Positions 1 to 64,000 of a stretch of DNA of 64,000 nt are shown one piece after another. Position numbers and translations under genes: made by a program. Origin of the DNA: Tubulanus polymorphus (taxonomy: Eukaryota; Animalia; Nemertea); the NCBI RefSeq assembly GCF_964204645.1, contig NC_134025.1, forward strand, positions 30,546,299 through 30,610,298, given 5' to 3'. The notes beneath the pieces are model-generated. The model had not been told where the DNA came from and did no database searches. It saw only the letters and a program-made list of their open reading frames with translations. Each line of letters starts with the position of its first letter. Position 1 is the first letter of the stretch.

Positions 1-225
1 CGAGCAACAAAAAGAAACCATCAAATTAAAAAAAACAAAAACACTATCTTATTCCCATGAAAATAGATGTTTTTATTTTTTTTTCTTGTAAAAATACATC
101 ACTGCATGGCAGTAATGATTACACAATATAAATGACCACATATGAATGAGCTGACAAAAAAATTGAATATCCGTTCAAATATTAGAAGTTAACGCTTTAT
201 AGGGACAAAATACAACCAATAGTCT

Positions 226-330
226 GGATCCAGTTCTATAGTTTTGAGTTAAGTCTTGAAAAAAGATAACTTCATTTTCAATGAATTTGCTCCGAGACAA
301 ATCTTAACTTAGAACCGTGGAACTGGTTTC
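226..330. mobile_element. Palindromic MITE family copy
   Basis: GGATCCAGTTCTATAGTT...AACCGTGGAACTGGTTTC inverted ends with internal TTCATTTTCAATG core. Confidence 0.7.
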
Positions 331-1064
331 TGGAAGATGTTGTTAAGTTCATCGCTCTACAAACCAAAAATATGTTCGGTCAATTTCTGATCTACCCAAG
401 AGATGAACGCCAATAGTGTTTTAAGAGTATTAGAGGTATTTTTGTCAATATTACTACATAATTATCTATCCATTAAATTCACCAACACCTAAACCGAAAC
501 AAAACGACACAATTCCGGAATTTTACAACACAAAAACTGTAGGAAAAACCTGAACAAATTGCAAGTAGATAAACAGTTTTGATACATGTAAAATATCAGG
601 AATGTTTTATGGAAATAAATGAATAATTTTTTCACACTAAAATTACAATAAACGTCTGAATTTACGACCGACTGTCGTATAATTTACTTAATTTAAATAA
701 ATCAAATTGAATTAATGTCATAAAAACAAAAAATAGCAATGAATTTGTGGAGCAACGTTTTCCAACAGCAGGTAAATACATACTTTATAAAATGCACTCT
801 TGGAAGACAATTTTGACTTTGATTTTGCCTTGCTTTACTAGAACTAATCTGGGGCCAATTTATTATATGGATTTATTGCAGTTTAGAATGATTAATTTAG
901 AGACAAGGTTTCATTACCGGTACGTATTTGTTTGCACACAGTTTATTTGTCAAAATGACTAGAAATATTGGACCACTTGTAAAAATCACTGACAAACATT
1001 CATCATTATTGAAACAGTTGAAGTAAAAGGATGGTTGAGGAGTTCTAAGGAGTAATAAGTAAGT

Positions 1065-1279
1065 TTAAGGAGTGGCTGCTGCTGCTGCTTGCTCCTCGGG
1101 AATTTTTTCCGACGAAACTTCCTGGCCTTTTTTCTGCGCAGCTTTGAATTCCGGGTAATCGATGAAACCATCGTCATTTTTATCCTCCTCTTGTAAAACG
1201 CTGTCCACGAGTTCAGAAAGTTCGTTGTCTGTGTATGATTTTGTATCTTGATTTTCACTCGATGAACTACGATCTGCAT
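1065..1279 (-). CDS. MCFD2: MCFD2 alternative terminal exon C (distal, most canonical EF-hand 2)
   Basis: Acceptor ttcag, phase 1. Encodes ADRSSSSENQDTKSYTDNELSELVDSVLQEEDKNDDGFIDYPEFKAAQKKGQEVSSEKIPEEQAAAAATP*. Minus-strand AATAAA at 859-864 and 942-947. Confidence 0.88.
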
Positions 1280-3135
1280 CTGAATAAATTGAAACAAAAT
1301 CAATTAATTCCTGAATCTACGAGATTCCTATCTCTTCGTGAAAATGATCAGAAAATTCACCACCTTCACCTGTGGTTCACACATCCAACACCCCCCCTGA
1401 GAGTCTGCATGAGAGGACTCATCCCTCCCGGCAGACACCTTAATCACCTCATTTGATCCACACATCAAAAAATATTATTTACAAATCCCAATTTCCAACA
1501 TGAATAAATAAACACACATGAACCGGTCAAACTAGATATGCAATAGTACAAACAGGGTCAACTCTAGTGAGATACGGCAGGGTTTAAGGACAAACACAGC
1601 AAAATACCTTCAATATATGCTGATATATATGTGATACATTAATCACCAATCCACTAACGTACAAACATAGTATTAATATAATTAGCTAAATATAAATCAG
1701 TTAAAGCTTGTTATAGTTGAATTGATAACAATATTACTATTGATCTAAGTATTTTTTGCAGCCTCTGCATTCTTCACGGTTTCCATATAATGTTTATATT
1801 CAGCATAGATTATAAATCCATCATCGTCCCTGTCGCCTCTTCCTAGAATCTCATCCACCGTTTTAGTCAGTTCATCATCAGACGTATCGTTGCCTAGTGA
1901 TAGGATAATATCAACAATGACTGCCTTGATTGAGGTTTTTCATTCTGGGGGTAATTTTGCCGCAAAAAATAAATACATCAAAGATTTCAGGAGTTTCAAT
2001 CATTAAAACATGATCCACTTTTTCTCTGGTGGGTGGTTTATACATATCAGAGAATCAAAAATTTTCCAATCAGATTATAAGATATCTTTAATGGGGCTCT
2101 TTCTTTTCAAGAGATTCTTCGAGCTACTCATCACCAATGAGAACAACAAGACACCAAAAAATCAAATTCCCTGATGTTCAAAAAATGAGTCCCTGTCAGT
2201 AAGAACTGTGCTCTCATTGAGCGTGGTGCTGAAAATAAATGACATACATGTCAATCTGAAAATGAAACAGTGACCTGTGAATTCATGCATTCTGTGTGTT
2301 TGTTTCCGGTGCAAAAACTTCATCACCACAAATAACTGTAAACGTATTTTACCACGATTCTACTATGAAGCTTCTTTTTGTTTTTTAAGATATCTTTTGT
2401 ACTCTATATAAGAAGCACATCCGTCGTCATCAGTGTCAATATAGTTCAAAATTTCATCGACCATTCCTATCAAAGTGCCTTCATTTGAATTCTCCGGTGA
2501 AGCTAAGATTTATCAGAAATCATTTTACAAATCTGGTTTTTAATGAATCCCTTGGAACCAGTTTAATTATATAGAGTTGAAATTATAGGTGAATTTCTAA
2601 CGTTTCTAACACTAATATATTTATCATTATCATCACTTAATATTGATATTATTAATTATGATTAGATTCCAAAGACAAAACCAAAAATTGAGGAAGATCT
2701 GACGTACTGTATGTCCTACCATACTTACTGTAATGAGTAATAGCTTTTACAATTTCTAATCCGTCCAATTTATTATCATTGTCATAATCGTGAAGTTTGA
2801 AATAATGAAATTCTAATTCTTCATTGGTCATTTCAGCAGGGTCCTTTTTCACAACTCCATCTAAATGATCTTTTATATGTCTGAAAAATATGAACGATAG
2901 AAAAATAGAATTAAATCCCTCCGAAGTTTGACATGTTGACATGTAATAAAAGAAAAGATTGAAATTGTTTGGTATCTCATACTAACTCTTTGTCATGTAC
3001 ATGTGCTGTATCCATAGGATTCTGTATACCCTGCCCAGCATCACCGTGCCCGTGTGGCCCGTGACACTTTACAACTACTATCAATAACACAAATAGTAAC
3101 GATAATACTTGAATATATAGACTTGAATAAGCCAT
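1065..3135 (-). CDS. MCFD2: Multiple coagulation factor deficiency protein 2 homolog (ER-lumenal two-EF-hand cargo-receptor partner). Coding exons 3135-2987 and 2880-2729, then one of three alternative last exons (2502-2363, 1893-1745 or 1279-1065)
   Basis: Signal peptide MAYSSLYIQVLSLLFVLLIVVVKC, then HDKEHIKDHLDG...ELEFHYFKLHDYDNDNKLDGLEI (EF-hand 1), the characteristic MCFD2 motif. All junctions are GT-AG and in phase. Confidence 0.93.
1745..1893 (-). CDS. MCFD2: MCFD2 alternative terminal exon B
   Basis: Acceptor cactag, phase 1. Encodes NDTSDDELTKTVDEILGRGDRDDDGFIIYAEYKHYMETVKNAEAAKNT*. Confidence 0.78.
2363..2502 (-). CDS. MCFD2: MCFD2 alternative terminal exon A (proximal)
   Basis: Acceptor tcttag, phase 1. 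Encodes SPENSNEGTLIGMVDEILNYIDTDDDGCASYIEYKRYLKKQKEAS*. Minus-strand ATTAAA at 2087-2092. Confidence 0.75.
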
Positions 3136-3648
3136 CTGGAAAAAATAAAAACATATGTTACAGTTGTCTACGTAACACAGGCAGTTTACGTAAGTGAGGG
3201 GCTGCGGGAGTGAGAGTGAATCCGGATGGAAGGAGCCAGGAAGGCAAGTTGAATAGAGACGACAGCTTCATTCATCATCTTGCGACTGGTTGCAGAGAAG
3301 GTGACGATGGTAGATTTGTTTATTAATAATGCTGATTAAAGAATATCATGCTCAAATTACCTCACTGTAGTTATGTGCAGTTGACCGTGTAGAATATCGA
3401 TGGTAACAGCCGGTTAAATGTCCAGCTGTTTTATTACTACTGGAGCCAGATCAATCAAATCTTTTATTGCAATCAAGTATATATATCGCGAAAACCTATC
3501 GACTGAAATGTTCATATATTATTTGATATTTCATTTGAAGTCGCATAAGATTTATTACAAATTTTTGCATAAGTATAAATTCTAAAAATTAAAATCATTA
3601 ATTGAGTTGGTACAGTGATTGTATTAGCAGGAATTCAATGATTTCAAT

Positions 3649-3868
3649 GGGCTGGCCTTTTCAGTGATTAGTTTGTGTCGGTGCTGTGCCACGACACACC
3701 TGATTGCCAGGGTCGGCGTCGATCGATCGGTTTCGAGTCCCGACAATCCGGCGGACGACACGTTTGCCGAGTAGACTAAATTGCCACCAGTCTGGAATTG
3801 ACTCGCCTCGTTAGCGGATCACGTTCGAATCCCATATAATCCGCCGTACCGCAGGAACTTTTTTTTTC
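3649..3868 (+). ncRNA. Candidate structured, possibly Pol III-transcribed RNA or SINE-like element
   Basis: GC-rich island with consecutive hairpins (TGTGTC/GACACA, GTCGG/CCGAC, CGGCGGACG/CGTTTGCCG, AGACT/AGTCT, GCGGAT/ATCCGC). Contains B-box-like GTTCGAATCC and ends in an oligo-T run at about 3859-3867. Confidence 0.35.
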
Positions 3869-3966
3869 ATGTTAATTGTACCGCAAAAACAAATAAATAA
3901 CGGTTATAATTTAAATATTTACACTTTATTCACAATAAACATACATCATTGCCACTATTTATATCG

Positions 3967-7269
<3,303 letters not shown>

Positions 7270-7587
7270 TGTTATTGATTCTCCACACACTCGCTTGCCA
7301 GTGGCGGATTCTGGTTCCCACTCTGCGGGCTGCGCCGGGCAGCTGGCACTTAAATTCATATTCAAATCAATGTCCATCAATTTCCGAGAAGCGATCAATA
7401 TATGAACGAATTGAGTAAAACAAGACAAAATAATAAATGTATAAATGATAGTTTATTCAATTATAAAGATGTAACAATAAGAAATGCACTCTCAGAGAGT
7501 ATTAATTATGAACACTGTTCAGACATTTTATTCTAGAAATTTGTTTGCATTGAGTTTTAGAGATTTATTTCAAAATCTCCTGTTTTA

Positions 7588-10500
7588 TTACAAGTACGCC
7601 TGCCATCCTGGAAACAATCTACACAGATTTTTCACATCCATAGATTCTTGTATTAGCAAGTTCACTTGGCCTTCAATACTGAGTTGAATTCCTTCCTCAA
7701 TTCCTTGCAGTTTCTGTTGCAACCTCAATAAAACGCGTTCAGACATCTTATTCACGTCTTGATTTCCAATTGCTAAAAAGTTATTTAGAAGAAATACAAA
7801 TTCATGAGCTTCAATTGCATGTACTGTTTTTACGATTGTTTTGTCTTTGAAGGTCTCATAATTGCTGCAATAATGTTCATACGTAGACTTACTTTTTGGT
7901 TTAGTCGTATCAGCAACATCAAGAAGATCTCTGGTCGTATTCAAAGTTGTATCATCCACTTGTTCTTTCTGACATTGTAACTGGACCGCTTTATGCGGAG
8001 ATATAGTCCATGTATAGATTGGATCATACAGCAAAACTTCCACTATTGTTAACAATGCTTCTTTGTTCTGGTGCATAACAAGCATTGTCTTTTCACAGCA
8101 CCTAAAAACGGAAAACAGTCGCTTAGTTCAGGACCAAGTCACAAATTGAAGCGGGGGTCTGGGGTCCTCGGGATGTTTCGGCAGAAAGATTGACTTACCT
8201 TCTAAATACCCCTTCAGGACCAGCAACACCCATCCCATCTACTATATCTCTCGTCAAACGGAATGGCACCGTCTCCGGAGTGGGAAGAATCTTTCCTTGT
8301 TCAAATGCAACTCCTTAAATTGAATAATATGAAAAATATCATTAATATTCGTTCAATATTTCATCATTACCAGTAGTTATTGTCTAAATACCTAGATCAA
8401 TGTGAACCAGTTCAGCAGTATTACAATCTACGAGGATGTTCTGCATATGTCTGTCGCCCAAACCCAGAATATATCCAACTAAAATACAATAGAAATATAC
8501 ATGATTGTTGGAGGACTTTTGATCCGAAATTCTACTTTCGAATCTTATTGAAATAATAAAGATATCAATTTAACTATAATTCAGGCATCCAGTTCTTTTT
8601 CTTCAACCCTTGTATCAAATATAAGTGAAGAAGAACTATGGAATTAGATCCTTGCTTACCTATAGAGTTTGTAGCTACAGATCTGGTATACGCTAAACGT
8701 TTTTCATACCAATGAGCTGGATCTGGAAATTTCTCCAGGAAGAAATGACGGAAAACTGGTTTGAAATGTTTACACACTTCTAAATATGCTTCGAGAATTC
8801 CATCGAAACCTTTGACAGAATGAGCCGCCTGTAATTACCAGTACAAACAATATTGAGAATACTCGGAACTACTGATGAATGACCGAAATTTCTACATATT
8901 TGTGAAAACTAACCGTCATAGTATTTCTACATTTATCCGATGTCCAATCTTTCGGCTCGTAACGGATATGAGCACCAGAATTACCGATCAGATAATTACC
9001 CATCGGAATCGTTCCTTCGCACCATTCTAAAATACCACATCTCTGAGACATCGGAATTACCTTCAAAACATTCATAAATCCATAACACAATAGATGAGTT
9101 TCAGGAGATTAATGAAAGTTTTGTCCGAGAGCCATTCAGGTTATTATCAGTAGATTTGAGGTTTCTTTCACTCTTTTATGAAGAAAGGGGGGCCACTACT
9201 GGATTAACAAGTGATCACTCGGCTACTGCACCTAGGAATAAATCTATCATCTTTTACCTTATAAGTTCGAATCAATAGATTTCGTTTTCTAGTTTCTGGT
9301 TCTTTGTGTAGTAAGGTGTTCACCATTCCAAACACTTGTTGCATTACTGCATCTTGACGTAAATCATCTTTTCCCTAAAAACATTCACACAACCATTTAC
9401 TCGAATACCAAAAACCTTTAATCTATCAGTATCTGGTTTGTAGCTTAGATTCATCAACAGAGAATTTCACAAACCACATGATACTTGTATCAGCGCTTAT
9501 CTCAGTTTACAAAGCTTAACACCAATGATAAGGTCAGTCCTTACAGTATATAAGGCCTAAACACAACAATTTCTCGTTACACCATGGAGTTTTACACAAA
9601 CCTTGACTAATTGTTTGCAGTTTTTACCATCGGACCCGATACATGTGATTATCTTAGGTAGATTTATTCCTCCAGCGAGATTGAATTGAGTATGAAATCC
9701 AGTCACATAGACTATGTTCTCATACTGACATGTCGGATCAATCTGAAAATCATAACAAACACTCTTACAATTCCATCAGATTCCTGAGTAAAAGCGAAAA
9801 ACTAGACACTTGTAAAACTTACAGCTAACTCCTTCGTTGGTACTGCTACATTTGTCAATTCTTTGAGCTGCCGCAATAAGATATTCGCAGGTAAATTAAT
9901 AGGGCCTGAAAATATATTCAATATCCTCAGTTTTCTATCAATTTATTCTGTTATGATTCAACGTAGACTCGAAGACTTACTTTTTTGTTTGCTGTACTTT
10001 TTAACGTTAATATTAGCAAGTTCTATATAAGCCAAACATAGTTTTTCAATGTCAGAAAGTATATGCGCGCACCGAGACTGACGAAGTTCTGTAACCATTT
10101 TCTGAGCAGCAAGAACTCGATCCTACAAAACAAAATCACGTTACACAAGCAACAGATATCACTGAACACACAAAAACCAGGGATAATCTATGATATACCT
10201 CTTTCTCCGAGGGTGCACTTTCTTTCAGAAATTCAGCATCTTTTTTGGCATGAGCGAGAGCTATGATAACGTACAGAGTATGATGAGGATGACTGATAGC
10301 TGTCTGTTTAATTATCTGTGATAGAGAAATTATAATCATCAAAAGACATTTATAACCACGAAAAAAGTCAAAACTTAAATTTCTGGTTTAACAAGCTATT
10401 GGTTACTTAATGTTTTCAATGAGGACAAGACAAGTTTGAACTTTTTCCAGACCCAGGCACAATATCTAGAGTTGTAGGGCAACACTGAACTCAACATTCA

Positions 10501-13500
10501 ACTCAGGGAGCTATATGACTCAGGACTGTCAAATTGTGATCCAAAACATTAGAACTGAATCCTGAATCAACCCAGTTCAACATTTCTGAGTTAAGATCAA
10601 ACCCTGGGTAAATATAGTTCATTTTCATTTACGTTAACACTATGGATCTAACCCTCAGGTCATGAAGGCTCTGGGGGTCCGGATGATAGAACATCTTTAG
10701 TTTAATGATAGGGGAAAATACCTTCTGAAGAATAGTTTGACAATCGTCCATATTTTGACTCATACGAGCCGCTAACTGATACATCAACGGTAAAAACTTG
10801 TGACTTTGAATTGTGTCTGCCGCAGTTTTCATCGCCGTGGTAACATCGTTCTGACTCGGATTGTCGAACCACAATGAAACCAAACGAAAAACTCTTAGAT
10901 CATTTTTATCTCCGTGTTGCAAGCATCGTAGATAGTTCTGTACAGCGCGTATGAGGAATTTCTCTTTATCAACGAGAAGTGATTTCATTTCTTGAGCGTC
11001 TAATACACTTTGTTTCTGCAGAATTTTGGCATAACGACTGAAAAATACCAAATGTCTGTAAATTGAAGTCTTAACGATCAGAAAGAGGAAGAATGTTGTC
11101 CAGGCCGAGGATTGATACTAGTTTAATCGTTATCATAAATTCTCTCAGTTACCTTTGATCTTTCATATCGGAAAGTTTTTTCAGATGAGCTTTTGACTCT
11201 TCTATCATAGCTCGCTTAGCTTCATATGTACTTGATTTCATATAGTTGACTATATTCTGATATTGCACATCTGCGTAACGCCCTAGAGACAGGAATGCAT
11301 TCATAGCGCGATCACTTAACTGACCATCAGCGGACAGAATTGATACGGCCTATAAACAAATTCATACAATCAGTTCAGGAGTAAAATATAAACTGAGGAG
11401 GCTCCTGGATCTCGGGGTTTTTTCAAAATTCATTTTTGTACCTTCTCGAGATATTTTTCCATAACAGTGTTTGGGCTTTCAGAGTGTGACTCGGCCAACC
11501 AATTACCATAGATAACAAGAGCATCGGCATGTGTGTTAGCTAAACTACTATCAGAAACAACTGCCTGTAAAACATAACTAGACACATTCAAAAACTTGCA
11601 GCTCAATGCACAACATACAGGGACCAAGTTTCATAATTCTTATTTAGAATTTGAATATAAATCAAAAACATTAGAAACAACTGTAGAGTCAAACTGAATT
11701 GTGGAACTGGGTCCAGTATGGAACACATCAACTTTACTATACATAACCTGTTTCAATAAGTTCAGTGCTGAATGAAGTAACGATTTAGCGACGTTTTGTT
11801 CGCCTTGAGACCAGTAAACTTTAGCTTCCTCAATCTTCACCTCCCAGCTTATTTCTGGTTGTTCCAATTGTTTCAATTGATGTAAAGCTTGTGCGGCCAC
11901 CTGTCAATCAAATTATACCACCTGAGTATTCTACAAATTCTGCCCTTTTTTTCACTTCTAATTCTCAGAGTTTTTACCTGATGATGCCCGGATTTCCTGG
12001 CAATTCGAACTTGTCGTAGTAAATGAGAAGTCAAAGCCTCGTAAACTGTGTGATCTTTTCTGACGTCGTGAAGTAAACTTAACAGCGAACTTTGACAGAG
12101 CATTACAGAATCATGTAACTCAAAATCATCCTGCAGGTACGACATCTGGTCATTCCATTTATTCTGAACTTTGCTGAAGATCTCTCGTCTGCAAATGAAA
12201 CCAAGAATTGAAAACAATATTTCTAAGAAAGAGGCCAGCCATTCATGATGTACTTGGAAGTGTTCAAAATGTAACAAGTTTTCAACCTCCGTGTATGCAA
12301 TTTTAAGCATTGCTTTAATGTGTTTGTACTTATGGACCTACTCATACATAATTGGAATGTAAAACTAACCTGAATACAACATTACTGATGTCTTCAATAT
12401 GATTTAAACATTGTAACTTGCTCAATACATGTGAAATATTACGAACACTTTCAGTACTACAACTACTCAATTCACTGACAATTTGAGACCTTTTAAATAA
12501 ACAGAATAGAATTAAACATAATATGATTCAGTATCACGAATACAGTGTCTATAGTGTGTGTGTGTGTAGAGTACCTGGCTATCTGAAGAGCGGTTGTATG
12601 CAAAATCTCATCTTTATCCCTTAAACCACAAAAACTGCTATAAACAGCTTGATTATACGGACAATCAACTTCTAATCTATAAATAGTAAACAAAATATTT
12701 CATCAAATGGGTATCAATCAACAACATAGAATATGATATCGACTTACCTTGTAGGAGAAGGAAGGTCCCAGTTCGCAGTTTTCCAAGCAATTTCATATTG
12801 GAATTCCTGTATTTCTTGAGTTTCTGACAGCCCTTGTCGATACAGACCTTCTAAATATGTATTCAAGATGTGTCCGGTTCCGAAAGTTTGTAAAGCCTAC
12901 AAATAATGTTACAAATATAGCTTCCTTAAAGTTGAGTTTATAAATTCTATGATAAACGAACTTACATGAAGTAATCCAACTTGTACAGACATTCTTGGTG
13001 TATCCATTTCCATATCATAAGCAGTGACCGCTTTATGCCATTGGTTCTCTTGTTCATAGGTCTGAATTCTGAGCGAAAATCTCAATCTTTAGTATATAAT
13101 GTTGTCATTTTTGCAGGAGTTTTAAGTTTATGATTTCAATGTGTACCTGGAGAATGAGTTAACTAAACGTCCCGAGCAGAAACAGTAAACACCGTCTGGA
13201 TCACCGATACTGCGATACGCTTCTACTAGTAGAGACTGCAGTTCAGTTTGATAATCTTCACAAAGGGAACTCAACTCGGAGGTTTGACTGTTTGAACTTG
13301 AAGCTTGACTGTTTTCAGATAAATTCCTAAAAAATGTTCATTGAGTTAAGTTTCACTTGAGTCAAAATTAGTTTGATTCCAATTTCTCAAATTCTGGAAC
13401 TCAGTACTGTAAAACTGGGTCCAGCTCGACAAATACCTTTGGACAGTGCACCAAATTTCAGCATACAAAACAGTTGAGAAATGTTTTCCACATGTTTTTG

Positions 13501-16500
13501 CTGCCTTCGCTATTAACAGATAATCCAAATCGAGCCAGAAATTATTCTGCCAAACAGATGTTGCTTGTCGCCTGTGTTTCAAATAAATCATCTCAAAAAG
13601 TTTAAATTACACTAATGATGAGGAGGTTTTTGAGGATTTTATTATAGAATATCAGAATCTTACCCTCGCTTAGGAATATCTTGCATTCGTAAATACTGAA
13701 CTACATTGAGCAGAATCTCTACTGATTTCTGGTTCTTACAGATTGATTTTTCATCCAAGCCTTCAAAATTATGAAATTAAGAATATTATCATCGAAATCA
13801 CAACTTAATACACTGACTGCATGCTGAGGTTATTAATACCTGTGTCAACACAAGGAGTGGTTGCTCTGCTGCATGCCTGCTCCACAAATCCACAATGTTT
13901 CGAGAAGAATGAATTCATACATTGCGATAAAACATCTTTATATTCATCGATGTCTTGAAGCAGAAGATCATGAATTAAATACGGAAGCAACATTTGACAG
14001 AATGAGACCTGAAATAAGAAGGGAGAAGAGATTAGTGACATTTAAACTCAATTCTATGAACTATTTTCAAAACTGTATCCGTCTTCATAATTGTGGATTT
14101 AGGCAGTCTACAGAAACCAACTAGAAGGGAGATGATTTATCTATGATCCACATAAACTAGTTCTCACGCTGAAAGTCGTGATAGTTACCTGGACCTGACA
14201 GACAGGTTTTAATAGCTGCAATACCTCATCCTTAATCAACCCACTATCGATAAGAGCGCATACAAGATTCATAATCCATTCTTCATGACTGCTGAATGAA
14301 GGCATCCACAACGTTTCCTTACTAATACTCTGCAGTCCGTTACTCTTCAAATTCTTACCGACAGTATTCTTCTGTTTAGTCATCTAAAATCAGATGAATG
14401 AAACCCAATTCACACCTGAGTTAATACTCCTACACTTGGAAATGAACTGATTTTAACTCATAGCTGTGGAACTGGGTAAGAATAAGTGAAACGAACCTTT
14501 TTCTTATTTGCCCGGAATGGATGTAAGAACATAAACAGATGATCCGATAAATGACTCTCATATTCGGATACAAACTGATTGTTTATGTGAGGAATTGCTA
14601 ACAGTTCCTTCAATACTCGAGATGAAGCTGTAACTGTTTCAATACTGAAGAAAAGACAATGTTACAATCTTCAGAACTTTCTACTTCAAAACTCAATCAT
14701 TGATTTAACTGCAATGATGAACTAACTCACCAGGAATGAATCAAATAATCATTGAGAGTATGAAATATTTCTATATTTCGTTTTAACTCGTAATTATCAG
14801 CGTAAACTTTCAGAGCGACGTCGAGGTGAGGGTTCGCGACGCGTGTTGATATATTGAACGACGTTGCCGTTAGATTCACGGGTCCTATTTCACCGAGACA
14901 CTGTACAGCATTCAGTCGAATTGACTCTGATTTAGAGTTCGTCAGATGCACCAAAACAGACACGAGTTCAATAAGGTCATTACTGCCTCCTGCTGTTAAA
15001 CAAATCAGAATTTAATTAATCACAAATATTGAAATAAGAATTGTAAACAATATTCATGTATGATTCTTACTGGAACATCTGTTTGTTAGTCTAGTTATAT
15101 TCTGTTTATCACCAGCAAGTTCTTTATATAGTAAAACAAGACAATGATCCAGTCCATCAGCCAGGTCGTCGTGGTAACATTTTGACATTAGTATGTTGTG
15201 TGCGAGCTACAAAATGAAAAATATCCATTCATTTATTGAAAAGAACTGAATATGGAGCAAGGGTTATAATCGATGGTCAAAGCACTGGCACCATTCTGTG
15301 TACGGATACCCGCGTATGTATCTGACCAAATCATAAAACAGAAAGGTCCGAACAGTTTGAACTCCCGGAACACTGAACTAACCTGTTCTAATGAAGAAGC
15401 CATTGGATGTTGATGTTCTCTGTGAATTCTACGCAATTCATCAAATTCTTTACAATCATGAAATGGATACAATACAGCGACAGGTTCCGATAGAATCGTT
15501 TCATTCTCAATCACTAGAAACTTCAACAAATCCAAACTCTAAAAATAAAATGCCAACAATAGTTTTTTTCATTTCTAGTTTTGATGGATGATTTTAATGT
15601 GAATGGATCCACATATTTTACCTTTTGATATACAACGGATTTTTTCTGCACTAAAGGCATGAGACAGTTCACAACACTGGGCATAATTTCACCGAAATCC
15701 TGGAAATATTGATGAATTCATAGTCCTGATTAATAGTATAGTACTTTTTGAAGCAAGGGCTACTTGAAATGTTGAACTGGGTTCAGTACCTCAGATGAGT
15801 TCTTTACGCCAGCTTCACAAACAGCACGTAACAAATCACAAGCTTTATCTAATACAGCAGTCGCAAATATACATTTCAGATCTTTCCTATCGAGTAAAAT
15901 AATCGAAATCATAAAATAACATAGAATTCACATTCAAATTTCCGATGAGTATGGTCCAGTTTTATGAAAGAGTGATAATCCAAGTCTTTATTTTGGTTTC
16001 TTCATATTTGACAATCATTTTAAGCGTTAACTGTTTCACTGGTTGAAGAGTTGTGGCTTAGGCTCGAATCAAAATAAGCTCATTTCCAATTTAGACAAAT
16101 CTGAACCCCGAAAAAATGTACCGGGGTAGATGGAACTGTAACGGTATTTACCTATGAGTATCGGTGATAATTGAGATGAGAGTAAAGATGACATCACGCA
16201 TGATGAAACACCAGCTTCCACTGAGATTAGACACGGTTTCATTCAATAATAAACTCATAAATAATCCATACATCAATAATATACGATACTTCTCCGATAT
16301 ATGAGCACATTTTACTATGTGAATATGCAGCGATAATAACACATTTTCAATTCCATCCTGAAAGACAAAAATTACAAATCAATTACACTTAATTCACTGA
16401 AAATCACTTGGAAATGTGATAAAGTAATTGATATTGTACAGAAGTTCCGCAATAAGAATATGAAATTTTTATTTGCCAATTCATTTCAATACAATGTCAA

Positions 16501-19500
16501 GCTTCCATTACAGACTCAAATGGTTTGTCTACAAAAAAGTGTTAAAATTCTAAGGATTATTTCCTGAATCTAATAGGTTGTAACTGACCTGACTTTTAGC
16601 TAAGAGATGAACCAGTGAATTCACTCTCGCCTGATGCCCTTGAGTAAGGAATTCCATTGTAGCTCGCACTATTTCAGCTGAGAATTGCGGTGGATTTGGT
16701 TCGGGTAAAATTATCCTAGAAATTTGAATCTACGATATAAACATTACTATTACAAGAAATACAGGATCAGCGATAAAGTGAAACTTACTGGACATTTATT
16801 GGTACATCTGTATCATCTACGTTTGGTTGTAAAGTCATCAATACATCAACAACTATTTCATCTATGTGGTTAGCAATAGAATTCTCAATCGCCTGAAATA
16901 CGAAGAGGCAGTTTTATGGCCAGAAAGCCAGAAAGAGTATTGAAGTCTTCCTGAAGGATAAGGCTGCATTTGAGGTAGATTTCAACTCAAGCGACCAGAA
17001 TTAGAAACCATCTTGAGCGTTGCATCCAAAGTGCTAACCTCATTGAAAGTAGGAGTTGAACTCAGACAAGGTTTGATTCTACTCTACTTAGGATAGGGAA
17101 CTCCAGAATTCTATTGATTTCTAGGATATTTACCTTTAAACCGACTATAGACTGAACTGCGCTGTACGCAGTTGAAGCGGATTCCACTGAACCCCAATCT
17201 GTTTTATAATCCAGTTTAAACTGATTCACCGCAAACCACGGTAAGATGTGAACGACAATTTTTGGAAGCCATTCGATCAGTAATTCATTGTCAGTTGTAT
17301 TCAAACAGTGAGCTATGTGTTTAATTGCTTCCATGTCCTCTTTCATCACTAGCGCAGGTACGACTACATGTTTATAAGCCCTATAATCATAGACATGCAC
17401 ATGTTACGTATAATCAATTGAATGGAGCACACGCTATATAAATATTGATTGTTACTTACATGTAGAATTCGACTTCTGAATTCTGGTTGAAAAGAACCCA
17501 CGGTATTTGAGTGATGTTGTATTTTGCATCGAGCCACTGTTGTAGTATAGACGCTAGGTGTTGTTTGAGGAATTGCTCCTGATCGTTGTAATCGAGTTCT
17601 TTCGCAATTTTCAGTAGAACCTGTTGTTGTATCAAAGATTTTAGTGAATAAAAAGTTGAATAGTTCAGTATGGTAACGAAATATGAAATACCTTTTTAAC
17701 AAGAATTGCATCAAATCCATTACAATGGATGATTTTCAGCAGATGAAATAAAGCCTTGTTTCGACATATGATACTGTTTTTAATGATCGAAGCTAAAGTC
17801 AACAAAACTGTGACTTTTGAATTCAGTATTTCGTCTTCTTTTACAGCATCAGATTCTTCCTAGAAATGCAAAGAGGGATTAATTCTGCCACTTTCAGAGT
17901 AAAATCGAACTCACAACTGTGAAACTTGGTTCACGGTTTGAGGAAAAAGATGATCAATTGTAAGTGTTTAACATACCTTAGAGAGAATTTCTTGAATTGA
18001 TTGTTGAACTGTTCTGAATATAAGTTCCTGTCGATTCCGTGGATGATGTATTGAGCTATGAACGCATGATCCCTTACCAGTTTTCGTAAACAACCTAAAA
18101 TTAGTTAAATTCACAAAACTACATTCATAAAAGGCTTAAATAAAACCAAAAAAAATGTCAGACCAATTGTAGATTTACATTGGAATCACTTCTGATGCTA
18201 CAAACACACAAACTTGATGGTAATTTTCCGGTAGAGCTTCCACTGTTTTCTTCCACAGTGGAATTGAAGCATCAGAAGCATGGCTGGTTCTGCAAGTCCA
18301 CTCCCCTTCTGGGTCGAGTTGAAGTAACATCGCCGTGCACCTCTGAATGAGTATTTTCAAAGACTCGCAGCAGTTTGTTGTTTTATGGATGTCTCTGTTA
18401 TAAATCAAACATTCATAAGCAATTCAAGAAATAAGTACAATAGAATCTGCCTCATATTATTGCATGCCTTGAACTAGATATCTAAAATTTGTGTTCTCCA
18501 ATTCAGACTACTCACTGTTATCATCGTCATTTGAGTCTACTGTAGAAGACATTGATTGATTCTATATTTTACCTCAGTAAATTGACCAGAAATATCGCTA
18601 AATCTTGAGCGGCTTTCAACGCGTTTTTATCCTCATCATCGCGAGGTTTATTGAGTTGAGGAATCACGAGCAGAAGAAGCTGCATCGATTCACAGCAGAC
18701 TGAGACATTGTGACGATTCTTTTTTAGAATAAGACGCATCGTTTCGAGAATGATTCCTAAATCGTCACCCGTCAAAACTGGGCAGCATTCTAGCAGACTA
18801 TTAGCTATACAGGAAAACTGAAAAATATGATTTTTGGGTTTGAATTCATGATTAATTTAAACATTCATGGCTAGACATCTGGGTTTCGCAGTTTAGTTTG
18901 ACCCTAGAATTGAAATTTTTTCATTCCCAATGCTTTAACTCTAGAATTGAATCTTAACCTACAACTATCCAGCCAGTTCCATAGTTTCAAGTTTGATTTA
19001 TCCCAGAGACAACTGAAGATCCGACTTACAAGTTGTAAATGGAAAGGATTGATACAATCAAATCTCTCGGTGTCCAACAGATCAAACAGTTTATCAATGA
19101 CGTCACTGGCAGCATTTGTGAAAATTTTTCCACCGACTAAACTGCTCCACATAACAACCAGCTGACATTTCTCAATACATTCCTTCTCAACTGAGTTTAA
19201 TCTCCTCACATCATACAAACCAAAACGTGCTGTAAAAGATTTTATGATGAAATGTTAGTAGTAGGGACTGCCATAGAACCTGCTATCAGACTCACATGCT
19301 TGATATTTTCTCATTCTCAGGGGTAAATCGGTTGTCTCGAAATCGGGATCAGGACCCAGTTTCCACAGTTCTCAGTTAAGTATAACTCTAGTGTTCAATT
19401 CAGTTCATAACAATGTTTAAGCTTAGAGTCAAATGTAAATTCACAACTGTGTAACTGGGTCCAGAACTGAGGAAATTTACAGATTTACGAACCATTTTCT

Positions 19501-22500
19501 GAAAATTTTTGAGAATTCAACCCAGCAGTTGGAGAAGAACTATCGCTTAGAAAATCATCAGGTTCAACATCGTGTCCTCCTCTAGCCTTCAAATCAAACC
19601 TATCATATTGAACTGGAGTTTTCTCATGATTTGATGCAACCTGAAATCATGAAAAGTATTTTTAATCGTTTGTCTTCAATCTGAATGAAGTGTTTTAAAG
19701 CGCAATCTCTGCTTACTTTGATCACCTGGCTGCAGAAACACTGCATTATCTGTTTATCTGTGAATGTCGCCAGTATTTTTGAGAGGAAATCTTTCTCCGG
19801 TTCTTTGAGTTGAGATTTGAAAGGAATCTCAAACAGTGACAGAATCTGAGACATCAGGAGACTATTTATTTGCGCGTCTTGTTTTTGATTCAGCAACGCC
19901 AACAGCTCTGAACAGAAACACTTCATCAGTGCCTGAAATAAACAATGAGGACTTAAATAGATATTAATTTCCATTGAGAAATTGAGTCCAGAATGACGAT
20001 AATATTCTACCTTTAGCACATCAAAATATCCTGACTGAGAAATCTCTTGAATCGTGAAAATTCCATTTTTCAAGAAACAACTTATCAGATGAAACAGAAA
20101 TTCTGTATGTTTCAAAACTTCAACTAACGTCTGAAATAGATGAGCGATTCATATAGAAATAGTCAGAGAACACACAGAAATTTACTGAAGTTTAAATCAA
20201 TACCTGTGGATTTTTCTTGAACTTTTCATTCAGAATCAATCGCGCATTTTTCAAAACACGCTCTTCCAGTTTCCGTTCCAACAAATTTATACATCTCTGT
20301 CTCATAGCAACAGTGTTCGACGACTTTGTTTCGTTTGTTGTTAGTTCACGATTCCGTTCAACACTTGTTGTCGCGAAGCTGCATTTTTGAAATAGAATTT
20401 CCATCGTAGCAATTTCTTGCAGAGAACTCGAATCAGACGCGTTTGACTGATCACATTCTGATACTTGCTGTAAATTGGATGAATCTCTCAGTAAAAGAGA
20501 TATCACTGTATTAGCTAGAAGTCTCAGAGGAATGGAATCCGTATGAAATACTGGAACGGAAATCATTTCATTTTCTTCAAAATCGTCTTCATCTTCGTCA
20601 AAATTGAGAAGCGGAATTAGATATTCTAGAAGCTTGTGTCGAATTGAGTAACGCTCTGAGGATCCAGGAGTTTGACAAGAGGTGATGATACTGAATTTAT
20701 GAATCAACGAGTTGATATATTCTAAAGATTGATGAGTTAAGTTCGTGCTGTGTTTGAACGTCATCCAGAACTCGGTTTTTGCGGCGGAAATGAGTTTATG
20801 TTTGATTATACTATTCAAAACGATGAAACAATTATCAGGAGCGTGTTGAACACTGATCAACCTGTGAAAATAACAAAAATATCATCTCAACAAATATTAC
20901 TTATCATCTCATACGAACGAAAATAAAGATCCATATTATTACCTCAATAAAACATCAGAAAGTCTCATCCACATTTCTTGCACTTTTTTCTCTGGTAAAG
21001 TGTCATGTTGCATATCAGGCCATTTATTAGCAACAACTTCGGCAAATTTCAAATACCATTCCGTCAGATTTGCCCTGAAATAAACATACATTTACCATCA
21101 CTCAAAGAGTCATCACAAATCTTGCTTCAATCATGTGTATCCGTAGAGGGCTCTTTACCTTTTTCCTTGGTTCAACAGGGAATGTAAAATTGACAAAAGT
21201 TTTTCTATAACATCTGTGGGAAGATCTGCCGGATATTTCTGACAAATTTGAATCCATATTTGCACCCTATAATAATGAGAGGAGATGCTGAGAAATAAGA
21301 CTGGTAAGACATCTTAAGGCAAAAAGACATTCTATCATGCTCGAATTATCAGGCAAAGCACTTATAAAATTAACAAATTGTTCATTAACAGATGATTTCA
21401 GCGGCATTCTATATAATGCTGGCAGCCAGAATACTATAGATACATTTATGAGAAAAGTGCTTATAGCTCATGACACAAACCATGGAATGATATGAATGCG
21501 TTGAGCGTGTTTATCCAGTAGAGTTAACAACACTTCCCATCCCGTCTCTAATCTACGCTTCTTTGCGCCAGGTACCGGGAATTCTTCGGATTGAAATAAC
21601 TGAGTGACTTCTAAAACTCCACTTTCATCCGTAAACAACTGGAAATAATAAACAATTAATAACAAAATCCACTTTAATTAGATCTGAGTCTGCATCTGCA
21701 AGAAACACAAACCTGATGACAAACATTAGCGATCAATTCAATGTGAGCTGCTTTCAGAACTGTCACTTTTTGTCTGAAATAATCACAGGAAACATTAAAC
21801 AATTGAATCCAGATCTCATGAAACTGGGCCCAGCACTAAACCACAGATTAATGTCACAAGACTCACACATACCCGGTAAATTTGGTTTTTTTAAGGTCTG
21901 TGTAGAGGGCATCATAGAGTTTATACAAATGACTCTTTAAAAAAAACAATTAAAACATTATCAAAGATTTTTACAGATTTTACAATAGGTGATATGATTC
22001 TATATCAGTGAATATGATGAATACCTTCCAGAGTTTAGTATCACCGCAGTAAGAACCATCTTCTTCAGTTACTGCCCCGCATGGATGATGAGCTGCCATT
22101 TGTATGCACCAAAACTCAGTCAATAATTCCTATCAAATTGTAAAATGAACTAGCATTTATTTTCATCCCACTGAGGGCATTATCAGCAGGTTTGGGGGTT
22201 TCTTTTCTCTCTCAACCCACTGAGCACCACTCAGGGCGTTATCAGCAGGTTTGAGGTTACTCTTCACTAATGCCCCTTTACAGTGTAAATTCTTTGTAGC
22301 CCTGATGATTTTACCTTCATTGATTCAGTAGGTCTCATAGACCATATATACAGAGTAGTATGATGCACAGCTTCACCCAAATGACACAGTTGTATCCGCT
22401 GTGAATGTCCTACACTCAAACAAAATCTCTTCAACGCATTCAATAAATTCTCAATCAAAAACACACTTTTTTCTTCCCTGAAATTATGAAAACATAAAAC

Positions 22501-23888
22501 TTGAGTTCGTTTTGATGTAAATCAGAATATCCTTCAGGTTAAGTTTTCAAGTTTGACAATAGAGTTAGATTTAGTTCATTTCGATGTTTTTAATTCAAGA
22601 GTAAAATATCTGAGAACTGTAGAACTAGTTCCTGAAGTTTAATCTCATTATGCAGTTTAATACCTGAATGTGATGTCTTCAAAAACACGCTTGAAGTTTT
22701 TGAATAATTCCTGGGATGGTAAAGAGATCTGTGTCTGAGCTTGTTGAATGATCATTGAAATGATTTGAGCGATATGACCGCGATTCAACTCTGTTGGTTT
22801 CAATAACATCGACCAGTATGTTTGAAATAGACCTGTCAGTTATAGAATGAAAATACAAGTATTTGCAAAATTCAAATTTAAAATTCAACGTCTTTTAGAA
22901 ATTTCAAGTTTAACTTACTCATCCATGTTGTAGGTTTCAGATCAGTAATGTATCGATTTACGTTGAGAATGTTTTGAAACAATAGATTATTGTAAACATT
23001 TCCTAACAGAGCTGATATTGATCCACCATTCAGAATTGTTATAATATGTTGAACTACATCTTGACCATTCAGATTCGGTCCTCCTGAAAAATGTAGTCAA
23101 TATTCACTCATTTGGGATGTGAGAAGCCTATTAAAGGTCTACAGCCACATTTGCCTATTCATACATAAGGCCACATATACAACGTCAAATCATAATGTCT
23201 GCATATAAATATCTATAAAATAAATATTGTCAAACTCTTAGAGTTAGATTCAATTCAGAAATGATAAACCAGAATTTCAAGCAAATCTTTGACTTCTTTT
23301 CTATTTCTATGATGCTATGACCCATTATTTATCGCATGATTGATTTCTGTAAGGGACCAGTTTTTTCATAGTCCTTGGTAAAAATTAGTGAAATGTATTT
23401 AGGACAATCTTACTGGCATCCGCAGTTCGAATTGTTAGTTTCATTAAGCTACCCATCACTGCTATTTTCTTTTCCTTCGTGTTTTCAGAAGTTTTCGACT
23501 TCTGAATGATTTCAATTTCTCGATTGACAGCATTTCTGATTCCCTACAGAAATAAAACAAATACTCAAAAAAGAATACATCATCAAATTTTCGTTAGAAA
23601 AATTATGATTATTTTCACCTTGAAAACAGTTTCCCAGGTAATTGAAGTTCTATCATCTCTTCCTCGTTTTGAATTCCTATCTAAACTTTCTTGGATGCAT
23701 TTCTTTTCTAGCAATATTTCAAGTCGTTTGATGTTTTTCTGAAAATCAGAAAATGAGGCGATTTATAAGTATGCTTCAGTGAATTTGAAGACCGATGGAG
23801 AAAGGTTGATACTAACATCTCTTTGAGTTGATTTATCAGATTCAGTTCCTTTGAGACAGGTCAACACTTCACTCAAATCTGCAGACAT
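7588..23888 (-). CDS. ATM: Serine-protein kinase ATM (PIKK family: TAN, HEAT, FAT, kinase and FATC domains), many short exons
   Basis: Begins [14 protein letters not shown]. Contains [81 protein letters not shown] and the FATC end [28 protein letters not shown]. The exon chain reads in frame. Confidence 0.97.
14403..14477. mobile_element. Palindromic MITE family copy (ATM intron)
   Basis: ACCCAATTCAC...CTGTGGAACTGGGT with AAATGAACTGATTT core. Confidence 0.6.
19352..19462. mobile_element. Palindromic MITE family copy (ATM intron)
   Basis: GGACCCAGTTTCCACAGTT...AACTGTGTAACTGGGTCC. Confidence 0.75.
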
Positions 23889-24699
23889 CACTTATCATTT
23901 AATTATTTCTGAAATTTTTATTGAGAAGATTTGTAGAGGAGCTGTGTTTACCAGATGTTGAGTAAATAAAACAAGAGGGGATAATACTTTATAGGTAAAC
24001 TAGTCAGTTTGCTGTATGAACTTTTCTACCAGTGTACATCAATTATTCCATCAGGTTATTGATTGGAATGTACTTTTTATCTTGAAAATCTAATCAACTA
24101 ATTTGAATCTATGCTGAACAAGAAGACTTTAATACTCTATATATAACTCAATATGCTGCCTTATTGCACCGGTGTTTGATTAGCAGTTCAGATCGGTTAC
24201 ACCCTCACTTGTGGCAAATTTTCTAACCAGTATTGGTACCAACAATCATTAACACAATTTTAGTCTAATTCATTAGGGTTGTCATTAGTTCATGCAAGAC
24301 TTATCAGTCTCCTCTAGACTAGAGGTACCGAACCCTATCTAAATCTACCCTTACACCAGACCAAAAGATAGAATCTATTTCTATTGATTGTGTTTTGCAA
24401 AACTCTGATGCGTAACACTCAAACTAATTCTTTATCATCAGGATGATCACCTTTTTACAAATAAATACAAATCAGATAGCTTTTGAATAAGTTTGATAAT
24501 GTCCCTCGGTCGGTTTGTTTCGATATTTAGTACGACTTGCTGATCAAGCCGGGTTCAAAGAAACTTGGTTTTACGGGATTTATCGCTATCAATTCTTTGT
24601 TTTCATTGTTTATTTTCAATCAAAACGAATGGGACTTTCATTCAGTGGCGATGAAAGTACGCGACATTCGTTGGGAAGAGTGAAAATGGACTTAATTCG

Positions 24700-25090
24700 C
24701 GAAGTTTAAGTCATTTTCATTTCCCAGATATTCGCCGCGGTTCAACGACCTTGAAAATTACACTGACGCAATTGTCAAAGCTTAAACATTTTGATGAATA
24801 GTCGATGATTATTTTAATCATCATCTTTCATAAATCTATATCAATTCTATTTGTTGATCAGTGTAGCACTCAATAGAATAGATATATTATTTAAATTCAT
24901 AGATATTTATGGTCAATTTCCATCCAAATTGTCAAAATTCCACCTCCCGCATTTCAGCTTCGAGTTTGTGGACGACCGAAAACTCGCTTCCGCATGTAAT
25001 ATATTGCATGTGTAGAAATTTATAATTTCCCAAAATTTATCAATTTATCCGCGTTCTCAGTGTGTAAAATCGCGAACAGCGACATTTAAA
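24700..25090. promoter_or_regulatory. Probable bidirectional promoter region shared by ATM and ZC3H15
   Basis: Divergent ATGs at 23888 (-) and 25091 (+), with CpG-containing patches between them. Transcription start sites cannot be determined from sequence. Confidence 0.45.
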
Positions 25091-28000
25091 ATGCCTCCGA
25101 AACCTAAAGCATCAAAACCCGGGAAAAAAGTTGAGGAAAAGAAGAAGGAGAAAGTTATCGAGGTATTATTCATTGATCAACTCCCATCATACCGACCAAA
25201 TCCAATCAAATTCAATAATATTACTGAGTCTAGACAATATTTTAGATTTTTAGTCCATATGAATTAGTTGAGTATAGTTTGTAAAAGAAATCCTGCAGAG
25301 TCGTTAGCTGCAAATCATGATATATGTGTATGTACAAACAGTTGTGATTTAATAAGTCATTTGTGCAAGTGACTTCAGTGAGAACTGAAGAGGACTTCAT
25401 TCGGTCAAGTAAAGTTAGATTGAGATTTTTCCCAACTTAAGACCGGTACCTAATGATGATGATAATCTAAGATGGACGATGTTTGAGTTGAAATTTTACA
25501 GATTGGAGCGGGTTAGCCCGTAGGATTTGCTGCTATCCAGAATGACTCCATTCGCGTGACTAGTCCAGCCCTTGACAGGACCGGCCAGACGCCCTCGACT
25601 AGTGTGCGAATTACCTAGTTATCTCCGCAATGTTAAATTTCTTTTTAGGATAAAACATTCGGTTTGAAAAATAAGAAAGGAACGAAACAGCAAAAATTTA
25701 TCAAAACTGTGACGCATCAAGTAAAATTTGGAAATCAAGCTTCGAAAAAGGTATCGATTGATCGGGAATTTGAATTCATTATTAATCATTAACTGGCTAG
25801 TGCTATGCCTGACTGTAAACTTGTTATATTTCGCAGGTTGCTGACCTTCAAAATGAGAAATTCAAGAAGAAAGATGATAAGAAGAAAGAGCAGGAAGAAA
25901 TGAATACTTTATTCAAACCGGTACAAATGGTTCAAAAAGGTACGAACTAAACCTTGAAAAGGGACAGACTGAGCCTACCTTCAAAAAGGCGCAAGCTAAC
26001 CTTTTCTTAAAAAATGTTTAATTTCAGGTGCCGATCCGAAGAGTATTATCTGCGCATTTTTCAAACAAGGTCAGTGTAAGAAAGGAGATAAATGTAAATT
26101 CTCTCATGATATGGCCGTCGAACGGAAAGCACCGAAGAGAAATGTTTACGCTGACGATGAGAAAAACGGTAAGAAATATTGATTAATTCTACAAAGAGTT
26201 TAATAATCTGAATCGTGATGATCGTGATCGATTTATTCCTCTCTCTTAATGACTCCTATCTTTTAGTTGATTCTATGGATAATTGGGACGAAGAACAACT
26301 TAACGAAGTCATCAATAAAAAGCACGGTGAAAAGAATAAAGCAATGCCGGCCACTACAATTGTAAGTAGTTTAAACTGTTTGAGTGAGGACTTTTAAATC
26401 TAGAGTCAAATCCTGACTGTGTAGTGTAACAGGTATTGTATGATGTTATCTGTTTGTTTTTCAGATCTGTAAATATTTCCTGGATGCCGTTGAGAACAGT
26501 AAATACGGCTGGTTTTGGAGTTGTCCGAATGGTGAAAGTTGTCACTATAAACATGCTCTTCCACCGGGATTCGTTTTGAAGAAAGATATGAAGAAAGAGG
26601 ACAAATCTGAACAGATTTCAATAGAGGAGCTCATTGAGAGAGAGGTCAGTGACTGGCTAATCTATTTATAGAAACCCTGCTACATGTCTTAGTAACTTTT
26701 AGTTTCAGTTTCTAAATAAACTGGTAGCTTTGTTGTTATGTCACCAGATCTTGTGGGTTGAGAGGCATTTTAAGTGACGTTTAGATGTGAAAGAGGAGAG
26801 AGAGGGTGGTGAAGGTGTAATTCTAGGACTAATAGGTCTAAAAATGGAAAGTTTAGAATGAATTTCAGTTAAGTTTATTTTGAATCTACTTTTAGCGAGC
26901 GGCTTTAGGAGGCGACACGACTAAAATAACTTTGGAAAGTTTCCTGAAATGGAAAGAAAGAAAGGTAGATCATTATAAATTCATGGACCGATCGTAAAAT
27001 TCTGTTTGAATTCTTCTAAAGATTTCGTTCTTTGTTTTTGCAGAGAAAAGAAAAGGTTGCGGCGAGAAATAAAGATAAGGAGAAGAAAAAGAGTGATTTT
27101 AAACAAGGAAGATGTTTAGGAGTAAGTGAAAATACACCTGAGCTTCACAGATCAATTGTATTCACACCGCTAATGAATGAACAATGTTTTGTTTTTGTAT
27201 ACAGATCAGCGGTCGTGAAATGTTTGAATTTAATCCTGATTTGATCACGGGTGACGATGATGAAGCTGATGAAGGAACGATTGAAAGAGAACCAGAAGAA
27301 GATCAGGTCTGTATCCGCTGTGTCCGTTGCGTCTCCGTCTGTCCATCACAATAATCTATTCAGAAACTCTTTGAAAAACGTCTCTCTTGTGCCCAGATTT
27401 ACGAAAAAGTCGAACAAATTTCTAGATTGATTGCTATATGGTTGTTTAATGTTTTGGATGAGGAAATGATTCAAACTTAACCTTATGTCCATATTTTTCA
27501 AATAAATCTCTTAAGATGGATAACGGTATTCTACCCGATTTTCATAGTTTAATCTTTAAGTCCTTCATTTTGACTGTTCGTCCGTCTGTTGTGTCTGTTA
27601 CAGTTATATTCTCATGAACTCATTGATTAATTGTGTATGAGGTGTTTATGAAGTTTTTTCGTGCTATTGTTTTTTGCAGGAAACTGAAGAAGGCGATGAT
27701 GTAGTTATAAGAGAAATCAATATTGATGACCTGTCTCGACTAGTTACAGAAAACGATAATTCTGCCGGAACTCAGAGAAATAAACGAAAAAATAACGACG
27801 GTATTTATCAGTTAAAACAACTCTCAACTATACATGACTCAAGAATTTTAAGAAATTAATTCAAATTTCATATCAACAAATAATTGGATATTTGAAGAAA
27901 ATCAACCTTCGGATCCCACCAATGAAGATTATTGAGTGTAATTGAATTGGAAGAAAGACTTTGAATTGAAATTAGTTTATTTCATATTTTCGTTCACAAT

Positions 28001-28262
28001 TTGAATTGAACTGATTTTAACATTGTATCTCAAACTAACGCGATGTTAATATATTATTTGTTAATTTGTAGATGAATTAGGTAAATTAGACGAGGCTGCT
28101 GCTATATCAAACGGCGGAACATCAGAAGCAGCGATACAGGCCGCGCTATCAGCGACGGTGAACGGTGACGTACTAGCAGGAGATATTCCTATAGACGAGA
28201 ATCTGTTCGAAGATTTAGACGCACTCGAGGATGATTTAGATACTTTAGATTTGGACGATTGA
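25091..28262 (+). CDS. ZC3H15: Zinc finger CCCH domain-containing protein 15 (DFRP1/LEREPO4)
   Basis: MPPKPKASK...[12 protein letters not shown]...[28 protein letters not shown]...[23 protein letters not shown]...[15 protein letters not shown]...[13 protein letters not shown], with acidic tail [22 protein letters not shown]. Confidence 0.96.
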
Positions 28263-31200
28263 TATCTTCGCTAAGTTTTTGATTAAAACAAACATTGGGA
28301 ATATGTGATAAATATTCAGCAAATGAGGAATCTACGCAACTGATTGTGTTTCGATATTAATGAAATTCATTTCATGCATTATTTTTTTGCTCTTGGCTCA
28401 TAATAAAACATAGTTCAGTCAAACTCTGTAAAATCATCACCATTTGGTTCCTGAAGTCATCTCTATCATTGAGTCTCAATTGTTTCCAATTCAGTTTACT
28501 AAATGTAATTCGTCATTTGGATTTAGTCGTCAACATAATGATCAACGTAACTATGGTGACTTTGACGAGTTTGGCTGTATTTTGAATACAGTAGACTCCG
28601 TGCTTAATTCAGATCGTAATGAATCCAGTTTATAAGGAATCTGGATTAAACATCGTATTTTACATACCGGGTTTATTCGTGTACGAATGGACCGTAAATA
28701 TCCGGGTTTACAACATCTATATTTGGAATAAAGTGGGTTTGAATGTGTAATGAATTTAATGACATAATCAAACACTCTTATATTGAATATGAAATAATGT
28801 ATAATTATTGCTGATAATGAAAACTGGGAAGATATTATGTTTTCATTGCTCTTGTGTTCCTTCATCAGTAGCATTTTCTCATTATGAAAGCGCTTTAATG
28901 ATATTCAGACTACCCCCCTGTGGTGAGATGAAAAAAAAACAGGCTTTTATTTTTTTTCTATATTGTTCCTGGGGCTGGTTTCGTAAACTTCTTCTACTGA
29001 TCGGCAACCGTTTAAAATCCGTAGCCTCTGAGCTCTGGTAACATCGCTGATAAACAAGTTGAATTATATCCTTGTGATTAATTTAAATCTTAGCGAGGCT
29101 TTCAGGCACCAGTCCCTGGTCTTTGTCCTATCTATCCAGTCTAGACCTATGTAGTGATACCTAGGTTTATTCGAATCATTTGTGTACGTTGAATTAATTT
29201 GTGCTAATGGTTGGTTGATTATGTTAAATTTCACTTGGAATTCAAAAATGTGAAATGAATAATAAATAATGGAGTTATTGAAAAAGCGTATTATTGTCAA
29301 ATGATTTTGCATTTTTTTAGAGTTGATATTCAATCTGTTAGTTTTATGAAACGAAATGAGTTGATAATCATTTAGCTCCAGAGAAGTCGACTAACAAACA
29401 GTTTAGGGAGGACGGTGCTTCATTTAGCTTTGGCCACATATCTTTTGAGTCCCAGGTGGCTGCAGCGGAAATCATTACAGAGGATTATCGCTTGCTCGAG
29501 GCTCTTAAGATATACTAATTAACGTCGTAAATTAATTAAACTAATTATCATTTAAACAACGTGAACTGGTATAGTGTTTGAACTGGGATTCAGATCGTTT
29601 AGTCACGCTTATTCGCATGCACCAGCTCACTGCACGCTATTAAAGTCAGGCCACCTTCCTGTTTTGAGAGACCTTGGAGTAATCAGACTGATTACTCCAA
29701 GGAGAGACAAAGCCTCACCCAACCCCTCCCCCACTGCCATACCGGTAATTGAATATCCGATATTCTTGTTGTACTTTGCTAATGATATGCTAGAGGTTAA
29801 TGAAATTATAGGTATCATATTGGTATGGGGTATTTATACGCGACGGTTAGCTAATTCATTATTAATTGATTAATGGCCATTGAAAACGTTAGTTTTTTCT
29901 GTCAGTTTTGTTGACAGTGGCCAACACCCTTTATATGATGACGACCTAAGCAACAAATCGTAATTTTCAATCACCGATATTATTGATGATAAATCCATGC
30001 GATCAATATGATTTGGGTCGATGTTTGAAATAATCTCGAAAATCAAGGCCAAGCAAGGCCCAGATTCACTTTTGAGACTGAATTAATGAAGGATTTAATC
30101 AACGTTTTGGGTAGGCTAAGCCCATGAATGTACCATACCAGCTGTGCTTATCTTAAGGGGTAATATCCTAGGCTTTTAGAACATCAGCTAGACATACACT
30201 AGACTTTCAAGGCGACTCATCAGTCACTCTACCGATGACATCGTGGGGAGTTTTTTTTCGTGGGGACTCTTTTTACATGTATTGAATTCTAATATTTCTA
30301 ATTTCAACGTGTGATAACATTACCGATTAGGTTTTATATGCACACGTATGAATCCCCTGGTAGAGACTAATCTGATTAAATGATTTTAAGCTCATCTGTA
30401 TACAACTCATTTCATCTCATAAACAAGATACGCATAAATTTCATAATCTATATAAGGAAGCATTGATGGGTAGGCCTATATTCTATGTAGCTCCCAGGTA
30501 GTAAGATTAGAGGATCCAGGGTAACTGTGAGACCTTGGAGTACTCCAAGGTGATACTGAAGCTAAGAGGGTGTGAGGCAACGCGTTAATGATAAATCATC
30601 AGCGCTAGCCGCAGCTGACAGACGACGAGTGTAGATGACAGCAAGCGATTATTGAGACCAAAGAGATAATCTCACGAGCATCAGAACAAAAGCTGATTAA
30701 AACACGGAGGAAAGAGTAGATGTTACTAATAATAGTGATGATAACAGGGTGTCTGATATAGCGCGAGCTACAAGAAGCGTTCATGGCCGTTTTGTCAAGG
30801 CACGTTTCGGAGACTTGGGGGCCTACGGCATTCAAACCTACTGTGTTATGACCGCTGCGAGGGACAAACATTCAGGTGTGGCGTGACCAGGCAGTCAGTC
30901 ACTGGCTATTCACCAACAATATCCTCAGAGCCAGGACCTAGAAACAAAATGTCAACGGCCCATATAAAGCTGACTCGGGCTGATCCAGGGTTTTTCACAG
31001 GGCATATTATGATAGATAATTCTATTAAAAATGAATGGGTCTCAAATTCCTTCGAAGATAGTACAAAAGGGCAACATTAATATACATTTTATCTATTAAC
31101 TTTTATTTTCATATATATTCATATTCTATGGAAAATCAATGAACGATCGCTTTGAATCAATGGTTTATCAGCGCATTCAACACGTATGATATATACATAT

Positions 31201-31292
31201 ATACATTAGTTATCAATGATAAGTATTGAATTTACATGAGAATGAAGTACATAGAAATGTCAGTTTCACACGCGTTGAGATTCAATCAGCAT

Positions 31293-31456
31293 GGATCCGG
31301 TTCCCAGAGTTGCCAGTTACGTATTTAACTTTCATTCGGGATCTTGTATATCTGCACCAGTTGTGAGTTTAGAGCACGGACTCAAAAAAAACGAGAATCA
31401 GTTTAGAGTCCATGGTTAGAATTATTACACCCCAAAACTGTTAGAACTCTGGATCC
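31293..31456. mobile_element. Palindromic MITE family copy
   Basis: GGATCCGGTTCC...GAACTCTGGATCC ends with internal family motifs. Confidence 0.55.
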
Positions 31457-31850
31457 TGTGGATCTGTTTTGAACAAGACCCAAATTAAAAAGACTAAACT
31501 GTATATATATATATTTAGTCGAAACGTATATTAACGTCAATCAAAAATTATACCAGGGGTCTATGTATGACTTCTCATGTCGACGATGAGCAGTTTAAGA
31601 AAGGCTTCAGACGAGAAAAGTAATGAACACCGGAAAAGATCTTGATTCAATAACAGCTCGCGCAAAGGCTATTGTTTAGATGTTCGTTTATCGGGGAATT
31701 TTACAGAACTTTTTTGTTGTGATAATATCGCAATACAGAGACCTTTATTCGTAGAATTCACGTGCGTCATTTTCCGCCAAAATGGACGTTACCCGTTACC
31801 GGTACCGTTTTCTTATAGGGATTAACCCTGTTATTCATTTGATTGACCGT

Positions 31851-31998
31851 GGGGCGGATCCAGCCGCGGTGCTCGACGGTAGGACCTCTCTTCTATTTTT
31901 CAAGTTCTGGTAGAGAAGTAGGGCTAATTAAAATTTGAATAATCGAAAGATCGTAAACTTCTTATGCATTACTCACAATCCTAGGCTTGATCCGCCCC
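31851..31998. mobile_element. MITE of a second family downstream of GPR22
   Basis: Inverted ends GGGGCGGATC / GATCCGCCCC. Confidence 0.65.
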
Positions 31999-32412
31999 TG
32001 TTGGTAGAGTTCGTTTGATTTGATTTGTTTTGATTTGATTTGATGTCCCTTACAAACAGACCACACCTGCCGAGAGAGGGTTTGATTTTAAAATTGGAAA
32101 TCGAAGTAACATTTATAGTCGTGTGATCGGTGGTCTTTTTTGTTAAAATCGTAAATTGAATATTTCGGTAATTTTTAACTTTTGGATAGCTAACAGCTTG
32201 TGCTTGGCGGTCAATGTGACGCGTCGAGAATAATGTCTATATTGATGATGAAACACTGAATGAAACCAAATCCCGCAAAATTACCAATTATTTTCGCTTG
32301 TATAAACCTACAACAAACTGATTTAACATATAATATAGAATTCTCCTGGTTTCTCATATAGTTTCCAGTCAAAAGCTCACTCTTTAATAATTAACACAAT
32401 TTCCAGCAGTTT

Positions 32413-33669
32413 CTACAGATTTAGTACATTTGTATTAGCGGATTGAGATGAGGATCCAACTGTTAACTGATTACCGCTTGGTGCAGACGAGCTACTATAT
32501 ATTGGAAGTTCGGATATTGTCCCACGGCGTCTTTCGTGACTTCCCGTACTTAGAAACGACACAGATGGGCGATCGGTTGATGGATCGGGAGCCGGCAATG
32601 TTAAATGTCGCTTCAGTCCGATTCGCCTGGCGACTTGTTTCGCAGGAGCGGTAATGTTTTGAATAGCATTGTCTATTTCTTGAGGGCTAACTCGCACCGT
32701 ATCGCCCAGGAATCGACTGCGAAGCGTTTTACGGAAATTCTGCCTCATAAACACGTAAACTAAAGGATGTAGAATTGTCGTCGAAAATGCTAAAGCGAGA
32801 AAACATAATTGGATCACTTCTAATGTCCAATTGAGTTTTTCAACGACGGAAATTATGCTAAGAATGGCGTGAGGTCCCCAACACACCATAAAAGTGCTAA
32901 CAATAATTAGAGTCATTTTAGTAACGCGTTTTTCCTGCGATCTCGCCATCGAATTATCTTTCAAATTCGACTTTTTTTGTAAGTGTCCAAACGTGGCTTT
33001 CACGACGGCGCTCCGGAACTGAAGTCTACTGCGCGCTTCGTGATAAATACGACAATAACAGACAATTATCGCCACGTTCGCAAACACGTAAAAAATTGCA
33101 TAATATAATTCGTAATAATACTTTCTTTCGTGCGAAAGTTGGAACCACAAATAACAGGGAAGCTCCGTGTGGTTTTTGGTGATTTCCTCGCCATCGTCCG
33201 GCGACGAGAAATTATACCCGATAAATGGCATCACAAATCCGAATATTGATAATCCCCAGATAAACACAACCGTAAATTTACTATTAGTCGGAGTGAAACG
33301 CCTTTTCATGGGCGTGATTATAGTATCATAACGGTCTAATGTAATCACTAATAAGTTCACGACACTGGCCGTACTGGCAAAGGATATAGTCGCCTCGTGA
33401 CAGTAACAGAAAGCACGGCCATGAATCCTGGACGTCACCATCATCGCAAACGTTAACGGTATCGACGTTAAACAAATAACTATATCTACAACGTTTAAAT
33501 TAGTTATGAATAAATTACTAGGAGATTTCATGGATCTTTGATTGAAATGATCGACAATTAAAACCGTTAGATTTAGAAATAAACCGATCGCGTTTTCGAT
33601 CATTAAAACAACGGCTAACGGAACGGTTAATTCGATCGCATATTCCTGATCTATTTCCGACAACGTCAT
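32413..33669 (-). CDS. GPR22: Orphan rhodopsin-class GPCR, GPR22-like, intronless coding region (418 aa)
   Basis: Seven hydrophobic segments. SNLFITNLNVVDIVICLTSIPLT, CHEATISFAS, ITLDRYD, CWGP and LHPLVY match the GPR22 family signatures. Confidence 0.85.
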   Translation of the reverse strand: MTLSEIDQEYAIELTVPLAVVLMIENAIGLFLNLTVLIVDHFNQRSMKSPSNLFITNLNVVDIVICLTSIPLTFAMMVTSRIHGRAFCYCHEATISFASTASVVNLLVITLDRYDTIITPMKRRFTPTNSKFTVVFIWGLSIFGFVMPFIGYNFSSPDDGEEITKNHTELPCYLWFQLSHERKYYYELYYAIFYVFANVAIIVCYCRIYHEARSRLQFRSAVVKATFGHLQKKSNLKDNSMARSQEKRVTKMTLIIVSTFMVCWGPHAILSIISVVEKLNWTLEVIQLCFLALAFSTTILHPLVYVFMRQNFRKTLRSRFLGDTVRVSPQEIDNAIQNITAPAKQVARRIGLKRHLTLPAPDPSTDRPSVSFLSTGSHERRRGTISELPIYSSSSAPSGNQLTVGSSSQSANTNVLNL

Positions 33670-34327
33670 TTTCTACGACAGTAAAACGTCTAATTCCAAT
33701 ATACGAAAACGAATCCTGTTGTCATGATTGCAAAATATATCCTTTATCCAGTTAGATCCAGTTAGTGTAAAATAGAGCGCAGAGTGGGAATATTCCGAGC
33801 AATTCAAACCAAAGCCTGATGAGTAAATGGTTAGATACCCGCTTCAACATCAATCGCAAATAACCTGCAATTTAGCGATCATCGTGACTTTGATCGATTT
33901 GATGCGCATTTTAAATCATTTCAATTTTCCGTTTCTGTAAAATTCTAGTCACGATAAAATTGAATTAATAACTGGAAGTTATCGAAGCTCCGATTGCTAC
34001 AGTTTGGTGACACACGACTCGCAACAGGTCCGGAACTGACGACAGAATAATCAATTTGCAGCATGCAATGCGTAAATATACACAGTTATAGTCCCGCGTC
34101 GCGTAATCTCCCTCTCTCTCTCTCTGCGCTCGCGGATACGTCGCGATTACATTCCTAGTAATCGCAGAGCAGAAGCCAAGTGTCAACAAGGCAACCAGAC
34201 ACGCATGCTTGCGAGCGTCAATATCACTTCTACAAATCCAAAATGGCCCAGGTCACTGATACGCGAAAGCGACAAGTTTTGTCTAACGTTCCAAGGTTCT
34301 AACTCGCAACCTGACCATCCAGAGAAA

Positions 34328-34452
34328 CGAAAATGGAACCGCAAATATTAGGAAGTTCCGTATATATGATTTTTGGTGATTTCCTCACCATCACAAATCC
34401 GAATATCGATAATCCTCAGATAAACACCACCGAGGATTTTAGTGGGTGTAAC
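34328..34452 (-). pseudogene. Diverged, internally deleted partial duplicate of GPR22 coding sequence (source about 33135-33299)
   Basis: TTTTGGTGATTTCCTC(A/G)CCATC joined directly to ACAAATCCGAATAT(C/T)GATAATCC(T/C)CAGATAAACAC, same orientation as the gene. Confidence 0.75.
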
Positions 34453-37400
34453 CAGATTATTCGTTTGGTCCATCAATTAAGCCTTTTAAAAACATCTTTA
34501 CGTTCGACATTTTTCCCAATGGCGCTGCCATCATTTCCTTAAGAATGATAGTCTTGTTGCCATCTACTTCAGTCTGAGATGTACTTACGTACAGTAAACC
34601 ATTCGTAGTCAAATTCATCTCTTCATCTCGTACAAGCACTCGTGCGCAAAGAATCAAAAATATATACCTGAACGATTCCACTCGCGGAGCGGTTTATAAA
34701 TACAAATTTATAGATGATTTAAATATGAATCTATATAAAAATGAAACTATTAGTCAATCGCTAGGGTTCAATTTGCCACAGGCGTAACCATTTTCAGCTA
34801 AAATCATTGCACACCCCACCTTAGACTGAAACATATATAGCCATGTCTTCCTGTGCTACCATCGTTGCGGTATCTATTCCTGTCCTCGCAATGCCGTAGG
34901 GCATATTTACGTCTATTTGGCTCCTTTGCTTACATATATAAAGCTTTATATCATTTGATATTGACAATTATTCAACAGTACAATCATCAAAATATTTATC
35001 AACTTTTTAAGAGTATCAAATGTAAATTCAGGTATTACTTGCTGCTTTGCCAAATTGAAAGGAAATCGAAGAAGAATATATACCAATTCTGATCCAATTT
35101 TTTCCATTGCGTCGCCTTGTCATATCCAAAGTGTTATTTTGGAGCTACAGTAGTATCGAGCCTTACGGGTTTGTTCTGTTATATTTAGATTGAACATATA
35201 AATCTATTCAACTCAACTCGTTCGACCTATTGATCTCGGGTCTAAAACTCAAATCGATAAGACCTCCTCAACTTATCACATGAGTCAAACTTTTTTTTAG
35301 ATTAAGCCTCTAGTAATATAAAATCCAGATAAAAAGACAAATTAGAAGCCTACACAATCAATTTTCAGTAAGGAGAAAAATTTGTCATTCATATATAAAT
35401 ATATTTTAGTTGTCCATCATGTGACAGACGATCATCCTTTTTTGGTAATTATCTCAGACAGAAAAACCACCCCCCCCCCCCCCATCCTATCGAATGTTAT
35501 ATGTATCACTGCGAATTACACGTAAAGTTCACGCTGGAAAACGTTCATCTTTCCGATGATGCGATGCAGTACGCCTATTAGGCCTATTTTTACGGGAATT
35601 GGATGTAAAATCTATTTGAAATGTTAGCAACAAAAAGCGTAAATTTCTATAGAATGATGAAATACGACAAAGTAGTGTGCAGTAATTAGAAACTATGTGA
35701 TTATGTGATAAGAATTATGTGATAGTTTTAGGAACGGATTACAGATTTTTCAAATCGTATTAGTAGGAGGGGTTCTAAAATACAGATATTTGATTCTCAG
35801 AAAAAAAACCTTATACCCTAGACGCGAACAGAACTTGCAATAATCCATGGCACATTAATAATTCATAGTGATGGGGATGAGGCCGGAAGTCAGGCCGGAA
35901 ATATTTCTGTTTGACAAACTTCTTGACTTATTATTGTTTACTTCCTTTTGTCATTTCAAGAGCCAGAAGACAAACTCAGATGGCGAAAAGTCTGGTGTAC
36001 CACCACCCAGAAGTCTTGACTGTCCGATGGCACACCTGGAAGTTCCAACGACATCCAAAGACTGTGGACTGTAGAAGACACAGAATTTGGATCTGTTCAC
36101 CAGAGTGGCACCCCAGCCTCATCATCAACAACCACTAATAAACTAAGTAATGAGAAGGTTGAATTACTCTGGCAATTAGAAGGTAGAGACCGGCAACCAG
36201 TCTAACCCTAAAACCGCTGACAAACAGGAAATAAATTCTCAATTCTATCTTTGGCAGGTGAGGATGCTTTGACAGCTTTTCGGTGGTAACGACCATCTTC
36301 TGTTTCTGCGTGCTACTTTTAAGTGCAGTAATACATGACTGAAAAAAACACAATTAAACTATGATCTATGAATCTACAATATTCATTTCTTTACATAATC
36401 TAAGTATGAAATAATATCCATATTCATGTTTATTCACCGAACAAATCTAGTTTTTAGGGATGAATTGTGATCTAACTTCTAAGCGGATGAATATAGGGCT
36501 CCACCTAGCTGTGAGTCGGCGTAGCGTCCCTGGTCCTGAAAAATTCACCGGTTTTTGGTTTTTTCTCCAGGCTTCTCGACGTGAAACCGCGTCTTAATTG
36601 ATAAGGTATGTAGAGTAATTACTGGATGTTAATTGATGAGCTGAAATTGTTGCAATCGATTTTTTTAACTGTCAGAAATAATGAAACAACGAAAACTTCA
36701 AAAAGCTTCGTGTAGTCTGTGTGTACTACGATCGGTAAAAATCACCTGTCAGTTTGGTAATATTTCAATGATTTCCTTCGTAACGGGAATGTCTGGATCG
36801 GCATTAGTTTCTACGAATTGCACCAAACAATTATCCTTCTAAGATAGAGAGTGAGTTGTGTTGATATAGTGGAAATAGTCTACCCCACCCGTCCCAGTTT
36901 CTGACCGCTAGGTTGAGCTCTTCTTCCATTGCCATTGGCATCATCATTTGATATTTGCCTTTCCTGGATGGAAGGAAATTCTAGTAGGATAAAAGAAGCA
37001 AACTGATTTTTTTTTTTTTTAGTAACATTTTTCATTATTAGTGATATTCAATTTCACAGAGGAAAGAACTTTGTATTCTTGAAGTACATTTAAAACTGAA
37101 AAATAGAAAACATTTTATAAGTTTCTTCGGTAGGATGGAAATATTTCTGCCTGAGTTGCATTAAGGGAATCTAACCCTAGCATCACTCAAGGTAACATCT
37201 AAGCTGTATCGGGATTCTAACCCCACAGCTGGAACCTTCTCGGCCGCCAACCCGACTGATGGCTCAGAGCCCGACTGTTTGATTTGGAACAGGAAAGTAC
37301 GGATCATACGGATGTCAGTTGGTGGTTTTCTTGGCTTTCTGTCGGTGTCGTTTGGGAGAAGCTCCGCTTACCTGCCCAGGAATTAGTCCTAGTCCACACG

Positions 37401-37689
37401 GGCAGGTAGGTAGTGGGAAGTACAGAGAGACTAGCTCTTTCCCTATGGGCGCCTGAATTTTGCTGATGGAGGGTTTGTGAAGGGTTACCCATATATCTAA
37501 TAAACTTATTATTTTCATAAGTAACATCTCGTATTTTTCAACTAAAATTGTTGATATTTTATCAGGCAACAACTACTGGTAGAACTGCATTAAAGAAATT
37601 CAAACTGATAAAGAGATATAATCTTCAAATGATGCTTGATAAAAACATTTCGATTATTTTTAGGGTTTGTTTGTGTGAGTAGAGGAGAG

Positions 37690-51609
<13,920 letters not shown>

Positions 51610-51758
51610 CGATAGAATGATATATAAAAAACAATGTTTGTAGCTGTAGTTGATTAATTATATACTGATGGTGAATACCGTAAACAAACGCTTGCTGAAT
51701 GAAACAAATACTGTAGCACTGGACAGCACCGGATATAACTGCACCGTTCTGAATACTG

Positions 51759-52029
51759 CGTTCACGCTATCACTAGTTAGTCCATTCTAATTGGACCCGT
51801 ACCTAGAACTGACCTGATAAATGCAATTTGGGATCCGCTGTTGTCACTGGCCCAGTTTGATGCAACACTGATTGACAGTCACGCAGAGAAATTGTCCATT
51901 CTTAAATCTAACCTGGACCATTCATTTTGGCCGTTCTAAATTGAGAATGAACTTTTCCCTAGTGTTAACACTCGGGTCTGTTCTGAAATGGACAGAGTTT
52001 AGAAAGCTCTAAATAAAGTAGCGTGAACG
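51759..52029. mobile_element. MITE-like insertion in the MYO6 3' UTR region
   Basis: Terminal inverted repeats CGTTCACGCTA / TAGCGTGAACG about 270 bp apart, no ORF. Confidence 0.55.
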
Positions 52030-54277
52030 TGGTTATAGTGTGATACACTGCGCACCTGTTACATTGTATAATGTAGTGATGACCAATGTTGTAAGAAAAG
52101 TTGTCTCAGATTTCAGCTTCTGAATCTAATTAACATAGATGTGTCAACTGACATCTGCTTTACATTCTTCATACTTGGTTCTGTCAATGATGCTCGACAC
52201 CCCACCCTCCCCCGGAAAAGGGATTGGTTCAACTAAGGGCTTACACTTATCTCCAATGTTGTTTATATGTTGTTTAACTTTAGTTTTCCCCCTGAGATGA
52301 TTAATGATGATAATGATTTTATGGTTTGAATTTATAAGTGGTTTAGATAAAGTAAAACCTCTTTAGAAAAGATATAAGGTTTCTTAAGAATCATTAGAAT
52401 TAACTTTTATTTACTCATCTGTGTCTAAAACGAACATTGCTCTAGTTGATGGTGGTCAGTATTTTGATGGAATAGTCTCCTATATACCGGTATTTATACG
52501 AAGGACTTTGATTGGGTGAAAAAGTGATCCCCTGATAAACGAATAGAGAAAAGTCTACTATAATTCACAGATCGTAATGTTTTTAATTCAGTGCCTTAAA
52601 CAATAATCAAATGTGCTACAAACATTTGTGTAGGCATTTTTTGACATTAGCATTTACATTCATCATACATAATATCTTTTCATATTTGGCTTAGTTTGTT
52701 CTATTTTACATAATTATCAACTTAAAATTTACCTCTACAAAAAAAAAATCATCAAGTTTTAGATATTTAATCCATAATTTTTGTCTCCTTGAGTTCATTA
52801 CGGAAATTCCTGGCTGTATTCAGATAATTATGTTGTAATTAATTGAAACAAAGTAAGAAAGTGAATATTTCTGTGACTGTCACAAGCTTTAGGTTTATAA
52901 TTGTTAGAACCAAGTTCCACATTTGTGTGGTAAGATTTGATTTGAGTTAACAAGTCGAATCAGACTGCGAACTGTTGAATAGGGTCAATTTTGTTGTTGT
53001 ACTTAAGTGATATTTTGCATGGTGAAAACAATTTTAGATATTTATTGTATTGTTCAATAGGAAAACGTGAGGAATTTAGAAACTGGTTTCGATGTAGTTA
53101 AAAGATAGAAAAGGAATCCATCCAAATATGAAATATTCAGGACCTAGTTCCGCGGTTAACGAGTAAAGCTTGATTCTTGAGTTAGAAATCGTTCATTTGC
53201 GATGTTTTAACTCAAAATTTTTAAGGAGAGAATCGTCGAACTAATGGGTCCTGTGATCGATATTTCAGCAGTAATTTGTGCAATCTCTTATGATTATTAA
53301 TCAGTCCAACATTCTATATAAACATTCCACAAATATTTTAAATCATGATTGAATCCGTCCTCGATTCAAATGATGTTATTTAACGCTTAAATCCGACCAA
53401 TCAATGATATGATTTTATAGGAATTATGGAGGTTTCTGTTTACATGATATACATATACATGATATATACAGATGATATTGTACTGGGTGCGATATATTCA
53501 CATTGTGATAAATACATGATTCACATTCCACACATATTGTCCAATCTACACAAATCATTCGTCTGAAAATGAAGAGATAATCTTTAATTCTCTGTTTAAT
53601 GAATTCATGTTCATGTTTTTCATGATTTTCTCAGATTTATTATTATTATTATTATATAATTATATGTATTACACTTTGTGCCGCATGCTGAATGTAAAAT
53701 ATAATTTACATTGTATTGAAACATTCTGAGTTGGTTTTGTTTTAGCATTTTTGACATCGGAAGATCTTCCCTTTAGGGCATTTTAAATCATAGAGGATTT
53801 GATTTGACAGTGAATGGGGCCGGTTCACAGTCTAACCAACCATAGGCATAGACCGCCGGTGGTATATTCAATATTGTGACACAGTCCCCGATGTTTGACC
53901 GAAAAACGGGAAGTTACGAGTCAGTCCCCAATGATTGTTCGCGCTCCAGGAGGTGCTGCCATCTAGAATCAGCTGGCATGACAGAATGTAAATAGAGATT
54001 TGACAGTTCTATTTCTAAGGTAAATATTACCGAATTTCAGCATCTTGTCTGAAGTTTCACAGTTAATTTGTGATACGTATGAATGAATTTCGATATTTCG
54101 CATAGAAATGAAGTGTTTGGAACTGTTAATTCTGACGTTTGAACCGTTAAAACGCGATAAGTTTTAACACGTTTTAAAGTCAATTTTATTGAGACATTTT
54201 ATTCTTCACACTCTGGTCGTCGACGTCTTAAGTATTCAATGTATATTTTGTAGATAATGTTATCGTGAGAATAAAGA

Positions 54278-57200
54278 ATGGCTGTGTCACAGCATCGGGA
54301 ACCATTAAACAATGGAGGATTTCCGACTATTAATGTTAACCTAACAATCAAAAATCCTGGAGGACCTCCGATAAAACAATCATTCAATCCATCATCACCA
54401 GGAACGGAGGACGATCGACCTGCTACTCCTACTGCAATACCTCGCACTCATAATGGATTCGAATTACCCAAATTAGTCGATATCAATTCTGGAGTTTTTA
54501 ACAGCAGCAACAAAAATAGCAACATGTTTCAGGTAATTTAAACAGTTTATTATGAAACTTGTTTTAGTTGATGTCTCACTCTCTTCATCCTGGATTTTAT
54601 TTAGATATTCATCTATTTGCTGTTAGTTGTTTTTCTGGACCCAGTTCGACAGTTGTTGTTTAACACTAGTGTAAGAAATTAAAAATGAACCAATTTTATT
54701 TCAATCTATAAACTCTTAACTGTTGAACTTGGTCCCCTTATATTTTCTATCATGTTTGACTGTTTTACTTGAATTTTTAGTTTTTTAATCTCATTAATTT
54801 CTAAATTCAAATTTATTTTAGTTCTTTGATTGAATGCAAGGTATGAATAAAGTTCATATTTGAAATATTTTATCTCTTATTCCTCTAAATTCCCATAATG
54901 TCAATTCTTGCACAGTTGTTATGCTTTAGGGGTCAAACTGCTGAGGTATATATTTCATAATTTATTTGCTTTGCTTGAATAGCGAAATCACATTTGATAT
55001 ATCTCAAATTCCTTTCAAAGGCTGGTAACAAACATCTCACAGAATTCATCATGGTTTGCAAATAATTTTGAAAATATCAGTGATAGTCTATCAAATTCAA
55101 TTCACTGAAAATATCAATTTGCTATGAATTTGAGGTGGGTCACTGATATATCAACTGGACAATGCTATATTATCATATCTTATTAGATATTTATCCAAGA
55201 TAGTTATCTATATAAACTATGTTACTTTTTACAGGGCTTTCAAATTGAACCCGATAACAAATTGTCAGAAAATTACAATGAACTTAAATTGCACATTGAA
55301 TCCTTGCAAAGCAAGGCAAGTATTCCATTTTGTTATTGTAGCGGCAGATTTAATCCAGTTATTTCTATAGAAATAATTGCTAGCAAGTTGAAAAATGATA
55401 TTTGAAGAGACAAGGCGTAGTCCATTCCACCTGATGGCGTGATTTAATTCTCAGTGATAAATCTTCAAATTTTATCACATAAAATTGTATGGTGGGACTT
55501 TTTCTATAGGCCTAGTTTCCAATTTTAAAGTGAACATTGAAGATACAGAAAAAGTTCAGAATTCAAATTGGGTTTTGAGTTAATTCTTGGTTTTTAGATT
55601 TTGTCTAAAATTGTTGATGCAGGATAAAGTACTCGATATATTGTGAATTAGAAATGAATTTCAGATTGTATTTGACAATACTATGTGATATACTAGGTAG
55701 AATTATGGCTGGAATTGATGTGAATCATCAATAACTGTACAATATTCGGCTCAGTTTCTATTAGCGTTCACTGCAGCTTCAATTTCCTGTTGGAAACAGA
55801 TTTAGAACAAATCACAATAACTTCATTCATTCTCCCTCTACCACTCACTGACTCCATCCTCTCTCATTGCTCATTTCATTAGATTGACACTGTGAAAATA
55901 TTTCTATCACAAAAAGTAGAAACAAAAAGGGTAGGTTTGAATAATGAAGCGTCAATTGCTGAAAAAATTGTTTGAATTGGAAAACTGACGTAATGACAAT
56001 TGAAACTGCATTATTAATAATGGTATTTATCTGATGGTTGAATTAAATCAATTTTTAGACTCGTCCCTGATGAAAGCAAAGTTGAATATAGAATTCTAGG
56101 TGGCTAGATTTTTCCAGATCAGTCGTTAATCTGACATTGCTTTAAACTGAATCTTTTCGTTTTCATTATCCCGTTTCAAACAGTGGTTGGAATCTTCTAT
56201 TTTCAAGTTAATTAAGGAAAAAGTGGAACATAATTCGTAAATAATTTTTTCTCACCGATCCCCGGGAGATAGTTAGATAAATTGTGCTGTCTAAAACAGG
56301 TATTTAGATTGATATTCTCATTGTATTTTATGAATAATGAGATACATAAAATTCATGTTTTTCATGTCGTGATATTGAATACCGTTATAAAGTATAAACC
56401 GGTCTAAAAACGCATGATTAATGATGGGTGTCTTCAGACAGGTTTCTTACAGTCGAGGGCTTCGCGGGGCTGCCAGAAAAAAAAACAATTCTCTCTGTCA
56501 AAAATTGTCCTAAACTGACTTGAATTGACTTAAATTGCCCTTAAAGCGCGAAAAGTTTGAAAATTATCTAAAACTAGAAATGCTTGTTTTTTAGATCATA
56601 CAAATGAATGGTTGTAGAATTTTTGATAGAATTTATAATTTCTAAAAATATAAGTTTTCGTTCAAAGGCTACAATTGTATATATACCCATTAGGCTAATT
56701 GAATAGTAATTGGCTATTATAAATAGTCATTATTGTGACATTAAAAGGGCGTTATTCGTGACACTGTATTTAATGTAATAGTGCCCCATCAGAACCCTTA
56801 ATTAATGAATACTGAATGCTTTGAAACTAGTAACCCGTAAACAGCCCAACCACTGACAACGAGTGAAATAATCTTCATTCTATGAGGAGTTTATTACAGA
56901 TTATCACCTGAAATGAATTAGAATCTTGACCAGGGTATGTATTATTATATCTAGAAGGGTTTTGTTTATTAATGCATATAAGACTTCATGGATATTTCTG
57001 TATGTTTATTGCTGGTATATTTGATATCCTGCTGGTAGCTATTAGTCCATACATAACCAGCACTGTCTTATATACACACAGATTATTATATCAAATTCTA
57101 TGTGACTAAATAATTCTATGACACAACTGAACTTTTTTTACTTTTTGTAATAAAATCCTAAGGAACAAAAAAATAATCTGAGTTTTTTTCTGATTGACAA

Positions 57201-60200
57201 TTGATTAAATTCTGTATTTGTAGATGAGGGGTGGTCGTCAAGACAACAGCGACGAAGGGGAGCTGGAGTACGATACGGGGCAACCGGTCCCGTACCAGGC
57301 CCGAAACTTTAAGTAAGTCCCTGAAGCTGAATGTTGAAAATCCGCAATTCTGAGTTTAAAAGTTTGACTCTAGACTTGAATTTTCACAATTTTTTTGCCC
57401 TAGTGTGAAATTTCAACTGAGTACTATAGAACCTGATTCGGTATCACATGATATATTGTTAATGCGCGTATTATTTTTTATTTGGTGACATTTATGAGAC
57501 GATATTTTAATTTTGACAACCGTGGCGACGACGTGTGCGTGCGTATAAACGAGATAAATTCCCATAGCTGTTATTGAAAACATGAACGTTCAGTTATTGA
57601 TTGATTTCATTTAAAAAAAGTATCTGAATAGAAATAACATGATTATATTGATGTCGTGCTGACACAACTCATTAGCATTCATTGTGTTTATATAATGTTT
57701 GTAAATCCACATATCTGATTCCTCGTCACAATCTGTTAAAAGAGTTGTACAGCATAGGAGCCGCTAAATCAGTGAATGTGAAATCAGGTAGTACTGTTTG
57801 TAGGTTAACTGATTTATTAGAATTATGCGAGCATTCGCTATTAGTTCACAATACAGCAGATTCATCGGGTAAATGAGCCATTTTACTATATACTAGTAAC
57901 GAAAGCTCTTTGTATTTATAATTTAAAATCAAATTAACCAACGAAGTACTAGCAGTTTATCACGTGAACTGAAACGGAGAAGTGGCCAACTTTACTGACC
58001 AGTGACAATATTAAAACTGCATTGTGATTATTGTTGTAGAGGGAAATGAATAAAATGTCTTCCCATAATTAGAGAAACAAATCTATAAGTGAAAACAACT
58101 TATCTAAACACTTCAGTCTTCTTGATACCATTTTCAAAACAAATGTATGAAAAAGAAAAACCAATGATCAGTCATAGAACAATTAGTATACATGTATATA
58201 GTTCTAATATCTGGGCCAGAATAATTCTGTCGCACTCAAAGATGACTGCTATCATCAAAATAGTCTTCCAAAGTTATTCTTAGTTTGAATATTTTCAGGT
58301 CATCGACGCTACTGAAAATGGTCTCCGTCCCTCAACGTCATCCAGATGCATTTTATTCTAAAAATGGTTTTCCGAAAAAGAAAGGCATAATTTTACACAC
58401 AGACCGATATCAATGGGACGAAAAGAGAATTCTAGAAAAGTGAGTTTCAACACACAGCAACGAGCTGTTAGATTTAATATTGATTTATCATTTATTGTGA
58501 GAAATGTTCGCTATAAATACTTATCAATATTGATACACAATATTTGCTAAAAAAAAAATCAATATTCATCAATATTGCTAAAATACTTGTTGTTATTCGT
58601 TTTTGAAGTCGACAAACTCAACGCGAACGAATGCAAGCTGAAATGGCTCAATTAGAAAAACTAAGAAATTCAAAACGAAAACTAGAAACTAAAATTCCTC
58701 ATCGCGTCAATCACGGGCTCTTACTGGGAGGTACTAAAATAGAATTCGAAGAAAGGTAATACAGCGGACTCCGATCAAGTGAGAATTCTATATCTAATTC
58801 TATATGTGATGTTTCAATACATATAAATGTGTTTATTTTAGAGTTGATATATCTGGTGAATTAGATCGATTAAAAGCACTAGTTTTACCACCCGGAGCTC
58901 GAGAATTATTCGTCGGGAAAGGTTTTATGCTTCCAGAGTAAGTTTTTAACAAATTAATTACATCGTCAAAAAAGTTTTGAAATGAATAGAATTATGGAGA
59001 TCGATATAAAATTCTATTTTTAGAAATCATCAGATATTGAAACCTCGTAAAAAGCCTCCTCCACCGACACCGCAGGAGGATACACGTACGTTATACCTCA
59101 CTCCGTATAGATTTACAAATTGTTATCTGAGAAGAGTAGAATTGATCGATTTTATTAATGAACGGCTTTCAACACCTCGCTTTATTGCAAATGCTTTCCA
59201 TGTGTGGCTCTACCTCCGAACAGCAGTGTATTATTAGTGTTTACCATGTGTGGGTTTGAATATAACGGAAATTTCAAACACGGATTGATTGAATATAATA
59301 ATAGTAATAACAGCTCATATATAACTATATGAGTGGCACTTTATACACCATACACACCTGTGTGACGACGAGGGTTGATTTTCATAAACACTTCATTCTG
59401 ATAATCCGATACTCCTCGCGACTGTTTCATTTAGATATACATGTGTTTCTCTAACGGTTCAAGAGTAGATTTAGAAATAAATATTAACAACCTTCCTAGA
59501 AATCATATTAGTATTGAGATTTATTTTGATTGATTGAATGACTTGATGGCTTTAGAATTCCAGACCGCTGCGACCTGTCCCTCGCATAACGTTTTAACAT
59601 TATGTTGCTGTAATAGGAAATTTCAAAATTTCTTCAAAGACTTTGTGATGATAAACTTCATTTGAAATTCCTTCAACTGATTCTTCATAGATCTGTGTTT
59701 GCTCTTTATTAGTCATACAGTCGGCTCCTCCCACTTTCTGTAGAAAAGACTCTAGTACTAGTGACTGCGGTGCTGCGTACACGCGAGAATGCAGCTGTAC
59801 CAGATTGCCTGCACTTCCTAAGATGAACACTTTGATGCGACGCGGTAAAAAACGCAAGTCAATTGATGAAACGAATCTGCCCTCGATTAGCAGACGAAAT
59901 TCTAAAATAGGTACAAACCATGTGATGTACATTCATTTCTTTACTGAGGTCTCCGATTGATAAGCGACCTCAATGTTGAGGCCCTCAGTGTTAACTTCTC
60001 TGTGAGGCCCATTGCCTCTGTGGGCTCCTTTGTGTTGAGGTCTCTCATCGATGAAAGTCTCACAGTTGAGGTCTCCATGAAGCCCTTTTTCTCTGTAAGG
60101 TCCTCAATGTTGAGGTCTCTGATTGATGAGTGGCCTCAATTTTGAGATCTCTGTGAAGCCCACTGTCTCTGCGAGGTCCTTAGTATTGATGTCTCTGATT

Positions 60201-62746
60201 GATGAAGACCTCAGTTTAACTCAGGTGTTGGGTGATACACATTTGGTTTTTGATATTTTTTATTTTTTGAGTTTAATGTTTTTCACGCATTAGTTTTTCA
60301 GCCACTGACAACTGTGTCAATCATCTATTGTCTGTCATTTCATTCTGATTTCTTCAAATTTCTTTAGTTGAGTGATTTTTCTTGCTTATAGTAATTTTTC
60401 TATTAGAATTGATGTACATATTTGTCAGTAGGTGCAGTTTCTTTTTATCTCACACTCTGCTAATTGCTGCACACACAATTCATGCTGTCTCTGACCACAG
60501 CGTAGAGCGAGTGTAAGCAGAAAGTTTGATGGTACATGCAGTTGTTTGATAAAAATTGATGAATGCTTTGTACGGAGACATCAAATAAAATCAAAAGACA
60601 TTTTGTTTTGTGTCTCAAATGCTCCGAATGCTGTTCCATTGAATATCTTCAAAAAATGTTAAAGATGTATGAAAGATCAAAGATTATTTTGTTTCTGATC
60701 TGGGTTCAGTTTCATGAATGTTATAAACTCAATATGTATGGCTTAGTTACTATTGAATTATCAATATCTACAAACTTGATTAAAAATAGCTGTTTTTAAG
60801 TCATGAAACTTGAGCCTGATATTTATTCCCAGTTGTAATTGTTATTATATGTATGATTTACCTATTTGAAGGTGGTCAGTCAAATAAACCGTCGACTTCT
60901 GTCAATGTATCGAACATAAGATTCGAGAACCCGGTGAAGAAGAAAGATATGTATGAGAATTGTGAGGAGAAAGTTCCAGATTGGGCTAAAGAAGATGATG
61001 AGTAAGTTTAAACAGGATTCTGAATTCGAGGACATTTTCAAAATAGCTGCTTTTACAGTCTTTATCATCATTCAGTCTCTTGTACTGAATTATATCGAAA
61101 TTTATTAAAGATTTAAACCAAAGACAAATAATATTTTTGGGCTCTCACTGGAAACTTGTCAGTAATGTAAATGTTATGTATTGTTTTAGCATGGAATCTT
61201 AAGTCCATGGTTTCAGTGAACTCATCATTTGTAGTGTTTTTATAATCGGATGGGTTTATATTAGCGAGATTATGAAACTATACGACAGTTTACTAGAAAC
61301 CAGGTTTGATCTAACTATTTTATTAATTCAGTGATAATCCAGAAGCTGATGTAGAAATCAAACTTCCAGCGTCGGCTCGCGCTGAACAACAAGCACCAGT
61401 TGGGGATCTGATTCCTATACCGGGCAGCCCGATGAAATCTATCACTCCAAATCCACTTAAAGCGGCTGATCTTAAAACCAATGTTTCCGATGAAGAGAGA
61501 AATCAACTTTCTGAAGCTTTCAGGAGACTGGATACAGATTCAGATGGGTAAATATTTATATGTAGATTTCTTATAATAATCATCACCATAATCCATATAG
61601 AATATGCTCTTTGTGTTGATATGCGTTAAAACAACAGATGCGACAATATATAGTATGTTGATGTGATGGAAATTAACTAATAGTTGACATCTAAATTGAC
61701 AGGCATTTACTGTATCAACAGTTGAAAACACAGTTTCCAGAAGTTTTGAGTCAACAACAGGAACGATATCTCAAAGTGGTTTGTATTGATTAAGATATTC
61801 AGCTCGATGTTATTAAGACCGGTGAATATTGCAGAGGGTATTAAATGTTTCAGGTGTACGATATTACTAGCGCAAGTACTTACTTCGGAATCGAAGAATT
61901 CATCACTTTAACTCATCTCATGCAAAGAATTGAAAATCTAAGGTAAACATCAAATTCAAAATTAGTCAATTATTCAATAAGAATATATATCTGGTGTATG
62001 AATGATTTAATTTCTGGTTTATAGTGAAGTATTGAAGAATTCTTATGAGAAAATAGACATGTTAGAAATCAAAGATGATGTCATACAATATGTGGTAAGT
62101 GTTGGACCTGGTTTCACACCCCCCTATATACATCTCTCTCTCTCCTCTCATTCAGTCCCCTCTTAATATCTTTCTCTATCTCTCTCCTCTCTGTCACTTA
62201 CTCTGATTCTACTAACACTTGATATTACTAGGTAGAACATTCCAACTTGCAGGTGGGCAAATTTAAAAGCTCTCTCAGCAAAATTTCTATATATATATAT
62301 ATCATAGGTTTTACTGGTTGATTAAAATCCTGACTGACTATCTCCTCTATACATCTCTCCTCTCACCTCTCTTTATATCACTCTCCTCTCTCTCTCTATC
62401 TCTCTCCTCTCTGTCACATACTCTGATTCTACTTACAGGAATTATTTGAATCACTGGACAGAGAATCGATGGGAGTAATGTCGATGGAATCAATTGAAGA
62501 AATTCTCAGTTCATCTTTCGAAACAAATCCGGATGAAAAACCAGAATTATTCCAAGAGATTTTACCAGTGATAAATCCAGTAGGTATTTCAATACACGTA
62601 CCTCGCAACTGCTGGAAAAATATCGAAAAAAATTACTAATATTTTTGAAATTAATTTTTCAGGAAAATCAGGACACAGTTTCAAAAATGGACTTTCTTTC
62701 GTACATTCCTTATTTCATATACATGAAGAAATCAGCGATGAATTGA
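54278..62746 (+). CDS. Uncharacterised protein with long low-complexity N-terminus and C-terminal EF-hand-like domain, multi-exon
   Basis: In-frame exon chain from MAVSQHREP through GFQIEPDNK, MRGGRQDNS, KGIILHTDRYQWDE and LDRLKALVLPP to EERNQLSEAFRRLDTDSDGHL, ELFESLDRESMGVMS and VSKMDFLSYIPYFIYMKKSAMN*. Requires one GC donor at 55316. Confidence 0.8.
54637..54735. mobile_element. Palindromic MITE family copy
   Basis: GGACCCAGTTCGACAGTT...AACTGTTGAACTTGGTCC. Confidence 0.7.
59945..60215. repeat. Degenerate tandem repeat of about 75 bp (3+ units) in an intron of the EF-hand gene
   Basis: Units start at 59998, 60073 and 60149, sharing the motif GTTGAGGTCTCT...ATTGATGA. Confidence 0.7.
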
Positions 62747-63764
62747 GAACTATTTCATTTATAAAAACCAAACCAAACACTGTGATTGAACTGTATGATA
62801 AATTACGTGTACAGGGTAGATAGATACTTCCGTCCACGATTCAAAGATGTTTTACTCGATTTTTATTCGATAGTAAATATTCCCAAAAGATCTGATTTTA
62901 TAGATTTGTTTATATCGTCAATATATTGTATTAATTTACAAAACGCATCACGATATTGTAATATTTTATCAAGTTTGATGTTAGAGATTTTTATACCGCG
63001 ACATCAATGGTTTCAATGAGTTCAAGCTGTAAATAAAGTCTCACTCTCTGCAGGTATAATAATCATGCGTTAAAATGCACGACTCAATGAAAGCTAGTTG
63101 CAGAATTAGGTTTTGATTGTGAAAATGTATTCGATCTGATTACGATTACAAAATTATGTCAAAAACTTTTGTTTTGTTTTCGTTAAAACATTTGAAATGA
63201 ATATTTTGTAAGATTGCGGTGAATTGAATATATTCAGTTATTGAATTGGCTGTTTCTGTGGTTTTTTTCTGATTTTTGAAAGAGGATGTCCCGGGCTCGA
63301 ATCAGAAACACCTACGGGTCTATCAATTAAAGCTACAGTATATTGCTATGAAACCTAACATAAAAAACATTCTAAATTACGCGGGGCGTCACACGTCGGC
63401 TTGTCTACCATCGAATTCTAATTTATTATCAGCGATGATTTTGACAAGATTATTAAAGAAGCAAATTCGGAATTGAGTTGATTTAGTCAGTTTAGCAAAA
63501 TTCTAATAGATGGCGATCTATAATTTTTGAACTTCGGCCTTGATTATGAAATCCCGCGATCCTTACTTTTCGGTGCGAGGATCATAAAGTTTTAGTGGTT
63601 TCAACAATCGACTTTTGACCACTGGTCAGTCCAAAATTCCATTATCGAAAAGTGATATATAACAATCGGAACAAGCAAATTCAATCTAGTGTAATTGAGA
63701 AATATAGTTTTTGAACCCGATTTTGGAAATCCAGCGCAGTGAATCAAAATAAGTCACTTCCGAT

Positions 63765-63938
63765 ACAGTTTCACAGTTGAGAGTTCAGATTTGATTCAAA
63801 CATTACCATAGACTTTTCGGTTTTTAAGACCAAGTAACTTATTGGAAATTAACAAATTTCAACTGAAGATCTGACTCAAGGTAACTAATTGAAAATTAAC
63901 TAATCCATCTCGAGTCAAGAACTGTGGAATAACTGGGT
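63765..63938. mobile_element. Palindromic MITE family copy
   Basis: CAGTTTCACAGTTGAGAGTT...AGAACTGTGGAATAACTGGG. Confidence 0.6.
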
Positions 63939-64000
63939 ATTGAAGTTTAAACTTGTTCTTGGAATTATTCGCACGTTTTATAAACACACGTGCGGCCTGG

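What the first reader, a model, noticed from the sequence alone, without database searches (positions are those of the whole stretch)
1065..2729. MCFD2 with three tandem, interchangeable last exons encoding three different second EF-hands
Seen: one phase-1 donor (2728) can join three homologous acceptors. Each opens an intact frame for helix + EF-hand 2 + tail + stop, with loops DTDDDGCASYIE (A), DRDDDGFIIYAE (B) and DKNDDGFIDYPE (C). The exons are strongly diverged in DNA yet keep the acceptor, the phase and the Ca-ligand positions 1/3/5/12, which suggests selection rather than decay. Established: human MCFD2 has loop DKNNDGYIDYAE, binds LMAN1/ERGIC-53 in a Ca-dependent way, and substitutions at D129, Y135 or I136 cause combined factor V/VIII deficiency. 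Exon A has Cys-Ala at the Y135/I136-equivalent positions; exon B has Ile at loop position 9. Inference: one gene may make a switchable set of ER-Golgi cargo adaptors differing in Ca, LMAN1 or cargo affinity by alternative last-exon choice. I am not aware of this being described for MCFD2.
Basis: partly seen in the sequence, partly recalled or inferred. Interest (0 to 1): 0.8.

Follow-up and report, generated by a model that had tools for sequence, protein, structure and literature searches.

The report
Cargo adaptor with swappable calcium-binding ends
A ribbon worm's MCFD2 gene, a small helper for exporting secreted proteins, carries three old, intact, diverged copies of its last exon; one is seen spliced in sequencing data, all three are in automated gene models, and gene models of snails, clams, a millipede, a tardigrade and a mosquito show similar sets, so the gene likely makes variants that would bind partner or cargo differently.

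Summary
Observation confirmed. On the minus strand, one phase-1 donor (2728) precedes three homologous terminal exons (A 2502, B 1893, C 1279), each giving EF-hand 2 and a stop. The three joins translate identically to RefSeq Tubulanus polymorphus MCFD2 isoforms X3, X2 and X1, so automated annotation already holds them. Synonymous sites are saturated while frames, acceptors and Ca ligands survive, which points to purifying selection. One run shows only the C junction; A and B junctions were not seen. C is canonical; A and B carry residues found in 0 of 143 reference EF-hand-2 regions. The wider result: 11 other species (7 gastropods, 2 bivalves, a millipede, a tardigrade) have same-gene models that swap EF-hand 2, up to six in Physella, and a mosquito model strings such cassettes together. 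Ten literature searches found no description for MCFD2. The mechanism is known from calumenin and alpha-actinin. Different LMAN1, cargo or Ca affinity is inferred, not tested; no other nemertean was available; single versus repeated origin is unresolved.

The parts
2987..3135 (-). MCFD2 first coding exon: hydrophobic N-terminus (likely signal peptide) and linker; an AG directly before the ATG suggests a further 5' non-coding exon (not located)
   Evidence: joint 2987->2880 in run X2; helix 3-24 in the model
2729..2880 (-). Shared exon: His51/His55 helix, EF-hand 1, His99; ends in phase 1
   Evidence: bridged in X2
2723..2728 (-). Shared 5' splice site GTAAGT
   Evidence: joint with GT..AG ends in X2
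2363..2502 (-). Terminal exon A (RefSeq X3, 146 aa); EF-hand-2 loop at 2437-2402; weakest acceptor (rank 18 of 77 AGs on a crude pyrimidine score); most derived
   Evidence: junction not seen in X2
2087..2092 (-). ATTAAA, candidate poly(A) signal for isoform A (untested)
2100..2175 (.). High-copy interspersed repeat fragment between A and B (edges approximate)
   Evidence: summed depth about 3000 against 34 in X1, many loose ends; no second copy in the window
1745..1893 (-). Terminal exon B (RefSeq X2, 149 aa); loop at 1834-1799; acceptor rank 6 of 77; none of 12 poly(A) hexamers between its stop and acceptor C
   Evidence: junction not seen in X2
1065..1279 (-). Terminal exon C (RefSeq X1, 171 aa); canonical EF-hand 2, loop at 1184-1149; acceptor tied for top rank; junction 2729->1279 observed
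859..947 (-). Three AATAAA hexamers (947, 877, 864) downstream of C; the X2 contig runs on past them, so the true 3' end is not fixed

Best explanation
This is a single MCFD2 gene whose last exon (helix, EF-hand 2, tail, stop) is present in three old, diverged, intact copies; exon C is spliced on in the one informative run, and A and B are likely minor or tissue-restricted alternatives that would retune binding to LMAN1 or to cargo. Shown: anatomy, shared phase, selection signal, C junction, identity to three RefSeq models. Inferred: the donor at 2728 defaults to the distal, strong C acceptor and in some cells uses the weaker A or B acceptor. A could end at its own ATTAAA; B, lacking a hexamer, would read through C as 3' UTR. 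No intron follows any stop, so junction-triggered decay would not apply (general knowledge). All isoforms share the signal peptide and EF-hand 1. C would be the ordinary LMAN1 cofactor. A and B are predicted to keep the two-EF-hand fold and loop ligands 1/3/5/12 but change the residues flanking and inside the loop, which gives a constant-plus-variable adaptor.
For: Joins identical to XP_074652968.1, XP_074652976.1 and XP_074652984.1. pS saturated against pN 0.37-0.48; neutral survival 0 and 1 of 20000. Pfam EF-hand_7 above cutoff for 3 of 3 isoforms. Model of A: mean pLDDT 82; its top 21 Foldseek ranks are all MCFD2 (alignment-driven, so weak). C scores 73 against the reference profile (reference minimum 42, median 78); A scores 1.5 and B 8.3. 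Same-gene EF-hand-2 swaps in 11 other species among 206 proteins. Derived cassettes are themselves conserved: snail cassette classes group across species; an Anopheles and an Armigeres cassette share 27 of 36 residues (counted by eye). Human EF-hands bind both LMAN1 and cargo, and D129E/Y135N break the LMAN1 complex (PMC10119632 passages).
Against: No A or B junction in run X2, even at 80% likeness and 1% share; one unbroken unspliced contig spans both (contigs drop rare forms). What RNA supports RefSeq X2 and X3 could not be seen. No other nemertean orthologue turned up in four protein searches, so A and B conservation across species is untested. A second individual (X2) has 0 of 11 differences inside A and B, which is not significant (P 0.09; 0.17 with the cluster collapsed). 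No binding or localisation evidence. A and B are so derived that they may have left the LMAN1 pathway altogether.
Confidence: 0.6

Rival explanations
1. A and B are expressed but have left the LMAN1 cycle: unable to bind the receptor, they would be secreted as free Ca-binding proteins, for example in gland secretions or seminal fluid.
For: A has Cys at the Y135-equivalent, seen in 0 of 143 references; both lose the acidic residue before the loop (Asp/Glu in 132 of 143) and the Gln five residues after it (132 of 143). No isoform ends in a KDEL-like signal. PMC10119632 describes LMAN1 as the shuttling carrier of MCFD2. Drosophila CG17271 is treated as a seminal fluid protein (PMC8457112, PMC13769083 passages); that it is the MCFD2 orthologue is recalled, not tested.
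Against: The D122- and L125-equivalent positions (numbering from the alignment), Gly6 and Tyr10 are kept in A and B, and EF-hand 1 is shared. B keeps Phe-Ile at loop 7-8. No localisation data.
Confidence: 0.21
2. All three isoforms do the same job; the copies are kept for different 3' UTRs or expression control, not for different protein properties.
For: All keep ligands 1/3/5/12 and the fold; the three would have very different 3' UTRs.
Against: A and B depart at positions nearly invariant from corals to vertebrates, and distinct cassette classes persist across snails and across mosquitoes.
Confidence: 0.1
3. A and B are decaying duplicates, and the RefSeq isoforms reflect splicing noise or homology-driven models.
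For: Only the C junction is seen; the A acceptor is weak, and the second individual has four differences 19-34 bases upstream of it; long branches for A and B.
Against: Synonymous saturation with intact frame, AG and ligands: 0 and 1 of 20000 neutral runs.
Confidence: 0.07
4. A and B are 3' ends of separate tandem gene copies, not alternative exons.
For: None found.
Against: tblastn finds one exon 1 and one exon 2 in the whole window; the gaps between cassettes are 226, 469 and 465 bases.
Confidence: 0.02

Closest known systems
Human MCFD2, soluble EF-hand cofactor of the LMAN1/ERGIC-53 cargo receptor (PDB 2VRG, 3A4U, 3LCP, 8JP4)
   Same: Orthologous sequence (E 9.7e-30) and fold; two EF-hands; His51/55/99 kept; isoform C has a canonical second loop.
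   Different: Three alternative EF-hand-2 exons. The vertebrate-type sequences inspected showed only the canonical loop (one degenerate copy, P0275, aside). The fourth Zn-binding His (His101; bioRxiv 2023.08.27.554937 section 11) is missing in all three isoforms; it falls on the junction codon (Thr/Ser/Asn), whereas 176 of 190 homologues have His.
Calumenin (CALU) mutually exclusive homologous exons
   Same: Secretory-pathway EF-hand protein in which one EF-hand is encoded by either of two duplicated exons (PMC4494069 passages).
   Different: CALU's pair is internal and dates to jawed vertebrates; here the exons are terminal, three in number (six in Physella models), carry their own stops and recur in several phyla.
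Alpha-actinin mutually exclusive Ca-binding-domain exons; 3' homologous alternative exons of ITGA3/ITGA6, SLC44A2/5, DEFB110/119, MARVELD3
   Same: Tandem exon duplication followed by either-or use, including 3' terminal cases (PMC4494069 and PMC9177970 passages).
   Different: For MCFD2 no functional difference between the isoforms has been measured; different protein family and compartment.
RefSeq models XP_074652968.1, XP_074652976.1, XP_074652984.1 (T. polymorphus MCFD2 X1-X3)
   Same: Identical proteins.
   Different: Automated models without comment on duplication, selection or recurrence; their read support was not visible here.

Membership tests
MCFD2 (LMAN1 cofactor) | Sequence and fold orthology to human MCFD2 | tested here: met
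   phmmer E 9.7e-30 for isoform C; the top 21 Foldseek ranks for the isoform A model are MCFD2
MCFD2 (LMAN1 cofactor) | N-terminal signal peptide plus an EF-hand pair | tested here: met
   Hydrophobic helix 3-24 (no signal-peptide predictor was run); EF-hand_7 above cutoff in 3 of 3 isoforms
MCFD2 (LMAN1 cofactor) | EF-hand 2 with D129 and an aromatic Y135 equivalent (isoforms B and C) | tested here: met
   Asp at loop 1 and Phe at loop 7; Phe occurs in 49 of 143 references
MCFD2 (LMAN1 cofactor) | EF-hand 2 with an aromatic Y135 equivalent (isoform A) | tested here: not met
   Cys at 7 and Ala at 8, each in 0 of 143 references. A is an MCFD2 gene product but is not filed as a working LMAN1 cofactor.
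MCFD2 (LMAN1 cofactor) | Four-His zinc cluster (His51, 55, 99, 101) | tested here: not met
   Three of four present; position 101 is Thr/Ser/Asn. Also absent in 11 other homologues of 190, so it is not strictly defining.
MCFD2 (LMAN1 cofactor) | Ca-dependent binding to LMAN1 and to cargo | not testable with these tools
Tandem-duplicated, mutually exclusive 3' terminal exons | Homologous exons in tandem, same phase, one shared upstream donor, each with its own stop | tested here: met
Tandem-duplicated, mutually exclusive 3' terminal exons | Each junction used in RNA | tested here: inconclusive
   C seen in X2; A and B not seen; RefSeq models exist for all three
Tandem-duplicated, mutually exclusive 3' terminal exons | Purifying selection on each copy | tested here: met
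   pS saturated, pN 0.37-0.48, simulation; paralogue-level only
Tandem-duplicated, mutually exclusive 3' terminal exons | The same copies conserved in related species | tested here: inconclusive
   No other nemertean found; the architecture recurs in other phyla; orthology of cassettes unresolved
Alternative last exons with separate poly(A) sites | Own poly(A) signal for each exon | tested here: inconclusive
   AATAAA only after C; ATTAAA after A; none of 12 hexamers after B. B may be an alternative acceptor sharing C's 3' end.

The most novel reading that the evidence does not exclude
MCFD2 is a recurrent hot spot for exon duplication across invertebrates (ribbon worm, snails, clams, millipede, tardigrade, mosquitoes). 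It works as a constant-plus-variable cargo adaptor: a shared LMAN1-facing half with 2-6 swappable EF-hand-2 modules, chosen by tissue, that give secretory cells different cargo selectivity. The derived modules of nemerteans, snails and mosquitoes converge on, or descend from, one class that lost the acidic residue before the loop and the Gln after it.
Probability: 0.3. Interest if true: 0.75.

Novelty: new variant of a known kind. Interest (0 to 1): 0.48.

Why it matters
How the LMAN1-MCFD2 receptor picks its cargo is only partly understood, and in humans EF-hand 2 is where disease mutations break the complex. Invertebrates appear to have kept natural series of EF-hand-2 variants on an otherwise identical protein: three here, six in Physella models. 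That is a ready-made panel for asking which residues set Ca, LMAN1 and cargo binding. It also suggests that ER export selectivity can be switched by splicing. The splicing mechanism itself is familiar and the isoforms already sit in automated annotation, which caps the surprise.

Tried and rejected
No whole genome is held for the window. No RNA holder listed in the run search; X2 was judged RNA-like only because its contigs skip GT-AG introns. X5 laid nothing, which is no evidence. X3 and X4 are patchy and show no splice joints. X1 matches the locus with 0 differences and may be the source sample, so it is not independent. Contig depths were not used to rank isoforms. Cassette trees on 36 columns are unstable: (64 rows) joins A and B with mosquito and snail derived cassettes away from C; (36 rows, 28 dropped for speed or long branches) puts C with A and B. 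AU tests reject neither A+B+C as a clade (p 0.45), nor a cross-phylum derived clade (p 0.62), nor that clade plus the millipede and tardigrade cassettes (p 0.14). The polymorphism test is not significant. The search of 50%-cluster representatives found no closer relative than Priapulus. Isoform B was not folded. PMC7193514 (crystal interface) is not held, and searches for interface residues found nothing, so which residues touch LMAN1 is not cited. The separate-gene and retained-intron readings (the read-through lacks EF-hand 2) were rejected as explanations of A and B.

Full report
What is there. The window's left end holds an MCFD2 gene on the minus strand: ATG 3135, coding exons 3135-2987 and 2880-2729, then a phase-1 donor at 2728. 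Three AG acceptors follow, opening exons A (2502-2363), B (1893-1745) and C (1279-1065). A profile made only from other species' cassettes finds these three and nothing else in the window (E 6e-20 to 4.8e-8; next best 0.32), and tblastn finds a single exon 1 and exon 2.

Already annotated. A search with exon 2 returned three Tubulanus polymorphus RefSeq isoforms: XP_074652968.1, XP_074652976.1 and XP_074652984.1. The window's joins with C, B and A are identical to X1, X2 and X3. The window may be the same assembly, so this is not independent sequence. That RefSeq alternative isoforms normally need transcript support is my recall; the support could not be inspected.

Not chance or decay. Over 34 aligned codons the cassettes are 44-51% identical in DNA and 38-47% in protein; synonymous sites are saturated (pS 0.88-1.00) while pN is 0.37-0.48. 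Neutral simulation kept acceptor, frame and loop ligands together in 0 of 20000 runs for A and 1 of 20000 for B (C used as ancestor, no indels, ascertainment not corrected). A second individual differs at 11 places in the 1449-base interval, none inside A or B; this is not significant (P 0.09).

Expression. Of five runs listed, X2 has contigs that skip GT-AG introns. It shows joints 2987->2880 and 2729->1279 (exon C), and one unbroken unspliced contig from 1250 to 2758 across A and B. No joint to A or B appears at 80% likeness and 1% share. Contigs drop rare forms, so this shows C in use and leaves A and B open. On a crude pyrimidine score C ties for first among 77 AGs, B is 6th and A is 18th. 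AATAAA occurs only after C, ATTAAA 270 bases after A's stop, and none of 12 hexamers between B's stop and C. B may therefore be an alternative acceptor that shares C's 3' end.

The proteins. All three pass Pfam EF-hand_7. Isoform C matches human MCFD2 at E 9.7e-30. A model of A (pLDDT 82, 40-row alignment) has both EF-hands and matches MCFD2 structures first; this is largely dictated by the alignment. Against 143 reference EF-hand-2 regions from proteins outside the multi-isoform groups, C scores 73 (reference minimum 42, median 78), A 1.5 and B 8.3 (the selecting pattern fixed or restricted loop positions 1, 3, 5, 6, 8 and 12). A has residues seen in 0 of 143 at positions -2, -1, 7, 8, 11, +4 and +5; B at -2, -1, 9, +3, +4 and +5. 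A and B share several derived residues and are sisters in both trees. In humans, D129E and Y135N in EF-hand 2 disrupt the LMAN1 complex, and the EF-hands also bind cargo (PMC10119632, passages). The fourth His of the zinc cluster (bioRxiv 2023.08.27.554937, passages and section 11) falls on the junction codon and is absent in all three isoforms, against His in 176 of 190 homologues.

The wider pattern. Two profile searches listed the best 120 of 807 and 120 of 1257 hits. Among the 206 proteins then held, those with an identical 90-residue upstream part and a different EF-hand-2 part come from 11 species besides Tubulanus. Gastropods: Physella acuta (6 forms), Babylonia areolata (4), Littorina saxatilis (3), Pomacea, Haliotis rubra, Gigantopelta, Arion (2 each). 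Bivalves: Mya and Dreissena (2 each; these share the tail, so the swapped exon is inferred to be internal). Also the millipede Chamberlinius (2, one locus tag) and the tardigrade Paramacrobiotus (2). Gene models of Batillaria and Anopheles epiroticus string two and three loops together. An Armigeres isoform carries a cassette 27 of 36 identical to one of the Anopheles ones (counted by eye). Most of these are automated models; their genomic DNA could not be fetched. Cephalopods, mussels, scallops, Owenia, Lingula, chelicerates and vertebrates showed one form only, but the lists are truncated and clustered, so absence is not shown. An earlier AI note reports a duplicated last exon in a sea urchin (untested, a lead only). 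Trees on 36 columns cannot decide between one old duplication and several. The differing exon boundaries in bivalves and the within-lineage grouping of the two tardigrade cassettes lean towards repeated origin; that is inference.

Mechanism. The most likely reading is a constant 5' part with a choice of 3' splice site: C the default, canonical LMAN1 cofactor; A and B minor variants with an altered EF-hand-2 surface and so altered LMAN1 or cargo binding (0.6). Rivals: A and B secreted free of LMAN1 (0.21), functionally equal (0.1), decaying (0.07), separate genes (0.02). That the array is selected and real I put at about 0.9.

Known kinds and literature. Duplicated either-or exons are described for calumenin, alpha-actinin and several 3' ends (PMC4494069 and PMC9177970, passages; neither mentions MCFD2 in its main text). 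Ten full-text searches showed no paper on alternative EF-hand-2 exons of MCFD2. I saw listings only, except the two papers above, PMC10119632, the bioRxiv preprint, and CG17271 passages in PMC3852387, PMC8457112 and PMC13769083. Searches listed 20 of 33 and 20 of 4599 papers. No supplements were read; genome-wide exon catalogues could list an insect orthologue there. That CG17271 is fly MCFD2 is recalled.

Verdict. Real, selected and already in automated annotation. A familiar splicing device on a gene where I found it undescribed, recurring across at least four phyla. New variant of a known kind; interest 0.48.

Noticed in passing
window 3967-8127, - strand: The 3' end of an ATM-like gene (FATC domain; best PDB hit ATM, E 7e-34) lies directly upstream of a KAT5/Tip60-like gene (Tudor-knot, MOZ_SAS), followed by MCFD2, all on one strand. 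That Tip60 binds the ATM FATC domain and acetylates ATM is recalled; the adjacency may be chance.
   Followed up: partly
window 2729-2730 (junction codon): The fourth zinc-cluster His is absent in all three isoforms. The donor sits about two codons earlier than in mollusc-type homologues, judged from their intron read-through products.
   Followed up: partly
window 2521-2536: Run X2 differs from the window by three substitutions and a one-base deletion 19-34 bases upstream of acceptor A; this could make use of A allele-dependent.
   Followed up: no
window 2100-2175 and 4356-4453: Short high-copy interspersed repeat fragments (summed depth about 3000-4900 against about 30 in X1), one between cassettes A and B, one in a Tip60 intron.
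   Followed up: no
P0114, P0148, P0098: A millipede alternative cassette and two unnamed relatives also have Cys at loop position 7, as cassette A does; they do not group with A in the trees.
   Followed up: partly
window 32416-33672, - strand: 419-codon open frame matching rhodopsin-family GPCR 7tm_1 (E 6e-39), apparently intronless.
   Followed up: no
window 46000-48000: Strongly skewed, GC-richer stretch with long open frames in all three + frames and no Pfam match for the one tested; probably a tandem repeat.
   Followed up: no
P0012, P0019, P0032, P0048: A second, divergent MCFD2-like class appears among invertebrate hits (Capitella, Anneissia, Schistocerca).
   Followed up: no
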